Part shown: piece by piece, positions 1 to 64,000 of the stretch
Layout of the letters: each line of letters starts with the position of its first letter
Numbering within the stretch: the stretch's first letter is position 1
Source of the DNA: Spirochaetia bacterium
GTDB taxonomy: Bacteria > Spirochaetota > Spirochaetia > UBA9216
Direction of reading: 5' to 3'
DNA length: 64,000 bases
Assembly (NCBI GenBank): GCA_963675665.1
Contig: OY776510.1
Location: 4,864,001-4,928,000 of the forward strand
The notes under the pieces: generated by a model
The model's database searches: none
What the model was told of the DNA's origin: nothing
What the model saw: only the letters and a program-made list of their open reading frames with translations
Program-made: the position numbers and the translations under genes

Positions 1-306
1 AATTACATCTACTTCACTCTGAATCAGGTTCTCAATTACCGATACCTGATCTGTAACATTTTTATGTGCGGAACCGACCCTGGTTATCAATTCAATATCT
101 ATTCCATGTGCCTTTGCATCTTCAACTGCCATTTCCATGAAATTTGTAGCTGTCTGATAAACACCTGTTATTGTAGGAGGAGCCCAGCCAATCTTGACAA
201 CCGGCAAACCGGACTCACTCAGCCTGGCCTCCTGCTGGCCGTTTGCGAAAGTTGCTGAAACCAGAATCAGTCCCAGAACCAACATCAGAAAAACCTTTTT
301 TCTCAC
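1..306 (-). CDS. Sugar ABC transporter substrate-binding protein (RbsB/periplasmic-binding-protein type 1), N-terminal part only; runs off the window edge
   Basis: Not in the ORF track. GTG at 306 follows GGAG; hand translation gives MRKKVFLMLVLGLILVSATFANGQQE...VVKIGWAPP...DQVSVIENLIQSEVDVI. It has a signal peptide and the RbsB-like Q..IENLI...VD.I motif, and is open to position 1. Confidence 0.8.
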   Translation of the reverse strand, partial: MRKKVFLMLVLGLILVSATFANGQQEARLSESGLPVVKIGWAPPTITGVYQTATNFMEMAVEDAKAHGIDIELITRVGSAHKNVTDQVSVIENLIQSEVDVI

Positions 307-340
307 TTTTGTCTCCTTAAAAATTAGTTGATAGACTAAA

Positions 341-357
341 AGCAGTAACCATGCCAA
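341..357 (-). promoter_or_regulatory. Putative sigma54 (-24/-12) promoter of the binding-protein gene
   Basis: Minus strand TTGGCATGGTTACTGCT (GG-N10-GC), about 35 nt upstream of the start codon and divergent from a sigma54 activator gene. Confidence 0.7.
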
Positions 358-583
358 AATTGCAGTAACAATTAAATTATTAAAGATCCGCCGAAAATTT
401 ACCGCTGGATCATATTTAAACAGTAAATCATTATGAAAATACCTAATTTCTATTTGACAATCTTTAAAAAGTAAAACAATAATCATAAATAACGCGATAT
501 ACATCAGCATAAACACATTACAGTTATGTAAACAGATTGTAACAGTTCTGTAAAACTGAATCAAATAAATTTGGAGAATCGTT

Positions 584-1942
584 TTGGGCCTAAATATTCT
601 AATAGTTGATGATCAAAAAAAGCATAATCAGACTCTTGCCCGCAGTCTTAAACTGAGAGGTAATGAAACATACAGCTGTGCCAACAGCGAACAGGCTTAT
701 AACGTACTTAAGAAAAACAAAATTGACTATATTCTCCTTGATATAATGCTTGATAATGAAGACGGTATTTCATTGATACCGAATTTCATAAATACGGCCC
801 CGGAATCAAAAATAATCATGATTACAGCATACGGAACAATATCATCAGCAGTTAAAGCCCTGAAACTCGGAGCTGAAGACTATATTCAAAAGCCGATTGA
901 TATCGAACATCTGGTTTGCATGCTGCAGTCAAACACTATCAGGAAATCAGGTAAAAAAAATAATTCCGGCACTATGGAAAACTGCGGCATCATAACCAAG
1001 AACAGGCAGATGCTTTCGGTCATTGAAAAAGCCAAACTATATGCATCATCAGATTTACCGGCCTTGATTATAGGAGAAAGCGGCACGGGAAAAGAACTGC
1101 TTGCGGACCTCATCCATGCCAATTCTTCATACTCCGAAAAAGCAATGCATAAAATAAATTCATCTGCATTCTCCGAATCACTTCTTGAAAGTGAACTGTT
1201 CGGACACGAGGAGGGGTCTTTTACCGGAGCGAAATCAACTCACAAGGGTATTTTTGAACGGGCAAACCACAGCAGCCTCTTTATGGACGAGATAGGAGAT
1301 ATGCCCCTTTCTCTGCAGGCAAAAATTCTCAGAACAATACAGAATCATGAAATTCTCAGACTTGGCGGGAAAGACACCATAAAAATTAATGTAAGATTTA
1401 TCGCCGCTACAAACAAGGATCTGTATACACTGGTCCATCAGAACCTGTTCAGACAGGATCTATACTACCGGCTTAACACAGGCATATTCAGACTGCCGCC
1501 CTTAAGAGAGAGAAAGGAAGATATCCCCGACCTGGTTAAATTCTTTATCGCTTCAAAGAAACAGAAATTTCATGATGCTGTCGAATTGGACGACAGTGTT
1601 ATCAACTTTTTTCTGGATTACGACTGGCCCGGAAATGTCCGGGAACTCCAGAGCGTAATATTCTATGCAGATGCAATCTGCCGTGACGGGAAAATCAGAA
1701 AAGAACACCTTCCTGAATATATCCTGTCGGAACTGAGCCCGTCAGTCTGTAACGGGTTGAGCTTTCAGGCGGAATATGATGACAGGGATGAAAAGACAGT
1801 AATCGAAAAAACACTTAAGGAAATGAACTACATCAAAAAAGATGTGGCTTTTAAACTCGGGATAAGCCGTCCGACACTTTACAGAAAGATGGAGAAATAC
1901 AATATCAACGGGCAAAAGCAAGATGAAACTTCTGTCATTTGA
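584..1942 (+). CDS. Sigma54-dependent response regulator (NtrC/AtoC family: REC-AAA+-Fis HTH)
   Basis: REC domain (IVDD, LLDIML, KP), Walker A GESGTGKE, ESELFGHEEGSFTGA, MDEIGDM, WPGNVREL, and HTH LGISRPTLYRKM. Confidence 0.95.
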   Translation: MGLNILIVDDQKKHNQTLARSLKLRGNETYSCANSEQAYNVLKKNKIDYILLDIMLDNEDGISLIPNFINTAPESKIIMITAYGTISSAVKALKLGAEDYIQKPIDIEHLVCMLQSNTIRKSGKKNNSGTMENCGIITKNRQMLSVIEKAKLYASSDLPALIIGESGTGKELLADLIHANSSYSEKAMHKINSSAFSESLLESELFGHEEGSFTGAKSTHKGIFERANHSSLFMDEIGDMPLSLQAKILRTIQNHEILRLGGKDTIKINVRFIAATNKDLYTLVHQNLFRQDLYYRLNTGIFRLPPLRERKEDIPDLVKFFIASKKQKFHDAVELDDSVINFFLDYDWPGNVRELQSVIFYADAICRDGKIRKEHLPEYILSELSPSVCNGLSFQAEYDDRDEKTVIEKTLKEMNYIKKDVAFKLGISRPTLYRKMEKYNINGQKQDETSVI

Positions 1943-3740
1943 GAATATCAGCTATTATCAGAACCATAAAGAAATATTAAATAATATATCCTTCTCTATC
2001 GGACCCGGAGATATTCAGGTTATACTTGGCGATAATAACTCAGGCCGTTCAATTCTGGCCCTGCTGTTATCAGGAAGAGCAAAACCGACATCCGGAGTAA
2101 TCAGATATAAAGGAAAACCTTATAAATCTTTTTCCATAACCGAAGCCAAGAAAAATGCAATAGAAATATGTACTACCGAGCTGAATCTTGTAGAATCCAT
2201 GAGCGTAGAAAAGAATCTGTTTATCGGAATTCAAAACCGGAAACTGCTTCAATTTTACAGCAACGCCTCATTCCATAAAAAAATAAACTCCTTTCTTGCT
2301 CATTATGATTTCAAAATCAATTCAAATCAGAAAGTAGCGGAGCTTGACATCTCGCAAAAGGCTGTAGTCAAGCTGCTGCAATGTATTTATTACAAACCCG
2401 AATTGCTTGTAATTGACGAACTGTTTTCGCTGATGTCTCACGACGACAGAAAAAAAGCGCTTCCAATCCTGAAAGAACTGAGAGAAAGCGGATGCTCCAT
2501 TTTGTATCTCACCCAGAGTATCGAAGGCATACTGGGAATTGCCGGGAAAGTGCGGATAATAAGAAAAGGTGAAATTGTATTCACTGAAGACTCCGAAAAC
2601 CTTGATGAAATTAATCTTGCTTCAATACTCTATTCCCAGGAAAGCGAAGACCAGGAGAATTCGCTATCCAACAGCGATTTTATGCAATACCTGAAATACA
2701 ACCAGGCGATATTAAGGGATTTACCGGTTAACCTCCTGGTGTTTGATCAGGATCATAAACTGAGGTTGTGCAACAAGGCGGCATCTGACTTCCTTGCAAA
2801 CGAAGAACTGAAAACAGATGTTTTCAAAATAATCAAGAACAGGGGAAACGATATCCCGATTGTGTTAACCGCGCTGGCTTCCAGAAAAGATGAAATCTTA
2901 TACAACATACCGGTCGAAGTAAATAATAAATCTTTTGTTACAAACCTTATCTTTTCGCCGGTTTTTAATAATAATATCTATATCGGCAAGATCATGATAA
3001 TTGACGACATAACACAGCAGCACAAACTGCGTGAATCTATAACACAAACCGAGAAATTTTCGTCAATCGGGCTTTTAACTTCGGGCGTTGCACATGAAAT
3101 CAACCATCCGCTGGGAATAATAGCGAATACTGTTGATTATCTCAAATCACTTAAAACAACGGATAAAATCAAATTTGAGATTGAAAGCATTGAAGATGAA
3201 GTAAAATCAATCAGTTATATCATCGGAAATCTGAAAGAATTTGCCAGTGATAATATTACCAAAACAGATTATTTTGATATTAATGATTTAATCAGAAAAG
3301 TATTACAGATAATGAGATTTTACTGCAGAGAAAACAATGCTGAAATAATTCTGGACGCTTTTCCCAGCAGCATCTTCGTAAAACTTAACCCAACCGATTT
3401 CAAGCATGTTCTGATTAATATAATAAAGAACAGTATTCAGGCCATGTCCGCATCCAAAAAAATCATTATCAAAACCGATCTGCTCTTATCCAGTACTGAA
3501 GCAAAAACAATTGTAACAATTACGGATAACGGTCCGGGAATAAGCGCCGAAGATCCTAACGATGTATTTTTACCGTTTTACTCTACAAAAAGGGAAATCG
3601 GCGAAGGTATGGGGCTGGGACTGTATCTTACATATAAAATGGTACTATCAATGAACGGCAATATAAATGTTAAGAATTTGCCGGGAGAAGGCTGCAGATT
3701 CTCAATCGAATTGCCTGTCAGCCATCCGCCCGGATATTAG
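1923..3740 (+). CDS. Sensor histidine kinase with an N-terminal degenerate sugar-ABC ATPase (NBD) domain and a PAS-like linker; no transmembrane segment
   Basis: Residues 1-~240 follow the RbsA/MglA NBD1 motif order. The C-terminus has H-box AHEINHPL, N-box VLINIIKNS, DNGPGI, FLPFYSTK and GMGLGL. Confidence 0.9.
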   Translation: MKLLSFENISYYQNHKEILNNISFSIGPGDIQVILGDNNSGRSILALLLSGRAKPTSGVIRYKGKPYKSFSITEAKKNAIEICTTELNLVESMSVEKNLFIGIQNRKLLQFYSNASFHKKINSFLAHYDFKINSNQKVAELDISQKAVVKLLQCIYYKPELLVIDELFSLMSHDDRKKALPILKELRESGCSILYLTQSIEGILGIAGKVRIIRKGEIVFTEDSENLDEINLASILYSQESEDQENSLSNSDFMQYLKYNQAILRDLPVNLLVFDQDHKLRLCNKAASDFLANEELKTDVFKIIKNRGNDIPIVLTALASRKDEILYNIPVEVNNKSFVTNLIFSPVFNNNIYIGKIMIIDDITQQHKLRESITQTEKFSSIGLLTSGVAHEINHPLGIIANTVDYLKSLKTTDKIKFEIESIEDEVKSISYIIGNLKEFASDNITKTDYFDINDLIRKVLQIMRFYCRENNAEIILDAFPSSIFVKLNPTDFKHVLINIIKNSIQAMSASKKIIIKTDLLLSSTEAKTIVTITDNGPGISAEDPNDVFLPFYSTKREIGEGMGLGLYLTYKMVLSMNGNINVKNLPGEGCRFSIELPVSHPPGY

Positions 3741-3742
3741 AA

Positions 3743-4603
3743 TCAAAATAGACTTTTTATAAAACTGCAGGCTTTTTCTGCATCCTCATCAAGATTATGC
3801 CCCGGGACCAGCTCACGGTGAAGACTTACCGATTCAGCTACCCCGCCGCCGGGGATTACAAAGGGCTCGAACACAATATAACCCTTGTATTGTATCTCTT
3901 TTATTGCTTTTATTATCTCCTCCCACGGAACATGGCCGGAGCCGGGGACTTTACGATTACTTTCTCCGAAATGGATATGACCAACCCAGTTTCCTGATGT
4001 TCTGATAGCTTCGGCAATACTGTCTTCTTCTATGTTCATATGAAAAGTGTCAAGCAGGAGTTTACAATTACTGCTTCCGACCCTTTCGCAGAATTCAACG
4101 CCCTCTTCAGCTGTGTTAATTAAAAAATGTTCAAAACGGTTGAGAACTTCCAGATTTACAGTAATATTTAAATCTTCCGCATAATTCATCAACTCTTTGA
4201 CGCTTTTAACAGATATATCAAGTATCTCCTCTTTACCTGCGCCCCTGCCTGATAAAAATCCGGGCCAGCATGAATATGTGATGCCGCCTAATCTGTCAAT
4301 ACCGCAGGCATTTAAAGCCATGTAAACTTTCCTGAAATAATCCATTCCTGCTTTTCTGATATTTTGATCAGTTGATGCAATATCATATTCCGGAGCTGTT
4401 CCGATACATGCCGACAAAGCAACGCCTGTTCTCTCTGCTTCTTCTTTCAAAAAGGCCTTTTCCTTATCAGTAAATGAGATTAAACAATCTGCATTCACTT
4501 CCAGGACATCAAATCCAAGAGTTTTAACTTTTTCCAGATATGAGAAGAAATCACATGTCCAGTCTTTTTCCCAATATGCATAATAAATACCTATTTTGTT
4601 CAT
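3743..4603 (-). CDS. dpe: Ketose 3-epimerase (D-psicose/D-tagatose 3-epimerase family)
   Basis: N-terminal GIYYAYWE; metal/catalytic motifs LEVLNRFE, LLDTFHMNIEE, GHIHFGESNR.PG.G and FEPF. Confidence 0.85.
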   Translation of the reverse strand: MNKIGIYYAYWEKDWTCDFFSYLEKVKTLGFDVLEVNADCLISFTDKEKAFLKEEAERTGVALSACIGTAPEYDIASTDQNIRKAGMDYFRKVYMALNACGIDRLGGITYSCWPGFLSGRGAGKEEILDISVKSVKELMNYAEDLNITVNLEVLNRFEHFLINTAEEGVEFCERVGSSNCKLLLDTFHMNIEEDSIAEAIRTSGNWVGHIHFGESNRKVPGSGHVPWEEIIKAIKEIQYKGYIVFEPFVIPGGGVAESVSLHRELVPGHNLDEDAEKACSFIKSLF

Positions 4604-4615
4604 TTTGCTCTCCTG

Positions 4616-5065
4616 TTAAAAATAAATAATTTTCTCCAAACTCATAATCTTTCGATCTGCAGTTTCCGTACCCTCATTAAATACAATCTGAAGTGATGCC
4701 GATTCTCCGTTCGTTGCAGCCGGATGATAATGCCAGATTCCCGGCCTGATTATGACGGAATCACCGCAAACCAGATGGAAAACCGCAATTTCCTTCAGAT
4801 CAGCTGATACCGGAAGCAATACCTCTCCGTCAAGAACCGTCATCAACTCAAAACTATCGCTGTGCTGCTCCAGTTCAGTCAACTCTCTGTTCCGCTGAAA
4901 AACCCTGAGAAACCCAACGCTTATTATCTTTTCGGAAAGGGCAATATTACCCCAGTAAACCATTTCATCCGATTCAAAAACAGGACAACTTTGTTGTGCC
5001 TGAATTATTTTTCCGAACGGACTAAAATCTCCGGCAGAGAGGTTCCTGATAATTACATCACCCAT
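4616..5065 (-). CDS. Ureidoglycolate lyase-like (AllA/cupin-fold) protein
   Basis: F.PFG.II N-terminus, LEQH..SFE and PGIWH motifs. Start re-set to the ATG at 5065, which overlaps the upstream stop. Confidence 0.65.
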   Translation of the reverse strand: MGDVIIRNLSAGDFSPFGKIIQAQQSCPVFESDEMVYWGNIALSEKIISVGFLRVFQRNRELTELEQHSDSFELMTVLDGEVLLPVSADLKEIAVFHLVCGDSVIIRPGIWHYHPAATNGESASLQIVFNEGTETADRKIMSLEKIIYF

Positions 5066-5462
5066 TGAGCCGCTCGCAGAATTCCAGTTCAACCCCGCTG
5101 GGATCTTTTATCAGAATTATTTTTACGCCCAAATTTGGAACATCTGTCACTGGAAGCGTGATTTCAAACCCGGCACTTTCTATCTTTCCCGCCAGATCGT
5201 TCAGGTTGTCCGTCCAAAATGCAGCATGACGGAATATTCCGCCGTCGTCAGCCCTGGTAGTAATATTCCTGTTGCTGCCGAAATAATCTATCAACTCCAG
5301 CCTTACGCTGCCGCCGGGAATTTCATAATAGGTAATCTCATGATCGCCCATATTGACGACTTCAATCTTATTAAAGCCCAGGATGCTCTCATAAAAATGA
5401 CAACTCTTTTTTATATCTGTGACATTAATTGTCACATGATTTAAAGTAATATTCATACTCAT
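5058..5462 (-). CDS. VOC/glyoxalase family protein
   Basis: LNHVTINVTD..KS.HFYE.ILGF, RLELI, HAAF and KDPSGVELEF. Confidence 0.9.
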   Translation of the reverse strand: MSMNITLNHVTINVTDIKKSCHFYESILGFNKIEVVNMGDHEITYYEIPGGSVRLELIDYFGSNRNITTRADDGGIFRHAAFWTDNLNDLAGKIESAGFEITLPVTDVPNLGVKIILIKDPSGVELEFCERLNG

Positions 5463-5469
5463 TCCAGCC

Positions 5470-6261
5470 TTAGATATGACGGATTACACCGGCATCGATC
5501 AGAACAGTATTACCGTTTATACCCGGATTAGCCGCAGTGTTAACAACAGAACGGGCAACCTCCTCAACATCAAGGAATCGTTGCAGAAGAGAATCCGAAT
5601 CATTTCCGGTTTTAAAGTATTCTTCCTTCTGTTCTTCAACAGAAATATTATTCTGGTTTGCAAGCGATTCCATATAAGCGGCAACGCCGTCAGTCCAGGT
5701 TGTTACCGGACAAACACTGTTCACAGTAACATTTGTGCCTTTTGTAAGTTCGGCCAGGGCCCGGCTCATTCCTATTATTGCAGCTTTTGTGGTTGAGTAA
5801 GGCACCAGATCTCCATTCGGACGCAGCCCCGCTTCGCTCGAGATATTTACAATATCGCCGCTGTTGCGTTTCAACATCTTCGGAAGAACCAGCCTGCACA
5901 ATCTCATTGCAGCCATGACGTTCATTTCCCAATACCTGTACCAGTCCTCGTCCGTACTCTCCTCAAAAGGAACAACAGGATATATTCCGAGGTTATTTAC
6001 CAGAATATCTATTCCTTTTCCGTCGTCGGCTTCATCTACCAGTCTTTTACAGTCATCTATACTGGTCAAATCAGCAACAGAGCCGGTTACACCGGAATAT
6101 TTTAACGAAAGCTCCGATACAGTTTTCTCGACTTCATCCTTAAAGCAGCTATTAATGACAACAGTTGCTTCTTCTTTTAAAAATTCTTCAGCGATCCCCT
6201 TTCCGATACCGGAAGTGGATCCCGTTACAAGAATCTTTTTGCCTTTCAGCCTTAAATCCAT
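5470..6261 (-). CDS. Short-chain dehydrogenase/reductase
   Basis: TGSTSGIG, DILVNNLG, NISS and YSTTK. Confidence 0.93.
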   Translation of the reverse strand: MDLRLKGKKILVTGSTSGIGKGIAEEFLKEEATVVINSCFKDEVEKTVSELSLKYSGVTGSVADLTSIDDCKRLVDEADDGKGIDILVNNLGIYPVVPFEESTDEDWYRYWEMNVMAAMRLCRLVLPKMLKRNSGDIVNISSEAGLRPNGDLVPYSTTKAAIIGMSRALAELTKGTNVTVNSVCPVTTWTDGVAAYMESLANQNNISVEEQKEEYFKTGNDSDSLLQRFLDVEEVARSVVNTAANPGINGNTVLIDAGVIRHI

Positions 6262-6296
6262 CTGAAATCTCCTTATAATTTACAATGCAGAAGATA

Positions 6297-6314
6297 TTGC
6301 AATATATGTGCCAA
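6297..6314 (-). promoter_or_regulatory. Sigma54 (-24/-12) promoter of the SDR-VOC-cupin-epimerase operon
   Basis: Minus strand TTGGCACATATATTGCAA is a perfect TGGCAC-N5-TTGCA consensus, 35 nt upstream of the SDR start. Confidence 0.85.
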
Positions 6315-6449
6315 TTGTTTATCCGCCAATTTTCAGCATCAATCAGGTATTTTCTGAACAATTTGATATTGTTGCTGTAAAGAAATCCTGATTTTGTTAC
6401 AAATCTGTAACTGAAATAATGTAACAGACAGGCAACAAACAGATTTATT

Positions 6450-6478
6450 TTGACATAGCCAAATTCGTATTGTATACT
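6450..6478 (+). promoter_or_regulatory. Sigma70-type promoter of the AOR gene
   Basis: TTGACA-N17-TATACT. Confidence 0.7.
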
Positions 6479-6515
6479 TTGTAAAATATATGTTATAAGG
6501 ATTATGGAGACTAAC

Positions 6516-8345
6516 ATGAAAACAAAAGGATATATGGGCAAGATCGCCAGGGTTGATCTGTCACGAAAAAAAATCGAGATTATTGAACTTGATGATGCGT
6601 TCGCACGTAAATATATTGGGGGCTCCGGTTTCGGAGCAAAATTTCTTTATGATGAAACAGGGCCGGAAACCGATCCTCTCGGACCGGACAATCTGCTAAT
6701 CTTTGCAACAGGCCCGGTAACCGGAACAAAAGCATTTAATTCGGACAGATTCGAGGTAATTACAAAATCGCCCAAATCAGGAATGTACGGCGAAGCAAAC
6801 TGCGGAGGCAGATGGGGCAGCAGATTTAAAAAGTGCGGATTTGACGCCCTTGTGATTAAAGGCTGCTCGGATAAACCTGTATACCTGGATATTTCCGACG
6901 GAGAAATCAGCATAAACGATGCCTCGGATCTGTGGGGACTGGACACCTTTAAAACACATTCCAATCTCAAGGAAAAAAACGGAGCTAAATCGGAAGTTGC
7001 ATGTATCGGTCCATCCGGAGAAATGATGATGCCCATTGCGGCAATAATAGCAGACGGACGCCACGGGAGGGCAGCCGGTCGTTCGGGAGTAGGCGCCGTA
7101 ATGGGATCCAAGAAGCTAAAAGCTGTCGTTGTAAACGGAACCCGGGAAATAGAAACAGCTGATGTCGACCTTATCACATCAACAAATAAAGCAGTTCTTC
7201 CGACAATGAGGACTGATGCAAAAGCTTTAACAGAAGCAGGCACAGCCTGCTCGCTTGATCTTTTCGAAGAAATCGGAAATCTGCCGATCAAAAACTGGTA
7301 CCAGGGCAACTGGCAGCCGGCGGTTGATAATCTCACCGGCTATGCGTCGATAGCAAAAACCAAAGTAAAAGACTACGGCTGCGGAAACTGCCCTATTCGC
7401 TGCGGCAAGGTTACCCTGACAAAGGGCGGCGAATACGACGGGGTTGATGTTGCAGCGCCCGAGTATGAAACCGTAGCCCTGATGGGGTCAAACTGCCTGA
7501 TAGATGATTATGATACAATCGTTAAGCAGAACGAAATCTGCAATGCATACGGTGTGGACACAATTGCGGCGGGAAACATCATTGCCTTTGCAATGGAAGC
7601 ATACGAACGCGGGATACTGACCGATGAACATACCGGAGGTATGGATCTGAGCTTCGGCAATGTCGATTCAGCAAAAAAACTTCTTGAAACAGTAGTAAAA
7701 AAGGAAGGCTTTCTCGGAGATCTTTTTAAAACGGGAATCAGGGATGCCGCAAAAAAACTGGGTAAAAACTCTGAAGAATTTGCGTTAAACGTCAAGAACC
7801 AGGAAATACCGGCACATGACCCCCGCGCCAATTTTTCACTGGCAATAAACTATGCGACCTCAAACCGCGGGGCCTGCCACCTGACATTCAGCCAGGACTA
7901 TGAAGAGGGAAATGTTCCCAAACTGGGCGCGCCAGATCAAAAGGGCAGATTCTCGCCAGACAAAGCTGTTTATTCCGCCAGAATGCAGGACTGGGCAACA
8001 ATGTTTGATTCTCTGTGTTTATGCAAATTCGCACGTTACGGAGGGGTTATGATCGACGAATGCCTGAATTACCTGAACGGATCAACCGGCTGGGATTTTA
8101 CTGCCGAGGAATTCATTCAGGCTGGCGAAAGGCTTTTTAATCTAAAACGCATGTATAATGTCCGGCACGGGGCATCCAGAAAGGACGATCAGCTTCCGCT
8201 TCGGATGCAGACGCACAGGCGCGGAGGAGGAACAAATGAACTTCCGCCGTTTAACATCATGCTTAACGAGTATTACCAGGCCAGGGGCTGGGACGACATG
8301 GGAATACCGCATGAAGAAAAACTGAAAGAGCTCCAACTGAAATAA
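6516..8345 (+). CDS. aor: Aldehyde:ferredoxin oxidoreductase family protein (W/Mo-pterin, 4Fe-4S)
   Basis: GYMGKIARVDLS, GPETDPLGPDN, RAAGRSGVGAVMGSKKLKA, C..CPI.C, PEYET, HDPR, SNRGACH and YY.ARGWD. Start at the ATG at 6516, after GGAG. Confidence 0.93.
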   Translation: MKTKGYMGKIARVDLSRKKIEIIELDDAFARKYIGGSGFGAKFLYDETGPETDPLGPDNLLIFATGPVTGTKAFNSDRFEVITKSPKSGMYGEANCGGRWGSRFKKCGFDALVIKGCSDKPVYLDISDGEISINDASDLWGLDTFKTHSNLKEKNGAKSEVACIGPSGEMMMPIAAIIADGRHGRAAGRSGVGAVMGSKKLKAVVVNGTREIETADVDLITSTNKAVLPTMRTDAKALTEAGTACSLDLFEEIGNLPIKNWYQGNWQPAVDNLTGYASIAKTKVKDYGCGNCPIRCGKVTLTKGGEYDGVDVAAPEYETVALMGSNCLIDDYDTIVKQNEICNAYGVDTIAAGNIIAFAMEAYERGILTDEHTGGMDLSFGNVDSAKKLLETVVKKEGFLGDLFKTGIRDAAKKLGKNSEEFALNVKNQEIPAHDPRANFSLAINYATSNRGACHLTFSQDYEEGNVPKLGAPDQKGRFSPDKAVYSARMQDWATMFDSLCLCKFARYGGVMIDECLNYLNGSTGWDFTAEEFIQAGERLFNLKRMYNVRHGASRKDDQLPLRMQTHRRGGGTNELPPFNIMLNEYYQARGWDDMGIPHEEKLKELQLK

Positions 8346-8352
8346 TTCCGGT

Positions 8353-9306
8353 TTAACAGAAACCGGCCGCAACAGTATTTGTTCCGGCCGGTTTCGAATC
8401 AAACTTAATTTCGTAAGCGAAATTTAATTTTCTGTAATAATCTAGTTCGATAAAATCGGTAGGTCTGACTTCTCCATCATCCATCTCAAAATAATTTATT
8501 TCTGCTAATTTCAATAGCTTATAAATAAATTGGGAACAAAAAAGAATATTAGGTTTTGCCGAGAACTTTAAAATCAAGCCAAGTATATTATATGCATTTC
8601 CAGCCTTATTAATATCAGATACTTTATCAATCATTAAATGCTTTCTTTTTCCGGGTACTGCTAATTTATAAATAATTAGTGAGGCATCTTTTTTCCTGTT
8701 AAACCATTCAATCCTCTCATGATTAAGTCCCGGAGGATAAAGATGATCTCCTCCATTATAACTAATAATAGTTTCAAGATTCGAATCAAATGAAATTGAA
8801 ATATGATTATAGATTTTTTTGGTAAATATGGATATCACTTCGCTTGCAGCGCTCCCGGTATTCGATAATACAATATATATATTCTCATCATTAACTGTAT
8901 CATATGCTTTTTTAAAATATTCATCAGATAAGGAATTTTTGTTTATATATTTGAATGAATTGTGTCTGGGTAAATCTTTTAGTATTTCAAAAATAACACC
9001 ATATGTAATCTTTTCTTTAATTTTCTTTAAATGGTCAATATGATTACTGATATTTTTTTCATACCCGATAGTCGCTGTATAATTTGTTCTATTCCTGTCA
9101 TCAACAGCAGAAAACATAAACTGTTCCATAAAAAATGGACTGAAAACAATTATTGCGCCGATCATTCTGAAAAAAACAAAGAATCCGGCAGAATTGTCTG
9201 CAGCAAATATGATTATAGTATTTAAAACGAATCCAAATACTAATATTCCGGTATAAATAAAAATTGCATAAATTTTATGCTTACGGTCATCTCCTTTTAA
9301 TAACAT
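8353..9306 (-). CDS. Membrane-anchored hypothetical protein with a permuted NlpC/P60 (YiiX/YaeF-like) C-terminal domain
   Basis: Two N-terminal hydrophobic helices, then YIVLS.TGS, YNHISISFD (His), YN..GL and FCSQF (Cys) in permuted His-before-Cys order. Visibly AT-rich. Confidence 0.6.
   Translation of the reverse strand: MLLKGDDRKHKIYAIFIYTGILVFGFVLNTIIIFAADNSAGFFVFFRMIGAIIVFSPFFMEQFMFSAVDDRNRTNYTATIGYEKNISNHIDHLKKIKEKITYGVIFEILKDLPRHNSFKYINKNSLSDEYFKKAYDTVNDENIYIVLSNTGSAASEVISIFTKKIYNHISISFDSNLETIISYNGGDHLYPPGLNHERIEWFNRKKDASLIIYKLAVPGKRKHLMIDKVSDINKAGNAYNILGLILKFSAKPNILFCSQFIYKLLKLAEINYFEMDDGEVRPTDFIELDYYRKLNFAYEIKFDSKPAGTNTVAAGFC
8359..8395. terminator. Stem-loop between convergent genes (copy 1 of a repeated hairpin)
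   Basis: GAAACCGGCCG...CGGCCGGTTTC, an 11-bp stem just after the aor stop. Confidence 0.6.
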
Positions 9307-9362
9307 ATATACCACCTTTAAAATATCATATTAAATAATCTTTTACAGTTTTCATTTCATAC

Positions 9363-10352
9363 TTATTTGCTGCTGAAATTAACGTTTTCAACTTTCCGGC
9401 GTCGATAAACAAAGTAATATACGGATAAAGGCCACCAGGAAAGTGCGAAGATAGGATATACTGCCCAAACAGTGCCCGGTGACGCTATAAGATTCGTCGC
9501 AATAAACAGGAATGAGGTCAGGACCGTTCCAAAGAGTGAAAAATGCAGTTCTTTTGCCCGTTTTGGAGCAAGAACTGCCATAGGCCACCATAAAATTCCA
9601 TAAACAGGGTATATCGCCCACGGAAATCCTTTAAAAATGAAGAGGTTCAGCACTGTATAATAAACAATACCGGAAAGGCTGCAGAGCATCGTAATACCCG
9701 GTTTGCCCAGGCTTTTTTTCAGAAAAACAGAGACAGGCCACATAAGAACCGGATAATATGCAAACAACGCCCACGGCACCCCAGAAGATCGTACGAAGTT
9801 TTCAAAACTCAGGAAAACCAGAAGAAACAATGCTCCCGCAATCGAATACCCCCTTCTCATCCTGTGTTCCTGAAAAAACAGGCCCAGAGGCCACCACATA
9901 ACAGCAATAGCCGGATAATAAAACCAGATATCCGACGGAGAAAAAGTGAAATTTAAAATCAGGGCAAATACAATCACCGTGAGGCTTCCTGTAACAGAAA
10001 AGGCTTTTTTGTGTTGTTTGCCCCAGAACATCATAACAGGCCACCAGAGAATAGCGAAAGAAGGATATAGGAACCAGGGATAACCCCATGAAGTCAGATA
10101 ATTGACCGTTACCAGCAGAACAATAGTTAGCAGACTCCCCACAAGCGAAAGCAGTTTCCCGGTATACCCTGAATACGGACCGAAGATAAGCGCCAGGGGC
10201 CACCAGAGGATAGCGTATGAAGGGAAAATAAACCAGGGGAATTTCCCCCCGACAGTAAAATTGATGAATACAAAGAACAGAATCGTGATACCGCTGCCCA
10301 CAATAGAAAAGCCAATTCCGGACTTTTTGCTTTTAATATCTTGCTTATTCAT
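9363..10352 (-). CDS. Multi-pass membrane protein built from about six PW[FA].YP...WWP two-helix repeats
   Basis: Repeats PWFIFPSYAILWWP, PWFLYPSFAILWWP, IWFYYPAIAVMWWP, PWALFAYYPVLMWP, PWAIYPVYGILWWP and VWAVYPIFALSWWP. Confidence 0.8.
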   Translation of the reverse strand: MNKQDIKSKKSGIGFSIVGSGITILFFVFINFTVGGKFPWFIFPSYAILWWPLALIFGPYSGYTGKLLSLVGSLLTIVLLVTVNYLTSWGYPWFLYPSFAILWWPVMMFWGKQHKKAFSVTGSLTVIVFALILNFTFSPSDIWFYYPAIAVMWWPLGLFFQEHRMRRGYSIAGALFLLVFLSFENFVRSSGVPWALFAYYPVLMWPVSVFLKKSLGKPGITMLCSLSGIVYYTVLNLFIFKGFPWAIYPVYGILWWPMAVLAPKRAKELHFSLFGTVLTSFLFIATNLIASPGTVWAVYPIFALSWWPLSVYYFVYRRRKVENVNFSSK

Positions 10353-10944
10353 CGTTTTCGTCACCCCCGGACTCTTTGCTGCGCATATGGTTAAAAATCA
10401 TTGCCAGCGGCCACCAGAGCAAACCGAAAGCCGGATAAACAAACCAGATCGTATTGGGACTGAAATAATAATTGGTAAATATCAGGAGGGCCATAACCAG
10501 TAAATAACTGCTGATCGAAAACGGAAGACCAAAAGATTTATTATATTTGAAATGTCTCCATCTGAAAAACTGCACTATAGGCCACCAGAGAACCGCAAAT
10601 ACAGGATAAACAAACCAGATTATATACGGTGTATAGTATAAATTGATAAACACAAAAAATGCAGAGGTAAGGATTACACCCCATATTGAAAATGCGAGCG
10701 CGAGTGCCAGTTTCTTGCTTTTTTCTGTTCTCGTTCCGCTTTCCAGTTCTTTCTTCAATTCTTCTATATCGCCGAAATCCTCCATCGCAGCTTTCATGGC
10801 CTCATCTTCAGTCTGTCCCTGTGCCACAAGATCAGAGACCTTGTCCGAAAAATCCTGTATAATTTCCTGGACAATTTCCTGCTTGCGGCTGCTTTCAGGG
10901 ATTTTTTCAAAAAGACTGTTTATGCTTCTTTCAATTTTGTTCAT
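10345..10944 (-). CDS. Permease-prefix-domain-1/HAAS-type membrane protein (PadR partner)
   Basis: N-terminal helical bundle ending in G.TEDEA..AAMEDFGDIEEL, followed by two WFVYP...WWP repeats. Confidence 0.8.
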   Translation of the reverse strand: MNKIERSINSLFEKIPESSRKQEIVQEIIQDFSDKVSDLVAQGQTEDEAMKAAMEDFGDIEELKKELESGTRTEKSKKLALALAFSIWGVILTSAFFVFINLYYTPYIIWFVYPVFAVLWWPIVQFFRWRHFKYNKSFGLPFSISSYLLVMALLIFTNYYFSPNTIWFVYPAFGLLWWPLAMIFNHMRSKESGGDENDE

Positions 10945-11276
10945 TCTATACCCTCCATAAAAATATCAATAATAGCCCGCGCATTGTACCAGTTGCGGAT
11001 CTCTTCCTTCAGATATGCCGTTCCCAGACTGGTAATTTTGTAATAACGGCGGCGACTTCCAAGCGAAACATCCCCGAGATAGGTTTTAATCAGTTGCTTT
11101 TTAACCAGACGCTGGAAGACTGCATACATGCTGGCTTCCTTGATCTTGAATTCACCATTGGTCCGATTAGTAATTTCATTGGAGATCTCATAACCATAAC
11201 GATCCTTTTCAGAAATCAGCCTGAGAATAATCGCGTCCAGATGCCCTCGAATAATATCACTGCTAATCAATGGCAT
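10941..11276 (-). CDS. PadR family transcriptional regulator
   Basis: ISSDIIRGH.D.IIL, DRYGYEI, EASMY..F.RL and RRRYYKIT..G. Start at the ATG at 11276, after AAGGAGG. Confidence 0.93.
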   Translation of the reverse strand: MPLISSDIIRGHLDAIILRLISEKDRYGYEISNEITNRTNGEFKIKEASMYAVFQRLVKKQLIKTYLGDVSLGSRRRYYKITSLGTAYLKEEIRNWYNARAIIDIFMEGIE

Positions 11277-11316
11277 ACCTCCTTTAATAAATTCTTCTGC
11301 AATTACACCACACAGT

Positions 11317-11393
11317 GTACTGTCTCTCAGAGTACTGCCTGTCAGTACTCTATCTGACATAGTTATAATAATTCAAATTGTTATGTCTGTCAA
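11317..11393 (-). promoter_or_regulatory. padR promoter with chained palindromic operator candidates
   Basis: TTGACA(11393-11388)-N17-TATTAT(11370-11365). Downstream overlapping inverted repeats include GTACT-N9-AGTAC and GTACTG-N5-CAGTAC (11317-11348). Confidence 0.6.
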
Positions 11394-11504
11394 AGTAATT
11401 TTAAAAAAAAGGCTAAAAAAATAAGAAAAAAAGCAATTCCGGGGGTTCCAGGTGAATGATGATGCCTGTCACGGATAGAATCGCAGGCGAAGACCGCAGA
11501 AAAT

Positions 11505-11539
11505 CAGCCGGCCGCAACAGTATTTGTTCCAACCGGCTG
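11505..11539 (-). terminator. Stem-loop downstream of rsgA (copy 2 of the repeated hairpin)
   Basis: Minus-strand CAGCCGGUUG/CGGCCGGCUG stem with G-U pairs, followed by ATTTT. The 23-nt core is identical to 8363-8385. Confidence 0.6.
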
Positions 11540-11552
11540 TTCATCAATGGAG

Positions 11553-12674
11553 CTACCGTTTTTCTTTATAATATCTTTTTATCTGTTTTGAGATATCTTT
11601 CCAGTGCTTCTGGTCTTTACCCTGGGCATGCTCTTCCTGTTTACGCTTCAGATAATCCAGCTCCCGCTTTAAATCAAGATAATTTTCAAACCGGCGGTAT
11701 TCAAGATCACCCGAAACAAGCGCATTCTGGACTGCACATCCCGGCTCGCCCTGATGAGAACAGTCGCTGAAACGGCAATTGACGGCAAACTCCGCAATAT
11801 CGCTGAACGCATCATCCGCGCTGTCCGAATCAGCCCACAACTGCAGCTCCCGCATCCCCGGGCTGTCAACCATCAGCAGTCCGGAACCAAGGCTGAACAG
11901 TTCGCGATGGGTTGTAGTGTGTCTGCCACGCAAATCAGCTTCTCTCTGGCTTCCGGTTTTCTGCAAAACTGCCCCCGCGAGAGCATTTATCAGTGTTGAT
12001 TTTCCTACACCGGATGGACCGACCAGAGCAATAGTACTGCCTTTTTCAAGTCCGGAGGTAAGCTCTTCAAGACCTTCACCGCTTGCAGCACTGACAAGCT
12101 TTATATCCACACCCGGCGCTGATGATTCTGCAGTTAAAACAGCCGCTTCACGTTCACTTTTCGAACACAGATCAGCTTTATTAAGAACCACAATCGGAAG
12201 GGCTCCGCTGTTCCAGGCCACAGTCAGGTAACGTTCCAGCCCTGCAGCCGTAAAATTTCGCCCTCCGTTTATTGCAAAAACAAGAAAAACAACATCAATG
12301 TTTGCCGCAATGATCTGTTCTTCTGTTTTTATACCTGCCGATTTGCGCGAAAAACAGCTTCTGCGGCTGAAAACCCATTCGATAATTGCAATACCGTTAG
12401 TGATGCCGCTTTCATTCTTTTCTCCGCGCCAGGAAACCCAGTCACCGACAGCGGGGTAATCAGAAGGCATCACGGCACGGTATCTGAAAGCACCGCTGAC
12501 TTCTGCATCAATAAAACTCCCTGCTGAAACGATAAGGTACCTGCCGCGGTTCTCTCTGACTACACGGCCGAACATCAGGTCTTCTGCCGAACATCTATCA
12601 AGTTCATCCTTCTGCGGCAGGATCCCCCATTCCGAACTTTTTCCATCAGGATCAATATATATTTTATTTGTCAT
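11553..12674 (-). CDS. rsgA: Ribosome small subunit-dependent GTPase A (RsgA-family, circularly permuted GTPase)
   Basis: PAVGDWV, IAANID, NKADL (G4), GPSGVGKST (G1), GRHTTT, DSPGMRE (G3) and zinc finger CRFSDCSH.GEPGCAV. Confidence 0.93.
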   Translation of the reverse strand: MTNKIYIDPDGKSSEWGILPQKDELDRCSAEDLMFGRVVRENRGRYLIVSAGSFIDAEVSGAFRYRAVMPSDYPAVGDWVSWRGEKNESGITNGIAIIEWVFSRRSCFSRKSAGIKTEEQIIAANIDVVFLVFAINGGRNFTAAGLERYLTVAWNSGALPIVVLNKADLCSKSEREAAVLTAESSAPGVDIKLVSAASGEGLEELTSGLEKGSTIALVGPSGVGKSTLINALAGAVLQKTGSQREADLRGRHTTTHRELFSLGSGLLMVDSPGMRELQLWADSDSADDAFSDIAEFAVNCRFSDCSHQGEPGCAVQNALVSGDLEYRRFENYLDLKRELDYLKRKQEEHAQGKDQKHWKDISKQIKRYYKEKR

Positions 12675-13042
12675 CCGATTTTCTCCAGTGTTTTCTCCGC
12701 CGGAAAAGGCAGCATGGTCAGCGGCTTTGCAGCCAGCATAAAAAGCAGTTTGTCATTATCATCAGCGGCAATACGATTTGTTCTGATAAATCCGCATTTT
12801 CTGCAGCGGTGAATAACGGCCCATTCACCTGAAGGTTTAACCCATACCGATATGGGTTCCATTTCGCCCCTGCAGCCGCAACGCCTGTCTCCGCTTCGGA
12901 GATCAACATGCATGCTCCATAAACATTTGGGACAATGATTTCGCTGCCTGCCGCCGTACTCAACCGGCGCTACAGTATTGCCGCATCGGCTGCAGATAAA
13001 AGTGTCATTATTTGTATTAATGTTATGCCTGTTTCTGGACAT
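12671..13042 (-). CDS. RNHCP domain-containing zinc-ribbon protein
   Basis: FICSRCG, QRNHCPKCLWSMHVD, GDR..C.G.MEP and HRC..CG...TNRIAADD. Confidence 0.9.
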   Translation of the reverse strand: MSRNRHNINTNNDTFICSRCGNTVAPVEYGGRQRNHCPKCLWSMHVDLRSGDRRCGCRGEMEPISVWVKPSGEWAVIHRCRKCGFIRTNRIAADDNDKLLFMLAAKPLTMLPFPAEKTLEKIG

Positions 13043-13192
13043 AATTATCCCTTAAGTAAAATAATTACCGGCTGAATACCGATTTGTATAATCAGGAATA
13101 GATGCCCTGTTCTTAAAAAATATCTACGAGATTTTCTGTGAGGATTGATCGGAAAAATGCTTTTTTAGATTATATGAAACGATTGAAAAGTA

Positions 13193-13243
13193 TTATTTCC
13201 GGCAGCCCTGAACAGGAACATCCCTTAATACAAAATTCAACAT
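13193..13243 (-). CDS. Putative 16-aa leader peptide MLNFVLRDVPVQGCRK
   Basis: AAGGAGG-5nt-ATG at 13243 and TAA at 13195-13193. It lies between a sigma70 promoter and the RNHCP gene. Confidence 0.55.
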   Translation of the reverse strand: MLNFVLRDVPVQGCRK

Positions 13244-13274
13244 TAACGCCTCCTTGTAAATTTACGGTTAACTG

Positions 13275-13303
13275 ACTATAAGCGATAAATGGTAATTTGA
13301 CAA
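13275..13303 (-). promoter_or_regulatory. Sigma70-type promoter of the leader-RNHCP-rsgA unit
   Basis: TTGTCA-N17-TATAGT on the minus strand. Confidence 0.6.
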
Positions 13304-13317
13304 GACAAACTACGAAA

Positions 13318-15216
13318 ATCGAGTAGGCAGAAATCAATAAATTTCTGCCTCTCACACCACCGTACGTACCGTTCGGTATACGGCGGTTCAACCAAATAGA
13401 CTGTGGTACCTCAAATCAAGTACCACCCGATCAGCCTCCATGCGTTTCGTATGGAGTTTCTTGTAGAAATCCAGAGCATCTAACAACCCAAAGTGATTAT
13501 GAATTATATCGTTCTTCAACAGAGGATTCATAACACCGGCCATTTTCCAATAAGAGTTGCTTCCAAGTTTCCAATGGCTCAGAACAGAATCACTAACGCC
13601 TAATTGTCTCAAACGATGTTTTCTATTCCTTCCGGTTTTCCACTGTTTCCAAAGATATTGGCGAATGCGTCTTCTTGTCCACTCCACCAACCTTTCGAGG
13701 TAGTTTTTCATGGAGCTTCTTGCGAAGTATCCTATCCATCCTCTGAACATGCTGTTAAGCTCTTTAATAACCGTTTCAATCTTTACTCCTCTGTTACGTC
13801 GGGTAATTAGTCTGATACGGTCTTCGAGCTTCTTAAGTTTCTTCTTTTGAGGATAGACTATTCCTAATATTTCCTGTTTCCCGTAGGTCAAGAAGGTGAA
13901 TCCGAGGAAGGAAGAGCCCGCGGCTTTTCGCGCCTCTGTCTTTTCCATATTCACTTTAAGTTTTAATTTTCGCTCAAGATAGCTTTTCACACTATCTCTC
14001 ACCCGGTAAGAAGACCTCTTGCTCTTTGTGAAGATGTTACAGTCATCTGCGTACCTGACAAAACGTAATCCCCGCTTTTCCAATTCCTTGTCATACGGGG
14101 TTAGATAAATATTTGACAGTAGTGGAGACAGCGGTCCCCCCTGAGGTGTTCCCAAGGCTGTGGCCATCATACTTCCATCCGTCATCACTCCGCTTTTTAA
14201 GAATACGTAGATGAGCCTCCTGATGTCCTTATCGTCCATGTGTTTGTCTATCAAACTCATTAGGATGTCATGGTTTACAGTGTCGAAGAACTTGGATAAA
14301 TCCAAATCAACTACATGGGTGTATCCTTCGGACATGTAGGTCTGGGCGAGTCGAACCGCATCTTCTGCGCTTCTGTTCGGTCGAAACCCAAAACTAAAGT
14401 CGCTGAAAGTCGGTTCAAACACCGGAGTTAAAACCTGAACCATAGCCTGTTGGATTACACGGTCTATTACCGTGGGGATCCCCAGAAGTCGTACGCCCCC
14501 GTTGTCTTTTGGTATTTCTACTCGCAGTACTGGTTTTGGTTTGTACTTCCTGCTCAAAATCTGCCTGCATATTTCAGGATAGTTCGCCTCGAAGTATTTC
14601 GGGAGTTCTTCTACTCCCATTCCATCCACTCCACAGGCACCTTTATTTGCCATCACCTTTCTGACAGCTTCCTGAATATTTGCAGGGGAAATCAGTTGTT
14701 CGCATAGATTGGTATTCGGTATTAACTTGTCGTCCTTTCTCATGTGTTCCTTTCTACTCTGAATTATCCCCTGTGAAGACTTTTTTTTTCGTCGTTCGGA
14801 TTATCAGGTAGGCCTTTCCGCTTTGAAAGGTATTTGATTGTTCAGCCCTTCATGATGTTTCCTCATCACTACTATGGCTTCTGCTGACTTCTCATGGCAA
14901 GCTTTACTCCGTCTATAATAAGCGATATTGCAGCCTAAGACGTCCATGAGACCTCCCCCGTTAAGGATAATGACTTTCCTTCCATGTAACCGCCACATTT
15001 ACTTCATCAGTTGTAGTGCGGATTTCGTCACTTTTAGCAAACTCGTCCACTGATAAAGCCTTATATGTGATTTCTGTTCGTCGGTTCGGAAATTTGCCTC
15101 ATGCTTCCTTCAGACCCAGCCTCACGACTACGCCCTTGCTGTCAGCTAACAGTTTCTTTAACACTACCACCTGTAACGGACTCTCACCGTCAAGTCATTA
15201 CCCATGCAGGGCAAAC
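13318..15216 (-). mobile_element. Group II intron, bacterial class C (IIC)
   Basis: 5' end GTTTGCCCTGCATGGG...GGTGAGAGTCC directly after a terminator U-tract. Domain V GAACCGCCGTATACCGAACGGTACGTACGGTGGTGT (about 13389-13354, CGC triad), domain VI hairpin, and 3' end CTACTCGAT. Confidence 0.9.
13388..14743 (-). CDS. ltrA: Group II intron reverse transcriptase/maturase (no endonuclease domain)
   Basis: NKGACGVDG, RLLGIPTVIDRVIQQA, DLDLSKFFD, GTPQGGPLSPLLSNIYL, RYADD, FLGF and X-domain RGWIGYF. Confidence 0.96.
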   Translation of the reverse strand: MRKDDKLIPNTNLCEQLISPANIQEAVRKVMANKGACGVDGMGVEELPKYFEANYPEICRQILSRKYKPKPVLRVEIPKDNGGVRLLGIPTVIDRVIQQAMVQVLTPVFEPTFSDFSFGFRPNRSAEDAVRLAQTYMSEGYTHVVDLDLSKFFDTVNHDILMSLIDKHMDDKDIRRLIYVFLKSGVMTDGSMMATALGTPQGGPLSPLLSNIYLTPYDKELEKRGLRFVRYADDCNIFTKSKRSSYRVRDSVKSYLERKLKLKVNMEKTEARKAAGSSFLGFTFLTYGKQEILGIVYPQKKKLKKLEDRIRLITRRNRGVKIETVIKELNSMFRGWIGYFARSSMKNYLERLVEWTRRRIRQYLWKQWKTGRNRKHRLRQLGVSDSVLSHWKLGSNSYWKMAGVMNPLLKNDIIHNHFGLLDALDFYKKLHTKRMEADRVVLDLRYHSLFG

Positions 15217-15247
15217 TAAAAAAGGGCTGCCAACATTGGGCAGCCCT
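15217..15247 (-). terminator. Rho-independent terminator of the OMP-lipoprotein operon; target of the class C intron
   Basis: AGGGCTGCC-7nt-GGCAGCCCT followed by a T run on the minus strand. Confidence 0.85.
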
Positions 15248-15268
15248 GCTATCATTTTCGATCCCTGA

Positions 15269-17392
15269 TCAGAAGTGAAATTCGTAATAATCGTAGTCGT
15301 AACTTTGAGAATCATAACTGCTGATCCAGGAAAAAAGCGGATTTAAAGCTCCCGACAGAACCGTAGCATCGCTCATGGTGTCATTATTCTCATAATTGTC
15401 GTCGCTTCTCAGAGCATTTGGTATATAGATCGTATTAATTTCATCAATATAGGATGGCACAATTCTCCATGTACAGGATGTATTGTCAGCATCGGAATAT
15501 AAGAGAACTCCATGATCTTCATCATAGGGAATACTAATATTCATAACTCCATATACATATGGTCCGCTGTAATAGTCATTCAACCACTCAATGTCAGCAA
15601 TTTGGGACCAAAGAGTTTCATAATAACGAAAGTACTGCGTGTATCTATCTTCCGACGTCGCTTTATTCGGAAGACAGACCAGAATTCTGGCATTCAGATT
15701 ACCGCCGTCATCAACAACAACAAATGCAGGACTGTCGGAAGGATCCTCGGGAATATTATTGTCCTCATCCGTTTCAGCAACTGCATCTCCGCTGTCGACA
15801 ACTGCATAAACTGTGTAGAACCCGCCGTTTTCGCCGTCAGGAAAGATGGCATCGTAGGTTACAAGCTTTTTACCCGGCGCCAGGTCATCGGTTACGGTTG
15901 TTGAACCAAGTTCTATATCATCCGGAGCAGAAGGATTCAGACCTGCATTGGGACTTGCGTAGAACGATATTGTAAAATCTGTGGTTACTGTATCGCTGCC
16001 GCTGTTTTTAATAGCAACCGATACCGGCACTGTTCCGCCGTCGGCGTCCGCCAGGCTTTGGGTTAATGATGTGCTGATATAGGAAACTTCCAGGTCTATG
16101 TCCTTGCTGACAATATCCAGATTTACCGTACCTGTGTCCGGCTCATCATCCCATTCGGTAAGACTTCCGGTGATTGCGGCGCCTATATCATATGAGCCCT
16201 CCGTCATTGATGCCGGGTACACCGAACCGTCGCCGGCTACGGCATAGAGAACAATCTCGTTACCGTTTCCGCTGCCGTCGACGTCCCACGGCACGGCAGG
16301 GCATGAAGCCGCGGCCCAGGTGTGAAGCACGGTATCATCCGCGGCAATGTATTCGCCGTCGGCAACAGTATCGTAGTAAAGAACTACACTGTATGCATTT
16401 GCAGCCGCTGCGGCATAACCGTCATTTGAAATCGTAACCGCGGCCTCAACCGCACCCCCGGCCAATGCGTAACCGGGCAGATCTACTGCGGAAATCCATA
16501 AATCGGGTTGAGCGGTCCCTGAATACAGCCAAAATGAATCTGTTCCGCCCTCGTTGATCTCGGTGATGGCATCATCGGGATCAACCGTGGCTCTTAAAAG
16601 ATCCGACCAGTCGTCGACATCAGCCTCGGCAACAGTTTCATCCGTCGCCATATTGGCAATGCTCGGCATGGTAATATCTGCCGTGCCGGTAACAAAGGCA
16701 TTCGGATACAGGGCCGCAGCCAGAACAACCGATGCCGTGCCGAATTCCGTATATGTTCCCAAGATATCCACTTCAAAGCTTACGGCTATGGTCGTGCCTT
16801 CGCCAAGGACCTTGTTTCCGGCATTTGTGATTTTAAACCATACCGGGAAAACAGATCCCGCGACTCTATAGACGGACGGCGGGTTAATGAAATTAATTTC
16901 AAGGTCCGCTTCATTTGTCGCTCCTACTATCAACTGGACAACAGAGATATTAAGAAGTTTTCCGTTTATTTCAACGGCAGGATCCCCCGCAGTGGCTTCA
17001 AACGACGCAAAGAGGTAAATCGGAACGGGATCGGCAACCGGAGTTCCCGCAGGAACATCAAGCTCAATAACAGTCTCAGAACCAGCCGCGATACTCCTGG
17101 TACCTGCCGCGATGTTATCACCCTCGGTGGACAGATCGTAATCACTGCTGATTGTAAAACTTACCTCGTAACTCCCTTCGGAAGAATTACTGTGCTGATC
17201 ATTTATGTAAACCGGAACATATATTTTACCGGCCACTGCTGTCCTGACTGATGATATTCCTTCTGCAGGGCTGAAGACGCCAAGGGATATCATCATGTCG
17301 GAAGGCAGGTCGCTGTTCAGCACCCCGGGGCATCCGGTAAAGACCAGCGCCGCGAGCAGAACAGCCGCTATTATTAATATTTTCTTAAACAT
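15269..17392 (-). CDS. Acidic surface lipoprotein with CARDB/Ig-like repeats
   Basis: Lipobox LVFTGC. CARDB-like motifs DL.I...V..I.N.G and VD..DAI.E.NE / VDSGDAVAETDEDNN. Asp/Glu-rich. Confidence 0.75.
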   Translation of the reverse strand: MFKKILIIAAVLLAALVFTGCPGVLNSDLPSDMMISLGVFSPAEGISSVRTAVAGKIYVPVYINDQHSNSSEGSYEVSFTISSDYDLSTEGDNIAAGTRSIAAGSETVIELDVPAGTPVADPVPIYLFASFEATAGDPAVEINGKLLNISVVQLIVGATNEADLEINFINPPSVYRVAGSVFPVWFKITNAGNKVLGEGTTIAVSFEVDILGTYTEFGTASVVLAAALYPNAFVTGTADITMPSIANMATDETVAEADVDDWSDLLRATVDPDDAITEINEGGTDSFWLYSGTAQPDLWISAVDLPGYALAGGAVEAAVTISNDGYAAAAANAYSVVLYYDTVADGEYIAADDTVLHTWAAASCPAVPWDVDGSGNGNEIVLYAVAGDGSVYPASMTEGSYDIGAAITGSLTEWDDEPDTGTVNLDIVSKDIDLEVSYISTSLTQSLADADGGTVPVSVAIKNSGSDTVTTDFTISFYASPNAGLNPSAPDDIELGSTTVTDDLAPGKKLVTYDAIFPDGENGGFYTVYAVVDSGDAVAETDEDNNIPEDPSDSPAFVVVDDGGNLNARILVCLPNKATSEDRYTQYFRYYETLWSQIADIEWLNDYYSGPYVYGVMNISIPYDEDHGVLLYSDADNTSCTWRIVPSYIDEINTIYIPNALRSDDNYENNDTMSDATVLSGALNPLFSWISSYDSQSYDYDYYEFHF

Positions 17393-17401
17393 AAGGGCCC
17401 C

Positions 17402-19156
17402 CTAATATTTCATAATGCCCATAACGGTAAAATCATCAATTTCTATTGAATCTCCGGTTGCAAGTATGTCAATCGAAAAATTATCGGATATTTTCAGTTC
17501 AGCTCCGAATTCCCCGTTTGAATTGAAATCGAAATCACCGCTGAAACTTGTATCGGGTTCGCTGTAGTTATCAAAACCGTCTTTCTGCCTGATAGTGTAA
17601 CTGTTATCCGCGTTCAGATTATCTGTGAACTGTTCATATATGAGTAAGTTATTGCCGGTTTCGAGCGAGCTTGTTGTTGCCATTGTGAATACAGCCTGCA
17701 CAGAATAACCGGCGCGAAAAGTCATCAGCTCATTTGCTCTCCACTCCGCGCTTACAGGAAGGGTAAGCTCAATTTCAGTAGTATAATTATTGTTTTTAAC
17801 TTCCCAGCCGCTCTCGGTATACAGCGTATCAGTGTCTCCGGCGTCGGCATAACTGCCGTTCCCGTTATTATCGGACTGTGTCCAGGTTGTTCTGGCCTGT
17901 GTTCTTGTATCATTTTTTATATCAAGAGAGACGGCAAGCGACGGTACCGCCGTTACCGTTGCATTATCTGCCGGTCTGAAGATTTTTTGTACCCCGCCCC
18001 CGACTTTGGTATACATATAAAGCCTGGGCTTCAGGGTTGTTACGGTTGAGGTAATTTCACGACCGGTTTCGGGATTCGCCTCGTCGGCATCGTTGTAATT
18101 GATATCAGTTATACTGTGAACTGTTTGAAGAGTTCCCATCGGGAAATCAAATCCGATATCAAACGGTACAACAACAGTAAAGCCGTCCATCGGAAGCTCG
18201 GTTATTGAACCTATGCCTGTTCCGATAGTGGAAAGGTACGCAGGAGCAGCGGTATCCATATCAAACGACGGCTGGTATGTCCAGTCATAATAATACTGTC
18301 CGCTGTATTCCTCTATCGAATCGGTATCGCGCACGGTGTCGTCAACTCCGGTACCGATATTGTAATCCGTAGTTGTTATTTCATATATGTTTCCTATTCT
18401 AAGGTTATTTGCGGACAAACCCAGCGAAACTTTGGTAACAAAATCCTGGGTATTCATACCGAATTCCAGATCAAGGGCTATATCGTTTTCATTGTTGGAC
18501 AAAAGTTTGTTTACCGTTTCGATTCGCTGACCTTTAGCAGTCAGGCTTGCTTCCGTAGGGGCAGCCGTATTGGAATAGGTATTTGTGTAATCAACATTAT
18601 GCGTATCATGCGAGTGCAGTGAAAAAAGTAATTGAACTGCTCCGGCCATACCTTCGGCTAAACTAAAAATTGAATGAGCAAGCAAATCATGATCATGAGT
18701 TGTATTTTTAATATTGTCAAAAACGTCTTCATAAATAAAATCGTACCTTCCGGTCGCCTGATTATAGGTATCATAAGTCAGTTCGATATTCTGAAAATCG
18801 TCTTCTGTTTTCTCGGTGTCTTCGCCGCCTACTTCGGAAATATCGATATCCGTCCAGGTCCTGTAATCCATCATAAAACCCAGCGTATCGCTTACAGCCC
18901 ATCCGGCGCGAAGTCCTTCTATCTGAAGGGGGTCGTCCGCACCGAACTGCTGACCGCTGTTGTCAAGGGCGAAAAACAGGGTCATCCCCTCCAGCAGGCC
19001 GGCATAGGCCGGGTTCATCAGGTAATCATACTGGTTCATACTGTTTCCGTAAGATGATATATTCGTATTTGAACCGGTAGTCGTTATGACTTCCTGTGAA
19101 AAAACAGCAAATGTCAAACACATCGTTAGAATAAGTAAAAATAATATTCTTTTCAT
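17402..19156 (-). CDS. Secreted hypothetical protein, probable outer-membrane beta-barrel
   Basis: SPI signal peptide (FAVFSQ), early NPA motif, alternating amphipathic strands (LPVSAEWR, MTFRAGYSV, GEFGAELKI) and a C-terminal aromatic residue (MGIMKY). Confidence 0.6.
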   Translation of the reverse strand: MKRILFLLILTMCLTFAVFSQEVITTTGSNTNISSYGNSMNQYDYLMNPAYAGLLEGMTLFFALDNSGQQFGADDPLQIEGLRAGWAVSDTLGFMMDYRTWTDIDISEVGGEDTEKTEDDFQNIELTYDTYNQATGRYDFIYEDVFDNIKNTTHDHDLLAHSIFSLAEGMAGAVQLLFSLHSHDTHNVDYTNTYSNTAAPTEASLTAKGQRIETVNKLLSNNENDIALDLEFGMNTQDFVTKVSLGLSANNLRIGNIYEITTTDYNIGTGVDDTVRDTDSIEEYSGQYYYDWTYQPSFDMDTAAPAYLSTIGTGIGSITELPMDGFTVVVPFDIGFDFPMGTLQTVHSITDINYNDADEANPETGREITSTVTTLKPRLYMYTKVGGGVQKIFRPADNATVTAVPSLAVSLDIKNDTRTQARTTWTQSDNNGNGSYADAGDTDTLYTESGWEVKNNNYTTEIELTLPVSAEWRANELMTFRAGYSVQAVFTMATTSSLETGNNLLIYEQFTDNLNADNSYTIRQKDGFDNYSEPDTSFSGDFDFNSNGEFGAELKISDNFSIDILATGDSIEIDDFTVMGIMKY

Positions 19157-19283
19157 ATTCTCTCCATAGTATATTTAATTCTTAACCTTTTAATTATAAC
19201 ACCGTTTCAAATTTTCCGAATGAATTTTGCAGCTTGGAAATATGAAAACCCGATATATTTTTCTATTATCATATTGTCTGACA

Positions 19284-19312
19284 TTGACAATATCTGATAT
19301 TAGTATTATACT
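19284..19312 (+). promoter_or_regulatory. Sigma70-type promoter of the transaldolase gene
   Basis: TTGACA-N17-TATACT, with the palindrome AATATC-T-GATATT in the spacer. Confidence 0.6.
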
Positions 19313-19341
19313 ATAGGCAAAAATAAGCAAAGGAGACATTA

Positions 19342-20418
19342 ATGGAATATAAAAGCCCTTTACATGAAACTGTAGAAACAACAGTTACCGATGTATGGAA
19401 TGATTCATGTTCTGTAGAAGAATTAGCATATTCAATTGAGAACGGCGCAACAGGAGCAACAACCAATCCGATAATAGTCGGAAACGTGCTGAAAAAGGAG
19501 ATGCATCTCTGGGAAGACCGGATCAGGGAACTTGTTAAAGAGATGCCGGAAGCTTCCGAGATTGATATCGCATGGAAGCTGAATGAAGAAATGGCGATCA
19601 AGGGAGCGGAAATGCTCAAACCTGTGTTCGACAAACATGACGGCATGAAGGGCCGAATAAGCATTCAGACGAATGCCCAGGATTACCGAAACTGGAAAAA
19701 AATGGCGGAGCAGGCAATCCATTTCAATACGCTTGCCGAGAACATGCAGGTAAAAATGCCGGTAACCGCCGCAGGCGTTAAGGCAATTGAAGAAGCCACA
19801 GCTGCCGGAGTAAATGTCAACGCTACAGTCAGCTTTACGGTTCCTCAGGCGCTTGCAGTTGCAGAAGCGGTAGAAAGAGGCCTCAAGAGACGCGAAGCTG
19901 ATGGCAAAGATATTTCGAAGATGACCCCTGTATGTACTATTATGGTCGGGCGAATGGACGACTGGCTGAAAGTAATACAAAAGAAAGAGAACATTGCCGT
20001 TACACCCGGCGTTATAGACTGGGCCGGAGTAGCAGTTTTCAAAAATGCCTACAGGATCTATAAGGAACGCGGATACAAAACAAGACTTCTCGCGGCCGCA
20101 TACAGAAACCATCTTCAGTGGAGCGAGTTCATCGGCGGCGATGTTGTTCTGACAATACCGTATTCGTGGCAGAAAAGATTCAACGCTTCGGACGTTGAAG
20201 TAAAAGAAAGAATGGATAATCCCGTAGATCCTGCAATCATTGATGAGCTTAAGAAAAAATTCCCTGACTTTATCAGAGGGTATGAAGCAGACGGAATGAA
20301 GCCGGAAGAATTTGAGCATTATGGTGCAACACAAAGAACACTCCGGGGTTTTATAGCCGGGTATACAGATCTATTAAGCGTTATAAGGGACTTCATGGTT
20401 CCTAATCCGGACGTATAA
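19342..20418 (+). CDS. Transaldolase family protein
   Basis: WNDS, GATTNP, Schiff-base region VKMP.T.AG, VNATVSFT..QA..VAEA and MVGRMDD. Confidence 0.88.
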   Translation: MEYKSPLHETVETTVTDVWNDSCSVEELAYSIENGATGATTNPIIVGNVLKKEMHLWEDRIRELVKEMPEASEIDIAWKLNEEMAIKGAEMLKPVFDKHDGMKGRISIQTNAQDYRNWKKMAEQAIHFNTLAENMQVKMPVTAAGVKAIEEATAAGVNVNATVSFTVPQALAVAEAVERGLKRREADGKDISKMTPVCTIMVGRMDDWLKVIQKKENIAVTPGVIDWAGVAVFKNAYRIYKERGYKTRLLAAAYRNHLQWSEFIGGDVVLTIPYSWQKRFNASDVEVKERMDNPVDPAIIDELKKKFPDFIRGYEADGMKPEEFEHYGATQRTLRGFIAGYTDLLSVIRDFMVPNPDV

Positions 20419-20510
20419 GTTCGACAGATGAAGTATTTTTGACCTGTCAATAATACTTTAGAAAGAGAGTAGAAAATAAAGATTTTCTACCCTCCTTTCT
20501 CTTCCTTGTT

Positions 20511-20540
20511 TCCCCGCTGAAAGCCGCAGCGGGGATTTTT
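20511..20540 (+). terminator. Rho-independent terminator between convergent genes
   Basis: TCCCCGCTG-7nt-CAGCGGGGA-TTTTT. Confidence 0.7.
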
Positions 20541-20589
20541 AATATCAGGAGACCCTGATAACCCCAATCCGGGTTATTGAAAAACCATT

Positions 20590-21594
20590 CTATTTGATTC
20601 TTGATTCTGTCCGCCATGGATCAGCATTTGTTCCAAGGATCTTTTTTACAGAACTGGTGGCGTTTTCAAGTTTTTCTGCTAATTCATCAGAGATTGTTAC
20701 TGCCATTGCTTCGGCATTTCTCAGCATCTGGCCAGGATTCCTGGCACCTGCTATAACTGCTGTAACTTCAGGTTTGTGAAGTAACCAGGATATCGCCGCA
20801 TCTCCCAATGAGATATCACTTTCTTTACAAATCACTCTTAAATCATCCAGAGCCTTAAATACTTCAAGCTCACAACCGGGTTCGTCATGAACAGTCCCGG
20901 GACGATCTTTTGAATAGAATCTAAGCCTTGCACGTTCTTCACTGACATCTTCCGGTTTGCTGAATTTGCCGGTAAGCAGCCCCTGTGCAAGCGGGCTGTA
21001 TGCAAGAATTCCAATCTGATTCTTCCTGCAGCATGCAGCTATCTCATATTCTACTGCCCTGAAGAGCAGACTGTAACATAACTGATTGGAGACTATTTCA
21101 GTAGATTCAATAGCTTCGGAAAGCTGACTACAACCGTGATTACAAACACCAATAGCACGTACCTTTCCTGCTGTTTTCAGTTGCTCCATCATTTTCAGGG
21201 TTTCTTCAATAGAGATCTCCGGATTAAGCCAATGCGTCTGCAATAAATCAATATAGTCAGTCTTCAGGCGCCTGAGAGACCCTTCGACAGCTTCAGTTAC
21301 CCCGGCAGCCGACATATGAGTGGTCCATATCTTGGTGGCAATAACTGCATTATTTCTTCGGCCTTCAAGTCCTTTACCTAAAACCTCTTCTGAATATCCT
21401 TCAGAATAGAATTCGGCAGTATCAAAAGTATTAATCCCGCAATCTATTGCTGCGCTGATTGTGTCAATTGATTCTTTCTCCTCCTGAGCACCCCAGGTAT
21501 ATCCGCCGCCTATTCCCCAACATCCCATGATGATGGGTGATACTTTTACATCGCTGTTGCCGAGCTTGATTAATCCATTCTTTATTGTCTTCAT
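20590..21594 (-). CDS. Aldo/keto reductase
   Basis: GINTFDTAEFY, SLRRLKTDYIDL, GKVRAIGVCN and AYSPLAQGLLTGK. Confidence 0.95.
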   Translation of the reverse strand: MKTIKNGLIKLGNSDVKVSPIIMGCWGIGGGYTWGAQEEKESIDTISAAIDCGINTFDTAEFYSEGYSEEVLGKGLEGRRNNAVIATKIWTTHMSAAGVTEAVEGSLRRLKTDYIDLLQTHWLNPEISIEETLKMMEQLKTAGKVRAIGVCNHGCSQLSEAIESTEIVSNQLCYSLLFRAVEYEIAACCRKNQIGILAYSPLAQGLLTGKFSKPEDVSEERARLRFYSKDRPGTVHDEPGCELEVFKALDDLRVICKESDISLGDAAISWLLHKPEVTAVIAGARNPGQMLRNAEAMAVTISDELAEKLENATSSVKKILGTNADPWRTESRIK

Positions 21595-21655
21595 TTATTC
21601 TCCTATAAAAAGTCAACCACAAGCTAAAAATATAAGCTTATGATCTGGTCGGATA

Positions 21656-22768
21656 TCAACCGACCATTACAGCTTCCCATGCTGCTGCCTGCATTTCCCT
21701 GTATTCTTTTCTAAAAGCCATTTTCATCGGATCAAACGGCTCTCTGGTTTTTAAAATTGTATATACCAAAGTGCTCATCTTGCGGGCGGCAGCTATTACA
21801 CTCTTACCCGAGCCTTTCTGCTTCTTCATCGCTGCATACTTCGTCATTATTCGGTACGTCCCGGTCTTCTTTTGCATACGAACCATTCCCATCACCATCT
21901 GTACGAAGGCTGTCCTCAGTTCTACAGGCCCACGCTTTGTTATATGTCCATGATGTATTGTCATATTTGAGTTCTGCACCCATGGCACAAGCCCGGCGTT
22001 TGCTGCATATTTCTTCGCACTATCATATCTGCCGATATCGTCTGTATAGGCTCTTACTGTTGCTGCTGTTATTAGACCCACGCCTGGTATTGTCTGCAGA
22101 AGCTCAACATCTTCATCGTCCTCCACAAGCTCAGCCAAAACCTTTTCAAGCTGCTTGACTTGCGATGCCTGATTATCTATCATATCCAGTAACGGTATTA
22201 CCGTTTTGGCAGCGCTTCCGTAAAAGTCGTGGTCCTCGAGACCGTTCAGGATTCGCTGCCTTTCTTTTTTACTCTGCAGCTGTCCGCGTTTGGTCTCTAT
22301 TCCATAACCAAGTAATAAGCCATGCACCTGGTTCTTTAACGACACAACAGATTTTACCAGTATCGACCTGGATTTCAGCACCCTTCGAATATCCTCACTC
22401 TCTTGGGAACATAATATCGATTCAGGCAGCATGTCTTTCTCAAGAAACTCCGCCAGGGTGCGTGCATCATGTTTGTCTGTCTTTTTTACAGATTCATTCA
22501 CTACCTTGAATTTCAAAGTATTCACTACAACCACTTCGACTCCAGCCTTTAACAGTTTATTGCGGAAATAACGGGCATTCCCGGTTGTTTCCACCGCTGC
22601 TCTCAACTCATATTCCTCTTCACAATATTCATCCAGCATTTTCAGAAATGCTCCATAACCATTTCCGCTGGTCGGATACATTCCCAATTGATCAATTTTT
22701 CGGTCTTCACTTAAAAGGCATACTGTAAACTGCGTTTTGTGAAGATCCACGCCAATACTCATCTTCAT
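21656..22768 (-). CDS. IS110 family transposase/recombinase (DEDD)
   Basis: IGVDLHK, AVETTG, KKTDKHDA, LLQTIPGVG and GLVP...NS......GHITKRG. Confidence 0.96.
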   Translation of the reverse strand: MKMSIGVDLHKTQFTVCLLSEDRKIDQLGMYPTSGNGYGAFLKMLDEYCEEEYELRAAVETTGNARYFRNKLLKAGVEVVVVNTLKFKVVNESVKKTDKHDARTLAEFLEKDMLPESILCSQESEDIRRVLKSRSILVKSVVSLKNQVHGLLLGYGIETKRGQLQSKKERQRILNGLEDHDFYGSAAKTVIPLLDMIDNQASQVKQLEKVLAELVEDDEDVELLQTIPGVGLITAATVRAYTDDIGRYDSAKKYAANAGLVPWVQNSNMTIHHGHITKRGPVELRTAFVQMVMGMVRMQKKTGTYRIMTKYAAMKKQKGSGKSVIAAARKMSTLVYTILKTREPFDPMKMAFRKEYREMQAAAWEAVMVG

Positions 22769-22803
22769 GTTCTATCTCCAATAGTTTGAAGCAGTGCCTA
22801 TAC

Positions 22804-22956
22804 GGTGAATTGTTCCATTCTCCTATCCGGTCTCGCAGACCATTGAATGTTTCGGTTACGGCTCTTCAATCTCCTAAACGGTCTCGCGGACCAGTAAAAA
22901 TGTCGAACAGTAACCTTACTGCCTCAATTAAAGTTAAGGCAGTATATCAATTCACC
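22804..22956 (-). ncRNA. Putative bridge/seek RNA of the IS110 element
   Basis: Closing stem GGTGAATTG/CAATTCACC, a 5' hairpin TACTGCCT/AGGCAGTA, and two paralogous internal loops built around GGTC(C/T)GCGAGACC hairpins with TAGGAGA arms matching the element junctions. Confidence 0.65.
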
Positions 22957-22988
22957 AGCTCATGAAGACTTTTTATCATTCCTCCTAA

Positions 22989-23726
22989 TTAGTCAAACAG
23001 CAATCCGCCATTTAAATCTATAATTTCTCCGGTAATAAATCCGGATAATTCGTCCGCAAGAAATCTTACGACATGAGCGAATTCTTCCGGTTCACAAAAT
23101 CTGTGTACCGGTATTTTATTCAGAACCTGTTGCTTTTCTTCCTCAGTCAACTGCTCTGTAACCATTGGGGTTTTTATATATGCCGGTGAAATACCGTTTA
23201 CAGTAATTCCTTCGCCGGCAAGTTCCGCAGCTAATGAAAAAGTCAGCGAAGAAACACCTCCCTTGGAAGTTGAATAAGCTGTTCCGGCAGTTATTCCACC
23301 GCTCTTGGCGGCAAGTGAAGATGTATTTATTATTCTTCCCCACCCTTTTCTTTTCATTCCCGGTATTACAGCTTTTGCTGTAAAGAACATTCCGTTAAGA
23401 TTGATATTAATAACCTGCTCCCATTCTGAAACTTCTGTCGTCTGAGATTTGTTTTTTGACAGGATCCCGGCATTATTCACAAGAATATCAATGTCCCCCC
23501 ATTTCTTTTCAATAAATTGTACAGCTTCATCAACATCAGCGGCGTTGCTTACATCGAACGCTACAGCCATAGTTTTCCCGTTATAATCGGCGGCCAGTGC
23601 ATCCAGCTTCCGCTGATCGATATCCGCCATTACTACGCGACAACCTTCATTGACTAACATCTCCGTCACCGCCTTTCCCATAATTCCGGCTGCTCCTGTA
23701 ACCAGTGCCGTTTTGTCTCCAATCAT
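22989..23726 (-). CDS. SDR family oxidoreductase (FabG-like)
   Basis: TGAAGIMG, DILVNNAG, YSTSK and ITGEIIDLNGG. Confidence 0.93.
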   Translation of the reverse strand: MIGDKTALVTGAAGIMGKAVTEMLVNEGCRVVMADIDQRKLDALAADYNGKTMAVAFDVSNAADVDEAVQFIEKKWGDIDILVNNAGILSKNKSQTTEVSEWEQVININLNGMFFTAKAVIPGMKRKGWGRIINTSSLAAKSGGITAGTAYSTSKGGVSSLTFSLAAELAGEGITVNGISPAYIKTPMVTEQLTEEEKQQVLNKIPVHRFCEPEEFAHVVRFLADELSGFITGEIIDLNGGLLFD

Positions 23727-23744
23727 CCTGATTCCTCCGTTTCG

Positions 23745-24518
23745 TCAGGCTGCTGTCCAGCCGCCGTCTACATATAAAATCTGTCCTGTTATAAACTCTG
23801 CACAAGGTGAGCAAAGGAAGGCAACCGCAGATGCTATATCGCAAAGCTCAGCAAGCCTTTTTTTTGGGATTCTTCCAAGTACCCACTCTCGACTCTTCGA
23901 ATCATCAAGTATTGATTTATTCATCATGGTTGCGGCAAATGTAGGTGCAACTGCATTAACCGATATGTTTTCCTCTGCCCATTCAATTGCAAGAGATTTG
24001 GTCATCATGTTAACCGCCCCTTTACTCGGTGCATATGCCATATCACCTGCACGTCCCTGTAAACCCCGTACCGATGAAAAATTTACAATTCTGCCCTTTT
24101 TTCGCTCGAGCATTATCCTGCCGGCCTGCTGACACATTAGAAAGGTACCTTTAAGATTTACATTCATGACAAAATCCCATTTCTCTTCCGGAAAACTTAC
24201 CGAGGGTTCCAGATGAGAGACTCCGGCACAGTTTACAAGATTATCTATGCAACCATATTTATCAGCAGCGGCATCTATACATGCTGCAGCATCAACTTTT
24301 CTGGTGATATCACATACGACCGGAAAAACCTCAATTCCTTCAGATTTCAACTTTTCTTCTGCGAGCTTCAGTGCATTCCTGTTCAAATCCACAATAACTA
24401 TCCTGCTGCCGAGCCCGCCAAGAGCCATTGCTGTTTCCAAACCCAGACCACCCCCACCTCCCGTAATTACGGAAACTGTATTTTCTATTCCATACATGTC
24501 TTTAAGATTATATTCCAT
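23745..24518 (-). CDS. SDR family oxidoreductase (gluconate 5-dehydrogenase/KduD-like)
   Basis: TGGGGGLG, NCAG, YAPSK, SLAIEWA and GQILYVDGGWTA. Start placed at 24518, after GGAG. Confidence 0.88.
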   Translation of the reverse strand: MEYNLKDMYGIENTVSVITGGGGGLGLETAMALGGLGSRIVIVDLNRNALKLAEEKLKSEGIEVFPVVCDITRKVDAAACIDAAADKYGCIDNLVNCAGVSHLEPSVSFPEEKWDFVMNVNLKGTFLMCQQAGRIMLERKKGRIVNFSSVRGLQGRAGDMAYAPSKGAVNMMTKSLAIEWAEENISVNAVAPTFAATMMNKSILDDSKSREWVLGRIPKKRLAELCDIASAVAFLCSPCAEFITGQILYVDGGWTAA

Positions 24519-24530
24519 ATTTAGCTCCAT

Positions 24531-24570
24531 GTTTGATATTTAGAATACATTTAAATTTTCTATATGTCAA
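24531..24570 (-). promoter_or_regulatory. SDR operon promoter overlapped by a putative IclR operator
   Basis: TTGACA-N17-TATTCT. The 17-mer TATTCTAAATATCAAAC is identical to 25503-25519. Confidence 0.7.
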
Positions 24571-24654
24571 TAGTGATTTTATATTTAGATTATTCGTTGC
24601 CTTATCCTGAAAAATGAGGGATAATAGTGATACAAATTTTTCAAGGAGTTCTCA

Positions 24655-25431
24655 ATGTCCGAAAGCAAATATAACGTACCTAATCTTGAGCGAGCCCTTA
24701 AAATGATAGAATTCCTATCAAAGCAACCTAAATCTTTCGGGATTTCCGAAATAGCCGATCACCTTTCTTATCCCAAAAACAGCGTATTCAGAATTCTTAA
24801 AACTCTGGTAAACCAGGGATATATGATTGAAAACAGCAATCAGTATCAGCTCAGTACAAAATTTCTGGCTGTAGGTTACAACGCACTCGGAGAATCCAAT
24901 CTCACGGGTAAAGCAACTGATTCGATGATAGAACTTCGTAATGAATCTCATGAAACAGTAATATTGGGAAAGATTACAGGTTCTGAAGGTGTTGTTCTTG
25001 ATGTTATTCTTAGTGATGAGCCGGTAAAATTCGTTATTGATGTCGGTCATCATTTTAAATTACATACTTCAGCCCCCGGAAAAGCCATACTTGCTTATAC
25101 CGCAGAAGAAGAACGGCATAAAATCATCGAGGGAATAGATTTTATTGTATATAACGAAAATACGATAAAAGACCGTTTTCAATTTGAAGAAGAATTAAAA
25201 AGGGTCAGGGAAAAAGGATACGGAGTAGATCAGGGCGAAAAAATAATCGGTCTGCATTGTCTGGCCGCACCTATATTTAATTACCAGAAACAGCCTATCG
25301 CCGCCATATGGATAACCGGACCGTCTTTCCGAATGCCTGTTGAGCGTTTTGATGAGTACGGTGCAATGGTTAAAAAGTATGCATACCGGATTTCCTCGCA
25401 GTTTGGTTATGATCAGGTGATTCATGAATAA
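24655..25431 (+). CDS. IclR family transcriptional regulator
   Basis: VPNLERALKMIE, HTH YPKNSVFRILKTL, HTSAPGKAILA and G.HCLAAPIF. Confidence 0.95.
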   Translation: MSESKYNVPNLERALKMIEFLSKQPKSFGISEIADHLSYPKNSVFRILKTLVNQGYMIENSNQYQLSTKFLAVGYNALGESNLTGKATDSMIELRNESHETVILGKITGSEGVVLDVILSDEPVKFVIDVGHHFKLHTSAPGKAILAYTAEEERHKIIEGIDFIVYNENTIKDRFQFEEELKRVREKGYGVDQGEKIIGLHCLAAPIFNYQKQPIAAIWITGPSFRMPVERFDEYGAMVKKYAYRISSQFGYDQVIHE

Positions 25432-25440
25432 CGTATTTTG

Positions 25441-25519
25441 TTCTAAATATGTAATAGTATTCTAAATATAAACTTTATCTTGACAAATACAATTACAAAC
25501 GTTATTCTAAATATCAAAC
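25441..25519 (+). promoter_or_regulatory. TRAP operon promoter with three TTCTAAATAT operator boxes
   Basis: TTGACA(25480)-N17-TATTCT(25503). TTCTAAATAT occurs at 25441, 25460 and 25505. Confidence 0.7.
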
Positions 25520-25535
25520 ACTAAGGAGGCGAAAA

Positions 25536-26531
25536 ATGAAAAGCCCTAAAATATCAATTATTTTGATGGTCATGCTATTTTTAACCACAGCACTTTATGC
25601 CGGCGGCCAGCAGGAACCCGGAGATGTAAAAACAATAGAGCTCAGGTATGCAACAGTACATCCTGCTTCATATCCAAACGGTATCGCAGCAACAGCATTT
25701 GCTGAAGAAGTAGAAAAGCAGACTGAAGGCCGGGTAAAAGTAACCGTCTATTACGCAGGAGAACTTGGCGACCAGAAGAGCTATATTGAACAGTGTCAGA
25801 TGGGAACTCTTGATTTTGGAGATACAAGCGCATCACCAATGGTATCATTCGTTCCGGAGATGGGAGTTCTCTCCATGCCTTTCCTTTATGAAAGCCGCGA
25901 ACAGAAATGGGAAGTGCTCGGATCTGAAATCGGACAGGAACTTCTTGCAACCTGTGAAAATGCAGATCTTTATGGTGTATGCTTTTTTGAAGCCGGCGCC
26001 CGATCCTATTATGCAAAAACCCCGATTAGAACGATGGAAGATCTGCAGGGACTGAAAATCAGGGTAATGCAGAGCCAGGTTTGTATCGACCAGGTTAATG
26101 CAATGGGAGCTTCAGCTGTACCCATGGCTTTCAGCGAAATCTACAGTGCTATTCAGTCCGGTGTAATTGATGGAAACGAATGTAACCATCCTACATACCT
26201 TTCACAGAGCCATTATGAGGTTTGTCCTTACTTCACCTTTGACGAACATGTACAAATCCCTGATATGCTTATAGCAAGTAAAATTTCATTAGACAAGCTT
26301 AACCCAAAAGACAGGGAAATCGTTCTTGGAATCGGAAGAGACTTGTGGAAAACACAACTCAAAGCCTATGAAGACAACGAGCAGGTTGCCTACGATACTC
26401 TGGTAGAAAAAGGTATTGAGTTTATTACACTTCCTCAGTCTGAAATCGATAAACTCAGGGCATCAGTTGCTCCGGTTTACGACAAATACGAAGCCGAGTA
26501 CGGCGTATGGGTAGGCAAGATTAAAAACTAA
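25536..26531 (+). CDS. dctP: TRAP transporter substrate-binding protein (DctP)
   Basis: Signal peptide (YAGGQQE), DLQGLKIRVM, GASAVPMAFSEIYSAIQSGVIDG.E.N. Confidence 0.95.
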   Translation: MKSPKISIILMVMLFLTTALYAGGQQEPGDVKTIELRYATVHPASYPNGIAATAFAEEVEKQTEGRVKVTVYYAGELGDQKSYIEQCQMGTLDFGDTSASPMVSFVPEMGVLSMPFLYESREQKWEVLGSEIGQELLATCENADLYGVCFFEAGARSYYAKTPIRTMEDLQGLKIRVMQSQVCIDQVNAMGASAVPMAFSEIYSAIQSGVIDGNECNHPTYLSQSHYEVCPYFTFDEHVQIPDMLIASKISLDKLNPKDREIVLGIGRDLWKTQLKAYEDNEQVAYDTLVEKGIEFITLPQSEIDKLRASVAPVYDKYEAEYGVWVGKIKN

Positions 26532-26546
26532 TTTTCTGAACATGTC

Positions 26547-26583
26547 GCTTCAGCAGATTCTGCAATCTGCTGAGGCGTTTTTT
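26547..26583 (+). terminator. Intercistronic stem-loop after dctP (attenuator or mRNA stabiliser)
   Basis: GCTTCAGCAGATT-4nt-AATCTGCTGAGGC followed by a T run. Confidence 0.55.
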
Positions 26584-26595
26584 AAGGAGGCGATC

Positions 26596-27126
26596 ATGAA
26601 GGCGCTCGTAACCTTCTACCGCTGGCTTAATCATTTTATCGAAAAGCTGGCATTGGTTTTAATTGTTATTATCACATCCGTAACAATGTACCGCGTTATC
26701 ATGCGGTTTTTTTTTAACTCTACCCCGTCCTGGACTGAAGAGTTCACTTGTATTCTGATTATCTGGATTGCTCTTTTAGGACTGGCAATCGGAGTCAGAG
26801 AAAAACTGCATCTCAGTATTACCCTGTTTTATGACAAATTGCCGAAAACGGCTCAAAAGGTTCTCAGCGCAGTAATATACATCGGTCAATTTATTCTGGG
26901 TATTTATTTTGTGACAGAGGGAATAAGTATTTCCATACGCCAATCCAGCGCGACAATGTCCGTTGTTAAACTGCACCCGTTTACTGATCAATTAATGCCG
27001 AACAGCATTCTTTATCTCGGTCTGCCTGTAACGGGCGCATTGATTCTTATTTATACTATCATACAGATTTTTGATAAAAAAGATGTATTCAAGATCACAT
27101 CGCTGGATACGGAGGATTTTCACTAA
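26596..27126 (+). CDS. dctQ: TRAP transporter small permease (DctQ)
   Basis: VIMRFFF...SWTEE and HLSI, four TM helices. Start after AAGGAGG. Confidence 0.92.
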   Translation: MKALVTFYRWLNHFIEKLALVLIVIITSVTMYRVIMRFFFNSTPSWTEEFTCILIIWIALLGLAIGVREKLHLSITLFYDKLPKTAQKVLSAVIYIGQFILGIYFVTEGISISIRQSSATMSVVKLHPFTDQLMPNSILYLGLPVTGALILIYTIIQIFDKKDVFKITSLDTEDFH

Positions 27127-28409
27127 TGGCTATAGCAATATTACTCGGCTCATTCTTTTTAATGTTGATAATCCGCATGCCCATCGCAATTTCGCTTGCC
27201 CTCTCTTCGGTATTTACAGCTATGTATATGGGGATACCGGTCGCATCTGTGTTGCAGAGGATGGTCAACGGCGTTAACAAGGTGTCGCTTCTGGCTGTCC
27301 CGTTCTTTATTTTTGCAGGGCAGCTGATGGGTGCAGGCGGTATTTCCAGACGGCTTGTTGATCTTTCAAACGTGCTGGTCGGTCGTTTCAGGGGAGGCCT
27401 AGCACAGGTTAATATACTGACAAGTATGTTTTTTGGGGGTATTTCAGGCTCTTCAGTCGCCGACACATCTTCAATCGGAGCAATTATGATACCGATGATG
27501 AAAAAAGACGGCTACGACGCCGACTTTGCAACCTCGGTAACCATCTCAAGCTCAACACAGGGGATATTGATTCCGCCGAGCCATAACATGATTATATACG
27601 CACTGGCAGCCGGAGTTAATATCTCTGTGGGCATGATGTTTATCGGCGGTTTAATACCGGGAATAGTGCTTGGCGTCAGCATGATGATCCTTACATGGTT
27701 TATATCCATGAAGCGAAAATATCCCAAGGGCGGAAAAATCGGCCTGAAAGATTCAATCATAATAATAAAAGATGCAATTCTCGGCCTTCTTACCCCTGTG
27801 ATCATTGTTGGCGGCGTAATTACAGGTGTTTTTACTGCTACGGAATCCGCTGCAATTGCATGTTTCTGGTCATTCATCGTTTCGTTCTTCATTTACAGAG
27901 AGGTGCCGATTAGCGAGTTTTCGCCAATCTTAAAACGCACCTTCAAAACACTGATTATCGTATTGCCTGTAATAGCAGCGGCAAACGCTTTCGGCTTTAT
28001 GCTGGCGTACCTCAGATTACCCAAAATAGCGTCAGAATTCCTGCTGGGCCTTACAGCAAACAAATATCTTATTCTGCTGATCATGAACCTTATCCTGCTG
28101 GTTCTCGGCATGATAATGGATATGGCCCCGCTGATTATGATATGCACGCCTATTCTGTTGCCGGTAGCGATGGGAGTAGGACTTCACCCGGTACATTTCG
28201 GTATTGTAATGATGCTGAATCTTGCAATCGGTCTTATCACTCCTCCGGTCGGAGTAACACTATTTGTAGGAAGTTCAATCGGAAAGAGTTCGATAGAAAA
28301 AGTATCAAAAGCGAACCTGCCGTTTTATATTCTGATGTTCGGCGTACTGCTTCTTATAACCTATATCCCGCCGATTGTAATGTTTCTGCCTAATCTTCTG
28401 ATGGGTTAG
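27126..28409 (+). CDS. dctM: TRAP transporter large permease (DctM)
   Basis: LLAVPFFI, FGGISGSSVAD, LIPPS, FTATES and TPPVG. Confidence 0.96.
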   Translation: MAIAILLGSFFLMLIIRMPIAISLALSSVFTAMYMGIPVASVLQRMVNGVNKVSLLAVPFFIFAGQLMGAGGISRRLVDLSNVLVGRFRGGLAQVNILTSMFFGGISGSSVADTSSIGAIMIPMMKKDGYDADFATSVTISSSTQGILIPPSHNMIIYALAAGVNISVGMMFIGGLIPGIVLGVSMMILTWFISMKRKYPKGGKIGLKDSIIIIKDAILGLLTPVIIVGGVITGVFTATESAAIACFWSFIVSFFIYREVPISEFSPILKRTFKTLIIVLPVIAAANAFGFMLAYLRLPKIASEFLLGLTANKYLILLIMNLILLVLGMIMDMAPLIMICTPILLPVAMGVGLHPVHFGIVMMLNLAIGLITPPVGVTLFVGSSIGKSSIEKVSKANLPFYILMFGVLLLITYIPPIVMFLPNLLMG

Positions 28410-28428
28410 AAGAAACCGAACTTGATAC

Positions 28429-28468
28429 ACAGGGCCGTTCAGAACCGAAATGTTTTGAACAGCCCTGT
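28429..28468. terminator. Stem-loop between convergent dctM and the NADH oxidase gene
   Basis: ACAGGGCCGTTCAGAAC...GTTTTGAACAGCCCTGT. Confidence 0.6.
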
Positions 28469-28471
28469 CGG

Positions 28472-29845
28472 TTAAAACATTGCCTTAATTAATGCAGCTG
28501 CCTGGCGCTGACGTCCCCAACCGCTTTTAATCAAAGCATCGCCGGTTGCATTAATAATCGGATAGGCAATTGGAGATGAAGTAAGAAGCGGATGTGTTCC
28601 AAGCTGGAGCGTATCTATTTCAGTATCTGTAAAACCTTTTTGCACCATAACCGAAAGGATATTAATCATCTCGCCTACACTTTTCCCTCCGGAAACCTGG
28701 GCGCCGAGAAGGGTATGCGAATTAGCCGAAAAAAGAAGTTTTACCTTCAGCATCGCAGCATCCTTAATTTTCCCGGGGTGTCTGTCCGGGGCATTTGCAA
28801 CTCCGGTTACATAATTAAAACCAAGTTTGACAGCCTGGGTTTCCGTCAGGCCGGTAGCGCCGATTGACAGATCTCCAAAGCTTGTAGAGAAAGTGCCCAA
28901 TGTTCCCTTGAATCCCCTGATAAGATTCAGTTCATACAAATTTGAACCTGCAAGACGCCCTTCAGCCATTGCAGTGGAAGCAAGCATTAGGCTTACCTGA
29001 ATTCTTGAAAAATATTCCCGCTTTACAGCACAATCACCTACTGCAAAAACACCTTCTTCAGATGTTCGCATATATTCATCCGTTTTGATAAATCCATTTT
29101 GAATTTCAACACCAAGTTTTTCCGCAAGCTCAATGTTCGGATCGTATCCGATAGCAAAGATCACCAGATCTGATTTTACTGTTGTTCCGTCGCCCAGAAC
29201 GACTCCTGTAACAGAACTTTCTCCTGTAAGTCTCTGTATTGAAGTTCCGCTTAAAACCCTGGCTCCCATTTTTTCCATTTCGCCGATAGCCTGTTCGCAG
29301 AACTCCGGATCAAAAGCAGCACGGAGGATACGGCTTCTACAGCATATGGTAACATTCTTGCCCAGTTTTAATATTTCATCAGCTATTTCAAGTCCAATAA
29401 ATCCGCCGCCTATGATAAAAATATTTTCAGCTTCAGCAATCTTTTCTTTCATCTCAGTAAGGAAGTCAAATTTCTTATGTATTACCATCACGCCTTTTAA
29501 TCCGGAACCGTCAATTTCCGGAACCTTCGGTCGTGATCCTGTTGCAAGAACAAGCTTGTCAAAATTGACGTTCTCTCCGGATTCCGTTACAGCTGTTCTC
29601 CCGTCAAAACCGTTTACTTTATCAACAACAATTGAAATATTGTCGTCGACAAGCCCCTTATCCGGCAGGATATTGTGCTCAACCTTTTCGAGTGATGAAA
29701 TGACATAGGGTATTCCGCACGGTATAACCGATACCGGATCACTTCGGATTAAAGTGATTTTCTTTTCCGGGTAAGTATGCGCGGCAGATCTTGCACACGC
29801 AAAGCCCGCAGGCCCTCCTCCGATTATTAATACATCGGTATTCAT
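28472..29845 (-). CDS. FAD-dependent pyridine nucleotide-disulfide oxidoreductase (NADH oxidase/CoA-disulfide reductase family)
   Basis: GGGPAG, redox Cys in IPCGIPY, LVLATGS, GGGFIGLE, FAVGDC and HP.L. Start at 29845, after GGAGGAG. Confidence 0.9.
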   Translation of the reverse strand: MNTDVLIIGGGPAGFACARSAAHTYPEKKITLIRSDPVSVIPCGIPYVISSLEKVEHNILPDKGLVDDNISIVVDKVNGFDGRTAVTESGENVNFDKLVLATGSRPKVPEIDGSGLKGVMVIHKKFDFLTEMKEKIAEAENIFIIGGGFIGLEIADEILKLGKNVTICCRSRILRAAFDPEFCEQAIGEMEKMGARVLSGTSIQRLTGESSVTGVVLGDGTTVKSDLVIFAIGYDPNIELAEKLGVEIQNGFIKTDEYMRTSEEGVFAVGDCAVKREYFSRIQVSLMLASTAMAEGRLAGSNLYELNLIRGFKGTLGTFSTSFGDLSIGATGLTETQAVKLGFNYVTGVANAPDRHPGKIKDAAMLKVKLLFSANSHTLLGAQVSGGKSVGEMINILSVMVQKGFTDTEIDTLQLGTHPLLTSSPIAYPIINATGDALIKSGWGRQRQAAALIKAMF

Positions 29846-30021
29846 AAGACTCTCCTCCCCCTCCAAAGTTCCGGGGTATATTTAAAGAACTTCTTTAGGG
29901 ATTTCTAATTTTATTACATTTACATATTATATTACGAGTTCCGCAGTAGAACAAGCCTGAAATTCATTTATCCTCTGTTACAGGACTGTTATAGAATGAA
30001 TTTCGTAGATTTAATTGGTAA

Positions 30022-30147
30022 TCAGTACAGTCTCCGGGATGAAAGACCGTTTCTCAGGAATATGAATCTCCGTTGGTATAGTAGGGTAAACAGGAAAAAA
30101 CAGCATATATAAAATAAAAGCGCTACGCTTACAAGAATCCTTTTCAT
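30022..30147 (-). CDS. Possible 41-aa small membrane protein
   Basis: AGGGG-5nt-ATG, then MKRILVSVALLFYICCFFLFTLLYQRRFIFLRNGLSSRRLY (one hydrophobic helix flanked by basic residues). Confidence 0.3.
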   Translation of the reverse strand: MKRILVSVALLFYICCFFLFTLLYQRRFIFLRNGLSSRRLY

Positions 30148-30200
30148 ACAATCCCCTGTCGTCAATTCAACACTTTTAAAGAAACAAAATATCACCGGGG

Positions 30201-31670
30201 TTAAAGCAGCGGAGCAATAATCCTGAATAATGAATTTCTGAGTTTTGCCGGAAAGCTTAAATTTTCACAATCTTCAAGACTGATCTTCCTGCAATTCAAC
30301 AGGTCCTCATCGAAAACTCTTTTAAGAACCATGGCCCTTGCTGTATCATAAATCACCGCATTAACTTCATAATGAAGCTGAAAACTTCGTATATCCATAT
30401 TGCAGGTGCCGGTAGTAGCAATCTTCCCGTCGGCTATTAGAAATTTGCTGTGATAAAAGCCTTCCTGATATTGATAAAACTCCACCCCGGATTCAATCAG
30501 TCTTTCATAATAGGTATGAGCTACCCAGAAAGGGACCCATTTATCCGGAGGTGAACCGGCCATTATGACCCTGACCCTGACTCCTGCCAGGGAGGCTGTA
30601 ATCAGGGCTTCTTCAATAGCCACATCAATTACAAAATAAGGACTGGCTATAAGTATTTCCTCATTTGCATTGCTTATCATATTGAAATACAGATCCTTCA
30701 GGCTGTGCCAGTCGGAATCAGGCCCGCTTGTAACTATCTGAACAGGAAGATTATCAAAACTTTCTTTCGATGCAATAATATAGTCTTTTTCATTCTGAAT
30801 CTTCCCGCCGCTGTTCTCCCAATCTGCAAGAAATACAGCCTGAAGAAGACTGACAGTATCGCCGTTCAGTCTCATATGCGTATCACGCCAGGACTTGAAT
30901 CTTTTGCCTCCGTCAATATATTCACTGCCTATATTCATTCCCCCACTGTATGCTGTTTTTCCGTCGACAACGACTATTTTCCGGTGGTTACAGTAATTTA
31001 AAAGCCATCCGCTTAAAGGGTTGAGCGGATCCAGGAAATATCTTATCAGGACACCTGCTTTCCTCAGGCTTCTTTTATACTTCAGGCTCATCATTCGGTA
31101 ACACCCTACCCCGTCGAAGAGCAACCTTATTTCAACACCTTCAGAAGCCTTTCTGATCAGCACCTTCCTGATTCTTTCACCGAGCGCGTCGGACCGCCAG
31201 ATAAAGTATTCCATGTGAATTGAACGTTCGGCTTTTTCCAGATCATTTATCAAATCATTGAACAACTCTTCTCCATTACTATAAAATGAAATAAGGTTAT
31301 TCATAGTCATGATTGCTCCGCTGCTTTTAAGAAGCATTCGGATATTCTTTACTGCATCATTTTCATATTCCGGCGGTATATTCTTTAAAAACAGCTGCTG
31401 CCGCTGTATCAGCTCGCCGAGATTGTCCTTAAACAGGCGTTCCGGAATATGTTTGACTATTTTCCGCTTTTTCCAGTTTACGCCATTCAGAAAATAGAAA
31501 GGGATTCCTAGTACCGGCAGGAAATACAGTATAAGCAGCATGGAAATGGACCAGGCAGGGTCCCGGTTGTCAAGAAGAATTCTTATAGTTATTGCTATAA
31601 CTATCAAATAGAAGACAATGTTAAGGTAGTAGCCGAATGAAAAGCGTGCAAAAAAAGGAAGCATCGGCAT
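30201..31670 (-). CDS. cls: Cardiolipin synthase
   Basis: Two N-terminal TM helices and two HKD motifs (NHRKIVVVDG, YHSKFLIADG); SGPD and SPYF. Confidence 0.93.
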   Translation of the reverse strand: MPMLPFFARFSFGYYLNIVFYLIVIAITIRILLDNRDPAWSISMLLILYFLPVLGIPFYFLNGVNWKKRKIVKHIPERLFKDNLGELIQRQQLFLKNIPPEYENDAVKNIRMLLKSSGAIMTMNNLISFYSNGEELFNDLINDLEKAERSIHMEYFIWRSDALGERIRKVLIRKASEGVEIRLLFDGVGCYRMMSLKYKRSLRKAGVLIRYFLDPLNPLSGWLLNYCNHRKIVVVDGKTAYSGGMNIGSEYIDGGKRFKSWRDTHMRLNGDTVSLLQAVFLADWENSGGKIQNEKDYIIASKESFDNLPVQIVTSGPDSDWHSLKDLYFNMISNANEEILIASPYFVIDVAIEEALITASLAGVRVRVIMAGSPPDKWVPFWVAHTYYERLIESGVEFYQYQEGFYHSKFLIADGKIATTGTCNMDIRSFQLHYEVNAVIYDTARAMVLKRVFDEDLLNCRKISLEDCENLSFPAKLRNSLFRIIAPLL

Positions 31671-31676
31671 ATCTGA

Positions 31677-33191
31677 CTAATCCGCCCAGTTTAGAGTTTT
31701 ATCTACAGCTTTGTTCCAGAGGCCATATTTCTCAATACGTTTTTCAGCTTTTATTTCCGGCAGCCATCGGCAATCTTCACTCCAGTGTTTTTTTAACTGG
31801 TCCGTATTTTTCCAGAACCCGCACGACAGGCCGGCGGCATATGCCGCCCCCAGGGCTGTAGTTTCGGTAACAGCAGGCCGGACCACCGGAACATCAAGCA
31901 TATCTGCCTGAAACTGCATCAGCATGTTATTGGCGGTCATACCTCCGTCTACCTTCAGAGACGATATTGAAATGCCGGCGTCTTTTTCCATTGCGTCAAA
32001 GATCTCTTTTGTCTGGAACGCGGTAGATTCAAGCACTGCCCTGGCTATATGCGATTTATTAACAAATCCTGTCAGCCCGGCGATTATTCCCCGCGCATCA
32101 GGACGCCACCTGGGCGCGAACAGACCTGAAAAAGCCGGGACAAAGTATACGCCCCCGCAGTCTTCAACTTTCAGTGCGAGTTTTTCAATGTCTCCGGATT
32201 TATCTATCAGTCCCAGGTTGTCCCGGACCCACTGTACCAGAGCCCCGGCAACAGCAATGGATCCTTCGAGGGCATATACGGCGGCTTCATCCCCGATTTT
32301 ATAAAGGAGGGTCGTAAGCAGGCCGTACCGCGATTGTACAGCTTCAGCTCCTGTATTGGCCAGCATGAAACAGCCCGTACCGTATGTGTTCTTGCTTGTG
32401 CCCTGATCAAAGCAGGCCTGTCCGAACATTGCGGCTTGCTGGTCACCAAGAATTCCGCATACGGGAATTTCAGCCCCAAAGGCCCCGCTTTTACGGGTGT
32501 ATCCGTATGCCTTGGACGGCACCGATGATACAATTTCAGGTAATACGGAAACCGGAACTTCAAATTGCCCAAGCAAATCATCATCCCACTTTAATGAGGC
32601 GAGATCCATAAGCATTGTCCGGCTTGCGTTCGTTACATCGGTGACAAAAGCTCCGCCGTCACGGCCCCCGGTAAGTTTCCATACAAGCCAGCTGTCGATC
32701 GTCCCGATCATTGCCCGACCGTCTTTAACAGCATCAGCAACCGTTTTTGAATTACGCATCAGCCACTGTATTTTAGTAGCTGAAAAATAGGTGGCAAGAG
32801 GCAACCCGGTCTTGCCCCTGAAGCGGTCGGAGCCACCGTCACGCGAGAGCTCGGCGACAATATCGGAAGTCCTTGTATCCTGCCAGACTATAGCATTATG
32901 CAGCGGCTGCCCGGTGGTACGGTCCCATGCAACGGTTGTTTCACGCTGATTGGTAATCCCGACAGCGGCCACCTCTTCAGGGCGTACATCATTATCGGCC
33001 AGAACGGTGATCACGGTTTTTCGCGTGTTCTCCCATATTTCAAGCGGGTCGTGTTCTACCCATCCAGGTTTTGGAAAAATCTGCCTGTGTTCGATTTGAT
33101 TAGAAAAAACAGGGTTCCCGTTCGTATCAAAAAGAATAAATCTGGTACTTGTTGTTCCCTGATCAATTGCTCCGATAAATTTATGCTGCAT
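31677..33191 (-). CDS. glpK: Glycerol kinase
   Basis: [42 protein letters not shown] and YALEGSI. Start at the ATG at 33191. Confidence 0.96.
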
Positions 33192-33312
33192 GGCGACCTC
33201 CGTCAGTAATTTCCTTTTGACCATTTTATTCTTAAAAAATGAATTCTTCAATGAAAATAAGTTTGTGATGGCGCACCTTGCAAGTTAAAGCCTTTAGCTC
33301 TATATTCATGTG

Positions 33313-34464
33313 ATGGAAACAATTAATCTTAAAATTGATTCGCTGTCATACGGCGGCAACGGTGTCGGCCGCCATGAAGGCATAGTATATTTTGTTCCTT
33401 TCAGCGCGCCCGGAGATCTGCTTGAAGTTCAGATCACACAAAAAGAAAAACGTTACAGATATGCAGATATAATCAGGATAATCGAACCGTCGCCTGAACG
33501 GGTTACACCCCCATGCCCCCACGCCGGGAGTTGTGGCGGCTGCCAGTGGCAGCATATAAATTACGTAACGCAAACTGAAAGCAAGACCGGGGAACTTAAA
33601 ACGGCGCTTCTTAAGCTTCGACTTAATGAGGCAGCTGAAAAAATCAATACAATAATCGCTTCTCCGAAACAGTTCGGCTACAGGCGAACAGCCAGATTCA
33701 AGACAGAACCATCCGACGGCAAAGAATCACTTGATTTCGGATTTTACAGGTCCGGCAGCCGTGATCTGATAAAAATCAGTAACTGCATGCTGCTGGAGCA
33801 GCAGATAAATGAGTTCCTGCCCCAACTCAGGCTTAATGACAACAATCTTGTTGGTTTTGATTTGTTTATGGATGAAGAAAAAGAAGTGCATCCATTCTAT
33901 CGGTTTTCGGAAAAAGATCCGGGCGCTGATTTTTTCCAGGTTAACAGCGAAGTTAACAGGTTATTGATCGATTACATAAACAAAATCATTCGCGGGAAGA
34001 CATCAGAGCGAAAGCCCCGGATTATGGATCTTTATTGCGGAGACGGGAACCTCAGCCTGCCTTTTGCAGATATAGCAGCCTCCATAGCCGCCTGGGACAA
34101 TTCAAAAACGGCAATTGACAGGGGAAGAATAAAAGCTGAAAACGCAATGAACAGAAACCCGGGCTGTAAAATAAAATTCTTCAATGCCGATGTTTCCCGT
34201 TCCTGGAAAAATATTTCAGGCTATGCGAGAAACACCGACTGTATAATAATTGATCCGCCACGCCGCGGTTTAAAAAACCAGACGGCACGACTTGCAGGGC
34301 TTAAAGTGCCCATAATAGTTTACATATCCTGCTCTCCGCCGGCGCTTGTCCGCGACCTTGCGGACCTTGAGAAAGCAGGGTATACCGTTCAGGAGCTGCA
34401 GCCGTTTGATATGTTCCCGCAGACCTATCATCTTGAAACGGTTACGGTGCTTGTCAAAAAGTAA
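33313..34464 (+). CDS. rlmD: 23S rRNA m5U methyltransferase (RlmD/TrmA family)
   Basis: TRAM domain, C.....CGGC.WQH, FFQVN, DLYCG.G, IDPPRRG, YISC and DMFPQT.HLE. Confidence 0.88.
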   Translation: METINLKIDSLSYGGNGVGRHEGIVYFVPFSAPGDLLEVQITQKEKRYRYADIIRIIEPSPERVTPPCPHAGSCGGCQWQHINYVTQTESKTGELKTALLKLRLNEAAEKINTIIASPKQFGYRRTARFKTEPSDGKESLDFGFYRSGSRDLIKISNCMLLEQQINEFLPQLRLNDNNLVGFDLFMDEEKEVHPFYRFSEKDPGADFFQVNSEVNRLLIDYINKIIRGKTSERKPRIMDLYCGDGNLSLPFADIAASIAAWDNSKTAIDRGRIKAENAMNRNPGCKIKFFNADVSRSWKNISGYARNTDCIIIDPPRRGLKNQTARLAGLKVPIIVYISCSPPALVRDLADLEKAGYTVQELQPFDMFPQTYHLETVTVLVKK

Positions 34465-34513
34465 TCTTTATACAGCCATATTTCGGATAGAAGAAAGTTG
34501 TTCTTATTACACC

Positions 34514-35329
34514 CTATTTAAAAATTGAAAATCCGCCGTCTACAACAAGGTTATGCCCGGTAACATAAGCCGAGGCCTCTGACGCCAGAAAAAGCGCAGC
34601 GCCTTTCAAATCAACTCCCATTTGCCCCCATCTTCCCAGCATAGTTCTGTCTGCATATTCATTTGTGAACCTTTCAGGAAGAAGGCCCTTGTCAAATCCA
34701 CCGGGAGAAATTGAATTTACCCTGATACCAAAGCGGCCAAGGGATGCCGCAAGATCCCTGCTTAACCCTATTACTCCTGCTTTCGCGGCTGCGTAATCTA
34801 CAGGTTGGGATTTCATCATACTATCCTCGTATAGATGTCTGTCCCTTCCGACAAGACCGGCAATCGAAGCTATATTTATAATAACCCCCTTTTTACGGTC
34901 CTTCATTACCCTTGCAGCTTCCCTGCAACAATGCAATACTCCGACAAGATTAATATTTAACAGATTTTCGGAATCTTCAGGAGTACGTTCAAAGATATTT
35001 CCTTCACTACCGCCAACGCCTCCACCGGCATTATTTATCAGAATATCCAGACGGCCTTTCCACGAAGCCGATTTTTCTACCATTTTCAAACAGGAATCTG
35101 ATGACCTTTGATCGAGCTCTACTCCCATGGTATCTATCAAAGGAAATTTTTCTTTTAATTTCTTTGCAGTAAACGTTGCCCGTTTTAAGTCGCGTGAGGT
35201 TACAACAATATTACACCCGGCATCAGCCAAGGCACACGCCATATCAAAACCCAACCAGGAATGAGCTCCAGTTACTATGGCCACATGGTCAGTAAGACTA
35301 AATAAATTAAAAACTGAATTATCCGACAT
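34514..35329 (-). CDS. SDR family oxidoreductase
   Basis: TGAHSWLG, NNAG, YAAAK and TGHNLVVDGG. True start taken as MSDNS at 35329. Confidence 0.9.
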   Translation of the reverse strand: MSDNSVFNLFSLTDHVAIVTGAHSWLGFDMACALADAGCNIVVTSRDLKRATFTAKKLKEKFPLIDTMGVELDQRSSDSCLKMVEKSASWKGRLDILINNAGGGVGGSEGNIFERTPEDSENLLNINLVGVLHCCREAARVMKDRKKGVIINIASIAGLVGRDRHLYEDSMMKSQPVDYAAAKAGVIGLSRDLAASLGRFGIRVNSISPGGFDKGLLPERFTNEYADRTMLGRWGQMGVDLKGAALFLASEASAYVTGHNLVVDGGFSIFK

Positions 35330-36221
35330 TATATTCACCAGGCTTTCCAAGATATTTTTGAGCAGCAACAGAAACAATTCTTTTATCTTCATCATCCAAA
35401 GCAAGGAAAGGCCTTCTGGGTTCGCCAAATGGGATCCCGATACAGTCAAGAATATATTTCTGGGCAGCCATAAAACTTTTAGTATTTGATAAAGCTGATA
35501 TTACATTGTTAGCTTCAGTTTGCAGCCTTCTTGAAGCTTCAATTTCGCCAGTCTTATACAACTCAGTAATTCGTATAAATTTATCTGCCATGAAATTGAA
35601 AGTGCTGCCGATAGCACCGTCTGCTCCGGCTACCAAACCAGAAAGATACATTTCATCAAATCCGTTATAAACCAATAATTCAGGGGAATTATGTTTAATA
35701 CGTTCGAGATCGTAAAAATTCTCGGAAGTAAACTTAACTCCAATTATATATGGATTCTCCGTCAGATCAGCCAACACTTCCGGGGTCAGAATGACGCCGG
35801 ACAATCTCGGGAAATTATAAGGAATCAATGGTTTTTCAAGATTTTCAGCAAGATCCAGGTAATACCTGATTATTTCATTGACAGTAAATTTATAGTAAAA
35901 AGGAGGGATCGAAGATACCGCCTCAATATTCTGAAGGGAAGCTGCATGCTTTCCCAATTCCATAGTAAGATCTGTTCCGATTGATCCGATATGGGCAATA
36001 ATCCCGGCTCTTCCGGCAACCTGATCGCAGACAATTTCAAGTATATTCATACGTTCTTCGGGAGTTAAAAGAAAGGCTTCTCCGGTACTTCCACATACAT
36101 AAAAGCCGTCTACCCCTGTACTAATATTCTTTTCAACCAGCCCTCTTAATGCCGATTCATTTATTTTATTATCTGAAAAAGGAGTAAGAAGAGCTGTAAA
36201 TATTCCCTGAAGTAATTTCAT
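35319..36221 (-). CDS. nanA: N-acetylneuraminate lyase / DHDPS-family class I aldolase
   Basis: GIFTALLTPF, YVCGSTGE, PPFYY, YN.P.LSG, GVKFTS, GFDE and GAIGSTFN. Confidence 0.75.
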   Translation of the reverse strand: MKLLQGIFTALLTPFSDNKINESALRGLVEKNISTGVDGFYVCGSTGEAFLLTPEERMNILEIVCDQVAGRAGIIAHIGSIGTDLTMELGKHAASLQNIEAVSSIPPFYYKFTVNEIIRYYLDLAENLEKPLIPYNFPRLSGVILTPEVLADLTENPYIIGVKFTSENFYDLERIKHNSPELLVYNGFDEMYLSGLVAGADGAIGSTFNFMADKFIRITELYKTGEIEASRRLQTEANNVISALSNTKSFMAAQKYILDCIGIPFGEPRRPFLALDDEDKRIVSVAAQKYLGKPGEYNVG

Positions 36222-36289
36222 TTTCCCTCCAATAGATTTAAAAAAATAATATTCCCCGCTTATTAGATGGTTTATTCCGATCTATTTTC

Positions 36290-37333
36290 TTAATTTGATT
36301 CAAACCAGTTGTATGCTGTGCCGGTAGTTTTTCTTACAATAAGCTCTACATCAAGCTCATTGCTTAATGAAACCTTGTTGCTGTTTATTATATTTACCAG
36401 AATCGATACTCCGGTCTGCCCTTTTTTAAGGGTAGACTGATTAATTGTTGTAAGCGGAGGGTTCATTACCTTCGCCATTGGGATATCATCAAAACCCACA
36501 ACCGAAATATCTTCGGGAATCTTTAATCCCATCTCCTGTATTGCATTCATTACACCGAAAGCCATAAAGTCTCCCGCCACAAAAAACGCGGTAGGCTTGA
36601 CGGTTTTTACCAGTTTTTTGGTTATTAAATAACCGCTGTCTATATTGTTGGCGCCCTCGGTTATCAAAGACTGATCTATCCTGATACCGTTTTTCTTTAA
36701 CGCATCCATATAGCCCCTCAGCCTGTCTGCACTGCTGGACAGTATATCAGGACCGTTTATAAAACATATTTTCTTATGCCCAAGATCAATAAGATGTTCC
36801 GTTGCAATAAGCGCCCCTTTATAGTTATCTACACATACATGCGGGACATTAGTTACGCCGGGCATCCTTGAAGTCAGGACATACGGAATACCGGTTTCCT
36901 CTATTTTATCTATGATATCCCTGTGATTAAGCCCAGGACTTATAACAAGAAGCCCGTCTACCCTGTTCTGATAAATTACATCCAGATAATTATCTGAACG
37001 GCAATACAGAAGCAGAATGTAATATCCAAGCGTATCAGCTTCCTTGAATATTCCCCGGATGATCTCCTCATAAAAAGGGTTCATAAACACATAATCAATA
37101 TCATGTGGAATAAAAACACCGATTGTATTATTTTTCCTGATGGACATTCCTTTAGCCATGGCGCTCGGCTGATAATTGTATTTCTTTACAGTTTCAAGAA
37201 TCCTTTCCCTGGTCTCAGGAAGAATCTCTCCCTTATTATTCAACGCTCTTGATACTGTTGTTTTAGAAACCCCCAACTCATTCGCAATATCAGCAATAGT
37301 ATATTTTTTCTTTTTCTTAGGATAATGCTCCAT
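36290..37333 (-). CDS. LacI family transcriptional regulator (copy A)
   Basis: [30 protein letters not shown] and PPLTTI. Confidence 0.96.
36420..37213. repeat. Near-identical direct repeat shared with 47893-48686 (LacI coding core)
   Basis: By eye the two segments differ at about one position over about 790 bp; offset 11,473 bp. Confidence 0.9.
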
Positions 37334-37395
37334 AATAAATGTCCTTTAAATAAATAGCATGACCTCAGAATAATACACATTCCTCTAATTTTAAA

Positions 37396-38325
37396 CTAAC
37401 TTTTATTTATAAACCGCAAAATTGTTTCAAAGGAGGGTATGCCTCCTGTTGCACCAGGGTTTTGAACACTAAAAGCAGCTGCAGCATTTGCAAATAATGC
37501 ACAATCATATAAATCCAATCCTTTTACATACGATGAAAGAAAAGCTGCAAAGAAAGCGTCGCCTGCCCCAACGGTATCAATTACTTCGGCGACATTAAAA
37601 GCAGGGGTCACTTTCTCAGATTTAAAATCGGTTATATAACATCCTTCTTTCCCCAGCTTGACACCGAATATTTTCAATCCGTATTTTGAAAAGAAGGTTC
37701 TCATTTCTTTTAAAGATTTTGTTCCTGTTATTTCAACAACCTCTTCAAAGCTCGGCAAGAAAATGTCAGTCCAGTACAAAGTTTCTTCAATTTTCTTCAG
37801 CCAGTCTTTATCATAATTGGAAGCTGTATCCATTGCTGTTATTACATTATTTTCTTTTGCATATCTGAATATTGGAACAATTCCTCCGCTATCCAGACCC
37901 GGAAGTTTATAAGCACTATTCAGACTTACCACTTTTGTATCATTTATCCTGCCCAACGATATATTAGAAACATCCAAAACGGATAACACTTCAGTATTTG
38001 GCAGAAAATGCCGCTCGCCCGAAGGTTCCACCAGAATAACACAAACACTGGTAGGGAATTGATCTGTTTTTATCACTCCGGATACATCAACTCCTTTTGA
38101 TGAAACATAGTTAATTAACATATCTCCCGTAGAATCATTTCCTACCGCGCTGATAATACCGGAGTCCAATCCCAGTGACGCCACATTAACAATTACATTT
38201 AAGGCGTCGCCTCCCGGAGTTATTCTTATTTTTTCGATCCGGGTCGACTGTTGTTTTAAACTCTCGCATGTTACAGGCTTTACTATAATATCGCTCAACA
38301 TGATCCCGATGGAAAGTATATCCAA
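37396..38325 (-). CDS. PfkB/ribokinase family carbohydrate kinase
   Basis: PGGDALN, VGND..G, VKLGKEG and DTVGAGDAF. TTG start after AAGGAG. Confidence 0.93.
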   Translation of the reverse strand: MDILSIGIMLSDIIVKPVTCESLKQQSTRIEKIRITPGGDALNVIVNVASLGLDSGIISAVGNDSTGDMLINYVSSKGVDVSGVIKTDQFPTSVCVILVEPSGERHFLPNTEVLSVLDVSNISLGRINDTKVVSLNSAYKLPGLDSGGIVPIFRYAKENNVITAMDTASNYDKDWLKKIEETLYWTDIFLPSFEEVVEITGTKSLKEMRTFFSKYGLKIFGVKLGKEGCYITDFKSEKVTPAFNVAEVIDTVGAGDAFFAAFLSSYVKGLDLYDCALFANAAAAFSVQNPGATGGIPSFETILRFINKS

Positions 38326-38367
38326 GAATATCTCCTTAACATAAAATATTATAGTCAAAAATCATTA

Positions 38368-39318
38368 TCAATTATGCTTCATCCCAGAATTCTTATAACC
38401 CAGAATTCTGGTTATTTTATATTCAACAACCTCCTGAACTGCGACCCGGGCAGCTGCCAAATACAACCTCGGATCAAAATCAGAAGGATTTTCAGATAAA
38501 TACTTTCGTATTGTTCCTGATATTGCAAGCCTTATATCCGTATCAACATTTATCTTGCAAACAGCGGTATCAGATGATGCTTTCTTAAGCATCTGTTCAG
38601 GGATCCCTTTTGCTCCTTCTATGAACCCGCCGTATTTATTAATCATCTGTGAATACACCGGCATCACTGAAGAAGCCCCATGCAACACTATCGGAAATCC
38701 AGGTATCAACTCCTCAATTTTCTCAAGAATATCAAATCTCAAAGACGGTTCCTGATTTTCCTTGAATTTATATGCTCCATGACTTGTTCCTATTGCTACA
38801 GCCAGAGAATCTACTCCTGTATTTTCAACAAACTCTTTTGCCTGAACCGGATCAGTATAAAAAGCATTATTTCCTTCAACTTTTACATCATCCTCAATTC
38901 CGGAAATCTTTCCAAGCTCTCCTTCAACGGTCACCCCGAAATCATGGGCATAATCACAAACACTTTTTGTAAGGGCGATATTTTCTTCGAAACTGTGCGA
39001 AGACCCGTCTATCATCACAGAAGTAAAACCGGCTTTTATAAACTCTTTACATAATTCCAGACTATCACCATGATCCAGATGCAAAGCTATTGGAAGACCT
39101 TTTTCCTCTGCACATATCCTGGTTATTTCAACGATATTACTGATGTTTGTATATTGTTTTGTAATTTTGGACGCCTGTAAAATTACCGGAGTATTATACG
39201 TATAGACTCCGTTAACTATACCTTCAATTGTTTCCATCTGGTTTATATTGAAGGCACCTATTGCATATCCGTCTTTATAAGCATCCCGTAATATTTCTTT
39301 GGTATTAACAATCGACAT
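38368..39318 (-). CDS. fba: Class II fructose-bisphosphate aldolase family protein
   Basis: GYAIGAFN, ALHLDHG, SVMIDGS, VEGELG, GTSHGAYK, VLHGAS and KINVDTD. Confidence 0.9.
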   Translation of the reverse strand: MSIVNTKEILRDAYKDGYAIGAFNINQMETIEGIVNGVYTYNTPVILQASKITKQYTNISNIVEITRICAEEKGLPIALHLDHGDSLELCKEFIKAGFTSVMIDGSSHSFEENIALTKSVCDYAHDFGVTVEGELGKISGIEDDVKVEGNNAFYTDPVQAKEFVENTGVDSLAVAIGTSHGAYKFKENQEPSLRFDILEKIEELIPGFPIVLHGASSVMPVYSQMINKYGGFIEGAKGIPEQMLKKASSDTAVCKINVDTDIRLAISGTIRKYLSENPSDFDPRLYLAAARVAVQEVVEYKITRILGYKNSGMKHN

Positions 39319-39380
39319 TAAATCTTCCTTATTATCATAACTACTTAATCAAAAACCTTTTCTAACAATGAATAATAAAT

Positions 39381-40316
39381 CTATTTATGCAGAAGCTTTT
39401 TACACTGACTGACAATATTGTCACTGGTAAGATCATATTCTTTTAATAATGATTCCGGATCACCGGATTGTCCAAAACGATCTTCTACACCGATTCGTTT
39501 CATTTTTATAGCACCATTTCCAATCAGCAATTCTGATATAGCGCCGCCTAATCCGCCGATTATTGAATGTTCTTCAACAGTAACGACAGCGCCTGTTTTC
39601 TTTGCTTCAGCCAGTATCAATTCGTTATCCAGAGGTTTTATTGTATGTATATTTACTACAGATGCGCTTATTCCATCTTCAGCAAGTTTCTGAGCAGCAA
39701 GAACAGCCTCTGCAGTCATAATACCGGTGGCAAAAATGCTTATATCTTCTCCTTCACGAAGCTTATATCCCTTCCCAATTTTAAATTCATGATTTTCATC
39801 TGTTAAGACGGCTGAAGGGGATCGCGCAATCCTGATATAAACCGGACCTTCAAATATAGCGGCAGCTTTAACAGCTTTTTTTGTTTCAACCGCATCACAC
39901 GGAACTATCACGGTCATATTCGGCAAAACCCTCATCAAAGCAATATCCTCTATTGACTGGTGACTGCCTCCATCTTCACCGACAGAAATTCCCCCGTGAG
40001 TTACTGCCACCTTAACATTGGACCTTGGATAACAGACGGAATTTCTGATTTGTTCATATGCCCTTCCGGCACCAAACAAAGCAAAAGTACTGACGAAAGG
40101 AATATATCCGCTCAGAGCCAATCCGCTGGCTACTCCTATCATATTCTGCTCTGCTATTCCCATATTAAAAAAGCGTTCTTTATATTTTTCTGCAAACTTG
40201 AAAGTCTGTGTGGCATGTGCAAGATCCGCATCCATTACTACAAGGTTGTCTATTTCGTTTCCTAATTCTACTAAAGTCTCACCGTAAGCTGTTCTTTGGG
40301 CTTCTAATTTCAGCAT
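39381..40316 (-). CDS. Transketolase, C-terminal subunit (split transketolase)
   Basis: DADL, GIAEQNM, RAYEQIR, GEDGGSHQ and EEHSIIGGLG. Confidence 0.93.
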   Translation of the reverse strand: MLKLEAQRTAYGETLVELGNEIDNLVVMDADLAHATQTFKFAEKYKERFFNMGIAEQNMIGVASGLALSGYIPFVSTFALFGAGRAYEQIRNSVCYPRSNVKVAVTHGGISVGEDGGSHQSIEDIALMRVLPNMTVIVPCDAVETKKAVKAAAIFEGPVYIRIARSPSAVLTDENHEFKIGKGYKLREGEDISIFATGIMTAEAVLAAQKLAEDGISASVVNIHTIKPLDNELILAEAKKTGAVVTVEEHSIIGGLGGAISELLIGNGAIKMKRIGVEDRFGQSGDPESLLKEYDLTSDNIVSQCKKLLHK

Positions 40317-40319
40317 TTG

Positions 40320-41129
40320 CTAACTCCTTCCCAATTCTTCTAATGCAAGCTGCATTTCTTCATTATTAGGGGCTTTCCCATGCCACCCAACGCAATTTTC
40401 CATAAAAGAGACACCCTTTCCTTTTACTGTTTCTGCAATAATACATTTCGGCTTATTATTTACTTTTGAATCCAGGGCTTTAAAGATATCCTCAAACTCA
40501 TTTCCATTGATGTTAAGAACTTCAAACCCGAAACTTTCAAATTTCTTATATACATCGCCCAGGCTCATAACCTCATTATTTGTTCCGTCAATCTGTAATT
40601 TGTTATAATCAAGAATAAGAGTGAAGTTATCCAGATTATAGTGAGCAGCTGACATGCAAGCTTCCCAAACCTGTCCTTCCTGTGCTTCGCCGTCTCCAAT
40701 AATACAGTAAATGTTATAGCCAGCCTTTTTTAATTTTGCCCCCAGGGCCATTCCTACAGCTATCGATATTCCCTGCCCCAGAGAACCGGTAGACGCATCA
40801 ACTCCGGGCAGTTTATGAAGATCCGGGTGACCTTGAAGCCTGCTGCCTATCTTTCTTAGTGAAATAAGTTCCTCTTTATCAAAGTAACCTCTTTCAGCCA
40901 ATACAGCATATAAAGCAGGAGCACCATGCCCTTTACTCAAAACAAGCCGATCGCGATTCTCCCAGCCTTTATTATTGGTATCAATATTCATTTTACTAAA
41001 ATAAAGGGCAATCAGGATTTCAACCATTGATAAAGAGCCACCCGGATGACCGGATTTGGCTTCATAAATCATTTTAATAATATTTTTCCGCACCTCTAGT
41101 GCTTTCTCTTGCAGTTCCTTCTCTTCCAT
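40320..41129 (-). CDS. Transketolase, N-terminal (TPP-binding) subunit
   Basis: SGHPGGSLS, RDRLVLSKGH, LQGHP, STGSLGQG, GDGE..EGQVWE and KGKG. Confidence 0.94.
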   Translation of the reverse strand: MEEKELQEKALEVRKNIIKMIYEAKSGHPGGSLSMVEILIALYFSKMNIDTNNKGWENRDRLVLSKGHGAPALYAVLAERGYFDKEELISLRKIGSRLQGHPDLHKLPGVDASTGSLGQGISIAVGMALGAKLKKAGYNIYCIIGDGEAQEGQVWEACMSAAHYNLDNFTLILDYNKLQIDGTNNEVMSLGDVYKKFESFGFEVLNINGNEFEDIFKALDSKVNNKPKCIIAETVKGKGVSFMENCVGWHGKAPNNEEMQLALEELGRS

Positions 41130-41196
41130 TCAGAATTCCTTGGTATTATTATTTTAATTATAAACTGTTGAGTAAGATTAAATATACATGCCTTTC

Positions 41197-42018
41197 TTAT
41201 TTTACGCTTCCAGCCGTTAAACCTTGCAGAAAATATTTCTGTAAGAATAGAAATATAATTATTAATGGAGCACTAGCCATAAACGATAAAGCCATTAAAG
41301 CATTCCATTCAGTTGAATATTCCCCTATAAGCATTCCGATGCCAATTGTCAACGGTCTTACATCGATTGTTCTTGTAAGCGTTACAGCAAACAGATACTC
41401 ATTCCACGCCAGAATAAAAGTGTATACACCTGTAGCAATTAAACCCGGCAAACTAGGCGGAAGAATAATAAAAAAGAAGGTTTTAAATGTACTGCAGCCG
41501 TCAATAATTGCGGCTTCATCCAATTCTCTCGGTATAGTAGTAATAAAATCCCGCATCATCATTATTGAGAAAGGTAACGCAAATGATGTATATGCAAGAA
41601 TCAGGGCAAAATAAGTATTATATATTCCTACTTTTGTAGAGAAAATAAAATATGGAATACTTAATAAAACCATCGGAAACATCTGTGTTAGTAAAATATA
41701 AATGAGAGCAACCTTTCTGCCTTTAAATTTAAATCGTGCAAATCCATAACCTGCCATAGATGAAAAAGCAATACAGATTATGGTTACAGAAAAAGATATA
41801 ATATAACTATTTAGAAATAATCTAATCAAATCTTTGTTACCAAAGACAGTGCGAAATGATTCTAACGAAAAGGTTTGCGGGATTATTTTTATAGGAGTGG
41901 AAAATACCTGGCTATTAGGCCGTAAGGCAATACTGACCATCCAGGCAATAGGGACAATGGCAATACAGCCTAAAACAATTATCCCTAAATATGTAGATAT
42001 ATTTCTTGTCTTTTTCAT
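41197..42018 (-). CDS. Carbohydrate ABC transporter permease (MalG-like)
   Basis: EAA loop IPRELDEAAIIDG and WNEYLFA. Confidence 0.95.
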   Translation of the reverse strand: MKKTRNISTYLGIIVLGCIAIVPIAWMVSIALRPNSQVFSTPIKIIPQTFSLESFRTVFGNKDLIRLFLNSYIISFSVTIICIAFSSMAGYGFARFKFKGRKVALIYILLTQMFPMVLLSIPYFIFSTKVGIYNTYFALILAYTSFALPFSIMMMRDFITTIPRELDEAAIIDGCSTFKTFFFIILPPSLPGLIATGVYTFILAWNEYLFAVTLTRTIDVRPLTIGIGMLIGEYSTEWNALMALSFMASAPLIIIFLFLQKYFLQGLTAGSVK

Positions 42019-42025
42019 ATTGATA

Positions 42026-42952
42026 TTAATCCTTTAACTTACCAACACTATCCTTTAGATAAGGTATAGACATCAGAACCATTATTAACAGCATAACTAT
42101 TGCCGCAGCAGCTGCAAACCCAAAATTCATTCTTCGAAATGCATAATTATAAACATAAGTAGACAAGATCTCTGATGAATTCATAGGACCTCCGCCGGTC
42201 ATCAGAAAGACCAGATCAAAAGCCCTGAAGTTCCATATAAGCTCTAGTGTTGTAACTGTAAAAATGATATTCTTTATATGGGGTATTGTAATATAAAATA
42301 ATTTTTGAAACGGCCCGGCCCCGTCCAGTTCAGCTGCTTCATATAAATATTCCGGTATGGTCTGTAAACCGGCCAAAAGCATTAACATCATAAATGGAGA
42401 ACCTCTCCAAATATTTGATACAATAATACCGAACAGCGCAGTACGTTCATCTCCAAGCCAGGCCATCCGGGCCAGGGCTTCAAAACCCAGAAAATCAAGA
42501 ACTCCGTTCAACAATCCAAAAGGATTAAAAATAAGGAGCCATGTAGCGGCAATAACCGTTGAAGATATTAGCCATGGAAACATGAACATAGACCTGAAAA
42601 AGGCCCTGAATCTACCATTAATTCGCTGATTCAACAGCAGTGCCAATGACAAACCTATAACCAACCCCGCAAAAACACTCGTCAGACAGAAAATCAAAGT
42701 GTTCTTGACCGAATTCCAGAACAACGGATCGCCAAGGACCTTTATGTAGTTCTGAAAACCGAACCCTGATAAAACCAGTTTTGCTGTGCTTTCACTAAAA
42801 CTCAGACGGATTATCTGAATCATTGGATATCCAGTCAGCAACAGCAACAGAACCATTGCAGGCAAGATCAAAGAAACCCTTTGATAAAAGCTAATAAAAT
42901 TTCGATATTTATTAGTTATTGTGTTCTGATTATTAACCAGTAAACCAGACAT
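42026..42952 (-). CDS. Carbohydrate ABC transporter permease (MalF-like)
   Basis: LAGLQTIP..LYEAAELDGA and FDLVFLMTGGGP. Start codon uncertain (42952-42979). Confidence 0.93.
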   Translation of the reverse strand: MSGLLVNNQNTITNKYRNFISFYQRVSLILPAMVLLLLLTGYPMIQIIRLSFSESTAKLVLSGFGFQNYIKVLGDPLFWNSVKNTLIFCLTSVFAGLVIGLSLALLLNQRINGRFRAFFRSMFMFPWLISSTVIAATWLLIFNPFGLLNGVLDFLGFEALARMAWLGDERTALFGIIVSNIWRGSPFMMLMLLAGLQTIPEYLYEAAELDGAGPFQKLFYITIPHIKNIIFTVTTLELIWNFRAFDLVFLMTGGGPMNSSEILSTYVYNYAFRRMNFGFAAAAAIVMLLIMVLMSIPYLKDSVGKLKD

Positions 42953-43010
42953 AACACTCATCTCCCTTTTCAGCTCCAAAAGCTTTTGTTAGTAAATTAA
43001 AAGGCAAATA

Positions 43011-43799
43011 CTACTTCTCTGGCCAGTACTTAGCACCCGGTTCTGAAATCCATGAGTATTCCGGCAGGAAATACGGCTGAAGGTACGGCTCTCCATCCAA
43101 ATGCCGTATTATCCATATCAGATACATAGCATAACCAGGGGCTGAGGTTTGCGGATGAACTACTCCCTCAACAAGTTTGACTGTATCGTTTGTATGAATT
43201 TTAACAACATCATCTCCAATCTCTGAATGTCCGTAACCTTCTTCAGGATAAAATTTATAAAAATATACTTCCGGTTGAGGATGATTATGTGGCGGATAAC
43301 TTGACCATTTCCCGGGATACCCGATAACTTCGCCAATTACAAATTTTGATTCCGGAGCATTTGTATAATCGAAAACTGTTCGAACTACACGTTCCGCAGC
43401 ATCCCGCATAACGCCTTTCCCTCTTACTTCAGTTCTGCAATCCTTGTTGGAATAAAAAACTGACGGGAAAGTTTCAGTATTTTCAGTTTTAGAAACACAT
43501 AATTCACTATTTTCTGCAACACCGGTAATTTTAACTTCAACATTACCAGAAACACTTAAGCACCAGGGATTCTCATCCATAAATGAAGCTCTCTTTGCTG
43601 TCACACTTTTTCCATCCCATTCAAATGTAACTTCCCCCTGGATGAGCAGGTAAACGCGCTCTTTCCTTTCTATGTTGGTTTCAGACTGATCCTTTCCTAA
43701 TCTTAGTATTCCAAAATCCATAAGAGCATCATTATGCTCTTCAAGGGAAATGATTTTATTATACCCATTCTTAAACGGGTGTTCCTGTTTTATAAGCAT
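43011..43799 (-). CDS. IolB-family isomerase (5-deoxy-glucuronate isomerase-like)
   Basis: R.V...FD, GEV...G.WSSYPPH.H..PEVYFY and HP...APGY.MY..W. Confidence 0.85.
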   Translation of the reverse strand: MLIKQEHPFKNGYNKIISLEEHNDALMDFGILRLGKDQSETNIERKERVYLLIQGEVTFEWDGKSVTAKRASFMDENPWCLSVSGNVEVKITGVAENSELCVSKTENTETFPSVFYSNKDCRTEVRGKGVMRDAAERVVRTVFDYTNAPESKFVIGEVIGYPGKWSSYPPHNHPQPEVYFYKFYPEEGYGHSEIGDDVVKIHTNDTVKLVEGVVHPQTSAPGYAMYLIWIIRHLDGEPYLQPYFLPEYSWISEPGAKYWPEK

Positions 43800-43822
43800 T
43801 CAAATTCTCCAGATAGAAATAT

Positions 43823-43852
43823 GGAGCATGGGGAAATAATTCCCCATGCTCC
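43823..43852 (-). terminator. Intercistronic stem-loop after the binding-protein gene
   Basis: GGAGCATGGGGAA-4nt-TTCCCCATGCTCC, a perfect 13-bp stem. Confidence 0.6.
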
Positions 43853-43864
43853 TGTATTTGATAA

Positions 43865-45145
43865 TTATTTTGATAATTCTGTGTTCCAGTATGCCGCCGC
43901 ATCATTCAAAGCCTGTTCAGCTGTTTTCTTGTCTGTAAGAAAATTCTGAATTTCTATTGTAAATTGTCTCTTCAAATCTACTGCATTCTTAAGATAGTTA
44001 TCTACAACCTGCATATTCTCAGTATTGATCTGCTGATCAGCAAAAACCTTCAAATAAGGATCATTCTGGAAATACTCATCCTGCATGGTAACTTTGTTAT
44101 ACGGGAAGAACCCGGTAGCCTTGTCCCAAAGCAGCTGACCTTCTGCACTACCCATAAATTCCATAAATTTAAATGCAGCCTCTTTATTCTCACCGTTTTC
44201 CGAAAGCCCCAGTACTGATCCTAATACGATATTACCGCTTACTTTACCTACAGGAAGAGGAACTATTCCAAATTCAAGATCTGGGTTCGATTTTCTCTGA
44301 ATCCCTACGCCCCATGGACCTTCGAACATAAATGCAACATTTCCGGAACTAAAGTTTGCTCTTTTCTCTTTTTCTCCGGCGTTAAGTTCGCCAGGTGTAG
44401 AAACTTTATATTTCTTGATGAGATCTTTATAGAAGGTAACAGCTTTCACGCCTTCCGCTGTATTAAATGCAGCTCTATTGTTTTCGAGTATTCTTCCTCC
44501 TGCCTGCATTATCAAGGGGAAAATCTCATAGTTAATAGCCGTCGGAGGCTCGGAGGCAACATTTCCGGTCAGGGCATAAATACCTTTTTCAGGATCTGCG
44601 ACCTTGACACATGCATCAACAAACTCATCCCAGTTTGTCGGAGGAGCAATGCCGACTTCTTTAAGTATTTTTGTATTATAATAAAGACCAATATTACCAT
44701 TAGTAATAGGAATTCCGTAGAGATGTCCTTTGTAGGGAACAAATGCTGGTCCAGCCAGAGCATCTTTATATTCCTGTCTAAGTTCGTTTACATAATCATC
44801 GATAGGAACAATAATACCTGCTTCAGCGAATTCAGTAACCCACGCTCCTGATACAGTCAAAATATCCGGAGCCATTCCAGCCATGTTGAGAGTAAGAACT
44901 TTATCATGCATCTGAACAAAAGGAATATTATCAAAGATAAGTTCAATATCCGGATTCTTTGCTTCAAAAGCCTTTTTAACCTCGTTAATTTTGTCAGGGC
45001 CCTGTTCTGTAACCCAGTGAGTTAACCAGTGGATTTGAACTTTCCCGTCGTCTCCAGCATTATCAGCTTCATTCTGTCCTGCTGAAAAAACAATACATGG
45101 TGCTATCAGCAATAGAAACAGTCCTGACAGAATCATCTTTTTCAT
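43865..45145 (-). CDS. Carbohydrate ABC transporter substrate-binding protein (CUT1)
   Basis: Signal peptide (FSAGQNE), FEAKNPDI, YGIP, LYYN, PPTNWDE and F..G.VAF...GPW. Confidence 0.93.
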   Translation of the reverse strand: MKKMILSGLFLLLIAPCIVFSAGQNEADNAGDDGKVQIHWLTHWVTEQGPDKINEVKKAFEAKNPDIELIFDNIPFVQMHDKVLTLNMAGMAPDILTVSGAWVTEFAEAGIIVPIDDYVNELRQEYKDALAGPAFVPYKGHLYGIPITNGNIGLYYNTKILKEVGIAPPTNWDEFVDACVKVADPEKGIYALTGNVASEPPTAINYEIFPLIMQAGGRILENNRAAFNTAEGVKAVTFYKDLIKKYKVSTPGELNAGEKEKRANFSSGNVAFMFEGPWGVGIQRKSNPDLEFGIVPLPVGKVSGNIVLGSVLGLSENGENKEAAFKFMEFMGSAEGQLLWDKATGFFPYNKVTMQDEYFQNDPYLKVFADQQINTENMQVVDNYLKNAVDLKRQFTIEIQNFLTDKKTAEQALNDAAAYWNTELSK

Positions 45146-45269
45146 GAAAAACCTCCATAAAACTTGTTTTGTTTTAATTTCTTCTCTATTTATCAGAAAT
45201 AGAGCTTTTGATGTAATTTAATGCGGTATTCCTCAATTTTATACGATCGTAATAATTGAAACATACGTT

Positions 45270-45305
45270 GTAACCGGTTACGTAACCGGTTACGTAACCG
45301 GTTAC
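45270..45305. promoter_or_regulatory. Three perfect tandem copies of the palindrome GTAACCGGTTAC (LacI-type operator array)
   Basis: Copies at 45270, 45282 and 45294, just downstream of a minus-strand promoter. Central CG is typical of LacI operators. Confidence 0.8.
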
Positions 45306-45314
45306 GTTGAAATT

Positions 45315-45343
45315 ACTTTAAACCACAAAAATTCAGTTGTCAA
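45315..45343 (-). promoter_or_regulatory. Sigma70-type promoter of the ABC operon
   Basis: TTGACA-N17-TAAAGT. Confidence 0.7.
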
Positions 45344-45548
45344 GTTTTTTTTATAATATTTTGTAATATTTTAGTTCCATGTTAATTTTTGGTCATCCAA
45401 CAATTATAAAACCGACAGAGCTGTGAAGTGGGATCGTTCATATTAGCACTTTCTCCAACTCCTCTCTGTAGTCAGTCTCCTAAAAGTTAACCACAGACGC
45501 TTCGGCAGGAAGAACAGACGCCCTTCCTGCTGAAATACTTTTATATCG

Positions 45549-46712
45549 CTAAAAGTTAATGGGGTAAGTTCCGTACTTATTTACAGTATCAACCATTGTC
45601 AGAAGAGCATCAGCGGTAATCGGATACATGATTGTATTGGAGCTGGAAAGGATATACCCTCCTCCAGGCCCTCCGTCGCGAAGACATTGTTTTACCTCTT
45701 CGATGATCTCTTCTTTTGTTCCAAAGGGAAGCGTCCGTCCGCAGTCGACATTTCCCATAATGGTAATTTTATCTCCATAAAGTTTTTTAATTTCAGCCAG
45801 ATTCATTCCGGCATAAGGCTCACAGCTTTGAAAAGCATCTATATTCATACCAAAAAAGAGATCAGCTATAGGCATAATGTTACCATCACTATGCTTCATT
45901 ACTTTTAAACCATGTTCATGACAGTAATCGGCAATAGCGTTAACCTGAGGAACCATAAATTCTTCAATAAAGTACGGAGGCATAATTGGTCCGGAGTTCA
46001 TTGCCCAGTCAACGGCAATCATAATGCCATCCACTCCGCATTCAATAAATCCCCTGGCAGCTTCCATTCCCAAGGCGGTGTATGCGTCCATCATCCTCTT
46101 AGTCAGCTCCGGTTCTGTAAGTGATATTGTCATAAATTCTGTATACCAGCTGCGCCCGGAAGGAATAAGATTAGGAATCTTCGCCATCTGAAACAGGTCT
46201 TCACCTTTACTACGGGCCAGACGTGTAGAATCAAAACAGCTTTCATGAATTTTACCGGCAGAATTTTCAAGAAACTCGATGTGTTCTTCAACGGCTTTAT
46301 TGCCGCCTTCTTTCTCAAAAGAGTCAACTTCCATTACAATCTGCTTGTCCTGTTCATAAGTAAATTTACGCCAGTGCCCGGTAGCCTGATCAACTTCAGT
46401 CCAGCCTGTTTCTGAAATATCAGTAATTTGCATAACCTCATCAACAGGGGGATCGAGTTCTGTAATAAACAGGTCATGTCCGATCTTTTTAACTACATCT
46501 ATAGTATCCTGGGCATATCGTTCAACAAACTCATCACGGCGCCCCTCAGCCACCAACTGAGCTGCCTTCATGTACATTGCTCCTTCCCCGGTAATAGCAT
46601 CACGCCCGAGTATTTCACTGGATGCATGCGGCATGATATGCATTTCGCCCATTGGAACTCTATCAGCCTCCTTATGCTCAAACGCCAGCTTCACTCTCTC
46701 TTTCGATGTCAT
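45549..46712 (-). CDS. Uroporphyrinogen decarboxylase (UroD/methyltransferase MT) family protein
   Basis: MTSKERV..AF.H.E.DRVP, D.A...GP.M.P, HSDGN, MGNVD and GGGYILSSSN. Confidence 0.85.
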   Translation of the reverse strand: MTSKERVKLAFEHKEADRVPMGEMHIMPHASSEILGRDAITGEGAMYMKAAQLVAEGRRDEFVERYAQDTIDVVKKIGHDLFITELDPPVDEVMQITDISETGWTEVDQATGHWRKFTYEQDKQIVMEVDSFEKEGGNKAVEEHIEFLENSAGKIHESCFDSTRLARSKGEDLFQMAKIPNLIPSGRSWYTEFMTISLTEPELTKRMMDAYTALGMEAARGFIECGVDGIMIAVDWAMNSGPIMPPYFIEEFMVPQVNAIADYCHEHGLKVMKHSDGNIMPIADLFFGMNIDAFQSCEPYAGMNLAEIKKLYGDKITIMGNVDCGRTLPFGTKEEIIEEVKQCLRDGGPGGGYILSSSNTIMYPITADALLTMVDTVNKYGTYPINF

Positions 46713-46728
46713 AACATATTCTCCGTAT

Positions 46729-47751
46729 TTAAAATTTTATAAGTGCTTTAACTATTGATTTATCATTGTGTATATCCTTAAAAGCTTCTTCTGCCTGTTC
46801 AAGCGTATATACCCTACTGACAATTCTTTTCAGTTTTAAATTTATTTTACCGTTATTAATGATATCTGCTGCTACCCTAAAATTATTAAATCTGTGTATT
46901 CTCACACCTTTAAGATCCAATTCCCTCAGGACAACAGAGACTACATCAATCTCAAATTGTCTGTTTGGTATTCCTATTAAAACAATTGTGCCGCCTGATT
47001 CAGCCGCCTTTGTCATATTAGTCCAGCCGGCTTGCGTACCGGAAACTTCAAATACTCTTTTAAACCCGGTTCCTCCAGAAATTTTTTCAACTTCCGAATT
47101 ATAATTATTTGAAGCGGCATCAATAGCCGTAAAACCAAAGCTGCGTGCAAATTCCAGCCGCACCGGATCAATATCTGTTAGTACAATCTTTCCTGCTCCG
47201 TTATATTCAGCAACCAGTGCAAGCAATATACCTATTGTACCGGCACCTATAATAAATACACTTTCACCGGCCTGAAGCCCGCTTCGCCTTATATCATGAA
47301 CCGCTACAGCGAGTGGTTCAAGCAGTGACGCAACCTCGGGATCCGCCTCCGGATCAAGCGCGACAAGTCTTTCAGCTGATACCTTTACATATTCAGCATA
47401 ACAGCCGTCGGTATGAACTCCGAAAATCGAAACATCCTTACAAATATTCTCCCTTCCGTTCATACAGTGCTCACAGTAACCGCATGAAGCCAGCGGGTGT
47501 CCGGCTACACGATCGCCTATTGAAAAACCTGTAACCGTATCACTTTTGATATCATACAATTCTCCGTAAAATTCATGCCCGAGGACCATCGTGGGTTTGG
47601 CCGTGGGATGTTTCCCTTCAAATATATGTACATCAGATCCGCAGATACCCACATATTTAACTTTAATTAACGCTTCCCCCTCATTTAATTCAGGCATACT
47701 TGTATCAGCTATTGTCAGCTTGTTAAAATCTGTCATTTTAGCCAGTTTCAT
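46729..47751 (-). CDS. Zinc-dependent alcohol/polyol dehydrogenase (MDR)
   Basis: GICGSDVH, LGHEF, CGYCEHC...ENIC and GAGTIG. Confidence 0.93.
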   Translation of the reverse strand: MKLAKMTDFNKLTIADTSMPELNEGEALIKVKYVGICGSDVHIFEGKHPTAKPTMVLGHEFYGELYDIKSDTVTGFSIGDRVAGHPLASCGYCEHCMNGRENICKDVSIFGVHTDGCYAEYVKVSAERLVALDPEADPEVASLLEPLAVAVHDIRRSGLQAGESVFIIGAGTIGILLALVAEYNGAGKIVLTDIDPVRLEFARSFGFTAIDAASNNYNSEVEKISGGTGFKRVFEVSGTQAGWTNMTKAAESGGTIVLIGIPNRQFEIDVVSVVLRELDLKGVRIHRFNNFRVAADIINNGKINLKLKRIVSRVYTLEQAEEAFKDIHNDKSIVKALIKF

Positions 47752-47777
47752 AAAATTAGTTCTCCATTAAATCTAAA

Positions 47778-48806
47778 TTAGTCAGAAACCTTACCGGTAG
47801 TTTTTCTGACAACAAGCTCAACATCAAGCTCAGTACTTAACGAATCCTTATTGCCGTTTATTATCTCAACCAGCCTGGAAACTCCAGTCCTTCCTTTTTT
47901 AAGGGTAGACTGATTAATTGTTGTAAGCGGAGGGTTCATTACCTTCGCCATTGGGATATCATCAAAACCCACAACCGAAATATCTTCGGGAATCTTTAAT
48001 CCCATCTCCTGTATTGCATTCATTACACCGAAAGCCATAAAGTCTCCCGCCACAAAAAACGCGGTAGGCTTGACGGTTTTTACCAGTTTTTTGGTTATTA
48101 AATAACCGCTGTCTATATTGTTGGCGCCCTCGGTTATCAAAGACTGATCTATCCTGATACCGTTTTTCTTTAACGCATCCATATAGCCCCTCAGCCTGTC
48201 TGCACTGCTGGACAGTATATCAGGACCGTTTATAAAACATATTTTCTTATGCCCAAGATCAATAAGATGTTCCGTTGCAATAAGCGCCCCTTTATAGTTA
48301 TCTACACATACATGCGGGACATTAGTTACGCCGGGCATCCTTGAAGTCAGGACATACGGAATACCGGTTTCCTCTATTTTATCTATGATATCCCTGTGAT
48401 TAAGCCCAGGACTTATAACAAGAAGCCCGTCTACCCTGTTCTGATAAATTACATCCAGATAATTATCTGAACGGCAATACAGAAGCAAAATGTAATATCC
48501 AAGCGTATCAGCTTCCTTGAATATTCCCCGGATGATCTCCTCATAAAAAGGGTTCATAAACACATAATCAATATCATGTGGAATAAAAACACCGATTGTA
48601 TTATTTTTCCTGATGGACATTCCTTTAGCCATGGCGCTCGGCTGATAATTGTATTTCTTTACAGTTTCAAGAATCCTTTCCCTGGTTTCAGGAAGAATAT
48701 CACTCTTATTATTCAACGCTCTTGATACTGTTGTTTTAGAAACTCCCAGCTCATTCGCAATATCAGCTATTGTGTATTTCTTCCTGTTTTTTGGCTGATA
48801 AACCAT
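47778..48806 (-). CDS. LacI family transcriptional regulator (copy B)
   Basis: Protein identical to copy A from ILPETRER to STLKKG. Confidence 0.96.
47893..48686. repeat. Near-identical direct repeat shared with 36420-37213
   Basis: Same sequence as the LacI copy A core. Confidence 0.9.
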
Positions 48807-48920
48807 ATGTCCATCCCTTAAATAAAAATTGATAAAGATTAAACTTGCCTGATTTTATGTTAAGTCAAGTTTTTCAATGTTCCAGGTAGATATACCTGTA
48901 AAATCCTCCATTAAAATTGT

Positions 48921-49607
48921 TTACAAACATGAAATCCCGTCTTCCACTGATTTCTGAAAGCGCCGGCAGGCTTGACTGATTTTCACATCCTGATTAAACA
49001 CCGCAAATCCTCCGGTAGCGCATCCGTCGGCCCCGTTTTTTGCACATTCAACGGCTTTCAGTATGTCAATTCCACCGTCTACAATAATTTTATAATTTGC
49101 ACCGCTGGTTTTTCTCAATTCATCCAGTTTTTGCACTCTCTGAAATGTCTCCGGTAAAAACGGCTGGCCAACATAACCGGGTTCCACCGCCATGAGGACT
49201 ACCAGGTCAGAGTAGTTTAAATACGGTTCAATTACTTCCGGAGCCTGACTGGGATTAATAACAACCCCTGCATTCATACCCGACTCTTTTATGCTCATCA
49301 GCAGACGCTTTGAAAAACTGGTAACGTCACAATGAAAGCTTAGATTATCAGCTCCAGCTTTTTTCATCGGCTCGATATAGTCGGCAGGATTTGTAACCAT
49401 TAAATGAACATCAGTTATCATCTGCGGATACTTCTCTTTCAGTTCCCGTACAATCTTCGGCGGCATTAAGATATTTGGCACATAGTTTCCATCCATGATA
49501 TCAATATGAAACCATGGAGCTCCGCCTGCTACTATTTCTTCCACCTGCTCTTTCATGTGAAGAAAATCACAATAAGCTATGGAAGGTGCATTTATAAACA
49601 CAAACAA
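48921..49607 (-). CDS. Ribulose-phosphate 3-epimerase family protein (Rpe/AlsE-like)
   Basis: APSI, HIDIMDGNYVPN, DVHLMV, MAVEPG..GQ and VDGG. Confidence 0.9.
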   Translation of the reverse strand: MFVFINAPSIAYCDFLHMKEQVEEIVAGGAPWFHIDIMDGNYVPNILMPPKIVRELKEKYPQMITDVHLMVTNPADYIEPMKKAGADNLSFHCDVTSFSKRLLMSIKESGMNAGVVINPSQAPEVIEPYLNYSDLVVLMAVEPGYVGQPFLPETFQRVQKLDELRKTSGANYKIIVDGGIDILKAVECAKNGADGCATGGFAVFNQDVKISQACRRFQKSVEDGISCL

Positions 49608-49620
49608 CTCCTATAATTAG

Positions 49621-50475
49621 TTATACCCCTGAGTAGGCAAGGAAACCGCCGTCTACCGGCAACACTACTCCCGTCAAAAAACCGGACATGGCCGGGTCGC
49701 ACAAAAATAACAGCGAACCCAACAATTCTTCCGGTACTCCAAACCGATTATACGGTGTATGAGCAATCGCCCTTTGCGCCCTCGGAGTATATCCGCCTGT
49801 TTCCTTGTCCATAAGCAGCGCGTAATTCATCTTTGTCATGAAATATCCCGGTGCAATAGCATTTGCGCGTACCCCGACGGGCGCCAGATGTACTGCAAAA
49901 AACTGGGTAAGATTTGCAACAGCCGCTTTCGCCGCCGAATAAGCCGGCACCTGGGTCATTGGCCTGAAAGACGACATAGATGCAATATTGATAATGCAGG
50001 ATTGCTCCCTGTTTTCAACCAGATGCGGAAGAAACGCCTGAGAAGGAATAAATGTACCCATAAAATTCAGGTTAAAAACAAACTGAAACCCCTCTGTTGT
50101 AAGGTTGAAAATATTAAGCGGATCCAGATCAGGGTCTTCCAAAAGTTCCGGTGTGAGATATTCCGATGTGTTTCCCCTCATATTGTTTCCTCCGGCGCCG
50201 TTCAAAAGAATATGCACAGGACCGTATTCTTTTTTAACTTCTTCAGCAGCTTTGACTACACTTTCTTTGTTTAATACATCACAGTGTAATGCAATTGCCG
50301 TTCCGCCTTCAGTTTCAATCTCATCGGCTACTCTCTGGGCCGAACCCAAATCAATATCCAAAAGCGCAACTTTTATACCGTTCAGAGCCAACTCCTTCGC
50401 AAATCCGGCACATAAGATACCGCCCCCACCGGTAACAGCTGCTATTTTCCCTTCAAAATTCAGATATCTACCCAT
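49621..50475 (-). CDS. SDR oxidoreductase, D-mannonate oxidoreductase (fructuronate reductase)-like
   Basis: TGGGGILC, LLNGAGGN, P.T.VPAYSAAKAA and VDGGF.AYSGV. Confidence 0.8.
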   Translation of the reverse strand: MGRYLNFEGKIAAVTGGGGILCAGFAKELALNGIKVALLDIDLGSAQRVADEIETEGGTAIALHCDVLNKESVVKAAEEVKKEYGPVHILLNGAGGNNMRGNTSEYLTPELLEDPDLDPLNIFNLTTEGFQFVFNLNFMGTFIPSQAFLPHLVENREQSCIINIASMSSFRPMTQVPAYSAAKAAVANLTQFFAVHLAPVGVRANAIAPGYFMTKMNYALLMDKETGGYTPRAQRAIAHTPYNRFGVPEELLGSLLFLCDPAMSGFLTGVVLPVDGGFLAYSGV

Positions 50476-50497
50476 CTGTCTCCTCTTTCCCCGTTTG

Positions 50498-51514
50498 CTA
50501 AACCTTCATAACTATTTTGCAAGCGCCACTTGCTTTATCGTTGAAGAGTGTAAATGCCTGTTCAAATTCTTCAATCTGAAAACTGTGCGTTACATATTTT
50601 TTCAGCATATCCATCCGAGTTTGAAGATCAGCAATAACCTTCGGAAACATTTGGTATTGATGCCTTGTTCCGCATATACTCAGTTCCTTCATATTAATGG
50701 GCGTACAACTGATAGATACCGAATCCGGGACAAACGACATCGGAACAATTGTTCCGGCTGTCGCAATCATATCAATTGCCTCCGGAAGCAATGTGGAAAT
50801 CCCGGCTGCATCAAATATCACATTAGGACCAATCCTGTCTGTAATTTTCATCACCACGCTTTTCAGATCCTCTTCGACTGGATTAATTACATAATCAGCC
50901 CCAAAATCCAGCGCAGAATTCAGCCGCTTGTCGCTGACTTCGGAAACAATTACTGTTGCCCCTGTCCGTTTTGCCGAGGTCAATACGCTGATGCCGATCG
51001 GACCCGCTCCATGAATCAACACATAATCATCAGGAAGAGTTCCTGCCCGGGTATTTGCCTGTTCCCCAATGGTTAAAGGTTCGATGGCAGTTGCCAGTTC
51101 ATATGAAATATACTCCGGCAGAACATGAAGCCTGTCCTGACTGCAAACCATATATTCGCAAAAGCCACCGTCAACATGTACACTGGTAACACGCAGATTC
51201 TGACAAACGTTGTGACGGCCTCGTCTGCATGCATGACATTTTCCGCAGAATTGGATCGGCTCAACTATTACACGATCGCTGATTTTTACACGGGTAACGG
51301 CTTCGCCGATCTCTTCCACACAAGCTGTAATCTCATGCCCCGGAATGCGGGGATAGGTCGCCGCTGCATTTCCTCCGTGCAGCAAGTGAATATCTGAACC
51401 GCAAATCCCGACGGCCATCACACGTATAAGCACATCCTCAGGAGTTTCAATTGATGGTTTCTTTACATTTTTTATGCCGTATACACCCGGCTTTTCAACT
51501 ACAATTGCCTTCAT
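50498..51514 (-). CDS. Zinc-dependent sugar-acid dehydrogenase (RspB/YjjN-like MDR)
   Basis: GICGSDIH, YPRIPGHE, CGKCHAC..G.HNVC, VHVDGGF and GAGPIG. Confidence 0.9.
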   Translation of the reverse strand: MKAIVVEKPGVYGIKNVKKPSIETPEDVLIRVMAVGICGSDIHLLHGGNAAATYPRIPGHEITACVEEIGEAVTRVKISDRVIVEPIQFCGKCHACRRGRHNVCQNLRVTSVHVDGGFCEYMVCSQDRLHVLPEYISYELATAIEPLTIGEQANTRAGTLPDDYVLIHGAGPIGISVLTSAKRTGATVIVSEVSDKRLNSALDFGADYVINPVEEDLKSVVMKITDRIGPNVIFDAAGISTLLPEAIDMIATAGTIVPMSFVPDSVSISCTPINMKELSICGTRHQYQMFPKVIADLQTRMDMLKKYVTHSFQIEEFEQAFTLFNDKASGACKIVMKV

Positions 51515-51534
51515 TTTTTCCTACTGATATATTC

Positions 51535-52827
51535 TCAGGACAACAGGTTCGGAATGAACATGATAATTTCCGGAACGTACGCCATAAACAGCATGATAAG
51601 AACCAATACTCCAATATAGGGAATAGATTCTTTTGCATAATCTTCTATCTTGACTCCGGCAATCGATGTTGTTACAAACATTTGGCTGCCGAACGGAGGA
51701 GTGATACCGGCAATCGTAAGGTTGATACAGATTATTATTCCGAAATGTATTAAATTAACGCCCATAGCACTGGCAGCCGGAACAAGCAGGGGCCCAAGCA
51801 AAATCATTGCAGCTCCACCGTCAAAGAAACAACCGACAACCAGCAACAGGATATTCACTATAAGCATAAACATCCATTGCTCGGAAATATTGGATATTAT
51901 AAATTCCGACAGCATCATTGGAAGCCGTTCCCATGTAAGAAAAGACGAAAATGCTTTTGCGCCCGCCAGAATAAACATAACCCCGGCTGTTGCTTCAACA
52001 GATTCTTTTATGATTGGTTTGATATGTTGTATTTTTAATTCTTTATAGAAAAAAACTCCTATAATGATAGAATAAACAATACAAATTGCGCCTGCTTCAG
52101 TAGGCGTAAACATACCAAAACGCAATCCCAGAACAATACCGAACGGAACCAGCAAAGCCCAGATTGCTTCCTTCAAAGCACGTGCGAATTCAATTATAGT
52201 TGTGCGTTCCACACGTGAAGGTTTATAATGCCGTTTTTTGGAAATGATAGAAGTCAGAACCAGTAATGCAGCCATCATTACCAAACCCGGCAAATACCCT
52301 GCATAGAACATTTTTGCAATCGATACATCCGATACTGATGAATATAATATCAGGATAATTCCCGGAGGTATAATTGGGGTGATACAGGATGAAGCTGCTG
52401 TAACAACACAGGAAAATGGCTTGCCGTAACCCAAACGCTCCATTTCAGGTACAAGCATTTTGGTTTCCATTGCTGAATCGGCATTGGCTGAACCAGACAA
52501 TCCGCCCATCAATGTGCTTAATACAATATTAACATGTCCAAGTCCGCCGGTCATATGCCCTACGAGCATATCGGCAAGATTCATCAGCCGACGGGTTATT
52601 CCAGCATAGTTAAAGATAACACCGGCGCATACAAAAAACGGAATGGCTAAATACACGAATGAAGACATCGCTGCTACCATCTTTTGAACAATCAGTGTAA
52701 TATCCATGGCATTCGGTCCGAACAGAAAATACACAGCCGATGAGATCAACATCGAATATGCGACCGGTACCTTTAAAAAGAAGAGTACAAATAATATTAC
52801 TATCGGGAAAATAGTCCAAAATTCCAA
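51535..52827 (-). CDS. dctM: TRAP transporter large permease (DctM)
   Basis: LAIPFF, GGLSGSANAD, IIPPG, FTPTEAG and TPPFG. Confidence 0.96.
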   Translation of the reverse strand: MEFWTIFPIVILFVLFFLKVPVAYSMLISSAVYFLFGPNAMDITLIVQKMVAAMSSFVYLAIPFFVCAGVIFNYAGITRRLMNLADMLVGHMTGGLGHVNIVLSTLMGGLSGSANADSAMETKMLVPEMERLGYGKPFSCVVTAASSCITPIIPPGIILILYSSVSDVSIAKMFYAGYLPGLVMMAALLVLTSIISKKRHYKPSRVERTTIIEFARALKEAIWALLVPFGIVLGLRFGMFTPTEAGAICIVYSIIIGVFFYKELKIQHIKPIIKESVEATAGVMFILAGAKAFSSFLTWERLPMMLSEFIISNISEQWMFMLIVNILLLVVGCFFDGGAAMILLGPLLVPAASAMGVNLIHFGIIICINLTIAGITPPFGSQMFVTTSIAGVKIEDYAKESIPYIGVLVLIMLFMAYVPEIIMFIPNLLS

Positions 52828-52880
52828 TGTTCTACACTCCTTTATTGTAAATGTTCCAATAGGAACAAATTTGAAAAATT

Positions 52881-53378
52881 CTACGCTCTGTCTTCAAGAG
52901 CAGCTTCCTCAATTTCTTTATCCAGGATCGACATAATTAAAAACTTGCCTGAGTAATATGAAAGGATGATACATGCAAGAGGAATCGATATATCGATGAA
53001 GAAAAAAGGGATATGAAGTATTGCGGTTGGTCGTTCCAACGCTTTTATAGAGAACTGAATCCCCCAAATAACAAGACAAATGTTTGTAATAAATACCAAT
53101 GAAAATGTAAATATGTGCACAACCCTTTGATTTTTAGATTTTAATCGGCTAACAATGGCATCAATAGCAATCAGACCCTGTTCACCATACAGGAGACAAG
53201 CACCAAAAAATACTGCCCAGCTGAATAATAGATACGCAATCTCTTCCGTCCATGCAAAGGATTTTTTAAACAGATAACGGGAAAAAACATTTACAACTAT
53301 TAATAACACCATAGCAGTAAAGGCAGTTCCACCGATTACAAATTCCAGTTTCTTAAGAAACCTATCCAATTTTTCCAT
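52881..53378 (-). CDS. dctQ: TRAP transporter small permease (DctQ)
   Basis: NVFSRY....WTEE......W..F.GA, four TM helices. Confidence 0.92.
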   Translation of the reverse strand: MEKLDRFLKKLEFVIGGTAFTAMVLLIVVNVFSRYLFKKSFAWTEEIAYLLFSWAVFFGACLLYGEQGLIAIDAIVSRLKSKNQRVVHIFTFSLVFITNICLVIWGIQFSIKALERPTAILHIPFFFIDISIPLACIILSYYSGKFLIMSILDKEIEEAALEDRA

Positions 53379-53461
53379 TTCCCGAATCCTCCTTCATCTT
53401 TATTACGACCGGGAGGTCCATATAAAACATATGAACTTCCCGACATAAGTTGCAAATCAAG

Positions 53462-54448
53462 TTATTCGGCTAAAGCAGCCTTTATTTCTTCATAAATACC
53501 AGGAGTCCATTCAGGGAACTGCTTCGGTGTATCTTCGGCAGCTTTTATGAACTCTGTTTTATCAATGTCGAGTATTTTAACGCCGGCTGCCAGGAGTTTA
53601 TCAATGTATACCTGTTCAACGCTAAGTGCGAGTTCAATGGCTTTCTTCGGATAAGCTGAACCAACTGAATCCAATGCATCCTTGGCCTGCTGGGGCAGAT
53701 TATTATAAACCTCTGAGCTCATTACTATCGCAGTTGAAGCTACAAGATGCTCAGTTTTAATAATATACTTGCAGGGCTCATAAAGCTTGGCTGAATAAAG
53801 CAGTGCGTACGGTGACTCTGCGCCGTCAGCAACACCCTGTGATAATGCCTGGTAAACTTCACTCCATGCCGTGTTAGTTGCATTACCGCCGAGAACACGA
53901 ACAACTTCATTCCACCCTTTAGTCGGTGCACAGCGGATTTTAAGTTTGCCAATCTCATCGCGGGAATTAACTTCAGTATTGGCTATCAGGTTCCGGGTTC
54001 CAAAATAATGCAGATCAATCAAGTGCAGACCTTTTTCTTCGAGTTGTGCGCATAGTCTCTGTCCTACATCTGATTTCCAGAATTTTTCAATCTGTTCGGG
54101 GGTCTGAATCAGATACGGTGCCATACCTGCAGCAAAATCAGGAACATAGTTTGCAAGATATGACAGATCACAGTCAACTACAACCGGTTCGCCCTGGGCA
54201 GCCATCTCGAGGACATCGGGCGTCTTGCCTATAGCTTCAGAAGGGTATAAGTCATAAGTAATGGTACCTCCAGACTTTTCACTGATCTCCCCAAAGTACT
54301 CATCATACCACTTAAACTCCGGGTCACTGCTCGATTTTACGAAGTTGAATTTTAAATTTGTTGCGTCTGAACCTTCCTTCTGCCCGCCGCTGAAAACTGT
54401 CCCGACCAGAATCAGTACCATCATTGCCGTAAAAAGTGCTTTTTTCAT
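53462..54448 (-). CDS. dctP: TRAP transporter substrate-binding protein (DctP family)
   Basis: Signal peptide (FSGGQKE), GTRN, LKIR and WSEVYQALSQGVADGAE. Start at MKKALF, 54448. Confidence 0.93.
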   Translation of the reverse strand: MKKALFTAMMVLILVGTVFSGGQKEGSDATNLKFNFVKSSSDPEFKWYDEYFGEISEKSGGTITYDLYPSEAIGKTPDVLEMAAQGEPVVVDCDLSYLANYVPDFAAGMAPYLIQTPEQIEKFWKSDVGQRLCAQLEEKGLHLIDLHYFGTRNLIANTEVNSRDEIGKLKIRCAPTKGWNEVVRVLGGNATNTAWSEVYQALSQGVADGAESPYALLYSAKLYEPCKYIIKTEHLVASTAIVMSSEVYNNLPQQAKDALDSVGSAYPKKAIELALSVEQVYIDKLLAAGVKILDIDKTEFIKAAEDTPKQFPEWTPGIYEEIKAALAE

Positions 54449-54498
54449 AACTACTTGTCTCCTTTTCTTGATCTCTTTTCCAAAATGGATAGATCGTG

Positions 54499-54568
54499 TT
54501 GTTTCACGTAACCGGTTACGGTACCGGTTACGTGAAACAACTCTAAACCACAAAATACCAGTTGTCAA
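54499..54568 (-). promoter_or_regulatory. Promoter plus palindromic LacI-type operator pair of the second TRAP operon
   Basis: TTGACA(54568-54563)-N17-TAGAGT, and a 42-bp near-palindrome TTGTTTCAC-GTAACCGGTTAC-GGTACCGGTTAC-GTGAAACAA. Confidence 0.8.
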
Positions 54569-54663
54569 GTTTTTTCTAACAGATTAATTGTAAAAGATTG
54601 TTTTTATATTAAATTCTGGTCGTCTTCTTTTTTTGAGCTGATCCTGAGGTGAATCTTCGATAT

Positions 54664-56178
54664 CTATTTCTTCTTGTTCGGCGGAAACGGATTTATCTTG
54701 TCAAACTGTTCGCCGCTGTCGGTCCAGTACATTCCGCCCGGACGGTATACACGAACCTCAAAATGCAGATGCGGCCCGGTTGATTTTCCCGTATTGCCGA
54801 TAAGACCTATTTTCTCGGCTTTATTCACCCAGTCGTTCGGAAGGACAACGGGTTCTTCATGCAGATGGGCATAAAAAGTCGACCACGCTTCCGCATCCGG
54901 ATACAAAGTCTTAACCTCTTTTGAAAGGGCATGCTCAATTTCTACCGTCCAGCCGTAGTGTTCGTCATCATGGGTTATTTCTTTCACAACGCCTTCGAAA
55001 GCCGCGGCAACATTACCGGCAGGCATTCCTTCACGGATTATTTCACCTGCATAAGATATAAAATCAATATTACCGACATTAATAATATCAACAGCATAAT
55101 GCGGGGCAATACCCCCTGAACCGAGCGGATCTTCACGAGTATCCATATAACCGTCGGTAATTCTGAAACCGCGGCCGTTGTTACCCATAGCTTCAATTGC
55201 TACAGGGTATGCCATTCCGTCAAAAACCGGTTTATATCTGCTTAAAGGGATAACACGCTGCTCTTCGGTAGCCAGGAAAATTCGCGCCTGATACTCTTCC
55301 GACGGCAACTTGGACATTTCATAAATTATCTCGCCGTATGAAACAGCTTCCTTAATGTTTGATGCAATAAGCTTGTAGGCTTCTTTTCGGGCAGGCAAAT
55401 ACTTGGTCAATTCTTCAGACAACCGCATCACATTTGCATAGGCATTATGACGGTTGAATTCGAAGTCGCTTCTTGAACGTTCAAGGTTTTCCTTCAATAC
55501 TTCAAGATCACCCTCGGCTTCAACCATAAAGCTGTCAAGGTTCTGTACCTGTCCCTTTATCTGAAGCAGATATTCATCCATGGTACTGCCCAGATCATTC
55601 TGGATTCTGTTAACCTGGATAAAATATCCGGCTACAAAAACGGCAAGGACAAGAACTGCAAATGATAAAACGGGGACAAAGACGGCCGGATGAAGGGCCA
55701 GCTCATGATAAACACCGCTGAAAAACCTTCTTACAGGGCCTTTGGGCTTTGTATAGGCGGCATAACTGTCATTATATTCCAGTGTAAGTATTTCTTCTTC
55801 AAAATACAGGTGTGAATTATTGCCTTTCATAAAAACAGTATCAATTCCGGCATGCAGTTCGGCAAGTTCATCGGCAAGATCAACCAGAACTATCTGTTTT
55901 CCGTCCTTTTCAAGGCTTAAAACCTGCCATTCCTGATCTTTTCTGAACGTCCAGTTTCGGAATATCCGGTTAATACCGTCGGATGAGGTAAGAATTTCCT
56001 GAATATGTAAATTCCTTTCATTTATCCTGGTTATCAGGATATGGAAGCGCCCGCTGCGCCGCTTTCCCCTGAAATCGATGATTGGTGTAGAGAAAGAACG
56101 CGATCCGCCCAGCCATATCGCGGCGGATTCAATAATGCGTTTTATCATGTTGCTGGTATAAACAGATTCTTTTGCCAT
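54664..56178 (-). CDS. Membrane-anchored M23 family metallopeptidase with coiled-coil stalk
   Basis: Central TM helix and coiled coil, HYAVD (HxxxD), YAHL and GNTGKSTGPHLHFEV. Confidence 0.88.
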   Translation of the reverse strand: MAKESVYTSNMIKRIIESAAIWLGGSRSFSTPIIDFRGKRRSGRFHILITRINERNLHIQEILTSSDGINRIFRNWTFRKDQEWQVLSLEKDGKQIVLVDLADELAELHAGIDTVFMKGNNSHLYFEEEILTLEYNDSYAAYTKPKGPVRRFFSGVYHELALHPAVFVPVLSFAVLVLAVFVAGYFIQVNRIQNDLGSTMDEYLLQIKGQVQNLDSFMVEAEGDLEVLKENLERSRSDFEFNRHNAYANVMRLSEELTKYLPARKEAYKLIASNIKEAVSYGEIIYEMSKLPSEEYQARIFLATEEQRVIPLSRYKPVFDGMAYPVAIEAMGNNGRGFRITDGYMDTREDPLGSGGIAPHYAVDIINVGNIDFISYAGEIIREGMPAGNVAAAFEGVVKEITHDDEHYGWTVEIEHALSKEVKTLYPDAEAWSTFYAHLHEEPVVLPNDWVNKAEKIGLIGNTGKSTGPHLHFEVRVYRPGGMYWTDSGEQFDKINPFPPNKKK

Positions 56179-56345
56179 TGTCCTTAAAAATTATAGTATC
56201 CTGTGGTACTGAATGTCTACATCATTGGTTGGGTAAAACTGGTGTAGGGTTAAAATAATATAATTTTATATAGTTTTCAAGATGGAAAACCGACAGAATA
56301 AATTTTACCAGTCAACGACTGATAAAAAAACCGAGTACAGCTGTC

Positions 56346-59060
56346 TCAGGGCTTCATCAGACTGACGAACAACTTCGCAAGCCTCGGATCAAACTGGGTA
56401 CCGGAACAACGCTCTATCTCTTTAAGCGCTACTTCAGACGGGACACCGTCTTTATACACTCTTCCGTTTGTAATCACGTCATAAGTGTCGATAATACTTA
56501 TAATCCTTGAAAGCTCCGGAATTTCTTCCCCTTTCAACCCTCTGGGATACCCGTTGCCGTCCCATCTTTCATGGTGGCACAAGATATACTCGGCGATACT
56601 TGTCAGCTCAATAGAAGACTGTGCTATTCTGTATCCTGCTTCAGGGTGTTTTTTTATTTCCAGCCAGTCTTCTTCAGTTAACTTTTCTTTTTTACCCAGG
56701 ATATTCGACGGCACTGCAATCTTACCCATGTCATGCATAATCGCCAGAAGGTTTAAATCAGACTGCAGGTTTGAAGGAAGATTGATTGCCTTACCGAAGA
56801 TGGTAGCATATTGATTCATACGTTTTGTATGAGCTTCGGTTTCAAAACTTTTTTCAAACATGGTCTTCTTAAGTGAGGAAAGAATATCGCTGCGAACGCT
56901 TCTGTCGTCAAGAAGCTTCTGCCTGTACATTCTGTCTTCCGCTTCTCTGACAATATCATCCATTAATTCATCAGTTGTGTTTTTTGTTGCGCTTCCCAAT
57001 GCAATACTAGGAGAAATTGTACTGTCCTTTCTTCGATCACATTTTGAACGGATTCTGTCGCAGATCCTGTCTGCAATTTTCTGGTCGGTCGACGGAAGAA
57101 TAATAGAGAACTCATCCCCGCCCCACCGTGCGATCACGTCTTCTTCCCGGCAGCAACTGACTATGATTTCGGCTATACAATTCAGTAATTTATCCCCTTC
57201 CTTATGACCGAAGACATCATTAGCCATTTTCAAACCGTTGACATCTCCCATTATCACAGACAACGGAAGCTGCCGTTCCGTGTCCAGGCGGCTAAGCTCT
57301 ACCTCCATAAAGGCCCTGTTGTATACTCCGGTAAGAGAATCATGGAAACTCAAAAACTTGATTTCTTTCTGCCTGGCGCTTTCCTCGGTAATATCTCTGA
57401 ATATCATGGCGCATCCGGCGCCTTCGCGACCGAAACTGGGAATAGAGGTACTTGATATCGAAAAGATTCGATGATTACCGTCCGGATGCAGATAATCTGC
57501 TTTACGATATTCCTGGCCATACAGAACCTGGATATATCTGAGCTCTTCCAGATTAATAACGCGGTTGTCATTTTCGCTTTTAATTTCTACAGCATCTTCC
57601 AGCAGTTTCCCGTGAACGTCCGGTCTTTCAATTCCAAGAAGTTTAAGAGCACTGTCATTAACAAACTCAACCCTGCCGCGGGAATTCATGGAAATGAATC
57701 CGTCGCCTATGGACATCAGAGTAAGTGCAAGAATTTCTTTTTCCCTTTCAAGTTCGCGTCTTGATTTTATTGCCTCAAGCGCCCCTACACACATCTCGGC
57801 CGCCAGACGGAAAAAATCGCCGTCAACAGACGACCAGACTTCTGAAGGTTTTTCTCTTACAAGATACAGAGATCCTCCGATATTGTTTCGATGATACAGA
57901 GCAACACAAATAATTGCTCCGATTTTATTTTCAAGAAAAACATTCATATGTTTCTTCAGTTTACGATTCATTTTTGAGGTATCAGAAATAATTATAATCC
58001 CGTTTTCATAAAAATCTTCAATACCTCCCGGCAAAATATCGTCTGCAGCTCCGTAATCTCCGAAAAAATTGCTGTCAAAATTTTCAGGATATGAATACAT
58101 GGTACCGTCATCAATAGAAAGAAGATCATTTGTCAGCAGAACTGCCCTGTCGGCATCTGCTTTGGCACCGATTATCTTAAGGGCATCAATAAGCCCTGCA
58201 GCCAGATTGGAGGTTTCAGTGGTCATAAAAATATTGGAAACTTCCAAAAGGGTTTTTTCGGTTCTTATATGATTTTCCAGGGAAAGCTGCAATTCTTTAG
58301 ACTCGGTAATATCAAGAATAGTACCAATAACACGGCTGGCATTTCCTGATTCATCGTACTCAATTCGTCCCTGGTCTCTGATCCATACAATTGAATCCCT
58401 GGCTACTTTAAGAGGGTACTCCGTCCTGTATGTTTCCTGCCTGGAGGCGAAAGCTTCATTCTGCCCCTTTACAAGAAGGTCTCTGTCGTCGGGAAGAATA
58501 AGCGATCGATAAAATTCCTGAGTCGGTTCGAATTCTCCCGGCGCAAAACCAAGAAGCCTGAATGTCTGTGCAGACCAGTACGACTTATCGGTTTTAACAT
58601 CCCATTCCCAGTCTCCAAGATTTCCGAGTATCTGGGCTTCAACCAGTCTTTTCTGACTCTTTAAAAACTCCAGTTCCACTTCTTTTTTGCCTGTAATATC
58701 CTGCCCGATAGACTGGTAACCTATCAGAGCGCCCTTTTCATTGTAAATTCCCTTGTCAATCCATGAAAACCAATGCACTTTGCCTGTTCTATCAGTATGG
58801 CGGTTTTCCATATCGAAGCTTCTTTTTTCTTCATTTATGCTTTTTATAAGATCATAAAAAGGACCTTTCACTTCATCCAGCATAAAATCCAGAATTGATT
58901 TCCCGATATAGCTTTTTTCATCGGTCAGGCCCATAAAATCCCGGCCAAAAGAATTGATATACAAAATTTTTAACTCAAGATCAAAATAAGTAACATGAAA
59001 CGGTGATTGGTCTATGAGAAGCTTGTAATGTTGATCAAGATTAATACAATCTTTTTCCAA
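56346..59060 (-). CDS. PAS/GAF sensor diguanylate cyclase-phosphodiesterase (GGDEF + HD-GYP)
   Basis: PAS/PAC repeats, HDSLTGVYNR, I-site REED, RWGGDEF, HDMGK and HHERWDGNGYP. Confidence 0.93.
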   Translation of the reverse strand: MEKDCINLDQHYKLLIDQSPFHVTYFDLELKILYINSFGRDFMGLTDEKSYIGKSILDFMLDEVKGPFYDLIKSINEEKRSFDMENRHTDRTGKVHWFSWIDKGIYNEKGALIGYQSIGQDITGKKEVELEFLKSQKRLVEAQILGNLGDWEWDVKTDKSYWSAQTFRLLGFAPGEFEPTQEFYRSLILPDDRDLLVKGQNEAFASRQETYRTEYPLKVARDSIVWIRDQGRIEYDESGNASRVIGTILDITESKELQLSLENHIRTEKTLLEVSNIFMTTETSNLAAGLIDALKIIGAKADADRAVLLTNDLLSIDDGTMYSYPENFDSNFFGDYGAADDILPGGIEDFYENGIIIISDTSKMNRKLKKHMNVFLENKIGAIICVALYHRNNIGGSLYLVREKPSEVWSSVDGDFFRLAAEMCVGALEAIKSRRELEREKEILALTLMSIGDGFISMNSRGRVEFVNDSALKLLGIERPDVHGKLLEDAVEIKSENDNRVINLEELRYIQVLYGQEYRKADYLHPDGNHRIFSISSTSIPSFGREGAGCAMIFRDITEESARQKEIKFLSFHDSLTGVYNRAFMEVELSRLDTERQLPLSVIMGDVNGLKMANDVFGHKEGDKLLNCIAEIIVSCCREEDVIARWGGDEFSIILPSTDQKIADRICDRIRSKCDRRKDSTISPSIALGSATKNTTDELMDDIVREAEDRMYRQKLLDDRSVRSDILSSLKKTMFEKSFETEAHTKRMNQYATIFGKAINLPSNLQSDLNLLAIMHDMGKIAVPSNILGKKEKLTEEDWLEIKKHPEAGYRIAQSSIELTSIAEYILCHHERWDGNGYPRGLKGEEIPELSRIISIIDTYDVITNGRVYKDGVPSEVALKEIERCSGTQFDPRLAKLFVSLMKP

Positions 59061-59150
59061 AATTCTAACCTGTTAAAAAATGTTTCGTTAATTATACTAT
59101 CCTAATTAATCAAACCTGACAATTGTGTTTTTTTAGTTGAAAATAATCAT

Positions 59151-59187
59151 AAAAAAAGCGGTTTGACGTCAAAGACGGCAAACCGCA
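59151..59187 (-). terminator. Rho-independent terminator of the acyl-CoA operon
   Basis: GCGGTTTG.CGTC/GACG.CAAACCGC stem followed by T7 on the minus strand. Confidence 0.7.
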
Positions 59188-59237
59188 TGTTAATTTTCAA
59201 CCTTCGCCTGCCGGCGCTTATGCCGGAACCATGGAGT

Positions 59238-60377
59238 CTACCTATTCCATGCTTCAGTGTAAATGTTAAAAGCGTCTTCCTGGGTAACTTCGCGGGGATT
59301 GTTAACCAGGAGCCTTGTCTGATCCATGACCGAAACCGACATCGGTTTGATTGCATCTTCAGGAATATCTATCGCCTTGAGATTGCGCGGCAGCTTTACA
59401 TCTTCGCAGAGCTTTTCAACCTCGGATATACAATCCTGCCAGTCTGCCCCCTGTCTGCCGGTCATTATCTCGGCAACATGTCCGAAACGGTCTTTCATCG
59501 CAGCAGCATTAAACTTGATTATAACAGGCAGCATAAGACTGTTCGCCATTCCGTGAGGAACATGAAACATTCCGCCCAAAGGATAGGCAAACGCATGAAC
59601 TGCGGTTACACCTGCGTTGGCAAACGCAATTCCGGCCAAAAGGCTTCCAAGAAGCATCTTCTCACGAGCTTCCATATCGGAACCGTTGTTGTACGCAGTA
59701 CGAATATTCTGTGAGATAAGCTCTATCGCTTTCACAGCCACTGCATCACTATAGTCATTTGCATTAGCGGAAGTATAAGCCTCAACACAGTGACACAGGG
59801 CATCCATTCCTGTGGGCGCTGTTATATGAGGAGGAAGCCCCACTGTCAGCTCCGGATCAAGAAACGCAAATTTCGGCATAATATAAGCTGAACCGAACCC
59901 TTTTTTCGTCTCATTTTCAAGATCAGAAAGGATTGACAGGTATGTAACCTCAGAGCCTGTTCCTGCAGTAGTAGGTATTGCAAAAATAGGCAAGCCGGGT
60001 TTTGGAAGAATCCCGACACCGAGATAATTTCTGATACTTCCTTCATTACCGACAAGCGCGGCAGCGACCTTCGCTGAATCAATTGAAGATCCGCCTCCCA
60101 GACCGATTACCGCCTGAGCACCGCTTTTGCGTGCTTTATCCGCTATGCTGTCTACAAGCTGCATTGACGGATCAGGCTTTACCTCATCAATCAGAATTAC
60201 TTCCTTGCCTGCATCCTTCAGGATTTTTTCAACCCTTGTATAAATACCAACTTTTATTATTCCGGGGTCGGTAACTACCATGACCTTGTCTGCACCTACA
60301 GAATCAAGCGCTGCAGGAATTTCAGCTATTGAATTTTTTCCAATTTTAACTTGCGGCACCGGCCATATATTCATCAT
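59238..60377 (-). CDS. Iron-containing alcohol dehydrogenase
   Basis: GGGSSIDSAK, PTTAGTGSE, GMDAL.H..E, H...YPLG and HG.AN. Confidence 0.93.
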   Translation of the reverse strand: MMNIWPVPQVKIGKNSIAEIPAALDSVGADKVMVVTDPGIIKVGIYTRVEKILKDAGKEVILIDEVKPDPSMQLVDSIADKARKSGAQAVIGLGGGSSIDSAKVAAALVGNEGSIRNYLGVGILPKPGLPIFAIPTTAGTGSEVTYLSILSDLENETKKGFGSAYIMPKFAFLDPELTVGLPPHITAPTGMDALCHCVEAYTSANANDYSDAVAVKAIELISQNIRTAYNNGSDMEAREKMLLGSLLAGIAFANAGVTAVHAFAYPLGGMFHVPHGMANSLMLPVIIKFNAAAMKDRFGHVAEIMTGRQGADWQDCISEVEKLCEDVKLPRNLKAIDIPEDAIKPMSVSVMDQTRLLVNNPREVTQEDAFNIYTEAWNR

Positions 60378-60386
60378 ATCTGTCTC

Positions 60387-61238
60387 CTAATTATAATTAT
60401 AAAAACCCTTTCCGGATTTTCTTCCAAGGTATCCTGCAGCAACCATCTTGCGAAGCAGGGGATAAGGTCTGTATTTGGGATCACCGAAATCGTTATACAG
60501 TACTTCCATTATCTTTAAACAGACATCGAGCCCAATCAAATCAGCAAGCGCCAGAGGGCCTATCGGGTGATTTGCGCCGAGCTTCATTATTTCATCAATT
60601 GCCGCAGCATCTGCAAGTCCGTCGGCAAGACAGCCTACACCTTCGTTTATCATCGGAATCAGAACCCTGTTAAGCACAAAACCGGGCGCATCCTGAACCA
60701 TTACGGCAGTTTTGCCTATCTTTTCTGAAACTTCCTTAACTGCGTCAATTACTTCCTGTCTGGTCTGCAGCGCAGCTATAACCTCAATGAGTTTCATTAC
60801 CGGAACCGGGTTCATAAAATGCATACCGATCATTCTGTCGGGATTTGTTGCGTATGTGGCGATCTCGGTTACTGATATTGTAGAAGTATTTGTTGCAAGA
60901 ATGCAAATATCGGACACAATCCCCGACAGTGTTTCAAATACGGTTTTTTTAATTTCCCTGTCTTCAGCAACTGCCTCAATTACCATATCGCATTCTTTAA
61001 AATCATTTACATCGGTTGATGTACTGATTTTGTCGAGGGCGGCTTTTTTTGCGTCTTCAGTTATTCTTTCCTTCGAAACCATTCTGTCGAGATTTTTCGT
61101 AACAGTTGCAACCGCCTTGTCGACAGTCTCCTGTCTTCTTGATACAAGCTGCACGTTATAACCGGCCTGCGCGCAAACCTGAACTATACCGTTACCCATT
61201 GTCCCGCCGCCGTAAACTCCTATTGTCTTAATATCCAT
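60387..61238 (-). CDS. hbd: 3-hydroxybutyryl-CoA dehydrogenase
   Basis: [38 protein letters not shown] and GRKSGKGFY. Confidence 0.95.
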
Positions 61239-61314
61239 TATTTACTCCTGAAAATTTATTCTCACCGTAAACGGCAATAATACTATCCCCGCCATGGAAG
61301 GCGGATAAGCTTGA

Positions 61315-61379
61315 TGAAGTTTGGAGAACTTATCTCCAAACTTCAGAAACGGTTTAAACATGGATGTTTAAACCGTTTC
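61315..61379. repeat. Two abutting perfect inverted repeats between thiolase and hbd
   Basis: TGAAGTTTGGAGA/TCTCCAAACTTCA (13 bp) and GAAACGGTTTAAACA/TGTTTAAACCGTTTC (15 bp). Confidence 0.85.
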
Positions 61380-62549
61380 CACACAAAGAGCTACACCCAT
61401 ACCGCCGCCGATACACAGGGTAGCAAGACCTTTTTTAAGGCCGCGTTTTTTCATCTCATACAGCAGGGTAACGAGAATTCTTGCTCCGCTGGCCCCAATC
61501 GGATGGCCTATTGATATAGCGCCTCCGTTTACGTTTATCTTGCTCGCGTCCCATCCGAGTTCCCTGTTTACCGAGAGAGACTGCGCGGCGAAGGCTTCGT
61601 TTGCCTCAATCAGCTCGAGATCATCAATACTCCAGCCGGCCTTGGCCAGCGCGTTTCTGACGGCTTCTACCGGTCCGATACCCATTATCGCGGGATCTAC
61701 ACCTGCCCAGCCGTAACCTGCAATCCTGGCCATCGGTTTAAGGCCTTTTTCCTTAACCGCGTCTTCACCGGCAACAAGCAGGATCGCAGCTCCGTCGTTG
61801 ATGCCTGAAGCGTTGCCCGCAGTTACTGTTCCGTCTTTCTTGAAAGCGGGACGAAGCTTTGCAAGACTTTCGGCTGTTACGCCCGCGCGGGGGAATTCAT
61901 CAGTGTCGAATACGATCGGATCGCCCTTTCTCTGGGGAATCTCGAACGGCATAATTTCGTCTTTGAATTTTCCATCCCTGATAGCCGCCTCTGTCTTGTT
62001 CTGTGAACCGGCGGCAAATGCGTCCTGTTCTTCACGGCTGATATTATATTTTTCAGCAAGATTTTCCGCTGTAATTCCCATGTGATAGTCGTTGTACTTT
62101 TCCCAAAGACCGTCGTAAACCATTGCGTCAACAATTTTACCGTCGCCCATTCTGTACCCGTTCCTGGCCTTGGGAAGCAGATAAGGTGCTATAGACATAT
62201 TCTCGGTCCCGCCTGCGACTACGATGTCGGCATCTTCGCACTTGATTGCCTGCGCAGCGGCGGCAACGGTCCTGAGTCCGGATCCGCAAACCATATTGAC
62301 TGTCTGTGCGGTTTTCTCCTGCGGAATGTCCGAATAGATCAGAGCCTGTCTTGCGCAGTTCTGTCCCTGTCCGGCCTGAAGCACGTTGCCCAGGATTACT
62401 TCGTCAACATCTGCTCCTTCAAGATTATTCCTTTTCAGGACCTCTTTTATTACCGGTGCGGCAATCTTTGCCGCCTGGATTTCGGATAGAGTTCCCCCGA
62501 AATTCCCAACTGCTGTTCTCAACGCATCTACAATGTAAACTTCTTTCAT
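61368..62549 (-). CDS. thlA: Acetyl-CoA C-acetyltransferase (thiolase)
   Basis: [29 protein letters not shown] and CIGGG. Start at MKEVY, 62549. Confidence 0.96.
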
Positions 62550-63340
62550 TCTTTTTCCCTCCATATCGGTTTTCTTTTATTTAAAAACGCATCTGTTCCT
62601 TCCCGCATATCATTATGAGAGAAGATCAATCCGAATTTATTCATTTCATAAGCAGTCATCACTGCAGGATCATTATCAACCGCAAGGTTCAACAGCTCCT
62701 TGGCCTCTGCTACCGAATTGGGACTTGTTTTTTCCATTTCTTCAGAGACTGCAATAACTTCATCAATAAGTGTATCCGGTTCACATACCCTGTTTACTAT
62801 TCCCAGATTGAGCGCTTCTTCAGCAGTTACCATTCTTCCGGTAAAAACAAGTTCTTTTGCTGCAGCTTTTCCTATCCGATCGGTCAGCCGTTTATGGCCG
62901 CCGAATCCGGGAATCAGACCCAATGTCGCCTCAGGCAATCCTAACCTGGCTTTTTTGGAAGCGTAAGCAAAATCACAGGCGAGAACAGTCTCCAGGCCTC
63001 CTCCGAGGGCAAAACCGTTAACAGCCGCTATGGTCGGAAGCCTGAGGTTCTCAAGCTTTAAAAATACCGAATTGCCCAGCCTGCTGAACTCCGATGCTTC
63101 AACAGGCGTTTTTTTATTCATCTCGGCAATATCGGCTCCGGCAATGAAGGCCTTGCCGGCTCCGGTAAGGATAAGGCTTCGTATCGTCCTGTCGGCAAGC
63201 GCCTCGGCCTCAATTTCATCGAGAGCTGCTGATAGTTCAAACAGGACCTCTGAGCTCAGAGAATTCAGGGTGTTCTCATCTGTAAAAGTCAGAATAACGG
63301 TGTTGGAAACCCTCTCATATTTTAAATGCTTATAATCCAT
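62546..63340 (-). CDS. crt: Enoyl-CoA hydratase (crotonase)
   Basis: [17 protein letters not shown] and PE..LG..PGFGG. Confidence 0.92.
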
Positions 63341-63354
63341 AATCCCCCGCCCTT

Positions 63355-64000
63355 TTATTTAAGGCTTTTCCGGAGCTCATCGCGAAAATCAGGATGAGCA
63401 ATATTTATCAATGCTTCAGCACGCTCCCTGTTGCTTTTGCCCTTTAAATGCGCTATTCCGTATTCGGTTACGATATAATCAACGTCATGACGCGAAGTCG
63501 TTACGCATGCGCCTTCATTCAGACGAATTACAATTCGGGATATTGTTCCGTTTTTACCTGTCGACGGAAAAGCAATTATCGATTTGCCGCCTTCCGAATG
63601 CATTGCCGAACGAACAAAATCAACCTGTCCGCCTACAGCCGAAAACTGTTTCGGACCAATCATATCGGCAGCAACCTGGCCAAAAAGATCAACCTCAATT
63701 GCGGAGTTTATCGATATAAGGTTTTTCAGTCTGCCTGCAACCAGAACGCTGTTTGTATAATCAACCGGTTTCATCAGTACGGCAGGGTTATCATTTACAA
63801 AATCATAAAGCCTTTTTGTTCCCATCAGAAAGGTTGCTACGAATTTACCGGGATTAATATTGTTGTATTTATTGGTTACAATACCTTTTTCATAAAGATC
63901 CACAACCCCGTCGCTGAACATTTCGGTATGGATTCCCAAATCCTTCTTCTCTGTAAGGAAATGCAGAACCGCATCGGGAATCGCACCGATTCCGAGTTGA
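63355..64000 (-). CDS. Acetyl-CoA hydrolase/transferase family CoA-transferase (4-hydroxybutyrate/butyryl-CoA transferase-like), C-terminal part; start lies beyond the window
   Basis: Frame is open to the edge: QLGIGAIPDAV...DLGIHTE, GGQVDF, VTEYG.A.L.G and IAHPDFR. Confidence 0.92.
   Translation of the reverse strand, partial: QLGIGAIPDAVLHFLTEKKDLGIHTEMFSDGVVDLYEKGIVTNKYNNINPGKFVATFLMGTKRLYDFVNDNPAVLMKPVDYTNSVLVAGRLKNLISINSAIEVDLFGQVAADMIGPKQFSAVGGQVDFVRSAMHSEGGKSIIAFPSTGKNGTISRIVIRLNEGACVTTSRHDVDYIVTEYGIAHLKGKSNRERAEALINIAHPDFRDELRKSLK

Follow-up and report, generated by a model that had tools for sequence, protein, structure and literature searches.

The question raised by this locus is what the ATPase domain of a sugar transporter does at the N-terminus of a histidine kinase. 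Only a handful of systems are, to our knowledge, known to couple the state of a transporter to gene expression, namely Bce, MalK–MalT, Pst–PhoU–PhoR and the CbrA-type fusions, and no description of a fusion between an ABC nucleotide-binding domain (NBD) and a histidine kinase was found in the literature searched. A sequence-only reading of the window (the whole stretch of 64,000 nucleotides that was analysed) had proposed that the kinase uses a dead sugar-ABC NBD as its sensor, that this domain docks on the permease of a neighbouring sugar transporter to act as a flux sensor, and that the signal passes to an overlapping sigma54 activator.

Results

Domain architecture of the kinase

The gene product is the kinase of a sigma54-type two-component system and its core is intact. 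The soluble protein of 605 amino acids runs from an ABC NBD through a short disordered linker to a PAS domain and a HisKA/HATPase core (Table 1), an arrangement already read from the translation and on which the ORF, Pfam, the AF2 fold and Kyte-Doolittle hydropathy agree. Pfam matches ABC_tran at residues 19-167 (E 6.6e-17, 62.8 bits against a cut-off of 25), HisKA at 384-442 (29.6 bits against 26.9) and HATPase_c at 490-600 (73.3 bits against 26.4), and no transmembrane segment was found in the kinase, the maximum Kyte-Doolittle mean over 19 residues being 1.26. The N, G1, F and G2 boxes of HATPase_c are intact, the phospho-acceptor His391 is present in 140 of 140 family members, and H391, N503, D535, G537, G539, G564 and G566 are invariant in the 136 sequences aligned. 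A cap helix (FYxLLKYNEAIL..LP) precedes the PAS domain and the NBD–PAS junction is conserved in the family, one relative (P0180) having a PAS_4 match; the linker itself is held at 9-17 residues across the family while its sequence is not conserved.

Among solved structures, the C-terminal half is closest to ThkA (3a0r; 5e-28 over 258-598), a soluble PAS kinase, and ZraS (9jfj) also matches the C-terminal part (4e-21). In NCBIfam, residues 253-601 align to AtoS; assignment as AtoS (equivalog NF008468) was rejected at 189.7 bits against a cut-off of 646, with only this part aligned, and so was assignment to the ZraS equivalog (104.1 bits against 479). Among proteins without the fusion, those nearest to the PAS-kinase half are HAMP-PAS-HisKA-HATPase proteins of ~700 amino acids; compared with these, the NBD occupies the input position and stands where they have their membrane, periplasmic or HAMP input.

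Table 1. Features of the kinase locus, with coordinates in the window
Feature	Residues	Position	Strand	Basis or remark
Sugar-binding protein gene, 5' end (Peripla_BP_4)		1..306	-	1.6e-45 on full ORF; first gene of CUT2 operon
Sigma54 -24/-12-like promoter, TGGCATGGTTACTGCT		341..356	-	8/11 consensus positions
CTGT..ACA-type repeat run, candidate activator binding sites		512..550		Direct reading
Response regulator: receiver, sigma54 AAA+, Fis-type HTH (NtrC/AtoC class)	452 aa	584..1942	+	Pfam
Kinase ORF		1923..3740	+	
NBD, CUT2 NBD1 type	1-240	1923..2642	+	Pfam, NCBIfam, tree, model pLDDT 95-98
Walker A, GDNNSGRS	36-43	2028..2051	+	Alignment; Lys to Arg42
Q-loop, TTE	84-86		+	Alignment; Thr85 for Gln
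Signature, LDISQ	141-145		+	Alignment
Walker B, LVIDE	162-166	2403..2420	+	Alignment
D-loop, FSLM	168-171		+	Alignment
H-switch, TQ	197-198		+	Alignment; Gln198 for His
Linker, acidic/polar	241-252	2643..2678	+	Predicted disordered, pLDDT <50 at 244-250
PAS domain	253-365	2679..3017	+	AF2 model fold (249-362)
DHp (HisKA) and HATPase_c, with stop codon	366-605	3018..3740	+	Pfam, alignment
Phospho-acceptor His codon	391	3093..3095	+	

Origin and motifs of the NBD

By alignment, profile score and phylogeny, the input module is a single NBD descended from NBD1 of the tandem CUT2 (RbsA/MglA-type) ATPases. NCBIfam aligns residues 1-250 to the first half of YtfR, AlsA, XylG, AraG, MglA and RbsA (E 1e-32 to 3e-28); having a single NBD, the kinase scores 99-113 bits against cut-offs of 689-850 and was rejected as a CUT2 ATPase equivalog. 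A kinase-NBD profile scored a mean of 174 bits on NBD1 versus 81 on NBD2. In a tree that included NBD1 of 70 CUT2 ATPases of the genome and was rooted on the NBD2 clade (71/71, support 1.0), 29 kinase NBDs formed one group among the NBD1 sequences. Foldseek aligned the kinase model with MetN (3tuz, 6cvl) and PH0203 (2it1).

All of the NBD motifs quoted in the sequence-only reading are present in the translation, at positions fixed by alignment. Its description of the NBD as dead fits the studied copy, from which the Lys, Gln and His are lost, but not the family: the Walker A Lys is retained in 134 of 140 members, Arg occurring in the studied copy alone, while Walker B keeps its Asp in 135 and its Glu in 124, the Q-loop Gln persists in 107 and the H-switch His in 90, and the complete Lys/Gln/Asp-Glu/His set survives in 72 of the 140. 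Every member has a degenerate signature and D-loop (consensus LslSek and iLeKL). Among 54 NBD1 positions conserved at 75% or more, the kinase NBDs keep 32 and lose 22; the NBD1-type positions kept comprise Walker A, the Q-loop Gln, the TVAEN that follows the Q-loop, Walker B and the H-switch, and among the positions lost throughout the family are the QQ of the signature and the Pro-Thr that follows Walker B. The CUT2 NBD1 signature is itself already LSvAqQQ, LSGGNQQK being found in NBD2 only, and the weak signature of the kinase NBDs is largely an inheritance from CUT2 NBD1. As Walker A/B, the Q-loop and the H-switch are retained, the NBD of most family members can probably still bind ATP; with the signature and D-loop lost, it could not form a canonical hydrolytic sandwich with its own copy. 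The Arg in Walker A, Thr in the Q-loop and Gln in the H-switch would further weaken nucleotide handling in the studied paralogue, and we infer that its NBD would serve mainly as a docking and lever module.

Distribution of the family

There are eight paralogues of the fusion kinase in the genome. The best 150 profile matches all have E <1e-112, and at least 130 of them, counted at the level of 50%-identity clusters, are full-length at 580-660 amino acids. Full-length copies occur in four of five same-genus genomes, three of five other genomes of the same family and six of 20 from other families of the class. The fusion thus recurs in homologues, and these comparisons show an uncharacterised, conserved family and not a one-off event or an assembly error. 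No orthologue of the studied kinase above 34% identity was found in five related genomes. Mean identity between paralogues is 0.29 for PAS versus 0.30 for the NBD.

Gene neighbourhood and promoters

The regulator gene (Response_reg 6e-25, Sigma54_activat 1.9e-61, HTH_8 6.9e-10) overlaps the kinase start by 20 nt at its 3' end, and the kinase gene is translationally coupled to it. Its best match in NCBIfam is AtoC, an equivalog assignment that was rejected (354.9 bits; cut-off 714). In 8/8 loci of this genome and in 16 of the 18 foreign loci examined, which are mainly from Spirochaetota and Moduliflexota/KSB3, the kinase is preceded by a regulator gene; because the gene order is conserved, the overlapping sigma54 regulator, the partner named at the outset, is well supported as the kinase's signalling partner.

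The regulator–kinase pair is head-to-head with a divergent, complete CUT2 operon. The binding-protein ORF is readable from 564, but its likely start is the GTG at 306, which has an AAGGAG ribosome-binding site and opens an N-terminus resembling a signal peptide, in agreement with the extent first given for this gene. Left of the window the operon continues with an ATPase, a permease, two Fe-ADH, a Zn-ADH and a split transketolase; the CUT2 ATPase and permease looked for beyond position 1 are thus present. The expected linkage to sugar ABC operons also holds more widely, with CUT2 ATPase and permease genes beside the kinase in 7/8 loci of this genome and in 13 of the 18 foreign loci; four of the five foreign loci that lack the pair sit on contigs of 4.5-10 kb or have a kinase gene that borders the contig end. 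Within 18 kb of the paralogue HK6 (L014), which faces an operon for an alcohol dehydrogenase and a glycyl-radical enzyme, there are no ABC genes. The genome as a whole has 71 CUT2 ATPases and 94 permeases.

The putative sigma54 promoter ends 35 nt upstream of the binding-protein GTG; five paralogous loci have stronger sites. Sites of this type scoring at least 9 number five in 9.8 kb of intergenic windows, where ~0.3 would be expected, and 147 in the 5.15 Mb of the genome. Candidate promoters point at the divergent operon in five loci at a score of at least 9 and in two more at a score of 8. The genome contains rpoN, and the CTGT..ACA-type repeats sit ~160-190 nt upstream of the promoter at 341..356.

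Interaction of the NBD with the permease

The permease keeps a conserved cytoplasmic GRxxYAxGGNxxAAxxSGI loop and, as it is encoded by a single gene, is taken to be a homodimer. The complex prediction for two permease copies and NBD residues 1-245 scored 0.57 ('weak support'), which lies in a band that is more often wrong than right unless the complex was likely beforehand; the best control scored 0.01. The three runs share at least 95% of contacts, with a partner pLDDT of at least 77, and the output named no interface. In calibration, 116 of 157 solved complexes passed the mark, as did 2 of 215 mismatched pairs, and scores of 0.60 or lower took in 18 of the 157 solved complexes together with both passing mismatches. 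No CUT2 permease was found by sequence in the PDB copy. Docking of an NBD on a permease is a textbook pair, and the pass may therefore reflect likeness only.

Distance matrices were compared over 15 loci. In these, the kinase domains vary with the regulator (rho 0.62-0.75), and the parts of the transporter vary with one another (0.44-0.71). The NBD correlates with the permease at 0.41 (0.28 without one tight clade) and the kinase core at 0.37 and 0.33; the value for the NBD is no higher than that for the core, and no NBD-specific co-evolution with the permease was found in these 15 loci. The weakest correlation measured is that between NBD and ATPase (0.28 and 0.09). In trees of all 71 ATPases and all 94 permeases the kinase-adjacent transporters are scattered and do not form a clade, the parsimony changes needed being 10 for 10 and 12 for 12, which is what shuffles give. 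It follows that the kinase module has been paired anew with unrelated transporters. The docking that had been suggested from the sequence is thus favoured, weakly, by the complex prediction and finds no echo in the distance correlations or the transporter trees.

Discussion

We propose, tentatively and with a little less than even confidence, that the NBD of the kinase docks on the neighbouring CUT2 permease. The term 'flux sensor' is doubtful, since the transporter's own complete tandem ATPase would fill the same two docking sites; any docking would therefore replace the ATPase and give a receptor complex, and would not occur beside the ATPase. The kinase dimer would set an NBD1-like domain against each of the permease homodimer's two identical coupling loops and so take the place of the tandem ATPase; binding protein, permease dimer and kinase dimer would together make up the receptor. 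When the sugar-loaded binding protein binds, the two NBD-like domains would change in spacing or in closure, the short tethers would relay this to the PAS/DHp dimer so that autophosphorylation is switched on, and the phosphorylated regulator would activate the divergent promoter in a positive feedback. That such a swap of kinase for ATPase turns binding protein and permease into a transmembrane sugar receptor, an ABC 'transceptor', spread across Spirochaetota and Moduliflexota as a family, is a more specific proposal, which we regard as possible but rather doubtful. Several observations count against docking. With the complete tandem ATPase at the transporter, the kinase would have to compete for the same sites; specificity among 94 permeases in one cell is unexplained; HK6 has no nearby ABC genes; the PAS domain could itself sense a sugar or metabolite; and the linker, predicted to be disordered and not conserved in sequence, is a poor fit to rigid mechanical coupling.

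The same observations bear on another explanation, unlikely in our estimate yet the most serious of the alternatives, in which the kinase is a soluble metabolite or ATP sensor. Here the PAS domain would have a cytoplasmic ligand, either the sugar brought in or a catabolite, and the NBD, a nucleotide-binding accessory that never touches the transporter, would be an energy-charge gate or an ATP-dependent dimerization switch, linkage to CUT2 genes reflecting the regulon only. The flexible NBD–PAS linker, HK6 without a nearby transporter, the lack of NBD-specific co-evolution and of a clade among the neighbouring transporters, and the resemblance to soluble ThkA would all fit, as would a PAS domain whose fold is confidently predicted and the presence of Walker A/B in nearly all members, 72 of 140 having all five Walker-side catalytic residues. 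However, this explanation does not account for an origin from CUT2 NBD1 with the Q-loop and TVAEN kept, and the motifs lost, signature and D-loop, are those that an ATP-driven dimerization switch needs. Moreover, the studied paralogue has an intact kinase core without the Walker A Lys, Q-loop Gln or H-switch His, and its PAS domain is no more divergent between paralogues than the NBD.

It is improbable that the kinase NBD instead pairs with an NBD of the transporter ATPase, as NBD1 does opposite an NBD2 of canonical signature, and reports on the cycle of that ATPase or modulates it, which would amount to true flux sensing. The motif pattern does mirror NBD1, with the Walker side intact and the signature side degenerate, NBD2 is complementary (LSGGNQQK with a degenerate GxxGxGR[TS] Walker A), and retention of the Glu in 124 and the His in 90 of 140 members is sensible only if hydrolysis sometimes occurs. 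Against this, NBD2 is covalently joined to its own NBD1 in 71/71 ATPases, there is no free NBD2-only gene in the genome (the sole short match is a split ATPase far from the kinase loci), the D-loop, part of the NBD–NBD interface, is lost, and the NBD–ATPase correlation is the weakest of those obtained.

Soluble NtrB-type kinases receive input from partner proteins. It is just as improbable, however, that the NBD is a structural relic, a folded N-terminal cap or a solubility or dimerization scaffold carrying no signal on a kinase that is constitutive or controlled by a partner as NtrB is by PII, for although the studied NBD lacks three catalytic residues and, with no orthologue above 34% identity in five related genomes, the constraint on it cannot be gauged, the domain is full-length in at least 130 divergent cluster representatives, conserves about 30 NBD1-type positions including nucleotide-binding residues, is modelled with very high confidence (pLDDT 95-98), sits on a linker constrained to 9-17 residues and replaces the whole input module of related membrane kinases.

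An ABC NBD as histidine kinase input would be a new route for coupling a transporter to gene expression. The MalK/MetN-type importers resemble the kinase in having an NBD followed by a C-terminal dimerizing domain, as the Foldseek matches reflect, and in MalK–MalT the importer NBD is a platform that passes the state of the transporter to gene regulation. There, however, the NBD is the ATPase that drives transport, and it sequesters a regulator that is a protein of its own; in the present family, a second NBD copy without a transport role is fused covalently to a histidine kinase. RbsA, MglA, XylG, AraG, YtfR and AlsA share their first NBD with the N-terminal 250 residues, but these are tandem NBD1–NBD2 proteins of ~500 amino acids, and the kinase family, with its single NBD, has lost the signature, D-loop and Pro-Thr after Walker B throughout. 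ThkA (TM1359), AtoS, NtrB and ZraS share the PAS-HisKA-HATPase arrangement of the C-terminal 350 residues and the link to sigma54 regulators; none has an ABC domain. BceRS–BceAB of Firmicutes likewise pairs a kinase lacking an extracellular sensor of its own with an adjacent ABC transporter, and kinase–transporter complex formation and need-based activation are among the properties described for Bce-type modules (PMC4513084; PMC10314905). BceS, though, is an intramembrane-sensing kinase with TM helices that contacts the permease BceB, the NBD BceA being a separate protein, whereas the present kinase has no TM segment and carries the NBD itself; the transporter here is a binding-protein-dependent sugar importer and not a peptide-antibiotic resistance pump, and the regulator is of the sigma54 and not the OmpR type. 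Fusion of a transporter-derived module as histidine kinase input is among the features described for CrbS (PMC5715377); in CbrA/CrbS, however, this SLC5-derived domain is the membrane permease domain of a secondary transporter, while the domain fused here comes from a primary ABC transporter, of which it is the soluble ATPase, and the kinase is cytoplasmic.

Such a route would also be unusually tractable, with a soluble kinase and a compact cassette of regulator, kinase, divergent promoter and three transporter genes, and the system suggests how an organism with 71 CUT2 systems might hold their induction specific. With eight paralogues in one genome and members that range from fully 'Walker-competent' to strongly degenerate, the family is suited to asking directly if signals from an ABC permease can pass through an NBD that does not hydrolyse ATP. 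Its proteins are annotated merely as 'histidine kinase', and there is a risk that they could be mistaken for transporter ATPases. We note, as a lead only, that there may have been an independent second origin in Actinomycetota, with a GAF domain.

Domain architecture and distribution of the kinase family

The kinase joins an ABC nucleotide-binding domain (NBD) to a PAS domain and a HisKA/HATPase_c core. Its residues 1-250 align to the first half of YtfR, AlsA, XylG, AraG, MglA and RbsA and residues 253-601 to AtoS-type kinases (NCBIfam), with scores near none of the equivalog cut-offs, and no membrane-spanning segment was found in the 605 residues. The protein has every box that defines HisKA kinases and is a member of that class, and it contains the ABC-NBD fold; its single NBD and missing signature exclude it from the CUT2 ATPases, and it is neither an AtoS equivalog nor a Bce-type intramembrane kinase. 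An AF2 model built from a 136-sequence family alignment had a mean pLDDT of 88.3 and a pTM of 0.59. Across the family the NBD-PAS linker is variable in sequence and restricted in length to 9-17 residues (median 14), and it is directly followed by a conserved FYxLLKYNEAIL..LP helix. Foldseek aligned the model both with the PAS-kinases YF1 (4gcz) and ThkA (3a0r) and with importer NBDs bearing C-terminal regulatory domains, MetN (3tuz/6cvl) and PH0203 (2it1), which suggests a MalK/MetN-like topology whose C-terminal dimer would be the kinase.

Features of the kinase and its locus (nucleotide positions in the window; residues numbered in the kinase)
Feature	Position	Strand	Remarks
Peripla_BP_4 binding-protein gene	start ~306	-	GTG start; AAGGAG ribosome-binding site; signal-peptide-like N-terminus
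Sigma54-type element TGGCAT-N5-CTGCT	356-341	-	8-of-11 match; in the divergent intergenic region of the locus
Regulator gene (receiver-sigma54 activator-HTH)	584-1942	+	upstream of kinase; 20-nt overlap with kinase start
Kinase gene	1923-3740	+	605 aa
ABC_tran	residues 19-167	+	Pfam, E 6.6e-17, above curated cut-off
HisKA	residues 384-442	+	Pfam, above curated cut-off
HATPase_c	residues 490-600	+	Pfam, above curated cut-off
NBD fold	residues 1-240		AF2, pLDDT 95-98
Disordered stretch	residues 244-250		AF2
PAS fold	residues 249-362		AF2
Long DHp hairpin	residues 364-441		AF2
Catalytic domain	residues 449-598		AF2
Convergent gene cluster	3743-6261	-	directly downstream; xylose-isomerase-like TIM barrel, cupin, glyoxalase, short-chain dehydrogenase
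Aldehyde:ferredoxin oxidoreductase gene, tungsten type	6504-8345	+	after the convergent minus-strand cluster

When the PAS-kinase half is compared by itself, its best matches in related genomes are proteins of ~700 aa, in which an N-terminal region of ~280 aa and a HAMP domain precede the same PAS-HisKA-HATPase arrangement, the ordinary layout of a membrane sensor. By this comparison of sequences, the NBD of the fusion family stands in place of the whole membrane-type input block.

The own genome (a single contig of 5.15 Mb) carries eight full-length paralogues with identities of 28-34%. A profile made from ten members was run against 1.84 billion cluster representatives; the best 150 matches all had E < 1e-112, and 130 of these were 580-660 aa long and matched end to end. 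A word-based homologue search, which scored the 8000 candidates with most words in common, gave 3 fused relatives and missed even the own-genome paralogues, so that its small number does not point to rarity. The sequence-only reading had allowed that the fusion might be absent from homologues; these paralogues and the relatives in other genomes rule out a one-off fusion or an assembly error. Species genomes with full-length copies belong to Moduliflexota/KSB3 (Moduliflexus, Vecturithrix), to many Spirochaetota and to one MAG labelled Planctomycetota, and among 30 relatives end-to-end matches occurred in four of five same-genus genomes, three of five others from the same family and six of 20 from other families of the class. 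One family member is publicly annotated plainly as 'histidine kinase', and a 62-member cluster of the ESM Atlas shares the three domains. P0182, an 851-aa member from the profile search, carries an additional HisKA and HATPase_c after its NBD and first HisKA, which may reflect duplication or chimerism.

Origin of the NBD and state of its motifs

The CUT2 complement of the own genome comprises 71 tandem ATPases, 94 permeases and about 80 binding proteins, a very large expansion that stands beside 22 sigma54 response regulators, with an NBD-kinase at only eight systems. Against these ATPases the kinase-NBD profile scored a mean of 174 bits on the first halves (NBD1) and 81 bits on the second halves (NBD2). 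In a FastTree (LG) tree the NBD2 sequences form a clade (71/71, support 1.0), and when the tree is rooted on it the 29 kinase NBDs fall in one group among the NBD1 sequences; as the support for that node is only 0.17, a single origin is likely on the sequence data, though not secure. An NBD2 origin had been considered since the Walker A Arg of the window copy resembles the NBD2 motif GxxGxGR[TS], and is rejected by the profile scores and the tree; this Arg is found in the window copy alone among 140 family members.

Consensus motifs of the NBD classes
Class	Walker A	Q-loop	Signature	After Walker B	H-switch
NBD1	GENGAGKST	Q	LSvAqQQ	DEPT	SH
NBD2	GLvGaGRTE	E	LSGGNQQK	DEPTRGIDVGAK	SS
Kinase NBD	GEHGAGKS	Q	LslSek	LDEiLeKL	TH

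Comparison of the consensus sequences indicates that the kinase NBD retains the 'Walker side' of NBD1. The elements that face a partner NBD have been lost in addition, namely the signature, the D-loop and the Pro-Thr that follows Walker B. The Walker A Lys is kept in 134/140 members, the Walker B Asp in 135/140 and Glu in 124/140, the Q-loop Gln in 107/140 and the H-switch His in 90/140, and all five occur together in 72/140. The motif substitutions listed in the sequence-only reading are all present in the translation and alignment of the window kinase, whose combination Arg/Thr/Asp/Glu/Gln is unique among the 140. The description of the NBD as 'dead' therefore holds for this paralogue (Arg/Thr/Gln) but not for the family. 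A search of five related genomes, aimed at the conservation of this degenerate state, found no orthologue of the window copy, the best identity being 34%.

Transporter linkage and proposed sigma54 output

A sigma54 regulator gene, overlapping or abutting, precedes the kinase in all eight own-genome loci, and a CUT2 operon adjoins it in seven (six divergent, one on the same strand). Among 18 foreign loci the regulator lies upstream in 16, the other two being one at a contig edge and one unresolved by the ORF filter, and a CUT2 ATPase and permease are present in 13. Of the remaining five, four lie on contigs of 4.5-10 kb or have a kinase that sits at the end of its contig; in the fifth (L030) a binding-protein fragment is all that adjoins the regulator/kinase pair. 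The proposed linkage to sugar ABC operons is thus borne out. Inspection beyond position 1 of the window, suggested in the sequence-only reading, shows a CUT2 permease and ATPase: the divergent operon encodes a complete tandem ATPase of 497 aa and one BPD_transp_2 permease of 340 aa and, further on, two Fe-alcohol dehydrogenases, a Zn-alcohol dehydrogenase and a split transketolase. The genes downstream of the kinase (see table) are consistent with anaerobic sugar or aldehyde metabolism.

Sites of the -24/-12 sigma54 type matching at least 9 of 11 positions were found in the divergent intergenic regions of five paralogous loci, all oriented toward the transporter or catabolic operon; ~0.3 sites would be expected by chance in the 9.8 kb examined, given 147 such sites genome-wide. 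Sites matching 8 of 11 are correctly placed in two more loci, the window locus among them, and a search of its intergenic region for inverted repeats gave one weak palindrome only (390-405). We infer that each NBD-kinase phosphorylates the adjacent regulator, which would then activate the divergent operon. The own genome has rpoN; the only match to the sigma54 DNA-binding domain is at C1:914059-914541 on its contig, with one TGA flagged inside the matched frame.

The loci of paralogues HK6 and HK7 (L014:11416-16915 and L015:1789-8779) are each adjoined by genes for a PFL-like glycyl-radical enzyme and its activase. One pair, with two Zn-dehydrogenases, forms the divergent target operon that the HK6 kinase pair faces, and the other follows a CUT2 transporter. 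In a Spirochaetota MAG (L084:3941-10791) two regulator/NBD-kinase pairs adjoin back to back, and each pair faces a CUT2 operon of its own. In the MAG labelled Planctomycetota (L026:423-7045) the transporter genes run binding protein, permease, ATPase, permease, binding protein, and may encode a heterodimeric permease with two binding proteins.

Possible modes of sensing

The leading model, to which we give just short of an even chance, is that the kinase docks on the permease in place of the ATPase. The permease is encoded by a single gene, which we take to mean a homodimer, and hence two identical cytoplasmic coupling loops; its cytoplasmic loop carries a conserved GRxxYAxGGNxxAAxxSGI motif. 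A kinase dimer would present two identical NBD1-like domains to match these loops and could take the place of the tandem ATPase on the permease dimer, so that docking of a sugar-loaded binding protein would shift the NBD-NBD geometry and with it the PAS/DHp dimer. No CUT2 permease was found by sequence in the PDB copy searched. The complex model proposed earlier, here with two permease copies and NBD residues 1-245, gave 0.57 (runs 0.59, 0.56 and 0.57) against 0.01 for the best control, with at least 95% of contacts agreeing across the three runs and a partner pLDDT of at least 77. This rates as 'weak support'. Of 157 solved complexes 116 attained the pass mark, as did 2 of 215 mismatched pairs; of those that passed, only 18 of the solved complexes but both mismatches lay at 0.60 or under. 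Docking of an NBD on a permease is a textbook interaction, so the pass may reflect family likeness only.

Several observations hold docking at this level. The transporter has its own complete ATPase for the same sites, which makes simultaneous reading, and with it the 'flux sensor' originally envisaged, unlikely. Distance-matrix correlations over 15 loci give two tight modules, one of the kinase domains and their regulator (0.62-0.75), the other of the transporter parts, binding protein, ATPase and permease (0.44-0.71). Correlations between these modules were weak (NBD against permease 0.41, and 0.28 when one tight clade is left out; kinase core against permease 0.37 and 0.33), and an NBD-specific co-evolution with the permease was rejected because the NBD did no better than the kinase core. 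Transporters adjacent to the kinases did not cluster in genome-wide ATPase and permease trees and were scattered, which indicates that the regulatory module has changed partners among unrelated transporters; docking does not account for specificity in a set of 94 permeases, which counts against it. The HK6 locus has no ABC genes within 18 kb, and the NBD-PAS linker is predicted to be disordered. The PAS domain could serve as the sensor instead, and a soluble kinase sensing through PAS or nucleotide, although rather unlikely, comes next after docking. Contact of the kinase NBD with the ATPase of the transporter is improbable; a search of the own genome for a free NBD2 partner gene found none, the only match being a split CUT2 ATPase (C1:4760594-4762097). 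That gene, with a 173-aa N-terminal frame and a 374-aa frame holding the NBD2 motifs, is probably a frameshifted pseudogene. There is equally little to recommend the NBD as a relic or scaffold.

The nearest functional parallels are Bce-type flux sensing, MalK-MalT, NBDs that carry regulatory domains and the permease-kinase fusions CbrA/CrbS. As a family the NBD-kinases are solidly established, and they would represent a variant of transporter-linked two-component sensing. We found no description of an ABC-NBD/histidine-kinase fusion in the full-text literature covered, which leaves out most subscription journals; the KSB3 genomes paper (PMC4312070) reports many sensory genes, and neither 'histidine kinase' nor 'ABC' occurs in the text of the article. 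Further ESM Atlas clusters, taken as leads only (scores 0.82-0.84), might be independent NBD-kinase fusions: two of ABC_tran, GAF_2 and HisKA (~850 and 826 aa; 166 and 64 members), mainly from Actinomycetota, and a 515-aa ABC_tran-HisKA cluster in Spirochaetota.

Follow-up and report, generated by a model that had tools for sequence, protein, structure and literature searches.

A Spirochaetia IS110-family insertion sequence with a putative bridge RNA matching ribosome-binding sites and start codons

How does a mobile element come to lie precisely in the ribosome-binding site (RBS) of a gene, and what does the gene retain after the insertion? This question is raised by a locus in a Spirochaetia genome, where an insertion sequence (IS) separates a short-chain dehydrogenase gene (SDR) from an AKR gene within a 64,000-nt stretch of DNA (hereafter, the window). 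A first-pass annotation of the window had described an IS110/IS1111-like element with bridge-RNA-like loops that carry a Shine-Dalgarno (SD) sequence. In this work, we followed up that description by computation, covering copy number, insertion sites, covariation of the RNA fold, covariation between guides and flanking DNA, and occupancy of predicted sites. The observation is real and its main idea holds, whereas its boundary, size, crossover point, and an 11-nt sequence match had to be given up. Very probably, this is an active or very recently active IS110 element with a bridge RNA programmed for the translation start regions of genes; the guide loops match the RBS and the start codon, so that the element would insert just before genes and hand the RBS back. 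The element and its surroundings contain the following features (positions are those of the window).

22989..23726, minus strand: upstream SDR gene, with its stop codon 2 nt before the SD
22982..22986, minus strand: left copy of AGGAG, which was the SD of the AKR gene before the insertion and at present abuts the left end of the element
21600..22981, minus strand: whole element, 1,382 bp with the right-hand AGGAG counted as its own
22977..22981, minus strand: GAATG, the first 5 nt of the left end and putative donor segment, complementary to CAUUC of the donor loop 5′ arm
22967..22976, minus strand: left sub-terminal inverted repeat ATAAAAAGTC, a perfect 10-bp repeat with 21605-21614, containing a −10-like TAAAAA with TG-A before it
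21656..22768, minus strand: transposase/recombinase gene, 370 aa (PF01548, E=9e-18; PF02371, E=1e-17)
21621..21639, minus strand: weak hairpin, rich in A+T, that immediately precedes the −35-like motif of the right end, as read from the sequence
21605..21616, minus strand: −35-like TTGACT (21611-21616), overlapping the right sub-terminal inverted repeat GACTTTTTAT (21605-21614)
21600..21604, minus strand: right copy of AGGAG, the present SD of the AKR gene, which terminates 15/15 copies
21592..21599, minus strand: right half of the target of this copy, composed of a 5-nt spacer and the ATG that starts the AKR gene (20590-21594)

The genome contains 15 copies of this element, each of 1,382 bp, and their sole difference is C/T at element position 1335. 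AGGAG lies on both sides of all 15 copies, with no other flanking repeat. To the left of the left AGGAG, the bases vary from copy to copy; at the other side, the constant part of all copies stops at ...TTTTTATAGGAG, and the bases beyond vary likewise. The GAAT seen there is therefore part of the target of this copy, and the segment shared by the two junctions is AGGAG. Both junction strings and the two paralogous loops lie at the minus-strand places that the first-pass annotation had reported, as do the stop codon of SDR and the start codon of AKR, and the "empty" look-alike site near 60375-60393 is present. Its crossover at a shared GAAT is contradicted by the flanks of the 15 copies, its circle junction is off by one G, and its coordinates of 21597-22988 are replaced by 21600-22981. 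We place the crossover inside AGGAG, at a point indeterminable from sequence.

In contigs from four DNA sequencing runs, the interior of the IS has a depth of approximately 15-18 times that of its flanks, and identical junctions occur in three samples. No circle junction or empty site was found in these contigs, which is no evidence either way since contigs drop rare forms. For the AKR copy, no empty site was found among 40 related genomes, in which the AKR region has no DNA-level orthologue (five chance-sized hits).

The SDR stop codon is only 2 nt from the SD, so this insertion lies within an operon. Each of the 15 copies occupies an AGGAG that stands 5-7 nt before the ATG of an ORF (93-729 aa), and the transposase and the downstream gene are co-oriented in every case. 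Flank alignment of a wider set, including homologues, found an ATG 2-9 nt after AGGAG in 100 of 105 distinct insertions; a spacer of 6 nt is present at 12/15 local sites and 55/105 sites overall. The proposal that the element is aimed at ribosome-binding sites is thus borne out in both sets. Pfam families were found in 13 of the 15 proteins encoded downstream of copies, and the intact genes at these positions include the only PGI gene of the genome. Because the right end terminates in TATAGGAG, the host gene keeps an SD at its native spacing after insertion (the left end starts with GAATGATAAAA). A safe-harbour strategy is plausible. The earlier suggestion that the element resupplies its downstream gene holds for AGGAG, which is kept, but the outward −35 cannot serve that gene: a −10 located 17 nt past TTGACT would coincide with the start codon of that gene, and the right end yielded no call of an outward promoter-like site. 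The downstream gene would be transcribed by read-through. Homologues carry a hairpin of different sequence at the place of the right-end hairpin, and no terminator was called at 21621..21639.

About 80 MITE-like units of ~113 bp are also found in this genome and supply the SD of at least 47 genes. These units were located by BLAST and a profile search, and a strict regular expression caught nine. Their consensus has AGGAG and GAATGATAAAA, as at the left end of the IS, then CTTC.ATG, and terminates in TTTTATAGGAG, like the right end. Among 62 unit right ends, 54 have AGGAG, and 47 continue with ATG and an ORF of at least 60 aa. Some units form head-to-tail arrays sharing AGGAG. It may be that these repeats are a host 5′-UTR element that is targeted by the IS or was the source of its ends. 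This alternative, which bears on the origin of the units only, would fit their age and diversity (65-100% identity, unlike the identical IS copies), their interior of three hairpins with no counterpart in the IS, and the fact that no unit was caught as a presence/absence difference. We consider it rather unlikely, because targeting alone accounts for the likeness of the right end only, while the consensus resembles the IS at both ends, the right ends so often lead into AGGAG, ATG, and an ORF, and the arrays have AGGAG in common. Under the favored reading, an insertion of the IS would rebuild a near-cognate target, so that new insertions could stack beside earlier ones and beside the ~113-bp units, which would be derivatives of the IS. 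If such derivatives are mobile, they would be ready-made SD-bearing 5′ leaders with a possible role in rewiring gene expression.

The transposase matches both IS110 Pfam domains (PF01548, 64.9 bits; PF02371, 64.3 bits), and its nearest solved structures are ISCro4 (9t56, E=7e-16) and IS621 (8wt6, E=6e-15). Alignment with ISCro4 shows agreement at the D, E, D, D, and Ser positions and in a G-L-x-P-x4-S motif. These features place the element in the IS110 family, with a predicted DEDD RuvC-like domain and a C-terminal Tnp domain bearing the Ser. As in that site-specific family, there is no target duplication beyond the short core common to donor and target. A two-loop RNA would be made from the non-coding region upstream of the transposase gene, with the following predicted parts.

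22948..22956, minus strand: 5′ strand of the outer stem enclosing the bridge RNA, pairing with 22804-22812
22919..22942, minus strand: 5′ stem-loop of the RNA, from the minimum-free-energy fold, with a hairpin at the same place in homologues by eye
22894..22903, minus strand: target loop 5′ arm, A-CAUUUUU-AC, with CAU + 4 nt complementary to the ATG plus the 4 nt before it
22879..22893, minus strand: target-loop hairpin (helix 4), U-GGUC ... GACC-G
22867..22878, minus strand: target loop 3′ arm, U-UUAGG-AG-AUUG, in which UUAGGAG is the sequence of the SD strand
22843..22850, minus strand: donor loop 5′ arm, A-CAUUC-AA, covarying with the left-end GAATG
22828..22842, minus strand: donor-loop hairpin (helix 5)
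22816..22827, minus strand: donor loop 3′ arm, G-AUAGG-AG-AAUG, in which AUAGGAG is the last 7 nt of the right end

The fold of this non-coding region has z=−4.1. Across 28 aligned homologues, 14 of its 28 pairs have compensatory changes, and 96.2% of the cells are paired, compared with 89.1% in shuffles (0/500 reach the observed value) and 19-42% when the partners are slid. Both-sided changes were found at five of six pairs in helix 1, two of five in helix 4 (97% of cells paired), and three of four in helix 5 (100% paired). A search of Rfam found no bridge RNA family, and its five chance-level matches (E≥0.18) are uninformative on function. The earlier reading is upheld as to the type of element (IS110/IS1111), the two loops of its bridge RNA, and the SD sequence that each loop carries.

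Covariation between the loop arms and DNA was found for three of the four arms. For the donor loop, the 5′ arm is perfectly complementary to the left end in 58/66 distinct elements with seven compensated pair types, and 0/20,000 shuffles of the 28-element set reach the observed value. The donor 3′ arm and the right end are both invariant in the 28 aligned homologues, which makes this pair untestable by covariation. For the target loop, UUAGGAG is identical to the SD strand and would thus pair with the opposite strand. Among 101 events in 61 guide groups, its 3′ arm matched the left flank in 84% of cases at −6 and 95% at −5 (expected values of 35% and 75%; 0/20,000 shuffles), with no covariation signal at position −7. 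The target 5′ arm gave p=0.0006 against the right flank (105 events, 42 guide groups) solely in the register that sets CAU opposite ATG at a 6-nt spacer; six registers were tried, and the Bonferroni value is about 0.004. In single cells of this register, n2/+5 and n3/+4 have p<0.001, n4/+3 has p=0.01, and n1/+6 has p=0.07, in support of the earlier claim that the CAU arm faces the start codon. The last 2 nt of this arm do not covary. The 5′-arm result rests on an enlarged set, for which 80 metagenome loci were added and the test was repeated; in the first set of 19 families no cell survived multiple testing, and the best register had p=0.013. The shuffles overstate independence, since many of the homologues are mutually related and derive from MAG or metagenome contigs.

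Two other ways of drawing the guides were rejected. A register of the 5′ arm in which CU pairs with the core, and which predicts a 5-nt spacer, was dropped because the post-hairpin G is the partner of the final U in 27/28 homologues, the preceding base varies, and 6-nt spacers dominate. The other was handshake guides like those of IS621: in each 3′ arm, the dinucleotide that follows AGGAG matches neither non-cognate nor cognate DNA, and it may be read as part of a loop-closing stem (CA/UG, 27/28 each). Relative to the core, the 5′ arms of the two loops would differ in register (with a gap of 2 nt for the target loop and none for the donor loop), and no solved structure shows such a difference.

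Site statistics were compiled for the genome with copies removed, which has 6,564 AGGAG sites. TAGGAG followed by ATG at N5-7 is occupied at 13/135 sites, compared with 0/631 sites that lack such an ATG (p=1e-10). For the base at −5, occupancy is 13/135 with T and 2/705 with other bases (p=2e-9). The 14-nt target predicted from both arms has two perfect matches in ~10 million positions. None of 16 sites with 13/14 matches is occupied; nine of these have the mismatch at −5, and at least four look good. At −6, 10 of the 15 local targets have an A, which is not the partner of the guide's U. For five of these 10, the target is the right end of a MITE-like unit; the other five are mismatches without explanation. 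Occupancy is independent of the base at −6 (10/45 and 3/15).

These data also bear on the possibility that the link with ribosome-binding sites is not RNA-guided, such that the recombinase itself recognizes AGGAG or insertions elsewhere were lost by selection, with the AGGAG of the loops being structural or regulatory. AGGAG is invariant in both loops and in the targets, so that covariation cannot test it, and T-richness at −8 is enriched (11/13 compared with 55/122, p=0.008) at a position that the guide does not reach. Moreover, long ORFs, in which selection could act, contain 503 of the 631 unoccupied TAGGAG sites; the 128 outside long ORFs are nevertheless all unoccupied as well (p=1.9e-4), and the 15 near-identical copies have had little time for selection. 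Given also that the bases beside AGGAG covary with the loop arm across the 61 guide groups and that both perfect guide-predicted matches are occupied, we find an origin of this pattern independent of RNA guidance very improbable.

In the RNA-guided mechanism that we favor, the donor loop would hold both ends of the element, with AUAGG-AG of its 3′ arm equal to the right end and CAUUC of its 5′ arm complementary to GAATG. The target loop would read two blocks with two unread bases between them: UUAGG-AG of the 3′ arm would read N-N-AGGAG (the SD), and CAU + 4 nt of the 5′ arm would read ATG and the preceding four bases. Strand exchange would occur inside the AGGAG common to donor and target. 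By analogy with IS621, the core is probably the last AG (CT on the other strand), which also suggests where the strands may be cut. A circle may form, in which the abutted ends would create a junction promoter of TTGACT, 17 nt, and TG-A-TAAAAA. The exact model of the first-pass annotation (GAAT crossover, an 11-nt match between donor loop and circle junction, and an outward −35 driving the downstream gene) is scarcely credible, because GAAT stands at both junctions only through the right flank of this one copy starting with AAT, the 11-nt match is an accident of the same copy (the real match is the 7 nt of ATAGGAG to the right end; in aligned rows, homologues with left ends changed to GCACG or GTATG keep AAUG/AGUG after AGGAG in the donor arm), and the −10 would fall on the host ATG.

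The comparison with IS621 is based on excerpts of two reports (PMC11208160, PMC11208158). By this comparison, the two elements have in common a DEDD + Ser recombinase containing both Pfam domains, an RNA (predicted here) encoded upstream of the gene, and an RNA layout in which a 5′ stem-loop precedes two pseudo-symmetric internal loops that are each composed of stem, arm, hairpin, and arm. The 3′ arms terminate in an AG located 7-8 nt past the post-hairpin G (A79/G80 after G72 in IS621), and the −35 in the right end and −10 in the left end of IS621 have −35-like and −10-like counterparts here. However, the protein similarity is remote (E about 1e-15) and mostly in the C-terminal domain. Here, CT lies on the strand antisense to the transposase gene, the core common to donor and target is 5 nt (AGGAG) rather than 2, the 5′ arms leave the core uncovered with the target 5′ arm predicted to pair past a 2-nt gap, and the sub-terminal inverted repeat has 10 bp rather than 2-3 bp. 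This geometry (5-nt core, gapped target guide, and IS1111-type ends with upstream RNA) bears on the design rules of bridge recombinases.

Targeting of SD/ATG is already known for IS900, an IS110-family element of Mycobacterium avium subsp. paratuberculosis, for which an excerpt of PMC8141618 gives the target motif CATGNNNNNNTCTCCTT. Read as its reverse complement, this motif is SD-N6-(C)ATG, with the 6-nt spacing that is also the commonest one here. The transposase of IS900 would run against the target gene, whereas it runs with the target gene in 15/15 copies here; the antiparallel orientation of IS900 is suggested by the motif as written in that excerpt and by a hed ORF opposite the transposase that needs an outside RBS. 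Our literature search found no link between the IS900 target and an RNA guide loop, no description of MITEs of this clade, and no link between bridge or seek RNA loops and the SD, with the supplements of Durrant 2024 and Siddiquee 2024 (ISfinder targets), which may contain SD-like targets, outside its scope. What is new is the split guide for SD plus start codon, the mixed layout, the cross-phylum clade, and the ~80 MITE-like derivatives. Base pairing of a guide RNA would account for IS110 elements such as IS900 landing between RBS and start codon, with natural reprogramming in dozens of variants.

The layout of the element combines traits of the two groups of this family. The non-coding stretch is ~213 nt upstream and 56 nt downstream of the gene, as in the IS110 group. 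The perfect 10-bp sub-terminal repeat departs from that group (none or 2-3 bp), and so does the guide order: in the IS110-group rule, as given in excerpts of PMC11187229 and PMC11208158, the first segment pairs with the bottom strand and the second with the top strand in the transposase frame, while in this element the transposase-sense strand is matched through complementarity by the 5′ arm and through identity by the 3′ arm. Both features are consistent with IS1111 elements with a seekRNA, e.g., ISEc11, as portrayed in an excerpt of PMC11187229. These have perfect sub-terminal repeats, usually of 11-13 bp (7-17 bp in excerpts of PMC11187229 and PMC11208160), the 10 bp between the abutted repeats agree with the described terminal extensions of 7 + 3 bp, and the guide segment that pairs with the transposase-sense strand comes first. 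In contrast, the non-coding region is downstream in IS1111, and both loops are upstream here; the same excerpt names ISMtsp17 and "a few" others as IS1111 exceptions with an upstream region. The coexistence of long sub-terminal inverted repeats with an upstream non-coding region, noted previously, is thus present, and this apparently mixed IS1111/IS110 layout is new. One Rhizobium plasmid relative with 31% identity apparently has GGAG-bearing arms downstream of its gene.

A wider reading, to which we give slightly less than even credence, is that these elements form a cross-phylum bridge-RNA clade hard-wired to a near-universal translation start signal. The split loop would read the SD (7 nt) and the start codon + 4 nt across a 2-nt gap, and the right end would mimic the SD, keeping the host gene translatable and rebuilding the target, such that stacks of full elements and of ~113-bp derivatives build up in 5′ UTRs, with the derivatives as SD-bearing leaders of at least 47 genes in this genome. 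Such a target is present in most bacteria, which would explain the occurrence of relatives in bins assigned to several phyla: close relatives (53-88% identity) were found in bins labelled Spirochaetota, Desulfobacterota, Chloroflexota, and Bacteroidota, and relatives with 33-35% identity in bins labelled Lentisphaerota and Clostridia.

The window copy of this insertion sequence (IS) is located between a short-chain dehydrogenase (SDR) gene and an aldo/keto reductase (AKR) gene, with the following organization:

22989, minus strand: TAA end of the upstream SDR gene, then TT before AGGAG
22986-22982, minus strand: left AGGAG, then GAATG
22976-22967, minus strand: left 10-bp repeat ATAAAAAGTC, directly after GAATG
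Between left repeat and ORF, minus strand: non-coding stretch of ~190 nt
22768-21656, minus strand: 370-aa ORF with both IS110 Pfam domains
3′ of the ORF, minus strand: 56 nt, the last part of which, TTGACT, overlaps the right repeat GACTTTTTAT (21614-21605)
21604-21600, minus strand: right AGGAG, then five bases and the ATG of the AKR gene at 21594

Among solved structures, the ORF product is closest to the ISCro4 and IS621 recombinases (E about 1e-15), and its catalytic D, E, D, and D residues and Ser align with ISCro4 positions. The genome, a single 5.15-Mb contig, contains 15 full copies of 1,382 bp each, with a single variable site. In agreement with this number, the interior depth is ~15-18 times the flank depth in contigs from public runs with the same organism label. 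When the flanks of the 15 copies were aligned, the left flank varied as far as AGGAG, and right-flank variation began immediately past it. Because the flanks diverge on either side, the element ends are fixed and the common segment is AGGAG. This replaces the crossover at GAAT proposed in the first-pass annotation; GAAT is found at both junctions solely because the spacer of the window copy starts with AAT.

As that annotation had proposed, the element sits at ribosome-binding sites (RBSs): all 15 copies were found inside an AGGAG upstream of an ATG, with spacers of 5 nt (two copies), 6 nt (12), or 7 nt (one), and all have the orientation of the downstream gene. The ATGs behind them open ORFs of 93-729 aa, and 13 of the 15 products belong to Pfam families, including phosphoglucose isomerase, dihydrolipoyl dehydrogenase, KDPG aldolase, and PLP decarboxylase. 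For site statistics, the 15 copies were removed from the genome by script and every AGGAG was tallied (n = 6,564). In this copy-free genome, 13 of the 135 TAGGAG sites with an ATG at N5-7 are occupied, compared with none of the 631 without one (p = 1e-10); of the sites with an ATG and a base other than T at −5 (flank positions are numbered − to the left and + to the right of AGGAG), 2/705 are occupied (p = 2e-9). The ATG-less TAGGAG sites outside long ORFs are all empty (0/128, p = 1.9e-4), and among sites matched for TT at −8/−7 and an A-rich spacer, occupancy is 7/28 vs. 0/36 (p = 0.002). The look-alike site previously pointed out at 60375-60393 (minus strand; TAATTAGGAG-ACAGAT-ATG) is present and empty, one among 122 unoccupied TAGGAG-N5-7-ATG sites.

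The 217-nt region upstream of the ORF folds better than 200/200 shuffles (z = −4.1). For an RNA alignment, 41 distinct upstream regions were available, of which we used 28 (that of the window copy and 27 of the 40 others), with the omission of two near-duplicates, three decayed or internally duplicated copies, and eight of the distant Lentisphaeria/Clostridia type. The covariation analysis called for earlier supports a two-loop fold: the consensus is made up of an outer stem, a basal stem of the target loop, and two hairpins, and 14 of its 28 pairs have compensatory changes. Paired cells reach 96.2%, compared with 89.1% in shuffles (0/500 reach the observed value) and 19-42% with partners slid. 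Both internal loops, which we call the target and donor loops, contain in order closing C-A/U-G pairs, a 5′ arm, a U-stem...stem-G hairpin, one linker base, a 3′ arm to AGGAG, and A-N-U-G. No Rfam family matched this region. According to PMC11208160 and PMC11208158, the IS621 bridge RNA has a stem, LTG, a stem-loop, RTG, linkers U59 and G72-U73, and an RTG ending in A79-G80; the predicted RNA is on the same plan, and its loop AG is likewise found at +7/+8 from the post-hairpin G. In mechanism, the element appears to behave like the IS621 bridge RNA.

To compare loop arms with DNA, we collected 161 loci (80 species-genome loci, one plasmid copy, and 80 metagenome loci), of which 113 were parsed by pattern and 48 were omitted as distant-type, truncated, or decayed; the 15 copies of the window's genome were added. 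Between the target 3′ arm and the left flank (101 distinct events, 61 guide groups), the match is 0.84 at −6 (null 0.35) and 0.95 at −5 (null 0.75), each reached in 0/20,000 shuffles, although shuffle counts overstate independence because the homologues are related to one another. No signal was found at −7 among these events (0.19 vs. 0.25), as expected if this base is a U73-like linker. By record label, a Syntrophales MAG with the target arm CAA-AGGAG has A at −5 in 9/9 and A at −6 in 8/9 targets, an Oceanispirochaeta MAG with UAC-AGGAG has C at −5 and A at −6 (9/10 each), and Marispirochaeta with UUA-AGGAG has A at −5 and T at −6 (6/6 each). For the target 5′ arm and the right flank, a smaller first set gave no clear signal; after enlargement to 105 events (42 groups), one of six registers stands out (p = 0.0006; Bonferroni about 0.004). 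With n1-n4 denoting the arm bases after CAU, this register pairs n4/+3 (p = 0.01), n3/+4 (p < 0.001), n2/+5 (p < 0.001), and n1/+6 (p = 0.07). Its invariant CAU faces +7 to +9, where the ATG lies when the AGGAG-ATG spacer has its commonest length (6 nt in 55 of the 105 events, 5 nt in 15, and 7 nt in 16). No covariation signal was found at the final two bases of this arm.

The donor 5′ arm, the register of which differs from that of the target 5′ arm, is perfectly complementary to the first five left-end bases in 58 of 66 distinct elements. Seven compensated pair types were found (GAATG/CAUUC, GTATG/CAUAC, GAACG/CGUUC, GCACG/CGUGC, GCATG/CAUGC, GAGTG/CACUC, and GTACG/CGUAC), and on the first 28 elements 0/20,000 shuffles reach the observed value. 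The donor 3′ arm is AUAGGAG throughout and the right end is likewise invariant, so a 7-nt match with the right end is all that can be claimed. Among individual homologues, the target arm of L072 is GUUGAGAG and its left junction reads TAGAG where others have AGGAG, possibly a natural change of target away from the SD core. In L074, 12 nt of the target 3′ arm are duplicated internally.

Both target arms together give a 14-nt pattern (TTAGGAG, two free bases, and AAAAATG). A search of the copy-free genome on both strands gave two perfect matches to this pattern, and the occupancy of both bore out the guide-derived prediction.

Matches to the 14-nt pattern and their occupancy
14/14: 2 sites, 2 occupied
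13/14: 16 sites, 0 occupied
12/14: 105 sites, 1 occupied
11/14: 696 sites, 9 occupied
10/14: 5,400 sites, 2 occupied
9/14: 30,389 sites, 1 occupied

Among the 13/14 sites, the mismatch is at −5 in 9/16 and TTG replaces ATG in two. Since at least four good-looking sites of this class carry no copy, insertion has not saturated the genome.

At 10 of the 15 local targets, the sequence is TATAGGAG, as in the right end of the element itself, instead of the TTAGGAG of the guide. The two forms are occupied at about the same rate (10/45 vs. 3/15), and close relatives with the same UUU arm are at TT-AGGAG in 3/3 metagenome loci (L107, L108, and L130). The genome also contains MITE-like units of ~113 bp, with the following examples:

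61285-61367 of the window, minus strand: partial unit
L010 (891912-896300), L014 (4927145-4931532), C1:2973058-2973371, and C1:1652333-1652891, all on the genome contig G000:C1: units

The unit consensus starts as the IS left end (AGGAG, GAATGATAAAA, then CTTC.ATG), has three internal hairpins, and ends in TTTTATAGGAG. The units are probably non-autonomous derivatives; the less likely alternative is a host leader repeat, targeted or copied by the IS. A profile search of the genome gave 82 matches, of which 62 reach the right end; 54 of these are AGGAG-terminated, and 47 are directly followed by an ATG with an ORF of at least 60 aa. Head-to-tail arrays have 3-5 units, five at most; three units are followed by another unit and five by a full IS copy. 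Five of the 15 IS copies therefore entered an SD supplied by an earlier unit, and the remaining five TATAGGAG targets are simple mismatches at the tolerated −6 position. At L046, the right end occurs twice in tandem after the transposase stop, as a 29-nt solo fragment ending in TATAGGAG and then a complete right end; the duplication resembles the trace of repeated insertion at a rebuilt target. Three public DNA runs (X1-X3) have a joint between window positions 21619 and 22949, with ~36 nt of the left end and ~20 nt of the right end, six other letters in between, and four mismatches. The contig with this joint is from elsewhere in the same organism, and the joint would be a ~70-bp deletion derivative of the element; a strict pattern search did not find it in the window's genome.

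Because the right end finishes in TATAGGAG, the downstream gene retains an SD at native spacing; the suggested resupply of AGGAG can be read directly from the sequence. The outward −35 that had been assigned to this gene is not usable, as a −10 placed 17 nt on would cover the ATG. Promoter and terminator calling gave no outward promoter-like site at the right end and no terminator-like site within the element; the one terminator-like call is in the AKR gene, on the plus strand. Insertions within operons include the window copy and several others, in which the upstream stop codon is 2-17 nt before the SD. As no outward promoter was called and the −35 is unusable, we infer that the downstream gene may be transcribed by read-through from the element. 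Indirect support comes from the sole phosphoglucose isomerase gene of the genome, which is intact right behind a unit and a full IS copy (L013, G000:C1:242915-245836), and from dozens of intact genes behind old ~113-bp units. TTGACT is also formed by the last SDR codons (22991-22996, minus strand), 15 nt before TG-A-TAAAAA of the left end; these could provide a weak promoter of its own for the integrated window copy.

Compared with the description by Siddiquee et al. (PMC11187229), the element is similar to the IS1111 type in its 10-bp perfect sub-terminal repeat, the 10 bp (7 + 3) between repeats, and the guide order, with the strand-sense-pairing segment first. The same paper lists a few upstream-RNA exceptions (e.g., ISMtsp17). 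The location of the RNA upstream of the gene is as in the IS110 type. RBS targeting within this IS family is already known; according to PMC8141618, the IS900 target has long been mapped to CATG-N6-TCTCCTT, which is the same SD-N6-ATG site, but with an apparently opposite transposase orientation relative to the site. In the literature searched, outside the supplementary target tables of the two 2024 papers, we found no work tying RBS targeting to guide loops and no description of the element's clade, the split SD-plus-start-codon guide, or the short derivatives.

Relatives at 53-88% identity have the same ends and SD sites, on contigs labeled as Spirochaetota, Desulfobacterota, Chloroflexota, Bacteroidota, and a candidate-phylum bin, some of which may be wrong due to MAG binning. 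At 33-35% identity (Lentisphaeria, Victivallales, and Clostridia bins), the right end ...TCATAGGAG and an AGGAG-bearing target arm are kept. On the Tardibacter conjugative plasmid pHSL4 (L105, 32.5% identity), 7 nt separate the terminal TAGGAG of the element from the ATG of the next gene; the TAG of this TAGGAG is also the transposase stop codon, so the element has almost no right end. In Rhizobium johnstonii pRL11 (L106, 31% identity), the left side starts with AGGAG-GTGGCATGAAAG, and GGAG-bearing arms (..CAAGGAGAAUGG and ..CAUUGGAGACUGG) are apparently downstream of the transposase gene, which is the IS1111-type position.
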